Shown one piece after another: positions 1 through 64,000 of a DNA stretch of 64,000 nucleotides. The DNA lies in assembly GCA_950097015.1 (NCBI GenBank), contig CATNEN010000007.1, forward strand, positions 1,612,001-1,676,000, in the 5' to 3' direction. The notes beneath the pieces were generated by a model, which made no database searches, was not told where the DNA came from, and saw only the letters and a list, made by a program, of their open reading frames with translations. Position 1 is the first letter of the stretch, and each line of letters begins with the position of its first letter. The position numbers and the translations under genes are program-made. The stretch comes from Macrostomum hystrix (taxonomy: Eukaryota > Animalia > Platyhelminthes).

Positions 1-36
1 TTTGCAGAAATTTCGAATCCCCAATTCTCCCCCCAG

Positions 37-2482
37 GCTGTGGGACTGCTGGCTGTGATTATCACCGCGGTGTGGATGTCCGCCTATCACGGCGGCTTCA
101 GCTGGTCAGCCGACCGCGTCTTCAACTTCCACCCGCTGTTCATGGTCATCGGAATGGTGTTCCTCTATGCTGACGGTGAGTAGCGAAGCCGAGGAAACTG
201 CCGGCGGAGTAGATAGGGGAGATGGAGACACTGAGAAGTAGATAGGCGATATGGAGACACTGAGAAGTAGATAGGCGATATGGAGACACTGAGAAGTAGA
301 TAGGCGATATGGAGACACTGAGAGGTAGATAGGGGATATATGGAGACACTGAGAGGTAGATAGGGGATATATGGAGACACTGAGAGGTAGATAGGGGATA
401 TATGGAGACACTGAGAGGTAGATAGGGGATATGGAGACACTGAGAGGTAGATAGGGGATATGGAGACACTCTAAAGTAGCTAGAGGAGTTCGAGACACTG
501 AGAAGTAGATTGAGGAGATAGAGACACTGAGAGGTAGATAGTAGAGAGTAGCAGACACTGAGAGGTAGATATGGGATATGGAGACACTGAGAAGTAGATA
601 GTGGAGAGTAGGAGACACTGAGAGGTAGATAGGGAGATGGAGACTCTGAAGGGTATCCATCTCTCCAAGAGGAGATTAGGAGAGAAATTTATATGTGAAT
701 ATCGTTGGAGAGTGATAGCTCTCTAATTAGTCATGGAAAGGTGAGCGGAACCCGAAGCAAGTTGTACAGCCCAGAATCTCTGTAAATTAATTCTGCTCTC
801 GCCTGGCACGAGAGCTGGGCTTCGGTGGCAATTATTCCAGTCTCACAGGTTAGTTAAATTAAGTCTTTAAGATGAAGCCAGGTTGCAAATCGCGTACCGA
901 TTTAATTTCCGCTCTGGAACTCGTCATTACTCAAATTTAGGCTTGTGACTCACAGAGCATATATATTAAGTAGGCACGTGCTTTTCCCAATTTATCTCCT
1001 GCTTATCCTCAGCCAACCAGAATAAACTTTGACTTATCCGCTTTATCCCTAAATTACGCGATTTATCCCGAAATTATCCATGGAAATTTATCCCCAATTT
1101 GTCTTCTGCATTCTATCATTTATCAATTTATCATTAACCTACCCTGTATATCCCCAACCACCCAATCGATCCCCAACCTACTCAATCGATTTCAAACCTA
1201 CCCAATCGATCCCCAACCTACTCAAGTGATCCCCAACCTACCCAAGTGATCCCCAACCTACCCAAGTGATCCTTAACCTACCCAATCGATCCCAACCTAC
1301 CCAATCGATCCCCAACCTACCCAAGTGATCCTTAACCTACCCAATCGATCCCAACCTACCCAATCGATCCCCAACCTACCCAAGTCTCCAACTTCCTATT
1401 TAATTCCCAAGCCACTTATTTAGTTCCCCTACTCCCTGATTGCTCCACGAACATCTCTTATCCCCATCCTGACTCTAATCTCCCGCCGTAGGCATTCTGG
1501 TCTATCGCGTGTTTCGCAGCGTCAAGAAGTTCCGCGTCAAGATCATCCACGCCTCGCTGCACATCCTGGCCCTGATCTTCGCCATCGTGGGCCTGAAGGC
1601 GGTGTTCAACTCGCACAATCTGGCCACCCCGGAGCCGAGGCCCAATCTCTACAGCGTGCACTCTTGGCTAGGCCTGACCTGCGTGATCCTGTTCTGCCTG
1701 CAGTGGGTCGGCGGCCTGGTGCACTTCCTGCTGCCGCAGACGCCACAGAATTATCGCAAGCTCTACCTGCCGCTGCACCAGCACTGGGGCGTCATTCTGT
1801 TCTGCATGACCACCGTCACCGCCATCACCGGAATCACCGAGAAGAACGCCTTCCACAAGTGAGCAGTCTTTGAGATGGCTTGGCTCGGCTTTGCCACTGG
1901 CTGTACATCGAAATGTGTCTCAATCTTGACAGATTGAATCTTTGATAAATGGGAGATTTGATAAATAGGATCTTTGATAGATGGGATATTTGATAAATAG
2001 GATCTTTGATAGATGGGATATTTGATAGATGGGATATTTAATAGATGGGATATGTGATAGATGGGATATTTAATAGATGGGATATTTGATAGATGGGATA
2101 TTTAATAGATGGGATATTTGATTGATGGGATATTTGATAGATGGGATATTTAATAGATGGGAGATTTGATAGATGGGATATTTGATAGATGGGATATGCG
2201 ATTGGTTAAAATTTTGACTGTGGGATCCCAGGTGTTTTATGGCATTGTTGGCATCATTATCCTGTTCCCGGCAATCAAATCCAATCAAATTAACACAGAA
2301 GCGCTTCGAGCCTGCCCGCCTGGGAGAAGCTGAGCAACTCCCTGGCCTTCATCCTGGGCATCTTCTGCATCCTGGTTGTCTACATTGTCCGCCGCGCCGA
2401 GTACAAGCGAGTTGAGCCGCCGCCAGAGCCGGACGAGGAGATGACGCTGCAGCAGCCCACGGACGAGGAGAAGACTGGCTGA
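37..2482 (+). CDS. CYB561: Cytochrome b561 family protein, 5'-partial; exons 37-175, 1492-1858, 2299-2482
   Basis: The spliced frame reads AVGLLAVIITAVWMSAYHGGFSWSADRVFNFHPLFMVIGMVFLYADG|ILVYRVFR...KIIHASLH...FNSHN...NLYSVHSWLG...LPLHQHWG...GITEK...SLPAWEKLSNSLAF...stop. The family motifs FNxHP, LYSxHSW and the haem-ligand His residues are present. Both junctions are GT-AG and in phase. Confidence 0.93.
205..655. repeat. Minisatellite, ~27-31 bp (gagacactgagaggtagatagggga[ta]tatg), cyb561 intron
   Basis: Tandem copies visible directly. Confidence 0.9.
1135..1385. repeat. Minisatellite, ~20 bp (cctacccaatcgatccccaa)
   Basis: Tandem copies visible directly. Confidence 0.88.
1945..2196. repeat. 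Minisatellite, 16 bp (gatagatgggatattt)
   Basis: Tandem copies in the cyb561 intron. Confidence 0.9.
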
Positions 2483-2509
2483 GTGCGACTGCAAGAAGTA
2501 GATGGCAAG

Positions 2510-3045
2510 TGAGAGAAGTAGAGTGCGAGGGAGAGAAGTAGAGTGCGAGGGAGAGTCGTAGAGTGCGAGTGAGAGAAGTAGAGTGCGAGTGAGAGAAGTA
2601 GAGTGGGAGTGAGAGAAGTAGAGTGGGAGGGAGAGAAGTAGAGTGGGAGGGAGAGAAGTAGAGTGCGAGTGAGAGAAGTAGAGTGGGAGTGAGAGAAGTA
2701 GATTGGGAGTGTGAGAAGTAGGGTGCGAGTGAGAGAAGTAGAGTGCGAGTGAGAGAAGTAGAGTGGGAGTGAGAAAAGTAGATTGGGAGTGTGAGAAGTA
2801 GGGTGCGAGTGAGAGAAGTAGAGTGGGAGGGAGAGAAGTAGAGTGGGAGGGAGAGAAGTAGAGTGAGAGTGAGAGAAGTAGAGTGCGAGTGAGAGAAGTA
2901 GAGTGGGAGGCAGAGAAGTAGAGTGCGAGTGAGAGAAGTAGAGTGGGAGGGAGAGAAGTAGAGTGGGAGGCAGAGAAGTAGAGTGGGAGGCAGAGAAGTA
3001 GAGTGGGAGGCAGAGAAGTAGAGTGGGAGTGAGAGAGGAGTAGTG
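2510..3045. repeat. Minisatellite, 20 bp (gagagaagtagagtg[c/g]gag[t/g])
   Basis: Tandem copies starting just after the cyb561 stop codon. Confidence 0.92.
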
Positions 3046-3455
3046 CGAGAGTAATAAACAGCAACTAGGGCTAGAAGTGCACAGGGTGGAGTAGAAAACG
3101 AGACGACTTGGGTTTGACCTGCTGTCACCACTAAGGTAGTAGTGTCAAGGAGTGATTGAAAAGCCTTCAGGTAATTAAAAAAGTATAGTTTAGAATCGAA
3201 AATTAAATTTGAACACTGAGATTTCATCCCAAGGCGGTTGGAGGTTTGGCCTTTAGACAAAGATAAAATTGGGTTTTTAATTGTTCTTATTTTCCTTCGC
3301 TTTAGTTAATATTTTAAATGTCAAAATGCTTACCATACTACTTAAACACATTTTAGTCCAGTTGTTGTGAACATTTTGAAATTGCGTTTTATCATTGCGA
3401 AATTCATCGATTTTCTGTTACAAAACCGTACCGGAAAACCTTTAAAATTAGAAAA

Positions 3456-3510
3456 CAAACAAACAAACAAACAAACAAACAAACAAACAAACAAACAAAC
3501 AAACAAACGA
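3456..3510. repeat. (AAAC)n microsatellite
   Basis: Perfect tetranucleotide run. Confidence 0.95.
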
Positions 3511-4371
3511 AACAAACAGGAACAAAGTACAGCAGATCATTTATCAGCATTTTCCTCTGGTCAGCTTTGTTTCTAGTTGATATTGTAGGGCATTTTTTAT
3601 TTTTGTCACACTCTGGATACTTTGTTTTACAAACCCATATAGACTGTCTTTTGGCGTTGTGTGGCTTTCTGTTCAACTTCACCTGTTTAACTGTTTACCT
3701 GTTTAACTGTTTATCTGTTATCGGTCTTCCCTTCTCTTCCCTTTCCTCTCGTGCGTTCTCTCTCTGACCCAGTTACTATATTTCCTGTCAGCTCTGTTAG
3801 ATTAGCAGCACTGACCGGATTGTCAGATTAACTAAATATCCAGCCTTTTGTCTTCATTTATTTAACCACACGCATTTCGTGTTTCCTGTCAGCTTTGTCA
3901 AACTACCAAATCGATTTTTTTGAGTTGTATTATTATTATTATCTTTCGTTAATTTATTGTTGTAACTTAAAGTTCGAAATCATATAGTAATCAATTATTA
4001 ACGTTTTCTTGTCTATTTTCTTAGATTTTCCGTATTGTGCATTCCCGGACCTTATTATAAATAAGAACTACAATAAATGATTAATAGTGTCCACTTTTGT
4101 CTTGTCTTTTTTCGCTTGTCTGTCAATGTGGTGTGACTTAAACTGCACTTATCTAATCTTTAATCATTCTGTGTATTGTACCGTGTTTTGTCCCTGATTC
4201 CGCGACTATAATTAAATATACAATCGATATTGAGTCGACAATATTGCAGATTGACTGTCTTAGAAATATGTTCGTCCGATGTTTACCCTCTAGCATTAAA
4301 AATTTTCGTCTCTTAGTTGTCTAATTTTTTTATCCGTTTTAAGGGACATTGCGATGATCGTTTGGCTGCAC

Positions 4372-4815
4372 ATATGTTAGACAGGATGGTGTCACATGTT
4401 AGACAGGATGGTGTCACATGCTAGACAGGATGGTGTCACATGTTAGACAGGATGGTGTCACATGTTAGACAGGATGGTGTCACATGTTAGACAGGATGGT
4501 GTCACATGTTAGACAGGATGGTGTCTCATGTTAGACAGGATGGTGTCACATGTTAGACAGGATGGTGTCACATGTTAGACAGGATGGTGTCTCATGTTAG
4601 ACATGATGGTGTCACATGTTAGACAGGATGGTGTCACATGTTAGGCAGGATGGTGTCACATGTTAGACAGGATGGTGTCACATGTTAGGCAGGATGGTGT
4701 GATATGTTAGACAGGATGGTGTCACATGTTAGACAGGATGGTGTCACATGTTAGGCAGGATGGTGTCACATGTTAGGCAGGATGGTATCACATGTTAGAC
4801 AGGATGGTGTCACAT
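4372..4815. repeat. Minisatellite, 22 bp (cacatgttagacaggatggtgt)
   Basis: About 20 tandem copies. Confidence 0.93.
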
Positions 4816-4930
4816 ATTATGATGTCTAAAAGATGTCGTTGAAGGCGATTGCAAAGACAGTGATTGAGATGTCAATAAAAGCGAATTGGTACAAAAGGGT
4901 AAAGTAGCTAAAAGTTCTGACCACATTTAG

Positions 4931-5080
4931 GGCTGCCAGCAGCCGCTCCAGACAGTGCTGTTCCTGCAGCAGCAGTCCGTGGCCATCAAGTCAGCGACTT
5001 CGGCAGCTGCGTCTGCTACCACAGCCGCCATCGCCGCCAGCACCTCGCCGCCTTTATTTAGTCCCAATACATATTTTTGA
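4931..5080 (+). CDS. Possible isolated terminal exon (GCQQPLQTVLFLQQQSVAIKSATSAAASATTAAIAASTSPPLFSPNTYF*)
   Basis: GC-rich island in AT-rich DNA, preceded by tttag. Open for 50 codons, with Gln/Ala-rich composition like neighbouring exons. No partner exon found. Confidence 0.25.
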   Translation, partial: GCQQPLQTVLFLQQQSVAIKSATSAAASATTAAIAASTSPPLFSPNTYF

Positions 5081-7259
5081 CAAAAAGATTTGCTTTATCT
5101 TTTACGTTTCTATCTACTGAGAGTAGCCATTTAATAACTAAAACTACTGTTCAGACTCTTCCATACAAGAGTCGGAATGCATACATCTGGCCAGGTGGCC
5201 CTAAAAGGGCCGTTTTACTAAATACAATTCAAATGTAAAAAGTAACAGTAATGGTTGTAAATACGCGCAAATGCAAATGCACTGCAAAACAGGTTTATAT
5301 TGCAATTTAGGCTTCAAAAACTTACGTGTTTGGTTTAGTTTGTCCAGTCTTTCCCGTTCAGCAACTCTAGAATCTGACTAGCTGCAGATCTGTCAGCCAA
5401 ATTAATGTCTGCAAACTGCACTATTTAAATTACGTCAGTGTTTCACATGTCAGTTCATGAAAACAATACGATTGTATCTGTCTTTTGCGGTAGTTACGCT
5501 CAAGGACAAGGAGAACTGAAGCCCTGTAAACCTCTTTGTAAAATACGCCTGCCTGGTGGCACTAAAAAGGGCCGTTTTAACTTAAATATGGTCTTGACAC
5601 AAATATTTTATGCACAAAGCTATATATGCAATAACTCGTTTATTTTAAATACCTTTTAACAAGCGTTGCTTGCTTAAAGTGTTGCTTTAGACAACGGAAT
5701 GTCCTAAATGTAACTTTTTGTTAAAAAAATTGCCATGAAATAAAGGCTGTCAAATGTCAATTTTAACAAACACCAAATCTGCTAGTACTGTTGCTGAGTA
5801 AGTGAAAAGCTTTTCTATCGTATTTTCGTTAAATATGTAACGTTTAGCTCGTTCTTATTTTCCTAGCTTAAACGCACCAAGCGTTTGAACCTTTTACAAT
5901 GGTATTTAATTGTCTAAGATACCAGTTCTGCATTTAATCACATTGAAATCATTTCTTTTTCTATTTTTTAGATCGTTAGTATTCTTTCCAACAATGCATG
6001 AACATATAATATAAAACACTTTTTGTAAGCTTTCAGAGCCAGAAGGTTATGCAAACCTTGTATTAAAAAGTTGACTAAACTTCAGTCTCCAAATTTGTCA
6101 CCAGCGCGCGTCAAGATAAGCATGTGCAAAACTAATAAACCAAAACAACAGAGGCTTAATACTTTATCTGTATGTATTGTACTTTTATTTTTAAAGCATT
6201 TTCTTATTTCATGCGAAATGTCCCATGTGAAATGGTTCATATTTGTTATACCCTTTTATAGTTATATTTCTTAGAACAGACGTAAATTAATTGAGACAAA
6301 GCAAATTCGAAGTGAAATAATTACTGAAGTAAACAAATAACACGCTTTAAAATCAAGAATTTATTTATATGCAAAAGACCACCCAAGACCAATAACTCTG
6401 CAAGTTGATTATCGTAGATCCTTTAGGGCGCTTCACGTGTACACAGCCTTCGATTTAATTGACTAATCAATCACTTTTGATTGATTTACTATGAAAACAA
6501 TAATAAATAACTATGCAGCTCAATCACTGATCACCGATTTGAGCGCATTGTATTATCGGGCAGTGCACGCGTGGAGGTCCCTGGCGTCTACACGAACCGT
6601 TTTTACCATAGACTATCAGGGGAATCGAGAAGTTAGCCGTACAATCCGACTCTCGGCGGGTGCTTTCAGTTGGCCACGATTTCAGATTTACAGCCATCGT
6701 GGACATTTGAAGCGCCTGAGAGAGCTGGACTTTCTGCACTCATGTGGCTCTTACCTGTCTGCTAGGAGAAGAAGACGAGCTATAGCGAGCGAAAGGAACA
6801 CTCGGGCAACGCGGAGCTTGACAGGACCCACACAGGTCTCCAGAGCCTCGCATATAATGCTTAAAATTCGTGGGGTGGTGGTCAGGCTTGGGGTGGGCTC
6901 CCGGCCGAGCGGGGTCCCAAACTGCTCGCGGCCCTGTCCCATTGGACACCGTCCCGGTTCGAGGCTTCACTGGCAATTTATTTTCTTCTCTAACCCTTCT
7001 GTTTTGGACTGTTGCATAATCGGTGTGGAAGAACTTCGATTTTTCACTGAGGGGCCCAGAAAGAGAGAAAGAGATGGATGGGTTGGGTGGCCCAGACAGT
7101 CTGACCTTGGGGGTAGAGCTGTTGCGTAATACCCAAAGTCTATTACTCGTATAGCAAAGCTGACTAATACCCAAGCCATGCCAATAATGTGGGCATTGCC
7201 TACACACCTAGAATGCTGACTAAAATGTCGTCCCCCTCACAATGGCCGTCCACAATCGA

Positions 7260-7420
7260 GCTCTTGCCTGAGTCACGAGGTGGCCGCGTGATTCGCGCCA
7301 TCTTCGTCACATGACTGCACGGGCACCCATTTCCAATGAGCAGAGAGCCTTCGTCACAACGGGGTCCCGCCACTCACGTCACAGACTGAAGACAGCCTTT
7401 GTTTAGCTAGGGGGTCCCTT
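7260..7420. promoter_or_regulatory. Promoter- or LTR-like motif cluster
   Basis: CpG-rich. Contains a YY1-like CGCCATCTT, cttcgtcaca twice, cacgtcaca (CRE-like half sites) and ccaat. Motif resemblance only. Confidence 0.25.
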
Positions 7421-7754
7421 CTAAAGGGGGGGCTTTGCTTGCCAAGCAGAATTGAAAGAAGATGGAACATACTCATACAAATAGATGAATCATTCGTTTC
7501 TGACACAATGTAGACGGCGTGCATTCTGAAGGAATTTCAAAGTCCAATTTTATTGCGTTCAAAACAAATTAGCATATAATATGCACTAGATATTTAATAA
7601 GATGTTAAAGAACTTTGAAGCCAAACAGGTTGTATGCATAATACGAGCGTAAGGTGAAGGCTAAGATGGGATATGGGATATTATTTGAGGAGGAAAGGAG
7701 GCGAAATAGGATATTAGTTAAAAAGGAAAAATATGATAAAAGGACGAATTAATG

Positions 7755-9205
7755 CAAAGAGGACAGAAGGGTGAATGCGAAGTGGACAGAAGGGTGAATT
7801 GGAAGAGGACAGAAGTGTGAATGGGAAGAGGACAGAAGTGTGAATGGGAAGAGGACAGAAGTGTGAATGGGAAGAGGACAGAAGTGTGAATTGGAAGAGG
7901 ACAGAAGGGTGAATTGGAAGAGGACAGAAGGGTGAATGGGAAGAGGACAGAAGTGTGAATGCGTAGAAGACAGAAGGGTGAATTGGAAGAGGACAGAAGG
8001 GTGAATGCGAAGAGGACAGAAGGGTGAATGCGAAGAGGACAGAAGTGTGAATGCGAAGAGGACAGAAGGGTGAATGCGAAGAGGACAGAAGGGTGAATGG
8101 GAAGAGGACAGAAGTGTGAATGCGAAGATGACAGAAGGGTGAATGCGTAGAAGACAGAAGGGTGAATGCGAAGAGGACAGAAGGGTGAATGCGTAGAGGA
8201 CAGAAGTGTGAATGCGAAGATGACAGAAGGGTGAATGCGTAGAAGACAGAAGGGTGAATGCGAAGAGGACAGAAGGGTGAATGCGTAGAGGACAGAAGTG
8301 TGAATGCGAAGATGACAGAAGGGTGAATGCGTAGAAGACAGAAGGGTGAATGCGAAGAGGACAGAAGGATGAATGCGAAGAGGACAGAAGGGTGAATGGG
8401 AAGAGGACAGAAGTGTGAATGGGAAGAGGACAGAAGTGTGAATGGGAAGAGGATAGAAGTGTGAATGGGAAGAGGACAGAAGTGTGAATGGGAAGAGGAC
8501 AGAAGTGTGAATGGGAAGAGGACAGAAGGGTGAATGGGAAGAGGACAGAAGTGTGAATGGGAAGAGGACAGAAGTGTGAATGGGAAGAGGATAGAAGTGT
8601 GAATGGGAAGAGGACAGAAGTGTGAATGGGAAGAGGACAGAAGTGTGAATGGGAAGAGGATAGAAGTGTGAATGGGAAGAGGACAGAAGTGTGAATGGGA
8701 AGAGGACAGAAGTGTGAATGGGAAGAGGACAGAAGTGTGAATTGGAAGAGGACAGAAGGGTGAATTGGAAGAGGACAGAAGGGTGAATGGGAAGAGGACA
8801 GAAGTGTGAATGCGTAGAAGACAGAAGGGTGAATTGGAAGAGGACAGAAGGGTGAATGCGAAGAGGACAGAAGTGTGAATGCGAAGAGGACAGAAGTGTG
8901 AATGCGAAGAGGACAGAAGGGTGAATGCGAAGAGGACAGAAGGGTGAATGGGAAGAGGACAGAAGGGTGAATGCGAAGAGGACAGAAGGGTGAATGGGAA
9001 GAGGACAGAAGGGTGAATGGGAAGAGGACAGAAGTGTGAATGCGAAGATGACAGAAGGGTGAATGCGTAGAGGACAGAAGGGTGAATGCGAAGAGGACAG
9101 AAGTGTGAATGCGAAGAGGACAGAAGGGTGAATGCGAAGAGGACAGAAGGATGAATGCGAAGAGGACAGAAGGGTGAATGGGAAGAGGACAGAAGGGTGA
9201 ATGGT
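7755..9205. repeat. Minisatellite, 23 bp (gaagaggacagaag[g/t]gtgaatg[c/g])
   Basis: About 60 tandem copies; explains ORFs 7714..9273 and 7749..9356. Confidence 0.95.
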
Positions 9206-9224
9206 AAGAAAGGAAAGAAGTGTT

Positions 9225-9878
9225 GGGGTGAGGGGCAGAGCTGTTTAACGCGATTGTCAATCTCTCGCACCAAGGTCCCTGAGCTCGATTCAGCGACGAG
9301 GCCAGTTGAATTTGAGGCGCAGCTGCGGTGAGAAGGCTTGGGGGCTTGTCGTGCAATTTACGTGCAAGTGGCCGCTAGAGAAAGTCACTGACGATGAGAA
9401 AGTCAGGGCAGATGTACACACCTGTGTGAGCGTATGCAAGCGTACAGTATCTGTGAGCGTGTGTGCTCAGGTTGTAGCCAGTGGTTAAGGCGTCGGACTC
9501 ACGACTTGAAGGTCGGGGGTTCGATTCCCGACTCCACTGGAACAATTTTGCCCTTTAGCAAGACACTCTGCATTGCTTCAGTTCACCCAGCTGTTAAATG
9601 GGTACCAGCATTAGCTGGGATAATTGAAGGTGGGTGTGGCGTCCCCCCAGTCAATGGACTGAACAGCTGTACGCAGCCTTCAGATGCGCCGCGCATTAGC
9701 TGCGGCTGTGCTGTCGGCTGCACATCTGACCCAATTGGGGCAGGTGTAATCAATTATTATAATAGAATTAGTGCTCAGGAGTCAGCGAAATGGGCACAAC
9801 TGCCTCCTCGCTGGCTGCGGGTCAAGTGTCACCAAATGTGCCATTTCCCGCAGCCCTCCTGCAGTTATTATTATTAAT
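9225..9878 (+). mobile_element. tRNA-derived SINE family A, interrupted by a family B SINE
   Basis: 9225-9471 and 9771-9878 are collinear with the intact copy at 34029-34400 (reverse strand). Degenerate A/B-box head and (TTA)n tail. Confidence 0.88.
9472..9770 (+). mobile_element. tRNA-derived SINE family B with a CORE-like domain
   Basis: A box tagccagtggttaagg, B box ggttcgattcc, CORE-like gcaagacact...cagttcacccagctgttaaatgggtacc. Flanked by the direct repeat gtgctcagg (9463-9471 and 9771-9779). Confidence 0.88.
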
Positions 9879-10344
9879 AGTAATATTTTTTATATAACGA
9901 AGAAAAGAGTGTCAATGTGAACAGGACTGGAGTTCAATAGTCGATTAAATTAAGACAATACGTGGGGAGGTGCACGCAGAGTGTAACTAACGTTCTACTG
10001 ACTCGTGATTGACCAGGAGCAATGAAATATTGAGTGCAAAATAAATTTTCATTTTGGCTTCAATATGATATTTATTAGCCTGTAATTTGATAGCTTAAAT
10101 GTATCACCTACACGAAACGAAAAAAGTTAAGAAAAAAGATTGAAATTAATACAAATTCACCGCTTTACACACAATATATGACATCTCATGGTTAGCTACT
10201 ATAAGTAGTAGATATCCTGCGCGTAGCGATACTTTAGTAAAATGAATTATTTTGTACATGTTATTTGTTTCTGGGATTTATTAAATTGCCACGAACGATA
10301 AAGTGCGATCGTGGTTTTAACTAATATCATTCAACTAATGTATA

Positions 10345-10915
10345 ATAGAGATGAGACAGGGGAGAGATGAGACGGGAGAGATGAGACAGGGTGAGATGAG
10401 ATGGAAGAGATGAGACAGGGGAGAGATGAGATAAGGGAAAGATGAGACGGGAGATATGAGACGGGAGAGATGAGAAAGGGGAGAGATGAGATGGAAGAGA
10501 TGAGACAGGAGAGATGAGACAAGGGAGAGATGAGACGGGAGAGATGAGAAAGGGGAGAGATGTGACGGGAGAGATAAGAGATAAGACGAGGGGGATGAGA
10601 CAGAAGAGATCAAACAGGGGAGAGATGAGATGGAAGGGATGAGACAGGGGAGAGATGAGATGGAAGAGATGAGACAGGGGAGAGATGAGACAGGGAGAGT
10701 TGGGACAGGGGAGAGATGAGACAGGGAGAGTTGGGACAGGGGAGAGATGAGACAGGGAGAGTTGGGACAGGGGAGAGATGAGACAGGGAGAGTTGGACAG
10801 GGGAGAGATGAGACAGGGAGAGTTGGGACAGGGGAGAGATGAGACAGGGAGAGTTGGGACAGGGGAGAGATGAGACAGGGAGAGATGAGGCCGGAAAGAT
10901 AAGACAGGGGAAGAT
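10345..10915. repeat. Purine-rich minisatellite (gagagatgagacaggg and variants)
   Basis: Tandem degenerate copies. Confidence 0.9.
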
Positions 10916-11509
10916 AAAACATGGTAAGAGTTGAAACAGAGAAGAGAGAAAGACACAATTGTGTTATGATATTTAGATAATATCTGATGTATTTCTATAT
11001 TTAGAAAGGCACCAAAGACACCATTAATTCTCCATTGTGTTATTACGATGAACCAGTAGTCAGCCAAAATCATATTTTGTGTTGGGAAAGCTTCATATAT
11101 GCTACGAGAGATAAGACGAGCATGCACTCACAATGTGATTGTGCTATTTTATTGCCAATGTGAAATAAATTCATACATTTATATCAGTTCACAAGTGAGT
11201 ACGCATTTAAAGCGAATAAAAGATAGTTTTGATTTTCGGCAAACTATTATTGTTCCATTTGAAATTCAATGCTAAAGCTAGTTTATTTAAATTTTTACAA
11301 GTCCAATCGACTATTTTTTTGTTTTTCTTTGCGTGAAAAATAATGCGCGCGACTTTGACTTTGTACTCAGATGGCCATCAAGCCCAATTCCTTCGAAGTC
11401 TTAATTGTGATTAATTAATAATTAGTGATTTTAGTTTCTATTCTTTGTTCTTAAAGCAGCATTACACGCTTACGGATTTTTTTGCTTTTGCCTGTTTAAA
11501 ATGTTTATA

Positions 11510-18624
<7,115 letters not shown>

Positions 18625-19192
18625 AATAATCTAAAATCAATTCGATTATCAATTCTTAACTTAGCACTTGTAGCATAGCCGTTGTTATTTATAAAGACGC
18701 GCTTTCTCAGAAAACAATAACGCCTTAAACTGCCAATAACATGGATTCTAATCTATTCAGCGAAACATTCTGCAATAAGACAAGCATTCGCTAATTCTCC
18801 TACTTATAGTATTGCATGCAGTATTTTTAGCTGACTCTGTTAAGAATTTAGCATACCCGGAATCTCATTCAACAGCATTCTTATTCTCGTAAGGGTGCTA
18901 AATGAGAAATATAAATTATATTTGTTTTTTTATACCGAAATTTAAAGAACTGATTAAATCATGTTATTAGATTGTAACTTTGCTATTCATTTTTGTTGAT
19001 TCACAATTTTAAATAACATAATAACATGCACAATTTGCACAATAACGTAATTAAATAATCAAGAATCAAACATGCATCAATCAAGCCTTAAATCGCTGTT
19101 GCAATCAGAGTATGTTATCAAAATAATAATAATAAAGCATAAGAATCCGTTACTCAAGTCTGATTCTCTTTTTGTGTTGATCGGGCTACAAT

Positions 19193-19933
19193 CATGGATG
19201 AATGAATAGAATGGATTGCTATTCTGGCTCTGGCTATTTTCCTTGTTGAGTCTTTTGCATCCGGTTCCCCCGTGCCTTTTCATTGGTTGATGATTGCCAT
19301 AGACAATTTTCGACCTTCGCCCCTTTCTTTCGATGCACAAGCGCAAAGAACTGAGAATGTCGGTTACTTGCAGAGATTATCGAGCGCTCGTTATTCCCTG
19401 GTTACTTGTTTGTCAATTGAAGTTGTTAATTGAAGCAGAGGAATGATAACAATTCCCCAGCAAATTACAACAGTAATGATTTCAGATTTTCATGTCGAGG
19501 GTGATGATGAGGGTGCGATGACAATGCTACAATATTGGATTACTGGCGATGCTTTATCTGATTTTTACTATTGGACTTATGAAATTGGTTTTAAAGTTCT
19601 ATTTCAACACAAGTAACTTCTATTTCGCCCAGAACAAAATAACGTCTAAACAAGCACGAATCAGTCGATTTGTCTACTTTAAATTCTCAGTTGCTTTCGC
19701 TCGTGTTTTGAAATAAAGGGGGAAGACCTACAAGCACGATTCGAGAGTCGATTCGTCTACAATAAAATCAGTTCTTTGCGCTTGTGCATCGAAAGAAAGG
19801 GGCGAAGGCCGAAAATTGTCTATGGCAATCATCAACCAATGAAAAGGCACGGGGGGGGGAACCGGATGCAAAAGACTCAACAAGGAAAATAGCCAGAGCC
19901 AGAATAGCAATCCACTCTATTCATTCATCCATG
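19193..19933. mobile_element. Non-autonomous TIR element (MITE), probably P superfamily
   Basis: TIRs of ~162-166 bp (19193-19354 and 19768-19933) starting CATGG. Perfect 8-bp TSD gctacaat (19185-19192 and 19934-19941). CANRG termini with a 7-8 bp TSD are typical of P elements. Confidence 0.85.
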
Positions 19934-20240
19934 GCTACAATGCTCAAATTTGAAGAATTGTTAATAGTGTTCCAGAAATATTCGACATCACTGGGCGGCC
20001 TTCCTGTGAGTCTACATGCAGTCTAGAGGTATTTATAATATGACCATAATCCCCTATCCAAAATAGGAAAGTTCGCTTTCAAAATCTAGATTGCAACGAG
20101 TTATCCTACTACACTAGCTGTGAATTTTGTTGTTGTAGCAATAAAAACTGCAAGTTTATTGTTTATATATATGACAAAATTGTTATGGTTATGTACTTAT
20201 GTATTTTATACACTTTCGACTATTGGAAACTGCGCATTTA

Positions 20241-21029
20241 CGAGGGGTGTTGCAAAAGTTTCCGGACTACCATGCTCGTCATGGTGATAATTTTAGTCTG
20301 ATTCAGCAAAAGATTTAAACAGACGAACAGGCAACTGTATTTTATAATATTAAAAAGTTTCAGAAAGTTTGGAGTTGATGGTCCAAAGTAACAAGCGATT
20401 GTACACTAGATTATTATAGTCATGAAATACGATTTCCGAGTTACAGCTACCAATCACTGCCACTGTCGCTTCTATCGCCGGATGCGTCCACAGGTTGATT
20501 GCTGGCTCGCTCCACGTATTCGCCATTGACGGAGATGCATTTTCGGTAGCGCTCAATCAGCTTGTCGAAGCCAGACCCCCAGAAGCTGGCATCGAACTGA
20601 CGTAGAGCCTTGTTGGCTGCTTCGATGACCTCCTCGCGCGTTGTGAAGATCTCGCCCCGCATTGGCATCTTCATTGGGCCAAAGAGGTGGAAATCGGCGA
20701 AAATCGGTGGAAATCGGAAATCGGCAGTTTTGCCCTGTCGTTGGCATGTCATGATAAAGTGGCGCTGGCTTTCCTTAGACCCGAACACCGATGGATTCTT
20801 CAGTCGACTCATTTTCGCTCACTTTTGGTTTGTGAAAAATCGTGTCAACAGCTTCAAAGGGTTGCAACCTATTTTGGCCCTCATGTATGCTGTGGTTGAC
20901 TAAGCTGCATAACATTTTACGAAAAGTATTTTCTACGGCTGAATACCATAGACATCAATTTTCAGCCAAATCAGACACGAATTGTCACCAGGATTAGCAT
21001 TAGTCCGGAAACTTTTGCAACACCCCGCG
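20241..21029 (-). mobile_element. Internally deleted mariner element
   Basis: 29-bp TIRs with a 28/29 match (cgaggggtgttgcaaaagtttccggacta), TA on both sides, and a transposase remnant inside. Confidence 0.93.
20447..20812 (-). pseudogene. Mariner transposase remnant: N-terminus fused in frame to C-terminus (121 aa)
   Basis: KESQRHFIMTCQRQGKTA resembles the mariner N-terminus. DFHLFGPMK...RGEIF...EEV...GFDKLIERYRKCISVNGEYVE matches the mariner C-terminus. Most of the catalytic region is missing. Confidence 0.88.
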
Positions 21030-21732
21030 TACAAATGACTCTCATAGCCCCGGAGTTACACTGAACAGGGAAAGTACTAATAGAACCCTCCCAACGTGTA
21101 TGCAAATGAAGAATTTTTGTATGCAGTGCTGGAATTAATTTATGTCATTTTCCATTATTCTTGGCAATACGGTTAACATTCTTCATTTTTTATCACTTAG
21201 ATGCATTTGTTTTCTTATATTTTAAATAGTTCACTAAATTACGTGGAATAAATCATGTCGAATTCTAAGAAACTGAATTTTCGTGCGGAACATGAAATTT
21301 CAGCTTCTCAAAATGCAATAATTATAGTTCAAAAGCTAAGCATCATCTACGCTCGTAAATCTTAAAGAGTACTAAAGAAGTAGAAAAAGAAAACTAGCTT
21401 TTAAAGTCAGGTTTAGACTTTCTCGATTAAACAAAACCAATTAAAGTCCACATAATTTCTGTCCCTTAAGTTTCTTAGATAGAACACGGACACGTAAGTC
21501 AGGTACCTAAAGAGAAGCTTTATATTTTTAGTATATAGTGGACTATCTATTTTCGACCAAATTTTCCCATTTTCAAGGAACACAAAAAATCCTAAGATCT
21601 AAAACTAATCCCTTTATTTTGCACTATATCCCCACACAATGCTGATCGTGCCATATGTACACTATAGTAATCCCATCAATAATCCCATACCATCAAGTAA
21701 CTCAAAAAGCTAATTCGCTCCCCTCCGGTTGT

Positions 21733-24700
21733 CCTCAGCAGCAGAGAACCAATGTCCTCAGCAGCAGACAGAACCAATGTCCTCAGCAGCAGACAGAACC
21801 AATGTCCTCAGCAGCAGACAGAACCAATGTCCTCAGCAGCAGACAGAACCAATGTCCTCAGCAGCAGACAGAACCAATGTCCTCAGCAGCAGACAGAACC
21901 AATGTCCTCAGCAGCCGAGAACCAATGTCCTCAGCAGCCGAGAACCAATGTCCTCAGCAGAGAGAGAACCAATGTCCTCAGCAGCAGACAGAACCAATGT
22001 CCTCAGCAGAGAGAACCAATGTCCTCAGCAGCAGAGAACCAATGTCCTCAGCAGCAGACAGAACCAATGTCCTCAGCAGCCGAGAACCAATGTCCTCAGA
22101 AGCAGACAGAACCAATGTCCTCAGCAGCCGAGAACCAATGTCCTCAGCAGAGAGAGAACCAATGTCCTCAGCAGCAGACAGAACCAATGTCCTCAGCAGC
22201 AGACAGAACCAATGTCCTCAGCAGCAGACAGAACCAATGTCCTCAGCAGCAGACAGAACCAATGTCCTCAGCAGCAGAGAACCAATGTCCTCAGCAGCAG
22301 ACAGAACCAATGTCCTCAGCAGCAGAGAACCGATGTCCTCAGCAGCAGTGAACCGATGTCCTCAGCAGCAGTGAACCAATGTCCTCAGCAGCAGACAGAA
22401 CCAATGTCCTCAGCAGCCGAGAACCAATGTCCTCAGCAGCAGACAGAACCAATGTCCTCAGCAGCAGACAGAACCAATGTCCTCAGCAGCAGTGAACCAA
22501 TGTCCTCAGCAGCAGTGAACCAATGTCCTCAGCAGCAGTGAACCAATGTCCTCAGCAGCAGACAGAACCAATGTCCTCAGCAGCAGACAGAACCAATGTC
22601 CTCAGCAGCAGAGAACCCATGTCCTCAGCAGCAGACAGAACCAATGTCCTCAGCAGCAGACAGAACCAATGTCCTCAGCAGCAGACAGAACCAATGTCCT
22701 CAGCAGCAGACAGAACCAATGTCCTCAGCAGCCGAGAACCAATGTCCTCAGCAGCAGACAGAACCAATGTCCTCAGCAGCCGAGAACCAATGTCCTCAGC
22801 AGAGAGAGAACCAATGTCCTCAGCAGCAGACAGAACCAATGTCCTCAGCAGAGAGAACCAATGTCCTCAGCAGCAGAGAACCAATGTCCTCAGCAGCAGA
22901 CAGAACCAATGTCCTCAGCAGCCGAGAACCAATGTCCTCAGAAGCAGACAGAACCAATGTCCTCAGCAGCCGAGAACCAATGTCCTCAGCAGAGAGAGAA
23001 CCAATGTCCTCAGCAGCAGACAGAACCAATGTCCTCAGCAGCAGTGAACCAATGTCCTCAGCAGCAGACAGAACCAATGTCCTCAGCAGCAGACAGAACC
23101 AATGTCCTCAGCAGCAGAGAGAACCAATGTCCTCAGCAGCCGAGAACCAATGTCCTCAGCAGCAGACAGAACCAATGTCCTCAGCAGCCGAGAACCAATG
23201 TCCTCAGCAGCAGACAGAACCAATGTCCTCAGCAGCCGAGAACCAATGTCCTCAGCAGAGAAAGAACCAATGTCCTCAGCAGCAGACAGAACCAATGTCC
23301 TCAGCAGCAGACAGAACCAATGTCCTCAGCAGCCGAGAACCAATGTCCTCAGCAGCAGACAGAACCAATGTCCTCAGCAGCCGAGAACCAATGTCCTCAG
23401 CAGAGAGAGAACCAATGTCCTCAGCAGCAAACAGAACCAATGTCCTCAGCAGCAGTGAACCAATGTCCTCAGCAGCAGACAGAACCAATGTCCTCAGCAG
23501 CAGACAGAACCAATGTCCTCAGCAGCCGAGAACCAATGTCCTCAGCAGAGAGAGAACCAATGTCCTCAGCAGCAAACAGAACCAATGTCCTCAGCAGCAG
23601 TGAACCAATGTCCTCAGCAGCAGACAGAACCAATGTCCTCAGCAGCAGACAGAACCAATGTCCTCAGCAGCCGAGAACCAATGTCCTCAGCAGCAGACAG
23701 AACCAATGTCCTCAGCAGCCGAGAACCAATGTCCTCAGCAGAGAGAGAACCAATGTCCTCAGCAGCAGACAGAACCAATGTCCTCAGCAGAGAGAACCAA
23801 TGTCCTCAGCAGCAGTGAACCAATGTCCTCAGCAGCAGACAGAACCAATGTCCTCAGCAGCAGACAGAACCAATGTCCTCAGCAGACAGAACCAATGTCC
23901 TCAGCAGCAGACAGAACCAATGTCCTCAGCAGCAGACAGAACCAATGTCCTCAGCAGCAGTGAACCAATGTCCTCAGCAGCAGACAGAACCAATGTCCTC
24001 AGCAGCAGACAGAACCAATGTCCTCAGCAGCCGAGAACCAATGTCCTCAGCAGCCGAGAACCAATGTCCTCAGCAGCAGACAGAACCAATGTCCTCAGCA
24101 GCCGAGAACCAATGTCCTCAGCAGAGAGAACCAATGTCCTCAGCAGCAGAGAACCAATGTCCTCAGCAGCAGACAGAACCAATGTCCTCAACAGCAGAGA
24201 ACCAATGTCCTCAGCAGCAGAGAACCAATGTCCTCAGCAGCAGAGAGAACCAATGTCCTCAGCAGCAGAGAGAACCAATGTCCTCAGCAGCAGAGAACTA
24301 ATGACCTCAGCAGCAGAGAACCAATGTCCTCAGCAGCAGACAGAACCAATGTTCCTCAGCAACAGAGAACCAATGTCCTCAGCAGCAGAGAACCAATGTC
24401 CTCAACAGCAGAGAACCAATGTCCTTAGCAGCAGACAGAACCAATGTCCTCAGCAGCAGACAGAACCAATGTCCTCAGCAGCAGACAGAACCAATGTCCT
24501 CAGCAGCAGACAGAACCAATGTCCTCAGCAGCAGACAGAACCAATGTCCTCAGCAGCAGACAGAACCAATGTCCTCAGCAGCAGAGAGAACCAATGTCCT
24601 CAGCAGCAGACAGAACCAATGTCCTCAGCAGAGAGAACCAATGTCCTCAGCAGCAGAGAACCAATGTCCTCAGCAGCAGACAGAACCAATGTCCTCAGCA

Positions 24701-27255
24701 GCCGAGAACCAATGTCCTCAGCAGCAGACAGAACCAATGTCCTCAGCAGCCGAGAACCAATGTCCTCAGCAGAGAGAGAACCAATGTCCTCAGCAGCAGA
24801 CAGAACCAATGTCCTCAGCAGCAGTGAACCAATGTCCTCAGCAGCAGACAGAACCAATGTCCTCAGCAGCAGACAGAACCAATGTCCTCAGCAGCAGACA
24901 GAACCAATGTCCTCAGCAGCCGAGAACCAATGTCCTCAGCAGCAGACAGAACCAATGTCCTCAGCAGCCGAGAACCAATGTCCTCAGCAGCAGACAGAAC
25001 CAATGTCCTCAGCAGCCGAGAACCAATGTCCTCAGCAGAGAGAGAACCAATGTCCTCAGCAGCAGACAGAACCAATGTCCTCAGCAGCAGACAGAACCAA
25101 TGTCCTCAGCAGCAGACAGAACCAATGTCCTCAGCAGCAGACAGAACCAATGTCCTCAGCAGCAGACAGAACCAATGTCCTCAGCAGCAGACAGAACCAA
25201 TGTCCTCAGCAGCAGTGAACCAATGTCCTCAGCAGCAGACAGAACCAATGTCCTCAGCAGCCGAGAACCAATGTCCTCAGCAGCAGACAGAACCAATGTC
25301 CTCAGCAGCCGAGAACCAATGTCCTCAGCAGAGAGAGAACCAATGTCCTCAGCAGCAGACAGAACCAATGTCCTCAGCAGAGAGAACCAATGTCCTCAGC
25401 AGCAGAGAACCAATGTCCTCAGCAGCAGACAGAACCAATGTCCTCAGCAGCCGAGAACCAATGTCCTCAGCAGCAGACAGAACCAATGTCCTCAGCAGCC
25501 GAGAACCAATGTCCTCAGCAGAGAGAGAACCAATGTCCTCAGCAGCAGACAGAACCAATGTCCTCAGCAGCAGTGAACCAATGTCCTCAGCAGCAGACAG
25601 AACCAATGTCCTCAGCAGCAGACAGAACCAATGTCCTCAGCAGCCGAGAACCAATGTCCTCAGCAGCAGACAGAACCAATGTCCTCAGCAGCAGACAGAA
25701 CCAATGTCCTCAGCAGCCGAGAACCAATGTCCTCAGCAGCAGACAGAACCAATGTCCTGAGCAGCCGAGAACCAATGTCCTCAGCAGAGAGAGAACCAAT
25801 GTCCTCAGCAGCAGACAGAACCAATGTCCTCAGCAGCAGTGAACCAATGTCCTCAGCAGCAGACAGAACCAATGTCCTCAGCAGCAGACAGAACCAATGT
25901 CCTCAGCAGCAGAGAGAACCAATGTCCTCAGCAGAGAGAGAACCAATGTCCTCAGCAGCAGACAGAACCAATGTCCTCAGCAGCCGAGAACCAATGTCCT
26001 CAGCAGCAGACAGAACCAATGTCCTCAGCAGCCGAGAACCAATGTCCTCAGCAGAGAGAGAACCAATGTCCTCAGCAGCAGACAGAACCAATGTCCTCAG
26101 CAGCAGTGAACCAATGTCCTCAGCAGCAGACAGAACCAATGTCCTCAGCAGCAGACAGAACCAATGTCCTCAGCAGCCGAGAACCAATGTCCTCAGCAGA
26201 GAGAGAACCAATGTCCTCAGCAGCAGACAGAACCAATGTCCTCAGCAGAGAGAACCAATGTCCTCAGCAGAGAGAGAACCAATGTCCTCAGCAGCAGACA
26301 GAACCAATGTCCTCAGCAGCCGAGAACCAATGTCCTCAGCAGCCGAGAACCAATGTCCTCAGCAGCAGACAGAACCAATGTCCTCAGCAGCCGAGAACCA
26401 ATGTCCTCAGCAGAGAGAACCAATGTCCTCAGCAGCAGAGAACCAATGTCCTCAGCAGCAGACAGAACCAATGTCCTCAACAGCAGAGAACCAATGTCCT
26501 CAGCAGCAGAGAACCAATGTCCTCAGCAGCAGAGAGAACCAATGTCCTCAGCAGCAGAGAGAACCAATGTCCTCAGCAGCAGAGAACTAATGACCTCAGC
26601 AGCAGAGAACCAATGTCCTCAGCAGCAGACAGAACCAATGTTCCTCAGCAACAGAGAACCAATGTCCTCAGCAGCAGAGAACCAATGTCCTCAACAGCAG
26701 AGAACCAATGTCCTCAGCAGCAGAGAACCAATGTCCTCAGCAGCAGAGAGAACCAATGTCCTTAGCAGCAGAGAGAACCAATGTCCTCAGCAGCAGAGAA
26801 CCAATGTCCTCAGCAGCAGAGAGAACCAATGTCCTCAGCAGCAGAGAACCAATGTCCTCAGCAGCAGACAGAACCAATGTCCTCAGCAGCAGAGAGAACC
26901 AATGTCCTCAGCAGAGAAAGAACCAATGTCCTCAGCAGCAGACAGAACCAATGTCCTCAGCAGCAGACAGAACCAATGTCCTCAGCAGCAGACAGAACCA
27001 ATGTCCTCAGCAGCAGACAGAACCAATGTCCTCAGCAGCAGACAGAACCAATGTCCTCAGCAGCAGACAGAACCAATGTCCTCAGCAGCAGAGAGAACCA
27101 ATGTCCTCAGCAGAGAGAGAACCAATGTCCTCAGCAGCAGACAGAACCAATGTCCTCAGCAGCAGACAGAACCAATGTCCTCAGCAGCAGACAGAACCAA
27201 TGTCCTCAGCAGACAGAACCAATGTCCTCAGCAGCAGAGAGAACCAATGTCCTCA
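21733..27255. repeat. 5.5-kb satellite: core gaaccaatgtcctcagcag plus short variable tails (22-25 bp units)
   Basis: About 230 tandem units; explains all ORFs from 21655 to 27345. Confidence 0.97.
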
Positions 27256-27256
27256 C

Positions 27257-27315
27257 CAGCAGTAAATGGAATCGCTGCTTTCTGGCCATATGTTAGGATT
27301 GCCGGTGCACTAGCA
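27257..27315 (-). CDS. Candidate 59-bp internal exon (ASAPAILTYGQKAAIPFTA)
   Basis: Minus-strand acceptor ttgcactttttcag and donor ctg|gtgagg at the satellite edge; only one frame is open. No convincing partner exons. Confidence 0.35.
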
Positions 27316-28084
27316 CTGAAAAAGTGCAATGCATGCACGGTTTAAATTCAAATTCCCAGACTACACTCGTATTACACAGACATTCTTCAGATTCCTGTGG
27401 CACTCGTGGTGTCGCACTTCACCAGCGTTTTTTGCAGTCCCGTTAAAATAGTTCAATAACTCATTTTCATACAACAAAAACAAAGACCTGCAGTTTGTAA
27501 TTCGCTTGCCTTGCGTGTGGAGTGGGGTCTGACACGAAATTTGCTGTTTGAATAAGTCAGCTATGAACATAAACAGGGGCACAACCACAACCAAAACTTC
27601 CACAATCATATAGATGAAAGCTGGTTTGCTGCTACCTTTCAATACCTGCATGCTATTATTGCTGGGTTTCGTGCTTCAAAAAGGTAAGATCTCTGGCCAC
27701 AGATATATAGGCTAGTGGGGCAGCTATAAGATGCCAAAACGATCCGATAGAATCAGCCGAGTCTTCCTGTCACACAGTTACACGATTTTCAGCATAGCTC
27801 GCGGCAAGTTGGATTCAGATACATAAAATTCTTTAACGCTTCATGTATATCTGAAACTTTATTTTTTTCAATAATCTTCTGGTATTCGAAATTTACAAGC
27901 TATTTAGTGTGGTTCCCCTGGCTGCAACTGACAGAAAAATTTGACAGAATAGTCGTGAAGACAAAACACGGCACCCGTATCCACTTTAGTTTATGCTTTG
28001 CCTTGCAGAGACAGGCGCTGTCCATCAAAAAGTATTGCATTGCTAAACTTTGAAATTTAAATGTTGGAAAAGATCAATAACAAT

Positions 28085-28334
28085 GATAATAGTAATTACA
28101 GGAGGGCTGCGGGTGACAGCAGGTGTGTACACCTGCCCTGACTTTCTCATCGTCAGGCAGTGTACACTTCACTGTGCCTTGGAGGTTGGCCCCCTGAAGG
28201 GTGTAAATTGCATGACAAGCTCAAAAGCCTTCTCTCCGCGGCTGCGCCCCAAATGAATGTGGCCTCGTCGCGGAATCGAGCTCAGGGACCTTGGTGCGAG
28301 AGGCAAACGCGTTAACCGCTCTGCCACCGACCCC
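28085..28334 (-). mobile_element. SINE family A copy with an internal deletion
   Basis: Reverse complement begins ggggtcggtggcagagcggttaacgcg (A box), then gagctcgattcc (B-box-like). About 110 bp of the middle is missing relative to the 34-kb copy. Confidence 0.88.
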
Positions 28335-29295
28335 ACTGACATTTTTAGCAAATGAAGGACAGTTAAGAAACTGCTCGAACTGCTGGCTAGTTTCACTCCA
28401 AACGAAGTTCTGTTAGCTAAAATACTCGATGGTGTACTATATTCGTGAGTTTTAATTCAAGCGCGAACGTTCTAAGATGAATATTTTTTGTTGATGGCGC
28501 AGTTACAAAAACATATTCTAATTTGGACGAAAAATGCGGTGGTAAATACGCTTTCGGAAAAGAACATAATTATGAATGGCTACTAACAATTTTCGAACCA
28601 TCTTAAAAGAAAAAAGGTTACGTTCGTTTTTTAAGATACTCCTTTTGTCTGCTAAAATTTACAAAACAGACAAAGAAAAATGTTCCTACTGTTACAGTCA
28701 AGCAATGAGTTTTCCACTACGAGGAGGCAAAAAATGTACTTTATGCAAAGGTGATTAAAATGAGGGATCTGAGAAAAAGTTAAAGGTTGCGTCACAATGG
28801 CAGTTTAAATAGGTTAAATAACTAAAAATTATCATATAATCAAGGGCTAGCTCATATTATATATAAGGGTGTATATAGTGACTTTGGTTTTTTAATATAT
28901 TTTAGATAATGACTTCTGCACAATACTAACTTTACTAAACAAATAACTAAATTAAAAAATCTACCTGAGCTTTTTATCTGAATTGTCCAGTAAGTGACAA
29001 ATACTAGAATAATACAGCAGAAATTCAACAGTTAAGGGGATGCTAATGTATGCGCAATTAATTCGCATTTGTACAGTATAAATAATCGTAGCTACTGTAA
29101 ACCTCGTAATGAAGGTCACATTATAAACAAATCGGGTTTCGCCTGCTTTACTAACAAACTGTTCGCAACGAATCTTTGAAGGTGCCGACGCAAGAAAAGT
29201 CTCGTTGTTGAAGATAAACTGGAAAAAACGTATGAGTACAATATAAAAGAATTGTTACCATGGCAACGAGCCAACGCCCCAGCCGATCCCTCCAT

Positions 29296-30228
29296 TCAGA
29301 CCAGCCAAGCGCAATCCTCTTTGAGCGCATTTCTCGCCAACGGCTTCTTCGTGCGCACGGAGCGACAGTTGGCCAGAAGGTGCTGGTACGGCTTGCCGAA
29401 CATCTCCCTGGCTCCGAGGCCGGAGTAGCGGGCCTGGCGCAGGCTTCGCTGCAGAGCCAGCTCCTCGCGGCGCGACCTCAGGACGGCCTTGAACCGTTTG
29501 GCCTGGGTCAGCAGGCGATGGGTGAGCCAAATTAGCAGCAGGATGCTCAACAGTCCAACGGCTGCGGCTAGCGAGTACAGTCCAACTAGTAGCCATGGAA
29601 ACGGCTGCGACGAACCCGCCGATGGCGCTGACGTGGTGCCGGAAGGTCCAACGTAGGTCAGACAGCAGTCGTCAGTTACCGTCAGGCTGTAGCGCTGTAT
29701 CAGCAGCTGCTGCAGCGGCTCAGGCAGCGCAGAGGCCGTTGGTCGCCCATTTGAGCTGGCGTCACCGAGCTTCGTCACGTGGCAGAGCTGAGTCATGCGG
29801 CTATAAACTCTAGCATTGATTAGTTCCCCCTTCGAGTAGGTCCACAGCTCCATGTAGAGGATAAACTCGCTCTGGATTGGCACTTGACTTTTGTCTATCG
29901 TTGCCATGGTGACATTCTCGTAAACCGACTCGGTGTGATTCAAAGCAAGAAATTTAAACGTTTCCCCGTTGATGCCGAATACAATTTTTACCTTGCCAAG
30001 CTTCTCTCTGAACGGGGGAGTTCGAAAGAGCAAAACCAGCTGCTCGGTAGACGGTGAGTACTGCGCCATCACGTTGGTGCTCCAGGTGCGCAGAGTGGCT
30101 TCCATGTCGCTCGAGAAAATCACGGTAGAAAACTCAGTCAGATAATAGGGAAACAGTTCGCACTGCGCTGACCAGACTGATCGCGCCAGCATCAGCGGCA
30201 ACAGCAGAGACAATATTTTGAAAGCCAT
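29296..30228 (-). CDS. Intronless type I membrane protein (310 aa), family not recognised
   Basis: Signal peptide MAFKILSLLLPLMLARSVWSA, an ectodomain with NHT/NVT sequons, TM WLLVGLYSLAAAVGLLSILLLIWL, a basic cytoplasmic tail, and non-repetitive sequence. Confidence 0.8.
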   Translation of the reverse strand: MAFKILSLLLPLMLARSVWSAQCELFPYYLTEFSTVIFSSDMEATLRTWSTNVMAQYSPSTEQLVLLFRTPPFREKLGKVKIVFGINGETFKFLALNHTESVYENVTMATIDKSQVPIQSEFILYMELWTYSKGELINARVYSRMTQLCHVTKLGDASSNGRPTASALPEPLQQLLIQRYSLTVTDDCCLTYVGPSGTTSAPSAGSSQPFPWLLVGLYSLAAAVGLLSILLLIWLTHRLLTQAKRFKAVLRSRREELALQRSLRQARYSGLGAREMFGKPYQHLLANCRSVRTKKPLARNALKEDCAWLV

Positions 30229-31904
30229 TTGGTTGCGCAAATGAATTGTTCGATGTGTTGATATTGGCAACAGATATTATAGTGCGAACCTTACGGTGAA
30301 TATTTCATCGCCCTTTCAGACAATATTTAGTTATTGTGAGTTCCAGCGGCAAAGAGCTCTTCCATTGCTGCTTAACAATTACTTAACGAGGCTTTATAGA
30401 AGTCCTTCGAGCAGTCTTCTAAGTGGCTGGCGGCCTATTATGAAACTAAAGGCCAAAGAGGTGGTGCTGGCTCGTGCGTTTTATCTGTGAAATTCAAAAG
30501 GCACAGGCGGGACCAGCCCAGCCTATAGCTGAGTGGTCTTAGCAAGCCGCCTCTCTTCACCAGGGTCGCGCATGACTGCCTGAAGACCCTCACTCCTTCA
30601 CGTCTCTCTCCTATCCCTCTGGTTCTCGGCCCCCCTTTCTTTTTGAGTTGAGTGAGCATTGTAACCCCTCTAAAAGTAGATTGCAAACGCTAGACATAAT
30701 ACAAACCAAATTCTGTATTGATAGTCGCTAGCCGTGACAGAATAGAGTCGTGAGAAGAGAAAACTGTTGAGGGTTAAGAGAAGAGCTGAGCGAAGCAGAA
30801 TAGTTACAGCTGTTTTCTTTCTAGTTTTCAAAATTTCAAACGAAAAGTGTTGTTTGAGACGCACTGCAGCTACTGATGCTGTCTCGTTGTGCTCAAACTA
30901 TACTATGCTAGTGTCTCTTAACGGTTATTCTTGCTGAAGCATTCGACAAACATTTTTCTCTTTGCTTTCTCAACAGTCTCTGCAGGCTGCCTGTAGCTCA
31001 GTGAATAGAGATATGACCGAGAGGTCGTGAGTTCCATTCTCAACACAAGGGAAATCTTAATAGCATTCAGTTCACTGCTGACCTCCGCCATTCCACGGAC
31101 TTGAACAGCTGTGCAAGCCCTAAAATAGCCCTGAAAGAGCCCCAGAAGCAGAAACTATTTTTTGTCACGAAAGCAAGCTCAAATATACACGTTAACCAAT
31201 CAGATGGGCTGTGTGCATTCACAGCTATAGTTTCTGAAGTGTTTATGACTTTTTTATTTGTTAATGCTTGCATTTGTAGAAAGCTTTATACAATGGGAGC
31301 ATTTATAGCGCTTGCTGTTAGCTTGGTGGCAACTGCTAACCCTTGACACGTGCACAATGCGAAGACTCATAAACCGAGCTGCTGCTGCTGCTGCTGCTGA
31401 TTTTTGCTTTTAGTTTGATTCTATAAGCCATTGTCTAATAGTCCACAAGCGGAAACATAAAATAGTGTATCATGTGTGCCTTCGGGGGTGAGTGGTACAG
31501 TATAATACAGTCGCGTTTTTTCGGGACAGGAAAGCAGCTACTGCAGCTGTGGCAATAAAACTTTTGGAAATGGATCACAACTAAAATAAAATGAGCAGCA
31601 ATCTTTGAGTACACTCCGAAGTAAGGGTTGAGGGCAGAGCTGACAGATAAACAATAATATATAGATAAAGTAGTGAGGGACACTGGCGCGACGTTATACC
31701 CATATTATATAAATACTGTACAGGAGTCAGGCATGCAATGGCTAAATACTCAGATAAACTCATGCGCTAGTTAGGTGGAAGGTGTTAGCGAAAGAGAGCA
31801 TGCGTAAAAGTACATTCTGCTAGCTTTTGAAGGCCAACTGCAGGGAGCTGTAATCTTAGGCGAAAATAATTGACACACTGGACTGAAGTAACCTCTTCAG
31901 GGAG

Positions 31905-32605
31905 GGTAGTGACTGACACACACTGATGACATCTCCAGGGAGGGTAAGTGACTGACACACACTGATGACATCTCCAGGGAGGGTAGTGACTGACACACAC
32001 TGATGACATGATCTTCAGGGAGGTTAGTGCTGACACACACTGATGACATCTCCAGGGAGGGTAGTGACTGACACACACTGATGACATCTCCAGGGAGGGT
32101 AGTGACTGACACACACTGATGACATCTCCAGGGAGGGTAGTGACTGACACACACTGATGACATCTCCAGGGAGGGTAGTGACTGACACACACTGATGACA
32201 TCTCCAGGGAGGGTAGTGACTGACACACACTGATGACATCTCCAGGGAGGGTAGTGACTGACACACACTGATGACATGATCTTCAGGGAGGTTAGTGCTG
32301 ACACACACTGATGACATCTCCAGGGAGGGTAGTGACTGACACACACTGATGACATCTCCAGGGAGGGTAGTGACTGACACACACTGATGACATCTCCAGG
32401 GAGGTTAGTGCTGACACACACTGATGACATCTCCAGGGAGGGTAGTGACTGACACACACTGATGACATCTCCAGGGAGGGTAGTGACTGACACACACTGA
32501 TGACATCTCCAGGGAGGGTAGTGACTGACACACACTGATGACATCTCCAGGGAGGTTAGTGCTGACACACACTGATGACATCTCCAGGGAGGTTAGTGCT
32601 GACAC
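31905..32605. repeat. Minisatellite, 38 bp (gtgactgacacacactgatgacatctccagggagggta)
   Basis: About 18 tandem copies, with occasional 41-bp variants. Confidence 0.95.
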
Positions 32606-34028
32606 ATTGAGTGATCTGTGATAGTAAGCACATCAGACGCCAAAGGCGTACAAAATAAGTACAAAATAATGATCTGTAGGCATTCTGCATGTACACGGGA
32701 CCATAGGTACAGTAAATGAAGCAAATATTTGCTAGACATGCTCGACTGGGTCTGTTGGCCGTCAGCTTTTACAATCTATTGCCAACGAGTATGAGGAGTT
32801 CGCATTTGGGTACAAAATGCTCAAAACTCTTGAGTCTATCATACGCAGGTGCAGAGTACAGTACATTATAAATTAGAGTTAGATAAAGGTCCAAGATTAG
32901 TTCAAGCAATAACTACGAGATTTCAGCCGGCTTATCAGATCTTACTTCGTGCATGCGCCCTTGCTTGTTAGTTTGGCCTGCAGGCTAAAATGCAAAACAC
33001 GATAGTCAATGCATTGGCCAGCAAGCATGGGTCAAGCATAATTCTCATATGCTTGCATATTTGCATGTTCTATATGTATTCTTAGAAGAAAAATATAATT
33101 AAGCACATGATGCATCACAGCAGTCAGGCGCATGTTCAAATTCAAACTAAAAAATGCGTTCTTCCAACCTTGGTAAATCATTTACGCTGGAATTAGCAAC
33201 ATAAACACGTGCACTGTTAAAAGTACACAGAATTCAGCATGCGAGATCATAGCATACTTTAGCTGTCCAAAATCTATATTAAAAACCAGACGAATTTTTA
33301 AGCCTGCTCGATCGATATTGATCAAATCAATTAATCGGAATACAAAGTTACAAAAAATCTGAATTAGACACACACTGCCTCTGTTTTGTTTTTCATAAAA
33401 GCGTCTAAAAACTGCTTATGGGTCTGGCTTTTAAAATTTGTAATTGTAATTTGAAATATTTCACAAGTTTCACGAATAGCATACATCAACTGCATGTGTA
33501 TCTGCACATGTGTGAATGTACATCGTACATGTATATTATATACAATAGGAACGGAGAACTTTAATGATCAGAAGGCATGCAGAAGAAGATTCGCCTACTA
33601 TAGCTGACTGTCAGATTTAACGAGAGTAAAATATACTAACGTGGTTGCATAGCGCGATCGCTAGTACTTATCAGCATACGTATCAATGAGAAGAAACACC
33701 CTAAGAAGAATACAATTAAGCATGATTCTTACGTTCATGAAGAAACTACACATTTAAAGGTGCAGGCTATGACGTACCGTACTACTGCCACTACTAGTAG
33801 TATAGTACATATTACCATGTAAGACTGAATCAATTTGTTCTTTATTTAAGCATTTACAAACAATAACTATGCACTTTAGATTTCTCAAATGTGAGTTAAA
33901 AATTAAATTTCTAGTAACTTCCTATTGTATTGACTGTGCTCAAATCTGTCCTCACAATATACTCGTAATACTTAATTTTACAAAATAGCTTTACAAATTC
34001 AACCAATTACAAATGAGTTTAATATATG

Positions 34029-34400
34029 TATAATAATAATAATAATAATAATTGCAGAAGGGCTGCGGGCAATGGCACATAATTTAGTGACACTAGACCC
34101 GCAGCCAGCGAGAAGGCAATTCTGCCCTTTTCGCTGACTCCTGAGCACACACGCACACAGATACTGTACGCAGGCACACGCTCACACAGGTTTGTACATC
34201 TGCCCTGACTTTCTCATCGTCAGGCAGTGTACATTTCACTGTGCCTTGGAGGTTGGCCCACAAGGGCGTAAATTGCACGACAAGCCCCTAAGCCTTCTCT
34301 CCGCGGCTGCGCCCCAAATGAATGTGGCCTCGCCGTGGAATCGAACTTAGGGACCGTGGTGCGAGAGGCAAACGCGTTAGACTGCTCTGCCACCGACCCC
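34029..34400 (-). mobile_element. Full-length SINE family A
   Basis: Head ggggtcggtggcagagcagtctaacgcg...agttcgattcc, (TTA)n tail, and a 13-bp TSD agtttaatatatg (34016-34028 and 34402-34414). Confidence 0.92.
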
Positions 34401-36955
34401 CAGTTTAATATATGAGTTAAGTTTATTTTATGCACTATTGAATTTATATTAAGACACTGTGCGCTTATATTAAGACACTTTTGCACACAGTGCGTGTGCA
34501 AAAAGTGCAAGATTTCTGAATCTTCTTTTCATTACTAAAAGTAAATTTATCAATCTTTTTAGTTTCAAATAAAAAACAGTGCATGGTTTAAATAAATGTA
34601 ATGTTAGAGATGTGAACAATTTTTTATACTATAAAAAAGATTTTGTTTTTGTGTTATTTATATGCGTAGTTCGTATTCAAATGTCAGGTGTCCTGTAAAG
34701 CGATCTTGTCCGAACGAATTATCCGGTACACTTCGGCGACGAGACTTTTCGGAGACAACCATATTAACGACGAGTCACTCCGGCGACAACCATTTCGGCG
34801 ACAATGGAATAAAATTGTTATTTTTACGTGTAATGGCCAATAAATTGTTTAAACCAGCGCCGATATGTTTGCCAAAATAAGGTAATTGTGTTCATGTAGT
34901 CATGTAGTGATGTAGACAGTAGTTAAGTTACAAGTAACGTCTTTAAATAGACAAAGGTAAAGTTTAGATTTGGTCAAAACAGATCATAAGGTATTGTTCA
35001 TGTACAACAACAAGTAGTATGCTAAACGAGGCCCAAAAGTAAAATGAAGATTCGGTAAAAAGTGAAATGCTGAAATAAGCACAAGGTTAAAGTGTAGAGT
35101 CGATAAAATAGAACATATGGTAAAGTCCATGTACAACAGCAATTAGCATGCTGTTAAAATTCAACACTTTTTATTCCACTGTTTACCAGTGCAGAAATAT
35201 ATTGTCGCTAAAGTATCTTGTTCCACAAGTGGACTGGTACCCTCAGAGCTATGTCTAAGGTTGCATTGATTTTAAGGGTAGTGTAGCCTTTTTGGTACCA
35301 TTTTGATGCATTTTGGTTCCCATATGAGACATGAAAAAAAACTTGACACCTCACAAATAAATAAATAAACAAAAAGAAAATGGACATCAATTATTCATGA
35401 ATAAAGCTTTTTTATATTTGTTGAAGCAACATATTTTTCAAGTTGAATGCTTTTTTGTTTTTTGGCATATTTTGGCATTGGCGAAAATTAAGCTTGCTTT
35501 TGAAAAGTACCAATGACTTATCAATTGAAATATTCTGCTGTAGCATTTTATGTTCTTGCAGATTGCCTGCATCTGTCAGAAATGGTCAAATCTTGCACAA
35601 AAGTTAGCCTCTTCAACATTGACACAGTTTAGCAACAAAACCAAGTCAATATCAATAGGCCTATAAGCTGGCAATAGACAAGATCAATTAACAAGAATTG
35701 GCTAATGTCAGTCTTTTGCACTAGGCCCATTAACACTTATCTTGTTTATAATGCATTGTTTTCAGCTATACTGTTGCCATGGCAACTCTCTTTTACTGAA
35801 CCTGCTAAATCTCCATAAGTAGCCTACCATTTGTCCAGATATACAAAGATTGTACATGGCTGTCAGGAAGGAACTATCCAATAAAAGGCTCAATTCCATT
35901 ATCAATTTACCTTGGCACTGGGCAATGGATATAACCCAATTCTAAAGAAATATATAAATTCCAAAGAATTTGGGAACTAGGTTTGGTGAAATATCAGTTT
36001 AGACTGTGCTTACATAATGCCATTTTTGTCAGCTTCTGCTTACTAAGCTTTGACAGGAACTTCATCAGGACCACTGGCCTTGCTATCTTTTGATCATTAT
36101 CAATCATCAAACTAGTGGTTAACACATACTTAGAAAAGCAATATTTGTTATATTTTTTTGCTATGTCATCACAACCTCAGGGTAGTTGTACTATTTTATT
36201 ATATTGAATGGAGCTAATCATACTACATTGAATCAGGTTGCTTGTACTGAACAATATTAAAGGAAAGGGTAAGCTAAAAGCAATAAAATTGTAGCTGGAC
36301 TTCAATCCCAGTATTTGTATCTCCCTTTAAACCACATTAAAGCAGTTTTTCAGAATGTTATTGACACATTTTTATTTTTAGGGAATAAAGATACCAAATT
36401 CCAGGATATATTATAGGATTTTTGCTACTTTAAGTAACAACATACTTTTTCTATAGACAACAATCAGGCAGGCAAGCATAGAAAAACACAGAACTTTTTT
36501 AACAAAGTACATAAGGCATGCACTTCAGGCAGATTTTGTCAATAGAGTTATCTTCAGTGTATAGCTCACTTAATTATTGATTCTCACATTACAGTGATAA
36601 TTATGAAAATAAATTTATATTAGACTGCAACAGCTTAACAAAGGGAATGGTTAATATGCTACATTTTTAAACTTGCATCATCAAAATATATAATTTTGAC
36701 ATGAAATGCCCTAATGCCCCTATAATGTATTATAATGATCTATGACTAAAATCTAAGGACTAAATCTAGGTAAATATAGTAAATCCAAGTCAAAATGATA
36801 TTTTTTGTACAACTTTTAGTACTATAAATAGGTAAAAATGTTTTGTAATGGCCACCAAAATAGTTTTATTTTATTTATTGTCCTCAGAAGTAATAAGAGG
36901 CAAGTCCAAAGATGGATTCTTTGTTGCCTCAGAATTGAATCAATGAATTTTGCAG

Positions 36956-37312
36956 GCAGCATCAAAGGCAGCCGCCAAGGTCACAACCGGCCTAACTGGC
37001 CTGGCTGTGAACACAACGCCGCACATCTCCCTAACAGCCCTGTATGATCGCACACTGAAGCTCCTAGCTCGCATGCCAGCCGAGGCAAAGTATAGGCAAG
37101 CCACTGAGGCCATTGTGAAAGAGCGATTGGCCGCTGTTAAAGCTGAGCCGGACATTGCCCGGCTGGAGAAGCGCATCAACTGCGGCCAGATCGAAGAGGT
37201 TGTGCAACAGGCCGAGCGAGAACTTCAATTGGCTCGCAACTGTCTTATCTGGAAGCCTTGGGAGCCGCTGATTAGTCAGGCGCCAGCTAACCAATGGAAG
37301 TGGCCAGTCTAA
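36956..37312 (+). CDS. NDUFA5: NADH dehydrogenase 1 alpha subcomplex subunit 5; coding exon lacks its own ATG
   Basis: TTGLTGLAV..P...L..LY...L..L..MP..A.YR..TE.IV.ERL...CGQIEEVV.QAE.EL.LAR....WKPWEPL...AP.NQW.WP matches the family along its whole length. The exon starts after ttttgcag, and there is an in-frame TGA just upstream. Confidence 0.95.
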   Translation, partial: AASKAAAKVTTGLTGLAVNTTPHISLTALYDRTLKLLARMPAEAKYRQATEAIVKERLAAVKAEPDIARLEKRINCGQIEEVVQQAERELQLARNCLIWKPWEPLISQAPANQWKWPV

Positions 37313-37859
37313 GGCGCAGCGTTTAGTCGCTCACTAACTCATTAACTGTTAGATACTATACTATAGTAAGTTTCTTTAAGCTGCGCATATGACTTTTTCA
37401 TCTATTAATGTGGGTTTAGTTGTCATCAATTTTATCAGTTTGAATTAGTTAAAAAATTTGAGTTCCAATCGAGATTAACTAGCTTTCCACTGCGACTGCT
37501 TAAACTAAAATTCGGACTTGTGTAGAAAATATAGTGATAAGTGTATCTTTTCTTTAGAAACTGTTTAGAAGACTGTATCAACTATCACTCACTTTTAATT
37601 GGCCTATTAAAAGCCTGCTTTAAATAAAACAATTCGCAAGATCAGTTTTCCGGCTTCAGATTTTTTGTTGCTCATCTATGGAAAAATTTGATACTAAGAC
37701 TCGTATATTTCTACTGTAAGTAGCTTGGCGTGAATATTTAACCAGAGTCCCTGTAGTATCCTGTCTTGGTTGAAGTATTGTCACTTAACATACTTAATAA
37801 TTAGTAAATAGCTTGAGTGGGTTGAAGGGACGATTCATGATGTCCCTAAGCTTGCTTGA

Positions 37860-38090
37860 CACGCATGGGAAAGTCAGGGCTGATGTACACACCCTGTGTG
37901 AGTGTGAGCCTGAGGGCGTATTAGTGTGTCTGTGTGTGTGGTCAAGAGTCAGCGGAATGGCAGAATTGACTCCTCGCTGGCTGCGGTTCTACTGTCACCA
38001 AACTTGCATTTGCTGGGGTTAGTGCGGCAGCTTTCCCAGGCTGCGGACTGAACAGTTGTACACAGGTTTTGGTAGCCCCGCGCAGTATCT
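37860..38090 (+). mobile_element. Diverged SINE fragment: family A-like body with a family B-like tail
   Basis: gaaagtcagggctgatgtacacac...gagtcagcggaatggcagaattgactcctcgctggctgcgg matches family A. The downstream ggactgaacagttgtacacagg...ccgcgca matches the family B tail. Confidence 0.65.
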
Positions 38091-38225
38091 TAAGCTGCTT
38101 AGTGCAAAGTATCAGCCTCTAAATAATTGCTTTTGCAGCCAGTTTTGAGACTGAAAAATATTTGTACAATGCAAAACGGCTATTTCTGCTTCGCTCGAAG
38201 CAAACTCAAACAGCTCGTCAACGGA

Positions 38226-39473
38226 ATGCCTCACAGTATAGTTCTGGAGCTGCTTATTCGCGTCGTCATGGCAACCGTGTTTGGGTGAGTCTCTCTTTGG
38301 GACGCTTTTTTGATAGCCAAGCTTTTCAACAGCTGTGTTAACAGATCGCTGGCAGGTTTATTGAGGATTGCTGGTAGATTTATTCAGGATAGCTGGTAGA
38401 TTTATTCACGATAGCTGGTAGATTTATTCAGGATAGCTGGTAGATCTTTTCAGGATAGATTGTAAATTTATTCAGGATAGCTGGTAGATTTATTCAGGAT
38501 AGCTGGTAGATTTATTCAGGATAGCTGGTAGATTTATTCAGGATAGCTGGTAGATTTATTCAGGATAGCTGGTAGAATTTTTCCTGACCTTACATAAGAT
38601 AAAAGTGCCGCCCGCATCAACAATACGCGCAGCCTTCTGCAGCACGTGCCGCCTCGCGCTCGCGACATCCACCCTGAGGAGCTGTGGTTGTACCGCAACA
38701 GGCCGTCGGCGCCCTACTTTCCCTCCTGGTGTGTTGTTATCATAGTAACAGTTGTCGTGCCCGCGTTTATTTTTCTGCTTCAACAACAGCAACAGCAACA
38801 GCAGTTTGATTCAGAAGAGCCATTCATAAACCATTCGAAAAATGTCACCACCTGCCAGCTAATCTTCCTGGGCTACTCACTGTCCATTCTGCTCACGGGT
38901 ATTGTCACCGACTCAGTGAAGCTCATTGTGGGCAGGCCTAGGCCAGATTTCTACTATCGCTGCTTTCCAGCCGGCGACTCGGCCGCGGTAGCATCGGCAG
39001 CGGCTGCAGCGGCGGCTCTAGCCGATGCCATGGACGACGGCCCAGCGGAGGTCGCACCGCAGCCGGCGCCGCATTCGCTTGTGCCGCTTCTGCTTTTGCC
39101 CAGCGCCTGCACTGGCGATCCGGCCACCGTGGCTGAAGGCCGCAAATCATTCCCGTCTGGTCACGCCTCCATGTCATTCGCCAGCCTTGGCTATCTGTCC
39201 CTCCTGCTGGCTGACCGCCTGCTGTTCTGGTCTCCGGCTCCTTCAACCGCTTGGAGACTGCTGGCGTGCCTGGCGCCTTCGCTGGCAGCCGGTGGCATTG
39301 CTCTGAGCCGTCTGGCCGACTTTCATCATCACGCCGAGGACGTCCTGACCGGGTCTGTTCTCGGCCTGCTCGCGGCCTTCGCCTGTCACCGCTGCTACCG
39401 TCCGATGATGTTTGCGGAGGACTCGGCGCGAGCCTCCGGCAGCGGCTGCGACGGCCGCAGAATCGACGTCTGA
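38226..39473 (+). CDS. PLPP5: PAP2 lipid phosphatase, PLPP4/PLPP5-like (299 aa); exons 38226-38284, 38633-39473
   Basis: N-terminus MPHSIVLELLIRV...IHPEELWLYRN resembles PLPP4/5. Catalytic motifs KLIVGRPRP, PSGH and SRLADFHHHAEDV are intact. Phase-2 GT-AG intron. The paralogue assignment is uncertain. Confidence 0.9.
38350..38580. repeat. Minisatellite, 22 bp (tagatttattcaggatagctgg)
   Basis: Tandem copies in the PLPP intron. Confidence 0.92.
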
Positions 39474-40224
39474 GTTGCTTTCTGCCTACTTGAAGTAGCT
39501 GATTAATTTATTTTAGGGCTTTTCTTGCAAATGTAAGCAGGTCTGATCTGTGGCGGTTTAAAATGTTTAAAACGTGTTTACCATTTACTGTTCAATATAT
39601 CAGTATCAATATACAAGGATATTTGTTTATTTGTAAGCTATGTCTATTTTATGAAACATAAAACGTTTGCTTTTAATTATCAACTGCAGTTCAGAGTTCT
39701 CAGTGCAAAATTAAGAAATATACTTCTATTAGATATAAATATATATATAGTATCTATCTATTAGGTGGCTTAAATTCACAAACTGAGTTCGTGAGGAGCC
39801 AGCTGTCGTTAATCCGATGCCAGCTTATCGTCCAGTCCGCTCGCTTTCAATGGCCAGCGCGTCCTCTGTCTGTTTCTGCTTTTGCGTGGCTGTGCCAAAT
39901 TGCAACTTGCCAACGTAAATTGACATTACGCTCGTACGCTGTAGGTGTGTTAATACTTTTGTTTCGTTATTTTTCATCTTGAGATTTTGCTTTATCAGAT
40001 TTTGATGCTAAATAATTAGTTTGATCTCATTCGATTGCAGCACAAAAGCCTTAGCAATGCGAGGTATCATTTGAAAACTATTCTCAGCGATTTTAGTCGT
40101 CCTTACTATCTTTTTTATTACTTTTTTTTCAAACCCTTTTATGAGTTTTGCTGTCCATAGTGTACTTTTAGTTTTGTTCAGCATATCTTAACCCATGAAA
40201 AAATCATTAGCTCTTCAGACTGAT

Positions 40225-41047
40225 CAGTTCTTCTCCCAGATGCTCAGATTGAGCAGTCAGCCTCCCAGATGCTCAGATTGAGCAGTCAGCCTCCCAGATC
40301 CTCAGATTGAGCAGCCATCCTCCCAGATGATCAGACTGAGCAGCCATCCTCCCAGATGCTCAGATTGAGCAGCCATCCTCCCAGATGCTCAGATTGAGCA
40401 GCCATCCTCCCAGATCCTCAAATTGAGCAGCCATTCTCCCAGATCCTCAGATTGAGCAGTCAGCCTCCCAGATGCTCAGATTGAGCAGCCATCCTCCCAG
40501 ATGCTCAGATTGAGCAGCCAGCCTCCCAGATGCTCAGACTGCGCAGCCATCCTCCCAGATGCTCAGATTGAGCAGCCATCCTCCCAGATGCTCAGATTGA
40601 GCAGCCATCCTCCCAGATGCTCAGATTGAGCAGCCATCCTCCCAGATGCTCAGACTGCGCAGCCATCCTCCCAGATGCTCAGATTGAGCAGCCATCCTCC
40701 CAGATGCTCAGATTGAGCAGCCATCCTCCCAGATGCTCAGATTGAGCAGCCATCCTCCCAGATGCTCAGATTGAGCAGTCAGCCTCCCAGATGCTCAGAC
40801 TGCGCAGCCATCCTCCCAGATGCTCAGATTGAGCAGTCATCCTCCCAGATGCTCAGACTGCGCAGCCATCCTCCCAGATGCTCAGATTGAGCAGTCATCC
40901 TCCCAGATGCTCAGACTGCGCAGTCATCCTCCCAGATGCTCAGATTGAGCAGTCAGCCTCCCAGATGCTCAGACTGAGCAGTCAGCCTCCCAGATGCTCA
41001 GACTGAGCAGTCATCCTCCCAGATGCTCAGACTGCGCAGTCATCCTC
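40225..41047. repeat. Minisatellite, 29 bp (cctcccagatgctcagattgagcagccat)
   Basis: About 28 tandem copies. Confidence 0.95.
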
Positions 41048-41567
41048 CTCAATTTGTTAATCGTGCTTTTGAAACTCTTTATCTGTGTTAAAAGTATTTA
41101 GTATTGTTTTAGTAATCTCTATTTTGCTTTTATTTAAACACTACTCAACGCAGTAGAGATGTGTGCTTTCTTTTCAGAGATTTCTTTGCAAGAGTGATTC
41201 TCAGATGCTTAATTCTCACTGCCTCCCTCTCTAATGTCACTCATGTAATCTGCATGACGCAGTTTAATGTGCAGAAAAAAATAAATAAGATTCTCTAACA
41301 AAATCAAATTGCTAAATAAAAAGTCTCTTTTGATTTTTTGTTCTGGCATCCGCCTTGTGGCTCACAACTTGCATCCCTTCTCTCCGTTTTTTATTTTATT
41401 TACGAAACTTTGATTGGTTACGAAGCTTAACAGGTGTTCTAAATTGTTTTACAGGAAGAAATGAACACAGAGTTTGTTTTGAAAAGCAGAAGACTGTAGG
41501 AAAAAATAATTGTCTGTTCGGAAAGCGCTGGGCACAAGCTGTGCCATTGTGTGTCACTCGACACAGC

Positions 41568-43729
41568 TTAGTCCACAACCTGCAAAATCCCTAAAAGTAG
41601 GGATTCGAAGGCCAGAATATCTCCTGTGGCTGCAAGCCACAGGCTGTACCCTCCGTAGCGGAATTTGTCGTAGAACACGCCAAGAGCGATCAACAGGCAG
41701 ACGGCTAAAATGTTCAGTTAACCGACAAAAGCGTGTTAGACACAGCCGTTCCACATGTTAGACACAGCCGCTTCACATGTTAGACACAGCCGTTCCACAT
41801 GTTAGACACAGCAGTCCTACATGTTAGACACAGCAGTTCCAAATGTTAGACACAGCCGTTCCACATGTTAGACACAGCCGTTCCACAGGCAAGACACAGC
41901 CGTTCCACATGTTAGACACAGCCATTCCACATGTTAGACACTGCCATTCCACATGTTAGACACAGCCATTCCACATGTTAGACACAGCAGTTCCACATGT
42001 TAAACACAGCCGTTCCACATGCAAGACACAGCCGTTCCACATGTTAGACACAGCCATTCCACATGTTAGACACAGCCGTTCCACATGCAAGACACAGCCG
42101 TTCCACATGTTAGACACAGCCATTCCACATGTTAGACACAGCAGTTCCACATGTTAAACACAGCCGTTCCACATGCAAGACACAGCCGTTCCACATGTTA
42201 GACACAGCCATTCCACATGTTAGACACAGCTATTCCACATGTTAGACACAGCTATTCCACATGTTAGACACAGCCATACCACATGTTAGACACAGCTATT
42301 CCACATGTTAGACACAGCCATTCCACATGTTAGACACAGCTATTCCACATGTTAGACACAGCCATTCCACATGTTAGACACAGCTATTCCACATGTTAGA
42401 CACAGCTATTCCACATGTTAGACACAGCCATACCACATGTTAGACACAGCTATTCCACATGTTAGACACAGCCATACCACATGTTAGACACAGCTATTCC
42501 ACATGTTAGACCTTACCTCCAATGCCGCAGAGTAGCAAGATAATAACTTTTACATTTAAAGTTTGCAGTATCGACGTAGTGAATAATCCGAGAATGATCA
42601 GCAAGCCTGCCAAGCCCAGGCTGAGTGTGCCTATAAGGGCCATCAGCACCACAGCCAGTCCGGCACCTGGGGCTTTAGCAAGTAGAATAGAATTTTTTTG
42701 TAATTCAAATACGATGGCTTTTTCTAGACCTTTATCTAGACGGACTGCTGGACCTTCAAGGGCTACAACAGGTGGAACTAGGCCTAGAATGGACACCCTG
42801 ACGCGAATTTCTCAAATTTCACTGATCAAGTCTAAATATTAGGCGCAGCTCAACCACAGGACACCATCGCCTAGTCTGTCAACCAATCAGTCACCATCCA
42901 ACGCTGTTAGCCTTCGGGCGTTGCCGACGAAAAATTTCAGGGGAGAAATTCCCCCCCTTGGTATAAAAAAACGGGCGGCAAAATGGCTTGGTAGTCCTAC
43001 TGTTAAATTGGTACCAGCATTTGCTTGGGTAATTAGGGTGTGTGTTGCGTCCCCTACCAGTCCATGGACTAAACAGCCGTACGCAGCCTTCAGATGCGCC
43101 GCGCAATAGCTGTGACTGTGCTGTGGTCTGATTGGAACAGGTGTAATCACTTATTATCGATTATACATTTGCATTGTCTAGAATTGCTGGCAAATATAAT
43201 ACAGGCTTCTTTCGTTAATGAATGGACTTTCGTCTATTGGGCTATATTTAGCCTGGGCTATCCTGTAGTTTCGCACTTTAAATTATTATCATTTGAATTG
43301 GCGCCAAATGTGTTCTTTCACTGTATAAGTTTAATTCTCATGAACGGATTATATACAGCTATATATTGTACATAGAAGCTTTCTTAAAAGTATAGAACGT
43401 GTGAATTATGCTATAAGATTCAATCATGAAAATTTAGAGTTTAAAGCTGTAACTGCACAAAAACAGAATTGGCGCCAATTCAAATGATAATACTTTAACA
43501 TGCGAAACTTCAGGATAGCCTTAGCCTGTTAACAAGTTAATGAAATGCGCCAAACTATTTCACCTTTTGAGATGAGGTTAGTGAGTTTGCCAAAGGATGA
43601 GTGGTCATCGGGATCCCAGAGTCCGTGTCCCCAACCGGATGTGCCGCATGCCACCGCCGCACAGATGAATGCAGTCACTATGCCGATTATGTACATCTTC
43701 TTGAACAGTTCAGGTCCCGCTAGCAGCAT
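41568..43729 (-). CDS. Small claudin/PMP22-clan 4-TM protein (~150 aa); exons 43729-43564, 42666-42517, 41704-41568
   Basis: MLLAGPELFKKMYIIGIVTAFICAAVACGTSGWGHGLWD...|GAGLAVVLMALIG...LLLCGIG|AVCLLIALGVFYDKFRYGGYSLWLAATG... Shows W-x-x-GLW after TM1, GYSxWLA before TM4, four hydrophobic segments and phase-1 GT-AG junctions. Confidence 0.78.
41735..42510. repeat. Minisatellite, 22 bp (cacatgttagacacagccgttc)
   Basis: Fills intron 2 of the claudin-like gene. Confidence 0.95.
43000..43165 (+). mobile_element. SINE family B, 3' half
   Basis: ctgttaaattggtaccagca...ggactaaacagccgtacgcagccttcagatgcgccgcgca...caggtgtaatca aligns with 9590-9765. Confidence 0.85.
43256..43520. mobile_element. 265-bp MITE, Merlin-like
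   Basis: Imperfect TIRs of ~52 bp starting GGCTATCCTG; perfect 8-bp TSD ttagcctg (43248-43255 and 43521-43528). Confidence 0.82.
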
Positions 43730-43911
43730 GTTTGGTGTAGCGCTTGTAAGTTGATTTACAATTGTGGCTGTTGTGTGTATTAGATATTCTGCTTGAAAGT
43801 GACCTTTAAAGACATTCCTTATTTTATAGACAGACACGAATTGGTTAGCCAAGTGCACGCGCAAGTCAAGCTGTACTTAATTGTCTATGGTAAAATCTGC
43901 TTATGTAGCTT

Positions 43912-44063
43912 AGGCGGGGTTCGTAGCCTAAAATTAGACTTTGGCGTTGGACCAACGACTTAATGGTCGACTATCTTGAGGTTCGATTCTCGACTCCTCT
44001 AGAACAACTTATTTCCGTTTGCAAGACATTAAATTCTGCTTTCATTGCTTCAGTTCACCACCC
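43912..44063 (+). mobile_element. Diverged SINE family B head and CORE-like part
   Basis: B box ggttcgattctcgactcc and gcaagaca...cattgcttcagttcacc align with 9472-9590. Confidence 0.7.
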
Positions 44064-44077
44064 TTAATTGTTTTTGT

Positions 44078-45545
44078 TAGACACAGACATTCCACATGCT
44101 AGACACAGCCATTCCATATGTTAGACACAGCCATTCCATATGTTAGACACAGCCGTTCCACATGTTAGACACAGCCGTTTCACATGTTAGACACAGTTGT
44201 ACATATATGTTAAACACAGCCATCCCAATTTTTTGACACAGCCATCCCAAATGTTAGACACAGCCATACCACATGTTAGACACAGCCATACCACATGTTA
44301 GACACAGCCGTTCCACATGTTAGACACAGCCGTTCCACATGTTAGACACAGCCGTTCCACGTGATATACAAAGCCGTTTCACATGTTAGACACAGCCATC
44401 CCACATGTTAGACACAGCCATACCACATGTTAGACACAGCCATACCACATGTTAGACACAGCCGTTCCACATGTTAGACACAGCCGTTCCACATGTTAGA
44501 CACAGCCGTTCCACATGTTAGACACAGCCGTTCCACGTGATATACAAAGCCGTTTCACATGTTAGACACAGCCATCCCACATGTTAGACACAGCCATACC
44601 ACATGTTAGACACAGCCATACCACATGTTAGACACAGCCGTTCCACATGTTAGACACAGCCGTTCCACATGTTAGACACAGCCGTTCCACGTGATATACA
44701 AAGCCGTTTCACATGTTAGACACAGCCATCCCACATGTTAGACACAGCCATCCCACATGTTAGACACAGCCATACCACATGTTAGACACAGGTATCCCAC
44801 ATGTTAGACACAGCCGTTCCACATGTTAGACACAGCAGTCCTACATGTTAGACACAGCAGTTCTACATCTTAAACACAGCAGTCCTACATGTTAGACACA
44901 GCCATTCCATATGTTAGACACAGTCGTTCTAAATGTTAGACACAGCCGTTTCACATGTAAGACACAGCCATACCACATGTTAGACACAGCCATCCCAAAT
45001 GTTAGACACAGCCGTTCCACATGTTAGACACAGCCATCCCAAATGTTAGACACAGCCGTTCCACATGTTAGACACAGCCATCCCAAATGTTAGACACAGC
45101 CATACCACATGTTAGACACAGCCATCCCAAATGTTAGACACAGCCGTTCCACATGTTAGACACAGCCGTTTCACATGTTAGACACAGCCGTTCCACGTGA
45201 TATACAAAGCCGTTTCACATGTTAGACACAGCCATTCCACATGTTAGACACAGCCATCCCACATGTTAGACACAGCCATACCACATGTTAGACACAGCCA
45301 TACCACATGTTAGACACAGCCGTTCCACATGTTAGACACAGCCGTTCCACATGTTAGACACAGCCGTTCCACGTGATATACAAAGCCGTTTCACATGTTA
45401 GACACAGCCATCCCACATGTTAGACACAGCCATACCACATGTTAGACACAGATATCCCACATGTTAGACACAGCCATACCACATGTTAGACACAGATATC
45501 CCACATGTTAGACACAGCCGTTCCACATGTTAGACACAGCTGTAC
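44078..45545. repeat. Minisatellite, 22 bp (same unit as 41735-42510)
   Basis: About 66 copies with recurring variant units. Confidence 0.95.
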
Positions 45546-45889
45546 ATATAACATACGAGTTGTGACTGAAATGGAATCACAACTCCGTTAACCTAGTTTT
45601 TGCTAGGTGAAAAGCGCGCTGCCTTAGTCTCTAATTAGAGTAGTCACAAATTCGGCATGCAAAGAATTGCTCATTTGACACCGCTGCCACCTGGTTTCGC
45701 CATCTTATTGCCTGTTATCTCGTTCGCCTGTCAAACACAAATTAAAAAGAGAAATTCGTCACTGATTGCTGAACCACAAGCAATTTCCTCTGTATATAAA
45801 ATGTCGGGTAGGAGAAAACGGGTAGGCACAGCTCTCAGCGACTTTACTTGGGAATCACACCAAGCAACTCGGATTCCTACCTGGAGACC

Positions 45890-48800
45890 ATGACAGGCCC
45901 CGACTGGCTGACACAATTCGTGCTGGCGTCATTGAGCCTGGCGACTGTCTGTGATGACAGGCAGACAGTACACACTCTGGTTGTGTGCTCATACAATGAC
46001 ACCATCGACTCAGACACAGAATATTATCAGTTTGCCATGGACTACGTCAATCACAACATGTCCGGGTTGGGCCTGAATTTTCGGCTTAAACCGACATTCA
46101 AGTGTGCGCTCGGAGTGAGTCTAAGAAATTATCAAAGCTTTTTTCTGCCTAGAATCGTAGCTAGACTCGTAGGTAGAACCGTAGCTAGAATCGTAGCTAG
46201 TATCGCAGCTAGAATCGTAGCTAGACTCGTAGCTAGAATCGAAGCTAGAATCGTAGTTAGACTCGTAGCTAGAATCGAAGCTAGACTCGTAGCTAGAATC
46301 ATAGCAAGAATCGTAGCTAGAATCGCAGCTAGACTCGTAGCTAGAATCGTAGCTAAAATCGAAGCTAGAATCGAAGCTAGAATCGAAGCTAGAATCGGAG
46401 CTAGAATCGAAGCTAGAATCGGAGCTGGAATAGAAGCTAGAATCGGAGTTGGAATCCGAGCAAGAACTGTAGCTGGAATCCGAGCAGGAACTGTAGCTGG
46501 AATCCGAGCTGGAACTGTAGCTGGAATCCGAGCAGGAACTGTAGCTGGAATCCGAGCAGGAACTGTAGCTGGAATCCGAGCAGGAACTGTAGCTGGAATC
46601 CGAGCAGGAACTGTAGCTGGAATCCGAGCAGGAACTGTAGCTGGAATCCGAGCAGGAACTGTAGCTGGAATCCGAGCTGGAACTGTAGCTGGAATCCGAG
46701 CTGGAACTGTAGCTGGAATCCGAGCAGGAACTGTAGCTGGAATCCGAGCAGGAACTGTAGCTGGAATCCGAGCTGGAACTGTAGCTGGAATCCGAGCTGG
46801 AACTGTAGCTGGAATCCGAGCAGGAACTGTAGCTGGAATCCGAGCAGGAACTGTAGCTGGAATCCGAGCAGGAACTGTAGCTGGAATCCGAGCTGGAACT
46901 GTAGCTGGAATCCGAGCTGGAACTGTAGCTGGAATCCGAGCAGGAACTGTAGCTGGAATCCGAGCAGGAACTGTAGCTGGAATCCGTGCAGGAACTGTAG
47001 CTGGAATCCGTGCAGGAACTGTAGCTGGAATCCGAGCTGGAACTGTAGCTGGAATCCGAGCAGGAACTGTAGCTGGAATCCGAGCAGGAACTGTAGCTGG
47101 AATCCAAACAGTAACTGTAGCTGGAATTCGAGCAGGAATTGTAGCTGGAATCCAAACAGGAACTGTAGCTGGAATCCGTGCAGGAACTGTAGCTGGAATC
47201 CGTGCAGGAACTGTAGCTGGAATCCGTGCAGGAACTGTAGCTGGAATCCGAGCTGGAACTGTAGCTGGAATCCGAGCAGGAACTGTAGCTGGAATCCGAG
47301 CAGGAACTGTAGCTGGAATCCGAGCAGGAACTGTAGCTGGAATCCGTGCAGGAACTGTAGCTGGAATCCGAGCTGGAACTGTAGCTGGAATCCGAGCAGG
47401 AACTGTAGCTGGAATCGTAGCAGCAGCAGGAACTGTAGCTGGAATCGTAGCAGCAGCAGGAACCACATTCAGCAGTTGAATTCGGCAGTAGTAGTTGTCA
47501 TAGAAGTTTACATTTTGCGAATCTTTCTACTTAAAGTAGGATAAACGCGTATTAAAAAATAGGTGCGCCTGAACCTATTGCAGGAGTTGCAGGGCAGCGC
47601 GGTGCGGATGTTCGCCGAGGGCTACCTCTCCAAACCGAACAAGGCCCTAATGTTCGGCCCGGCCTATTCAAATCAGGCTGTGATAGTGGCCAATGTGGCC
47701 CAGTACTATTTCCTACCCCAGGTTGGTTATCATTGGTTAATTTGTACAGAAATGGAATGATTTTAGCATGATATTTACGCCATTTCAATCCTGCTTTGGT
47801 GTAGGATCTTTTACAATAAAATCATACACCTTTCTAAGCTGATTATATCCGTTGCTAGGCGGAATATATCCGTTGCTAGGCGGATTGTATATCTGTTGCT
47901 AAATGGCTTGTATCAGTTTCTAGGCGGATTGTATTCGTTGCTAGGCGGATTGTATCCGTTGCTAGGCGGATTGTATCCGTTGCTAGGCGGATTGTATCCG
48001 TTGCTGGGCGGATTGTATCCGTTGCTTTGGTGATCGGGTTTGATAGTGGGCTGATTTTTGCCGTTGCTATGCCGTTTGTATTAATTGATATGCAATTTGA
48101 ATCCGTTGCTATGCAATCTGAATCGGTTGCTATGCAACTTGGTGCCATATGAGAATTCTATTCGTGCCGATCAGGCTTGTGTACTCGTACTTGCCAAGCG
48201 AAGTTTAACCGTTAATATGCTAATTATTATTATCCGCTTGGTACGCAAATTTAGTCCGTTGCTATCCGGTATGTGTAATTTTACAATTACGTATGGTTGC
48301 CGCTGCTATGCCGCAACAAAAATATTTCTAACAATTTCAGATAGCCGTCTCTACGCCTACGCCCCAATTGTCCGACAAAGACTTCTACAAGTACTTTTCT
48401 AGAGTCAGCGTGTCGCAGAGCCTCTTCCTGCACGGCGTGATGAAGGTTCTCAAGCTGTACAGCTGGGACATTGTTGGCCTGCTCACTAGCGACTATGATG
48501 GCGTCTACTCTGTGAGCAGGCTAATAAGCAGACTCATTCTTTTACTAATCTGTCATTAAGAAATGTATAATTCTTTTAGTTTACCAATCTACAAATTTAT
48601 CTATCTACAAATCTAAAAATCTACAGATCTACCAATCTACCAATCTACCAATCTCCTAATCTACCAATCTACAAATCTACCAATCTACAAATCTACAAAT
48701 CTACAAATATACCAATCTACAAATCTACATATCTACAAATACCAATCTACAAATCTACCAATCTCCTAATCTACCAATCTCCTAATCTACCAATCTCCTA

Positions 48801-51800
48801 ATCTACAAATCTACCAATCTACCAATCTAAAAATACCAATCTACAAATCTACCAATCCACCAATCTACAAATCTACAAATCTACAAATCTACAAATCTAC
48901 CAATCTCCTAATCTACCAATCTCCAAATCTACCAATCTCCTAATCTACAAATCTACCAATCTACCAATCTAAAAATACCAATCTACAAATCTACCAATCT
49001 ACCAATCTACAAATCTACAAATCTACAAATCTACAAATCTACCAATCTACCAATCTAGAAATCTACCAATCTCCTAATCTACAAATCTACAAATCTACTA
49101 ATCTCCTAATCTACAAATCTACAAATCTACCAATCTCCTAATCTACAAATCTACCAATCTACCAATCTACAAATCTACCAATCTACAAATCTACCAATCT
49201 ACAAATACCAATCTACAAATCTACCAATCTACCAATCTACCAATCTCCTAATCTACAAATATACAAATCTACAAATCTACAAATCTACAAATCTACAAAT
49301 CTACCAATCAACAAATCTACCAATCTGCCAGTCTACCAATCTACCAATCTCCTAATCTACAAATCTACCAATCTACAAATCTACCAATCTACAAATACCA
49401 ATCTACTAATCTACTAATCTACCAATCTACTAATCTACCAATCTAATAATCTACGAATCGACTAATAAACAAATCCACCTATCTATCAATAGGCTAATCT
49501 ACCAATCTACCAATCTACCAATCTACAAATTTACAAATCTACCAATCTATCAATCTACTAATCACCTAATCTACAAACCTACCAATCTACAAATCTACCA
49601 ATCTACAAATCTACCAATCTACAAATCTACCAATCTACCAATCTACCAATCTACCAATCCCCTAATCTAGCAATCTATCAATCCACTTGTCAGCCAATAC
49701 AAATGCGATCCATTATTGTTGCAGACCTCTAGCCAGTTGCAGAAGCTGCTACCCCTGTACAACATCAGCCTGGCTGCTAGGGGTGTCTATAAGACTGATC
49801 CCACAGACGCGCTGCGTAGGATGAGGGTGAGAGACAAGGGTAGAATTAAACCGTTTTAATAGTTCAATTAATTGGTTCACAAAATAAGTTATTTCTTTCA
49901 AAATTAACAAAGGATATGGACGTGCGCATCTTCCTGGTTGTTCGAGCGGCCAGCATTGAAACTGTGAAATTTGAATGCCTGGTAAGTCGCTGATACAGTT
50001 CAGTATGAACTAATTGTAGGGAGTGTCGCCTGTTGGACAGGTGTGTCGCTTATTAGACAGGGAGTTTCACTTGTTAGACAGGGAGTGTCACCTGTTAGAC
50101 AGGAGTATCACCTGTTAGACAGGGAGTGTCACCTGTAAGACAAGGGGTGCCACTTGTTGGACAGGGAGTGTCACTTGTTAGACAGGAGTGTCACCTGTTA
50201 GACAGGAGTGTCACCTGTTAGACAGGAGTGTCACCTGTTAGACAGGAGTGTCACCTGTTAGACAGGAATGTCACCTGTTAGACAAGGGGTGCCACTTGTT
50301 GGACAGGTGTGTCACCTGTTGGACAGGTGTGTCACCTGTTAGACAGGGAGTGTCACCTGTTAGACAAGGGGTGCCACTTGTTGGACAGGGAGTGTCACTT
50401 GTTAGACAGGAGTGTCACCTGTTAGACAGGAGTGTCACCTGTTAGACAGGAGTGTCACCTGTTGGACAGGAGTGTCACCTGTTAGACAGGAATGTCACCT
50501 GTTAGACAAGGGGTGCCACTTGTTGGACAGGTGTGTCACCTGTTGGACAGGTGTGTCACCTGTTAGACATGAGTGTCACTTGTTAGACAGGGAGTGTCAC
50601 CTGTTAGACAGGAGTGTCACCTGTTAGACAGGAGTGTCACCTGTTAGACAGGAGTGTCACCTGTTAGACAGGAGTGTCACCTGTTAGACAGGAATGTCAC
50701 CTGTTAGACAAGGGGTGCCACTTGTTGGACAGGTGTGTCACCTGTTGGACAGGTGTGTCACCTGTTAGACATGAGTGTCACTTGTTAGACAGGGAGTGTC
50801 ACCTGTTAGACAAGGGGTGCCACTTGTTGGACAGGTGTGTCACCTGTTGGACAGGTGTGTCACCTGTTAGACAGGGAGTGTCACCTGTAAGACAAGGGGT
50901 GCCACTTGTTGGACAGGGAGTGTCACTTGTTAGACAGGAGTGTCACCTGTTAGACAGGAGTGTCACCTGTTAGACAGGAGTGTCACCTGTTAGACAGGAG
51001 TGTCACCTGTTAGACAGGAATGTCACCTGTTAGACAAGGGGTGCCACTTGTTGGACAGGTGTGTCACCTGTTGGACAGGTGTGTCACCTGTTAGACATGA
51101 GTGTCACTTGTTAGACAGGGAGTGTCACCTGTTAGACTGGATTGTCACCTGTTAGACAGTTGTGTCACCTGTTAGACAGGGAGTGTCAATTACTTGTGAC
51201 ATTGACACTGTCAATCTTCAACGAAACAAAACCACATTTTCTCAGATCAAACAGTTTGACATGGTCGGGCCAAAGTACTTCTGGATCCAACTGGGCGAGA
51301 CTCGAACCTTCGACCCGCCAACGGATCCGGGCCAATGCGACAGCCTGGACCAACTGAGGGCCGGCGCGGAGAACTCCGTGTACTTTAAATCGGACCTGAT
51401 TGTGCTCGGCAACGAGACCAGCATGGGCTCAGTGGTATGGAACGAACATTCGAGAATAAGCTGTGCTCAAGCTATTTTCAATTCCTAGATGGATAGCTGC
51501 TCAGTCTAGGGACTTGGGAGGCGCCATACCTCACTAAGTTTCTAGCCAAGCTAGTAAAATTGCCGTTCCATAATTGACATTTCATTTAAAGACTTCTGAC
51601 GAAATCTACAACGAGTTTCTCCGCCGGAATCCACACCTGGACTCAGCTAGAGTGACGCTAAACGGCCTGGGAATCCGTTTGGACGCTGTGCTCACGGCCG
51701 CCTTGGCGCTGAATCGAACCCTGGTCAGGCACCCCTACTCGACTGCGCTGGATCTCGATAAGAGCGACTTTAAGGACCGACTGCTCAACGAAATCAGGGC

Positions 51801-54800
51801 GATAGATTTCATCGGATTCACTGTTAGCGTGCACACTTGAGTCTAGTGCTGCCCGACTGTCACTCTGTCCTATAGACTGTCACTCTGTCCTGTAGACTGT
51901 CACTCTGTCCTGTAGACTGTCACTCTGTCCTGTAGACTGTCACTCTGTCCTGTAGACTGTCACTCTGTCCTGCAGACTGTCACTCTGTCCTGTAGACTGT
52001 CACTCTGTCCTGTAGACTGTCACTCTGTCCTATAGACTGTCACTCTGTCCTGTAGACTGTCACTCTGTCCTATAGACTGTAACTCTGTCCTATAGACTGT
52101 CACTCTGTCCTGTAGACTGTCACTCTGCCCTATAGACTGTCACTCTGTCCTATAGACTGTCACTCTGTCCTATAGACTGTAAATCTGTCCTATAGACTGT
52201 CACTCTGTCCTGTAGACTGTCACTCTGTCCTGTAGACTGTCCACTCTGTCCTATAGACTGTCACTCTGTCCTGTAGACTGTCACTCTGTCCTATAGACTT
52301 TCACTCTGTCCTGTAGACTGTCACTCTGTCCTGTAGACTGTCACTCTGTCCTGTAGACTGTCACTCTGCTCTATAGACTGTCACTCTGTCCTATAGACTG
52401 TCACTCTGTCCTATAGACTTTCACTCTGTCCTGTAGACTGTCACTCTGTCCTATAGACTTTCACTCTGTCCTGTAGACTGTCACTCTGTCCTGTAGACTG
52501 TCACTCTGTCCTGTAGACTGTCACTCTGCTCTATAGACTGTCACTCTGTCCTATAGACTGTCACTCTGTCCTATAGACTTTCACTCTGTCCTGTAGACTG
52601 TCACTCTGTCCTATAGACTTTCACTCTGTCCTGTAGACTGTCACTCTGTCCTGTAGACTGTCACTCTGTCCTGTAGACTGTCACTCTGCTCTATAGACTG
52701 TCACTCTGTCCTATAGACTGTCACTCTGTCCTATAGACTTTCACTCTGTCCTGTAGACTGTCACTCTGCTCTATAGACTGTCACTCTGTCCTATAGACTG
52801 TCACTCTGTCCTATAAACTTTCACTCTGTCCTGTAGACTGTCACTCTGTCCTATAGACTTTCACTCTGTCCTGTAGACTGTCACTCTGTCCTGTAGACTG
52901 TCACTCTGTCCTGTAGACTGTCACTGTCACGATGTAATTTAGACTGTCGTTTTGTTTTTTAGAGCGTCTTCTGTTCTGTCAAAACTCAGATTTGAAAAGT
53001 CAGAATTGCAGACAAAAAATCAATATATTTCTATTCATACTTTAGGGCCGAGTTAAACTCGACGGGAACGGAGACCGATTAGCGAACGCGGTGATCTACC
53101 AGATTCGAAGTCTGTGTTCGATTTGAAATCTACGAGCGTAGCTAGCATATTTAGCTCGCGTGTTATTTTATACGGCAATGAACATCTGAAAAAAGATTAT
53201 ATTCTATTTGCAGACTTCCAGCCAGTGGCAGTTGCCCAGTACGACACCTATGCTAATGCCATCGACTGGAGCGAAGGATTTCAGTTTGCAGGTGCGCCAC
53301 ATTCGGTAAAGAGGAGAGGGGGGAGAGAGGAGAGAGGAGATTGGGAGAGAGGAGAGAGGAGAGTGGGAGAGAGGAGAGAGGAGAGTGGGAGAGAGGAGAT
53401 AGGGAGAGAGGAGAGAGGAGAGAGGAGAGTGGAAGAGAGGAGAGTGGGAGAGAGGAGAATGGGAGAGAGGAGAGTGGAAGAGAGGAGAGAGGGAGGGAGA
53501 AGAGTGGGAAGAGAGAGGGAGAGAGGAGAGAGGGAGAGAGAAGAGTGGGTAGAGTGAGGGAGAGAGGAGAGTGGGGAGAGAGAGGGAGAGAGGAGAGTGG
53601 GGAGAGAGAAGAGTGGGGAGAGAGGAAGAGAGGAGAGTGGGGAGAGAGAGGGAGAGAAAAGAGTGGGGAGAGAGGGAGAGAGGAGAGTGGGTAGAGAGAG
53701 GGAGAGAGGAGAGTGGGGAGAGAGAGGGAGAGAGAAGAGTGGGGAGAGAGGAAGAGAGGAGAGTGGGTAGAGAGAGGGAGAGAGGAGAGTGGGGAGAGAG
53801 GGAGAGAGAAGAGTGTGGAGAGAGGGAGAGAGGAGAGTGGGGAGAGAGAGGGAGAGAGGAGAGTGGGTAGAGAGAGGGAGAGAGGAGAGTGGGGAGAGAG
53901 GGAGAGAGAAGAGTGGGGAGAGAGGGAGAGAGAAGAGTGTGGAGAGAGGGAGAGAGGAGAGTGGGGAGAGAGAGGGAGAGAGAAGAGTGGGGAGAGAGGA
54001 AGAGAGGAGAGTGGGTAGAGAGAGGGAGAGAGGAGAGTGGGGAGAGAGGGAGAGAGGAGAGTGGGGAGAGAGAGGGAGAGAGAAGAGTGGGGAGAGAGGA
54101 AGAGAGGAGGAGCGCCTCAAACCCCGCAGGCACTGACACGGCAAAAAGTTCGTCAATATTGAAAAGTGCCGAATTTTCGATTATATTATAATTTTCGTCA
54201 AGAGAGAAGAGCGGGAGAGAGGAGAGTGAGATCGCTAATGATGTCTCTCTACCTAAAAATTGCAGGCAACGCGCCACCCAGAGATCAGCCGCGGCTGGTG
54301 ACCAATCAGTTGGTAGTGAGCCGCACCAATGCCATTGTGATGCTGTCCCTCTGCTCAGTGTGCCTGGCCCTCACGCTGAGCTGCATGGGTGTCAATCATT
54401 ACTACCGGCATATCAAACTAATCAAGCTGTCATCGCCGAACATCAACAATCTGATTGCTGTCGGCTGTGTTTTATGCTATGCGTCCTGCGTTTTGTCTGC
54501 CGTTGGTGGCAGCTGGGTGCAGGACGCCGCGATCTGCTGGCTGCAGTCGTCCAGCCTCTGCTTCGGCTACTCCATCGCCTACGGGGCCATGCTGGCCAAG
54601 ACCTGGCGGGTGCACGCCATCTTCGCCAACAGGAACCTGCGCCGGGTGGTGAGCTGCGATTGGCTGGGAGGACCGCGTCTGCTGATTGGTTCCGAGAATC
54701 CCGTTTTTATTGGCTGGGAGGCTCGTGTCTTTGGATTGGAGGGATTGGCTTGGACGATTGAGTGGAATGGGCGTTTTGTGGCTGCTAGGATGGCCATTTA

Positions 54801-57026
54801 TTGGCTGCGAGGGTCGCTTTATATTAGACGGCAGGGTTGTTTTTGATTGGATGGGAGGGTTTTTTCATTTGATTGGAGGGTCGATTTTAATTGGATGGGT
54901 GGGTTTTTATTTTATTAGAGGGGTCGTTTCTTATTGGATGGGAGGGTTTTTCATTTGATTGGATGGTCGTTTTTCCTTTGGTTGAAGGGTAGTTTTTCAT
55001 TGGATGGGAGGGTTGTTTTTCATTGGATAGATTACTTATTTTTTATGGCAAGACCTGAATGAAGGAAATTTAAATAATTTAAATCACAACCATTCCGCAG
55101 TCCATTAAAGACCCTCAGCTGGCCGCTGTCCCATTGGTTCTTGTTCTACTGGATGCCGTCCTGTTCACGGTTTGGGGCCTGGTCGATCCGATGCAATTGA
55201 TCAACGAAAAATACGCTGTCGTGGTCAGTTGGAAACGTTTCTAACTACAACATACTACTAATTCTTTTTGTAGTAATGCTAACAAACATTTTTATTATGC
55301 TTGCCTTCAGGAATCAATTAAAGAGGGATCTGTTGAGGTCAACATGGCTCAGACGTGCAGCAGCAACTTCATGACCATCTGGTTTGTGGCTTTCGTAGGC
55401 TATAAAGGTGTGCGATTGTAACTATATTTATAACTCTGATTCTATATTTCAATATTATGGTGAGAGGAAGCTGAGGATTGAGGTGGATGGAATGAGGTGG
55501 GTGAAGGATTGAGGTAGATGGAGTGAGTTGAGTGATGGAGTGAGGTGGATGGAGTGAGGTGGGTGAAGGATTGAGGTAGATGGAGTGAGTTGAGTGAAGG
55601 AGTGAGGTGGATGGAGTGAGGTGGGTGAAGGAGTGAGGTGGGTGAAGGAGTGAGTTGGATGAAGGAGTGAGGTGGCTGACTGAGAAGGGTGAAGTAGGTT
55701 GCAGGTCAGATATTGGTACTATGATGAAGATAGATAAATAGAAATGACACTTAAGTCACTTAGGCACACCTAGAGCAAGTGGGACATGCGCAGTGTACCT
55801 GTGTACAGGTATACCTGTGTATAATGCACTGTGTACAGCTGTTTAGTCCATGGACTGGGACATGGACTGGCACATGGGCGGTGAAGGCAACGACACCCAA
55901 ACTGGCAGGCTTGTGTACTTACAACGCTTTCAGGATTTCTGTTGGCCTTCGGCATCTTCTTCGCCTGGGAGACCCGAGCTGTGCAAATTGAGAGCCTCAA
56001 CGACTCGAAGAAGATCGGAATCTGCGTCTACAACACCATGGTGATGGGCGCACTGGGGGTGGTCATGACCTTCGTGCTGCCCGGCAGCGAAGTCAACTTG
56101 CGCTTCCTGCTGATCAACGGCTGCATCATCGTCTGCTGCACCACCGCTGTTGTGATTGTGTTCGGCAGCAAGGTTAGTGTGAGCCTGAGTACAGGCTTAT
56201 CTGGTGTACATCAGAACGGTAGAGTACTTCAGTTGTTCGAAGAGCTTGTGAAACAAAAATGTCGTGTGCATTGACGAGTGAATAGTGATTTTATTCTATG
56301 TATCTAATTTAATGGATCATGGAGTCTGGAGGATGAGGGAGTGAGGTAGATGTGATGTAGATTGAGGAGCAAGGTGGAGGGGAAAGTGGGGTGGGTGGAG
56401 GAGTGAGGTAGATGTAGGAGTGAGATGGGTGGAGGAGTGAGATGGGTGGAGGAGTGAGATGGGTGGAGGAGTGAGGTGGATGGGGGAGTAAGGTGGACAG
56501 GGGAGTGAGGTGGGTGGAGGAGTGAGGTGGATGGAGGAGTGAGGTGGATGGAGGAGTGAGGTGGATGGAGGAGTGAGGTGGGTGGAGGAGTGAGGTGGAT
56601 GGAGGAGTGAGGTGGGTGGAGGAGTGAGGTGGATGGGGGAGTGAGGTGGGTGGATGAGTGAGGTGGATTGGGGAGTAAGGTGGACAGAGGAGTGAGGTGG
56701 GTGGAGGAGTGAAGTGGATGCAGGATCGTCTCGTTGTTAGAGAGTTCGGGTTTAAGAACTTTAAGTACGTCAGGAGTAGGATAAAACAGTTAATAAAATT
56801 TCACTAATGCAAAATTAGTCATGGAAGACATGTAGAAATTTTTCCCCTTGGCACTGCCGCTACGCAGATAATCCTGCTGCTGCACCACAGGACGTCAAGA
56901 ATAGACGACACTAGCAACTGGTTGCCAGGCAACGAGTCGGCTTCGGCGATGCCAGAGACCGCAGCCGCAGCTGCGGGGCGCTCCGCCAGACGAACTGAAG
57001 ATGAACTTGCCGCCTCGCGGGCCTGA
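45890..57026 (+). CDS. GABA-B-receptor-like class C GPCR (762 aa); exons 45890-46114, 47563-47721, 48341-48511, 49725-49826, 49913-49981, 51246-51434, 51592-51822, 53046-53109, 53214-53291, 54266-54648, 55101-55223, 55311-55407, 55934-56172, 56868-57026
   Basis: All 13 introns are GT-AG and in phase, total 2289 nt. Venus-flytrap motifs (GPAYS, PQLSDKDFYKYFSR, DVRIF, GRVKLDGNGDR). No cysteine-rich domain. The 7TM region has GABA-B signatures IKLSSPNINNLI..G, YGAMLAKTWRVH.IF, YKG.LL.FG.F.AWETR and LNDSK.IG.CVYN. Confidence 0.92.
46150..47462. repeat. 12-bp to 24-bp minisatellite (gctagaatcgta, then gctggaatccgagcaggaactgta)
   Basis: Fills GPCR intron 1. Confidence 0.95.
47855..48020. repeat. 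Minisatellite, 21 bp (gttgctaggcggattgtatcc)
   Basis: Tandem copies in GPCR intron 2. Confidence 0.88.
48590..49685. repeat. 8-bp repeat (tctac[c/a]aa)
   Basis: Fills GPCR intron 3. Confidence 0.93.
50030..51185. repeat. Minisatellite, 20-21 bp (cacctgttagacaggagtgt)
   Basis: Fills GPCR intron 5. Confidence 0.95.
51857..52927. repeat. Minisatellite, 20 bp (gactgtcactctgtcct[g/a]ta)
   Basis: Fills GPCR intron 7. Confidence 0.95.
53310..54110. repeat. GA-rich repeat (ggagagagggagagaggagagtgg)
   Basis: Fills GPCR intron 9. Confidence 0.92.
55470..55690. repeat. G-rich repeat (gagtgaggtgg[a/g]tg[g/a]a)
   Basis: GPCR intron 12. Confidence 0.85.
56330..56720. repeat. G-rich repeat (gagtgaggtgg[a/g]tggag), same family as in intron 12
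   Basis: GPCR intron 13. Confidence 0.88.
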
Positions 57027-57867
57027 ATTCTTTGTCTGCACTTTGAACTGGCCACTGAATACATTGCACATGTATATGTAACGCAGTAGTCTCTCAGTAG
57101 CCTCAACTAATTAGCTTAGTCTGTGCACCGGCTTATTGTTGATCAACAAACTGTTTGTAACACGATCCCTTCATAAGGCTCCGTTGCCCAGAGTCCAAGT
57201 TCATGTTCTCAGCAAATTTTCGATATTGTTTAGCAGGTGAAGTCTGATATTTCTACTAGCAGTAGCACAGTAGAGAAATTACCGTGTTTTACATTTTAAC
57301 TCTCAAGTTAAATAGAAAATTGGCTGGGCCAAATGCATGAGCACTCACGGTCAGCTAGAAACAGCACTCTAATTTAACAACTTTCTCCTTTGAAATTGAT
57401 TTAACAAACCAACGAACAAACGATTGGAAAAATTCAGAATTGCTATAACTTGTTTAGATGCCTTGAAGGTATGCACACAAGCAGGCGAATAACAATGATT
57501 TGCTTATTAATTAGCGCGAGTGTGTGATATATAATATTTATTTACTCATATAAATATGCGTTTAAATAAATACCGATTAGTTTTGCAAACAGACTAAATA
57601 TATAAGATCAGCAATCAGAATGTGTGTGTGTGTGCGAGTGTTAGCAGGGCCGTTTTGAATTTGGCAAAGTGCCCAAAAAGCATGAGCAGGCTAGTTGAGT
57701 TCACGGGCAAAAATGACAGATTAAATACAGGTGAGAAATAAAGGGACAGCTATAAAAATCTGAGTTGTGAGAAGGCAGGGTGGAACTGCTCTCCATCACT
57801 GTGTCAGTCAGTTTTAGACTTGGCTCTAGCCACTAGCCACTAGCCACTTTACGAGTATAACGCTAGA

Positions 57868-58490
57868 CAAGGGAGCGGAAATACGAGAGAAGGGAGCGGA
57901 TATACAAGAGAAGGGAGCGGATATACGAGAGAAGGGAGCGGATATACAAGAGAAGGGAGCGGATGTACAAGAGAAGGGAGCGGATGTACAAGAGAAGGGA
58001 GCGGATGTACAAGAGAAGGGAGCGGATGTACAAGAGAAGGGAGCGGAAATACAAGAGAAGGGAGCGGAAATACGAGAGAAGGGAGCGGAAATACAAGAGA
58101 AGGGAGCGGAAATACGAGAGAAGGGAGCGGAAATACGAGAGAAGGGAGCGGAAATACAAGAGAAGGGAGCGGAAATACGAGAGAAAGGAGCGGAAATACA
58201 AGAGAAGGGAGCGGAAATACAAGAGAAGGGAGCGGAAATACGAGAGAAGGGAGCGGAAATACGAGAGAAGGGAGCGGAAATACAAGAGAAGGGAGCGGAA
58301 ATACAAGAGAAGGGAGCGGAAATACAAGAGAAGGGAGCGGATATACAAGAGAAGGGAGCGGAAATATACAAGAGAAGGGAGCGGATATACAAGAGAAGGG
58401 AGCGGAAATACAAGAGAAGGGAGCGGATATACAAGAGAAGCGAGCGGATATACAAGAGAAGGGAGCGGATATACAAGAGAAGGGAGCGGA
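57868..58490. repeat. Minisatellite, 21 bp (tac[a/g]agagaagggagcgga[a/t][a/g])
   Basis: About 29 tandem copies. Confidence 0.95.
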
Positions 58491-60066
58491 AATAGAAGAT
58501 AATATTGCTGAGTTGGGAAAGAAGTGAACTAGAAGTATTTTTATTAGAAGTGAGTAATTCTACGAGCTATTTTAGCACATAAAACATAAATTTGACTGAC
58601 ACGGTGAATGCGTAAATCTACAAGAAATCATACTTTGTTTGCTTTAAGTCCGAATTTTAATCTCAAGCTTCAAGGACTTTGAAAAGCAGTAAGGGAAATA
58701 GGATATTGATAAGACTGTGGCAATTGTGAGTGTGCCATTGGGTGAAAGAACGACAGTCACAGTTACAAAACATGAGCAACCAAAAGTTTTTTAGCAACTT
58801 ACAAAAAACTGAAACATACTCGAAAAAGAGCGGTTGAAATTTGCACATTTTTCAATTCCCTACAACAAAGTCCCATGTAGCACAAGGAATTTTTTTCTAA
58901 AAAAAAGTGCACGCCGAAATTATTTCATAACGGAATTAAGCGTTTAGCCTAGTGAAAGAAAAGTTAAAAAACTTAAAGAATAAATAAAATTGATGCTTTA
59001 GAAATATTTTACAAAACACATGCAAACCGAAGCTTTGCAACAAAACCACTATTGATTAGAACAAATATAAAATTGCTTTGATTACTACTGGTAAGTAGTG
59101 AAACGAAAAGACACGAATATGAATAAAAGACTGATTATTGTCGACACGAATTTGTGTCTTAATAAATATACAAACAGGAAAATTGAATTCTGAGAGAAAA
59201 TGGCTAGTCGAAGAGCAGAAAATCGTTAGGTCCATAATTGAATTTTTGTTTTTGTATCTACAGTTTTCGCATTCAGTCTATTGCTTCTGTGATTTAAATA
59301 AAAATTAAAGCGGTGCGCAAAAAAACGCCAAGGATAAACATGTGCAGATACTATACGGCTAAACAAAAAGTACACAAACAGCATTAAGAATTAGAGAGCT
59401 CCGATCTTCTGAGATTTCAAACAAAACACAGGAAAATGGAGGAGAAGCAGCGGCGGACACTGCAGACTGGGTGGCGCAGCTGAATGCAATCTCTCCTAGG
59501 CACTAGAAAATGTACCAGTCCATTATTACGGACTTAAAACAACAGACAAACAAATGGAAACAATAGATAAATCACGGATAAAATGGGTCACAATTGAATG
59601 TACATTGAAAGAGACAAAAATTTAACATCATTTTATCGCCCTAGTTATAATAGGCAGCCGCGGACGAATGAGACGGAAAGACGGGCGGGTCCCGCGAAAG
59701 ATCGTGTCTTAGGGTGCAACTAATTTAACTGATTAGGCATCAGTTAGTTCACTTCTAAACATTTGCTATAAATGATAAATTCTTTATAATATTAAAATGC
59801 ATTATAATTGAAGAGACAAGGAAGGAATTTGAACAAGCAAAATAAATAAATGATCATTTTTATCGTCGCATTGACAAGAATTTGAAAGCAGTTTTAATGA
59901 CAGCCTAGGAGTTATCCGGAATTGGCTAATGAGGGCATCGGGGTCATGGCAAAGTCACACTTACTGCATAGGGTCAAGACAGTCACAATGCGAGTTAAAT
60001 AAGGTCAAATATAAGTTGCCGAATGCACCGGAGGTCATTGCTGAAATAAGCCGAGTAATAATTCAG

Positions 60067-63000
60067 TCAGTTAGTAGAGGCAATCACCTCGGCCGCCGCC
60101 AGCAGGTATCCCAGACTGTTGCTAAGCCGGTCCGCCGGACCGGAGGGTCGAACCCCCGACCTAGCGGTAACGTCGTCTTCTAGGCGAGCGAAATCGGCCG
60201 ACTCTGAGCGCAGTTTGTCCCTCTGCCGGCTCATATGAGACCAGAGCTCGTTCGCGTGGTACAGCGGCATGAGCTGGCCGAGCAGCTGCGCCTCGCGCTC
60301 AGTGGCCAGACTGCCGGTCCGGTGAGCTGAGCTCAGCGTTGCCAAGTCCGACCTGATTGGTTTGTAGGGCGTGGCACTTGTAGCTCGTACATTTGCAGGA
60401 TTGGATTTTATCAAAGAGAACGTGTACACGACTCGAATACAGGCATTAGAGAAGCATTTGAGTCATTAGAGAAGCGTTTGAGTCATTCGAGAAGCGTTTG
60501 AGTCATTCGAGAAGCGTTTGAGTCATTAGAGAAGCATTTGAGTCATTAGAGAAGCGTTTGAGTCATTCGAGAAGCATTTGAGTCGTTAGAGAAGCGTTTG
60601 AGTCATTAGAGAAGCGTTTGAGTCATTAGAGAAGCGTTTGAGTCATTCGAGAAGCGTTTGAGTCATTCGAGAAGCGTTTGAGTCATTAGAGAAGCATTTG
60701 AGTCATTAGAGAAGCGTTTGAGTCATTCGAGAAGCGTTTGAGTCATTAGAGAAGCGTTTGAGTCATTCGAGAAGCGTTTGAGTCATTAGAGAAGCGTTTG
60801 AGTCATTCGAGAAGCGTTTGAGTCATTCGAGAAGCGTTTGAGTCATTAGAGAAGCGTATGAGTCATTAGAGAAGCGTTTGAGTCATTCGAGAAGCGTTTG
60901 AGTCATTAGAGAAGCGTTTGAGTCATTCGAGAAGCATTTGAGTCGTTAGAGAAGCGTTTGAGTCATTAGAGAAGCGTTTGAGTTATTAGAGAAGCGTTTG
61001 AGTCATTCGAGAAGCGTTTGAGTCATTAGAGAAGCATTTGAGTCATTAGAGAAGCGTTTGAGTCATTAGAGAAGCGTTTGAGTCATTCGAGAAGCGTTTG
61101 AGTCGTTAGAGAAGCGTTTGAGTCATTAGAGAAGCGTTTGAGTCATTCGAGAAGCGTTTGAGTCGTTAGAGAAGCGTTTGAGTCATTCGAGAAGCATTTG
61201 AGTCGTTAGAGAAGCGTTTGTGTCGTTAGAGAAGCGTTTGAGTCATTAGAGAAGCGTTTGAGTCATTCGAGAAGCGTTTGAGTCATTCGAGAAGCGTTTG
61301 AGTCGTTAGAGAAGCGTTTGAGTCATTAGAGAAGCATTTGAGTCGTTAGAGAAGCGTTTGAGTCATTAGAGAAGCGTTTGAGTCATTAGAGAAGCGTTTG
61401 AGTCATTCAAGAAGCATTTGAGTCGTTAGAGAAGCGTTTGAGTCATTAGAGAAGCGTTTGAGTCATTAGAGAAGCGTTTGAGTCATTAGAGAAGCGTTTG
61501 AGTCGTTAGAGAAGCGTTTGAGTTATTAGAGAATCGTTTGAGTCGTTAGAGAAGCGTTTGAGTCGTTAGAGAAGCGTTTGAGTCATTAGAGAAGCGTTTG
61601 AGTCATTAGAGAAGCGTTTGAGTCATTCGAGAAGCGTTTGAGTCGTTAGAGAAGCGTTTGAGTCGTTAGAGAAGCGTTTGAGTCGTTAGAGAAGCGTTTG
61701 AGTCATTCGAGAAGCGTTTGAGTCATTCGAGAAGCATTTGAGTCGTTAGAGAAGCGTTTGAGTCATTAGAGAAGCGTTTGAGTCATTAGAGAAGCATTTG
61801 AGTCGTTAGAGAAGCGCTTTTCAAGGGTAAACAATGCTCTTAAACGAAGCTTCTTAATAAAAGTGATCGAGAAAGTATAAAACTGCCAAGTGCACCATTT
61901 AAATACTGTACAGTTCAGCGAAAAAGTGTGAGTTTAAACAAACTCTGAAGTAGGCCAGTGCAGCACTGCTATATCTCTCTATCACTCTTCCGCGAATGCC
62001 TTGAAAAAAAAAGTTAATACGCAAGCACAGCTAGCTGTAGCCGAGGCTAAAGGCATTTCCATTACTTTTTTTCCCAAAAATGTGCTTCCTAATTCTCTTT
62101 CACCCAAAGAAGACAAATAGTTTCGAAATGAAATGATTTCGCAGAAAAGACAGCAGAATGTATTTTTTCTGAAACGATTTTTCAAGATCAAAAAAGGCTT
62201 CCTACAGGGAGATAGAATCGATTATAAACTCTTAGAAAAAGTGCGAGTACCAAACGTAAACGCAGTCACGTCACTCACCTGTAGGTAAAGTAGATCCTAT
62301 ACTCCAGCAAAGACTTCAGCAGTAGAACGCACACCTCCGTTAGGCTAGCAACAGCCGCGGCCACAGAGTCATTAGCAACCGTTGGATGTAGCGATACCCG
62401 CCGATCGCGATCGGAGAAGGCCCGGCCGTGCTGCCTAACAAAGCCGGCAACGTCGCGATAGATTCGACGCGCTTCATTGGCGGACATCTGGCGCCGGTCC
62501 TCGGCCACCCAGCAGCCGGCGAGGTAGGCGACAGCAGATTCTAGGAAATGGCGACGATTGAGACGATCCTCCGCCTGACCACCGCTAGCGGCACTCTCCA
62601 ACTGCTGCCTGAGAGATTTGGCTCGTCGGAAAAGCGCCTCTCTGGATTCCTCCTGCCAGCGCTGCTCCATGGCGTCGGCTCTGGCCGACTGAAGCCGCTC
62701 CAGTTGAAGCAGCGAGTCGCCAGCCGAAGAGCTGGAGGTAGCCGAAGCTGACGAAGACAATAGCGACGTAGGAGCGGTCGTGGTCGATGCGGCCGCCGCG
62801 GCGGCGGCTGCAGCGGCGGCAAGCTCAGCGGAGGACTGTACAGGCGGCACAGCCGCTGTTGGACGCAGAGGCGGCGGTGCCTCCTCAGTCTGGGTAGCCG
62901 CCTCTTCGAAGCCGCGGCCAGCTGAAAGAAGAAGCTTCAAATCTAGGAGCAGAGTCAAGCCGTGCGAGTGCTTCACAGCTGAATGATGAGCGCTGGAAAT

Positions 63001-63210
63001 CCGGGCCCGTTTAGTAACTGACGGCGAGGGCGATCTGTACGCATTGTTCTCAACATCTGTAGCCGTGGTCCCAGTTGTAGCCGTAGATTCAGCGCGGCGT
63101 CTGCGCCCGTTAGCCTGGGCCGCGCCGGGGAAACGATGCGACAGCGGCGCGTCTTCCGGATCCTCCCAGGCGCTGCTGTACTGGGAGCCGGGTTGAACTG
63201 AACACGGCGG
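60067..63210 (-). CDS. Probable AF4/FMR2 (AFF/lilliputian) family protein, 3' part; exons 63210-62279, 60352-60067
   Basis: A Ser/Ala-rich region is followed by LFRRAKSLR...HFLESAVAYLAGCWVAE...IYRDVAGFVR...VCVLLLKSLLEYRIY|...LYHANELW...DFARLED...LGYLLAAAEVI*. By eye this parallels the AFF C-terminal homology domain (YLQEAKKLK, YYLDAVVSFIECG, MYSETV, LCLRCESLLYLRLF, FLYATEIW, FFAELD). Phase-2 GT-AG intron. Confidence 0.68.
60448..61817. repeat. Minisatellite, 20 bp (gagtcatt[a/c]gagaagcgttt)
   Basis: About 68 copies in the last intron of the AFF-like gene. Confidence 0.96.
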
Positions 63211-63264
63211 CTAGAAAAATGAAGGATTTTGAATAGGATGCATGCATACTACGGGGCCGCAACT

Positions 63265-63420
63265 TACCCTATTTTCTGCCTCAGTTGATGCCAGTGCCTA
63301 TTTTGCAGCTGGCTGAACTGAAGCATCAGGGAATTAAGCGTCTTGCTCGAACTGAGGTTCGAACTCGTGACCTCTCGATTGAAATGCCAAGCTCTAACCC
63401 CATGGAGGCTGGTAGCCTAT
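63265..63420 (-). mobile_element. Diverged tRNA/CORE-like SINE related to family B
   Basis: Reverse complement: tggggttagagc...gagttcgaacc (B box)...gagcaagacgc...tgcttcagttcagccagctgcaaaatagg. Confidence 0.7.
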
Positions 63421-63679
63421 GAAAAGGTAAACTAGGAGCGCAGATACGGAGATCACGAAGGTCAAGGTAAGGGCTAAACTATTTTCTAAGATAATAGAAA
63501 ACTTTTTAGAGGCAGACAGAAACCATTAATGAGTCCAAGAATAAGTGCTTTCCAAATAAACACAAGGACAGTAGGGGTACTTTCTATCTAGAATTAAATG
63601 GCTTAGCAGCATGGCGGTCCGAATACGCAGCGAGGCTCCTACCCAATTCTAACCCATTCTAACGCAACTGCCCCATTTG

Positions 63680-64000
63680 AACCTGAATTCCACCCAATTA
63701 AATCCTAGCTCTACCCCATTCAAGCCTAACTCTACCCCATTAAATCCTAGCTCTACCCCATTCAAGCCTAACTCTACCTAATTCAAGCCTAACTCTACCC
63801 CATTAAATCCTACCTCTACCCCATTCAAGCCTAACTCTACCTAATTCAAGCCTAGCTCTACCCTATTCAAGCCTACCTCTACCCCATTCAAGCCTACCTC
63901 TACCCCATTCAAGCCTACCTCTACCCCATTCAAGCCTAGCTCTACCCCATTCAAGCCTACCTCTACCCTATTCAAGCCTACCTCTACCCCATTCAAGCCT
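63680..64000. repeat. Minisatellite, 22 bp (ccccattcaagcctacctctac), runs off the window end
   Basis: Tandem copies visible directly. Confidence 0.92.

What the first reader, a model, noticed from the sequence alone, without database searches (positions are those of the whole stretch)
36930..37312. NDUFA5 has no genomic start codon; the initiator AUG is probably donated by a trans-spliced leader
Seen: the conserved frame begins GCA GCA TCA AAG immediately after the acceptor ttttgcag (36955), in phase 0. An in-frame TGA lies three codons upstream, and the first in-frame Met is far inside the protein. Upstream are about 1.5 kb of AT-rich DNA with no evident exon. Known: flatworm spliced leaders end in AUG, and this AUG can serve as initiator Met (shown in Schistosoma). 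Inference: SL plus exon gives MAASKAAAKVTTGLTGLAV, a normal NDUFA5 N-terminus, so a core complex I subunit would depend on trans-splicing to be translated. The alternative is a small cis exon ending ATG|GT (e.g. 35117-35119 or 36647).
Basis: partly seen in the sequence, partly recalled or inferred. Interest (0 to 1): 0.8.

Follow-up and report, generated by a model that had tools for sequence, protein, structure and literature searches.

The report
Spliced leader supplies NDUFA5 start codon
In the flatworm Macrostomum hystrix the only gene for the respiratory complex I subunit NDUFA5 has no start codon of its own, and RNA data show a trans-spliced leader ending in AUG joined exactly in front of its first codon; this is a confirmed new example of a mechanism already known in flatworms.

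Summary
Window 36956-37312 is a single-exon, single-copy NDUFA5/B13 gene (Pfam PF04716, E 4e-26; mouse complex I chain, E 3.5e-39). It starts right after the acceptor ttttgcag (ends 36955). An in-frame TGA lies at 36944 and the first in-frame ATG is at codon 40 (37073).

The genome matches the published Macrostomum hystrix assembly in size and contig count. It carries canonical SL RNA genes whose leader ends ...TTGCATG|GTAAG.

In four transcriptome runs from two studies, the contig over the gene begins at 36955. It carries ...GCGAAGACTCAATTTATTGCAT as unplaced letters in front, which is the leader joined to GCAGCATC. No contig joins an upstream cis exon, and 36172-36954 has no RNA cover.

The leader AUG is the only AUG ahead of the frame and is in phase. 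It would give MAASKAAAK..., which matches the MAG... start of orthologues.

The M. lignano orthologue has the same ATG-less layout (acceptor|GCA TCA AAA, in-frame TGA upstream). dN/dS is 0.05, so the arrangement is conserved and under selection. Trematode orthologues keep a genomic ATG.

Use of the leader AUG for initiation is inferred, not shown. The mechanism is known from Schistosoma (Cheng 2006), and this scan has already found it on other DNA of this genome (for example CHMP6). It is a new member of a known kind, of modest interest.

The parts
36944..36946 (+). In-frame TGA in the outron. It closes the reading frame upstream of the exon.
   Evidence: Translation; in-frame scan.
36946..36955 (+). 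Trans-splice acceptor aattttgcag. It fits the [T/C]TNCAG motif reported for M. lignano trans-splice sites.
   Evidence: Sequence. Motif from PMC8629364. RNA contigs switch to leader sequence here.
36172..36955 (+). Proximal outron or upstream DNA that is absent from mature RNA. The true 5' limit of the outron is unknown. Weak contigs (depth 1.5-11) lie at about 34723-35097 and 35656-36171.
   Evidence: tables 2 and 8: zero depth over 36172-36954 in all four runs, against depth 233-240 on the exon in X6 and X7.
36956..37312 (+). NDUFA5 (complex I B13) coding exon: 118 codons plus TAA (37310-37312), no introns and no genomic ATG. With the leader AUG the product is 119 aa.
   Evidence: Pfam PF04716, 90.9 bits against a cut-off of 27. 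PDB complex I chains, E 1e-35 to 1e-39. 89% identity to M. lignano BOX15_Mlig014547g3. Single copy. dN/dS 0.049 against M. lignano.
37313..37600 (+). 3' UTR. The RNA contigs of X6 and X7 end at 37600.
   Evidence: table 8, records 23 and 32 (668 nt, 36955-37600, no differences).
38130..38285 (+). Neighbour: acceptor cttttgcag (ends 38138) and first exon of the downstream PAP2 lipid phosphatase gene. It is probably also trans-spliced, which makes a candidate two-gene operon with NDUFA5.
   Evidence: record 24, starts at 38138 with 20 unplaced letters in front; the identity of those letters was not shown. Sequence. PAP2 Pfam E 1e-24. Same gene order in M. lignano.

Best explanation
The NDUFA5 gene of Macrostomum hystrix is transcribed with an AT-rich outron of unknown length. 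The spliceosome joins the spliced leader, donated by SL RNA genes located elsewhere in the genome, to the acceptor at 36955|36956. The mature mRNA is the leader, then 36956 to about 37600, then a presumed poly(A) tail. The leader ends in AUG and has no other AUG. That AUG sits directly in phase before GCA GCA TCA AAG, so ribosomes start on it and make a 119-residue NDUFA5 beginning MAASKAAAK. Without trans-splicing the frame is closed by a TGA and lacks an initiator, so making this complex I accessory subunit depends on trans-splicing. Shown here: the gene identity, the missing ATG, the SL RNA genes and the leader-exon joint in RNA. Inferred: initiation at the leader AUG.
For: - Gene identity and intactness.
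- Only one copy in the 220 Mb genome.
- No in-frame ATG between the TGA at 36944 and codon 40; an out-of-frame ATG at 37044 would trap ribosomes that skipped the leader AUG.
- SL RNA genes: 20 exact copies of ...TTGCATG|GT. They have a GTAAG donor, three stem-loops and an Sm-like AUAUUUUUAG site (z -4.6). The leader is identical to the published M. lignano and M. hystrix leaders (PMC8629364; PMC10468722 supplementary table 3).
- RNA: in X6 and X7 (study P3) and in X1 and X2 (study P1), the contig over the exon starts at 36955 and has 22-24 unplaced letters in front that equal the leader tail. The genomic G at 36955 coincides with the G of AUG. Depth is 233-240 in X6 and X7, against 0 over 36172-36954. 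No joint reaches 36956.
- The predicted N-terminus falls where orthologues have their Met, 5-6 residues before the invariant Lys.
- The M. lignano orthologue has tattgcag|GCA TCA AAA with an in-frame TGA eight codons upstream and no ATG. NCBI lists its product as 'partial'.
- dN/dS is 0.049 at dS about 1.4.
- The mechanism is documented for Schistosoma: Cheng et al. 2006, as cited in PMC9851317 and PMC12582326.
Against: - No protein-level or ribosome-profiling evidence for initiation at the leader AUG was available.
- The RNA evidence is assembled contigs, not raw reads. Contigs drop rare variants, so a minor cis-spliced or unspliced isoform cannot be excluded, and the share of trans-spliced molecules cannot be measured.
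- The runs are not labelled RNA on record. I infer that they are RNA from the zero cover of silent flanks.
- The -3 position before the leader AUG is U, a weak context.
Confidence: 0.9

Rival explanations
1. A small upstream cis exon ending in ATG (for example ATG|GT at 35117-35119 or near 36647) is spliced to 36956 and supplies the start codon. The leader-bearing form would then be a by-product.
For: ATG|GTAAAG and ATG|GTTAAT do exist upstream. Weak RNA contigs (depth 1.5-11) lie at 34723-35097 and 35656-36171. Contigs drop rare variants.
Against: No joint to 36956 appears in any of the four runs. The abundant contig (depth about 240) carries the leader. The weak X6 contigs do reach across 35117, but there is no joint from it. 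There is no cover at 36647. M. lignano has an unrelated upstream sequence but the same acceptor|GCA layout.
Confidence: 0.04
2. The leader AUG is not used. Translation starts at the internal Met40 (37073) or at a non-AUG codon, giving a shortened or different N-terminus.
For: The context of the leader AUG is weak at -3 (U). There are no protein data.
Against: A start at Met40 would remove invariant family positions (K8, T11, L13, G15-V18, P22, L26, Y30, L34) and half of the Pfam domain. The out-of-frame ATG at 37044 comes first. The codons straight after the acceptor are conserved at the protein level between the two Macrostomum species, so they are translated. No in-frame near-cognate codon is evident in the leader (my reading of the published leader).
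Confidence: 0.04
3. The locus is a decaying intronless retrocopy that is transcribed but is not the working NDUFA5 gene.
For: It has no introns, whereas trematode orthologues have several. It lacks an ATG.
Against: It is the only NDUFA5 match in the genome. The frame is open over 118 codons. dN/dS is 0.049 against M. lignano. Synteny with PAP2 is conserved. RNA contig depth is high.
Confidence: 0.02

Closest known systems
Schistosoma mansoni mRNAs that take their initiator Met from the 3'-terminal AUG of the flatworm spliced leader (Cheng, Cohen, Ndegwa and Davis, J Biol Chem 2006; cited in PMC9851317 and PMC12582326)
   Same: The leader ends in AUG and is joined at an AG acceptor directly in phase with a conserved ORF that has no genomic initiator. 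The secondary sources report that the SL AUG is in frame in 28% of trans-spliced transcripts and that more than 40 cDNAs need it.
   Different: The lineage is different: a free-living macrostomorph, not a trematode. The leader sequence is different. Translation from the leader AUG was tested experimentally in Schistosoma but not here. I did not check whether NDUFA5 is among the Schistosoma cases.
SL trans-splicing in Macrostomum lignano, M. cliftonense and M. hystrix (PMC8629364; PMC10468722)
   Same: The leader, the SL RNA fold and the acceptor motif [T/C]TNCAG are the same. [quoted passage not shown]
   Different: In the parts of those papers I read, no individual genes that depend on the leader AUG are listed. 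The NCBI M. lignano record simply calls the orthologue 'partial'.
Other leader-AUG-dependent genes noted by this scan in the same genome (CHMP6, s1-408126; mitochondrial TyrRS and thimet-type peptidase, s1-316733)
   Same: Same genome, same leader, and the same ATG-less exon that starts at an acceptor.
   Different: A different gene. Here conservation in M. lignano and loss relative to trematodes were also examined.
NDUFA5 / B13 accessory subunit of mitochondrial complex I (for example mouse 6g2j chain V, bovine 5lc5 chain V)
   Same: Full-length match at 55-60% identity, including the C-terminal WKPWEPL...NQWKWP motif. The N-terminus is of the MA... type.
   Different: In vertebrates and trematodes the ATG is genomic and the gene has introns. 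Here the gene has no introns and no ATG.

Membership tests
NDUFA5 / complex I B13 (Pfam PF04716 ETC_C1_NDUFA5) | Matches the family profile above the curated cut-off. | tested here: met
   90.9 bits against a cut-off of 27, E 4.2e-26, profile positions 1-67 of 67.
NDUFA5 / complex I B13 (Pfam PF04716 ETC_C1_NDUFA5) | End-to-end similarity to B13 chains seen in solved complex I structures. | tested here: met
   Residues 7-118 align to 5-116 of mouse 6g2j_V, E 3.5e-39. 21 PDB sequences matched. There are 39 invariant columns across 11 metazoan orthologues.
NDUFA5 / complex I B13 (Pfam PF04716 ETC_C1_NDUFA5) | The protein is physically part of complex I in this animal. | not testable with these tools
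   This needs proteomics or a structure of M. hystrix complex I.
mRNA with initiator AUG donated by the flatworm spliced leader (Cheng et al. 2006 class) | The genome encodes an SL RNA whose leader ends AUG directly before a GU donor, with an Sm site and the canonical fold. | tested here: met
   20 exact copies ...TTGCATG|GTAAG. Sequence read. Three stem-loops plus AUAUUUUUAG, z -4.56.
mRNA with initiator AUG donated by the flatworm spliced leader (Cheng et al. 2006 class) | The leader is found joined to this mRNA at an AG acceptor in RNA. | tested here: met
   Loose ends (CT)GCGAAGACTCAATTTATTGCAT before 36955 in X6, X7, X1 and X2, from two studies. The evidence is contigs, not raw reads.
mRNA with initiator AUG donated by the flatworm spliced leader (Cheng et al. 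2006 class) | The leader AUG is in phase with the conserved ORF and there is no genomic in-frame AUG upstream of the conserved region. | tested here: met
   AUG|GCA GCA TCA. TGA at 36944; next in-frame ATG at 37073, codon 40.
mRNA with initiator AUG donated by the flatworm spliced leader (Cheng et al. 2006 class) | Translation is shown to start at the leader AUG. | not testable with these tools
   This needs N-terminal proteomics, ribosome profiling or a reporter assay.
SL-resolved operon (M. lignano criterion: adjacent same-strand trans-spliced genes less than 1 kb apart, PMC8629364) | Same strand and less than 1 kb between the 3' end of gene 1 and the trans-splice site of gene 2. | tested here: met
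   NDUFA5 contig ends at 37600 and the PAP2 acceptor ends at 38138, a gap of 538 nt. The gene order is conserved in M. lignano.
SL-resolved operon (M. lignano criterion: adjacent same-strand trans-spliced genes less than 1 kb apart, PMC8629364) | The downstream gene is shown to be trans-spliced, and a polycistronic precursor exists. | tested here: inconclusive
   X6 record 24 starts at 38138 with 20 unplaced letters, but their sequence was not printed. No contig spans 37650-37824.

The most novel reading that the evidence does not exclude
Loss of the genomic start codon of NDUFA5 is a fixed trait of the genus Macrostomum. It has been kept through a divergence of dS above 1 but is absent from trematodes. 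That would make oxidative phosphorylation obligatorily dependent on the spliced leader: a one-way 'ratchet' that locks SL trans-splicing in place. NDUFA5 and the neighbouring PAP2 gene would also form a conserved operon in which the leader AUG opens both reading frames.
Probability: 0.45. Interest if true: 0.4.

Novelty: new member of a known kind. Interest (0 to 1): 0.3.

Why it matters
This is a clean, RNA-supported case in which a conserved housekeeping protein of the respiratory chain cannot be translated from its gene alone.

- **Annotation.** Gene callers that need a genomic ATG will truncate such genes or mark them 'partial', as happened for the M. lignano orthologue.
- **Evolution.** Leader-donated start codons are one of the few proposed functions of SL trans-splicing for monocistronic genes. 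A case conserved in two Macrostomum species but absent from trematodes shows when the dependence arose. It also supports the idea that such dependence makes trans-splicing hard to lose.
- **Experiment.** M. lignano is transgenic-tractable, so the case can be tested directly.

It does not change what is known about the mechanism itself.

Tried and rejected
- **Leader in the window.** I searched the window for the leader and found none. The SL RNA genes lie elsewhere.
- **Retrocopy of the trans-spliced mRNA.** I asked whether the genome holds a retrocopy of the trans-spliced NDUFA5 mRNA, using a 27-letter typed pattern across the leader-exon joint on the window's own genome. It found nothing. 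I noticed that afterwards and sent no further joined sequence to any tool.
- **Leader-like copies followed by GC.** I considered whether these (for example C7:8556414) were NDUFA5 retrocopies. They are not: L014 continues GCTTCAAC..., which is not NDUFA5.
- **Trematode 'MQA...' proteins.** I considered whether ATG CAG| in these proteins hides a trans-splice acceptor, which would make the ATG-less state ancestral. I rejected this. Dicrocoelium has ATG CAA GCC, and both trematodes have a real first exon followed by a GT donor.
- **Pseudogene reading.** Rejected on single copy and dN/dS 0.049.
- **Earlier findings near this place.** None.
- **Not attempted.** Quantifying the trans-spliced fraction, and checking use of the variant leader in RNA. 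The one sequencing-run run and the one read-laying run were already used.

Full report
**What is in the sequence.** The acceptor ttttgcag ends at 36955, and GCA GCA TCA AAG GCA... starts at 36956. Read in that frame, the DNA gives ...NQ*ILQ then AASKAAAKVTTGLTGLAV... and stays open to TAA at 37310-37312. The in-frame TGA is at 36944. The first in-frame ATG is at 37073, codon 40 of the exon. An out-of-frame ATG at 37044 comes before it. From about 34500 to 36950 the DNA is 29-36% GC, against 45-48% in the exon, and it holds no ORF of note.

**What the gene is.** The 118 codons match Pfam PF04716 (ETC_C1_NDUFA5) over the whole profile, at 90.9 bits against a cut-off of 27. They align end to end with the B13/NDUFA5 chains of solved complex I structures: residues 7-118 against 5-116 of mouse 6g2j_V, E 3.5e-39. 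The best database hit is Macrostomum lignano BOX15_Mlig014547g3 at 89% identity, which NCBI labels 'partial' and which begins SKAAGK without a Met. In an alignment with molluscan, crustacean, fish, nemertean and parasitic flatworm orthologues, the Met of the others lies 5-6 residues before the invariant Lys. That Lys is residue 8 here. So nothing but a Met, and at most a residue or two, is missing. NDUFA5 is an accessory subunit of complex I, not one of the 14 core subunits (my own knowledge).

**Which genome.** G000 has 220,453,370 bases in 42 contigs, and contig C7 is 13,505,968 bases long. These are exactly the total length, contig number and N50 given for Macrostomum hystrix by Wiberg et al. 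2023 (PMC10468722, Table 1). NDUFA5 is found once in this genome, at the window's locus.

**The leader and its genes.** The published 35-nt M. lignano leader ends ...TTGCATG (PMC8629364). [quoted passage not shown] The window's genome has 20 exact copies of the leader tail followed by GT, in tandem units of about 11.6 kb. One copy (leader = L002:1503-1537:-, or 1503-1547 for the longer form) reads leader, then ATG|GTAAG, a hairpin, AUAUUUUUAG and a second hairpin. It folds into the canonical three stem-loops with z = -4.56. By my reading of the published sequence, the leader holds no ATG other than its last three letters.

**RNA evidence.** One search for runs gave nine holders in three studies. 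I laid four of them on window 33100-38340: X6 and X7 from study P3, and X1 and X2 from study P1.
- In every run one contig covers the gene and starts at 36955. In X6 and X7 it is 668 nt, runs from 36955 to 37600, has depth 233-240 and shows no differences.
- In every run the unplaced letters in front of 36955 are GCGAAGACTCAATTTATTGCAT (CTGCG... in X1 and X2), which is the leader tail.
- There is no depth at all over 33100-33974 or 36172-36954. I take this to mean the runs are RNA rather than genomic DNA, although their records do not say so.
- No joint in any run links an upstream place to 36956.
- A few weak contigs (depth 1.5-11) lie at 34723-35097 and 35656-36171. They may be outron remnants or unrelated transcripts.
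- These are assembled contigs. They show that the trans-spliced form exists and dominates the assembly, but they cannot exclude a rare alternative.

**How it most likely works.** The pre-mRNA carries an outron whose start I could not place. Trans-splicing removes it, together with the in-frame TGA and an out-of-frame ATG at 36942. The leader AUG becomes the first and only AUG ahead of the frame, and it is in phase. Initiation there gives MAASKAAAKVTTGL..., 119 residues, the same kind of start as MAG... in molluscs, fish and mammals. A ribosome that skipped it would meet the out-of-frame ATG at 37044. A start at Met40 would delete ten invariant family positions. The splice is shown. The initiation step is inferred.

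**Conservation.**
- *M. lignano.* The orthologue (L010) reads tattgcag|GCA TCA AAA GCT GCA GGC. It has an in-frame TGA eight codons upstream and no in-frame ATG. The upstream DNA does not align with the window, while the exon aligns well.
- *Selection.* Over 117 codons there are 55 synonymous and 17 non-synonymous differences. This gives dS about 1.4 and dN/dS 0.049. Both genes are therefore under strong purifying selection, including the codons straight after the acceptor.
- *Synteny.* A PAP2 lipid phosphatase gene follows on the same strand in both species.
- *Trematodes.* Fasciola hepatica and Dicrocoelium dendriticum have a genomic ATG in a tiny first exon (ATG CAG GCT ATA AAG AAA G|gtaagt and ATG CAA GCC TTT AAA CAG|gc) and long introns. 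The ATG-less, intronless state is therefore a Macrostomum-lineage trait, not a feature of all flatworms.

**Comparison with what is known.** All reported flatworm leaders end in AUG. Cheng et al. 2006 showed in Schistosoma mansoni that this AUG can act as the initiator. [quoted passage not shown] This scan has also found the same arrangement on other DNA of this genome: CHMP6, confirmed with RNA, and a mitochondrial TyrRS and a thimet-type peptidase, among 27 notes. I did not re-test those. The present case is a well-supported new member of a known kind.

**Seen in passing.**
- *A second SL RNA gene class.* It has the leader ...GACTCTCTTTTTTGCATG|GTAAG and sits with 5S rRNA in a 927-bp tandem unit on C39, in at least 70 copies. 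It has a canonical fold and Sm-like site. The canonical class lies about 300 nt from a U1 snRNA gene. In the published work I read, only one leader is described. Whether the variant is used is untested.
- *PAP2.* The downstream PAP2 gene probably starts with a trans-spliced exon at 38139, 538 nt after the NDUFA5 3' end. By the M. lignano criterion that makes a candidate operon.

**Limits and disclosure.** It found nothing, and no other joined sequence was searched or folded.

Noticed in passing
G000:C39:12667700-12669900 (L013; SL variant at 1111-1145, 5S rRNA at 531-649 and 1458-1576); array C39: about 12.66-12.73 Mb: A second SL RNA gene class with leader ...GACTCTCTTTTTTGCATG|GTAAG sits in a 927-bp tandem unit together with 5S rRNA, in at least 70 copies. 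It folds into three stem-loops with an Sm-like UAUUUUUGA site. Published Macrostomum work that I read describes a single leader. Whether this variant is used in mRNAs is untested.
   Followed up: partly
L002 (G000:C15:8228-11254): SL RNA gene at 1503-1547 (-), U1 snRNA at 1840-2002 (-): The canonical SL RNA gene lies about 300 nt from a U1 snRNA gene (Rfam RF00003, 151.7 bits) inside a tandem unit of about 11.6 kb that is repeated on C15, C17 and C42.
   Followed up: partly
window 38130-38285 and 38646-39473: The downstream PAP2 lipid phosphatase gene has the acceptor cttttgcag ending at 38138. An RNA contig starts there with 20 unplaced letters in front. A leader AUG would be in frame and add 11 residues ahead of the genomic ATG at 38169. 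The gap from the NDUFA5 3' end is 538 nt and the gene order is the same in M. lignano, so this is a candidate two-gene operon.
   Followed up: partly
G000:C7:8556414-8556440 (L014 105-140), also C7:8561402, C24:365104, C38:27887531 and others: Leader sequences occur in the genome, some including the 5' GCCGTAAAGA extension, that are followed by sequence other than a GT donor (for example ATG|GCTTCAAC). They may be retrocopies of trans-spliced mRNAs or decayed SL genes.
   Followed up: no
window 34062-34400 and, inverted, about 37825-38000: A repeat that flanks NDUFA5 on both sides has very high and heterogeneous RNA contig depth (hundreds of contigs with many variants). It contains a tRNA-like stretch and looks like an expressed SINE family.
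   Followed up: no
L011 1501-1522 (Fasciola hepatica) and L012 1501-1520 (Dicrocoelium dendriticum): Trematode NDUFA5 genes keep a genomic ATG in a 6-7-codon first exon and span 8-28 kb with introns. The Macrostomum gene has no introns and no ATG.
   Followed up: yes
window 25631-27345 and 31785-32606: Long coding-looking tandem repeats: a 38-nt unit repeated 15.7 times at 32011-32606, and a PMSSAA/NQCPQQ-type repeat at about 25.6-27.3 kb. Their nature is unknown.
   Followed up: no
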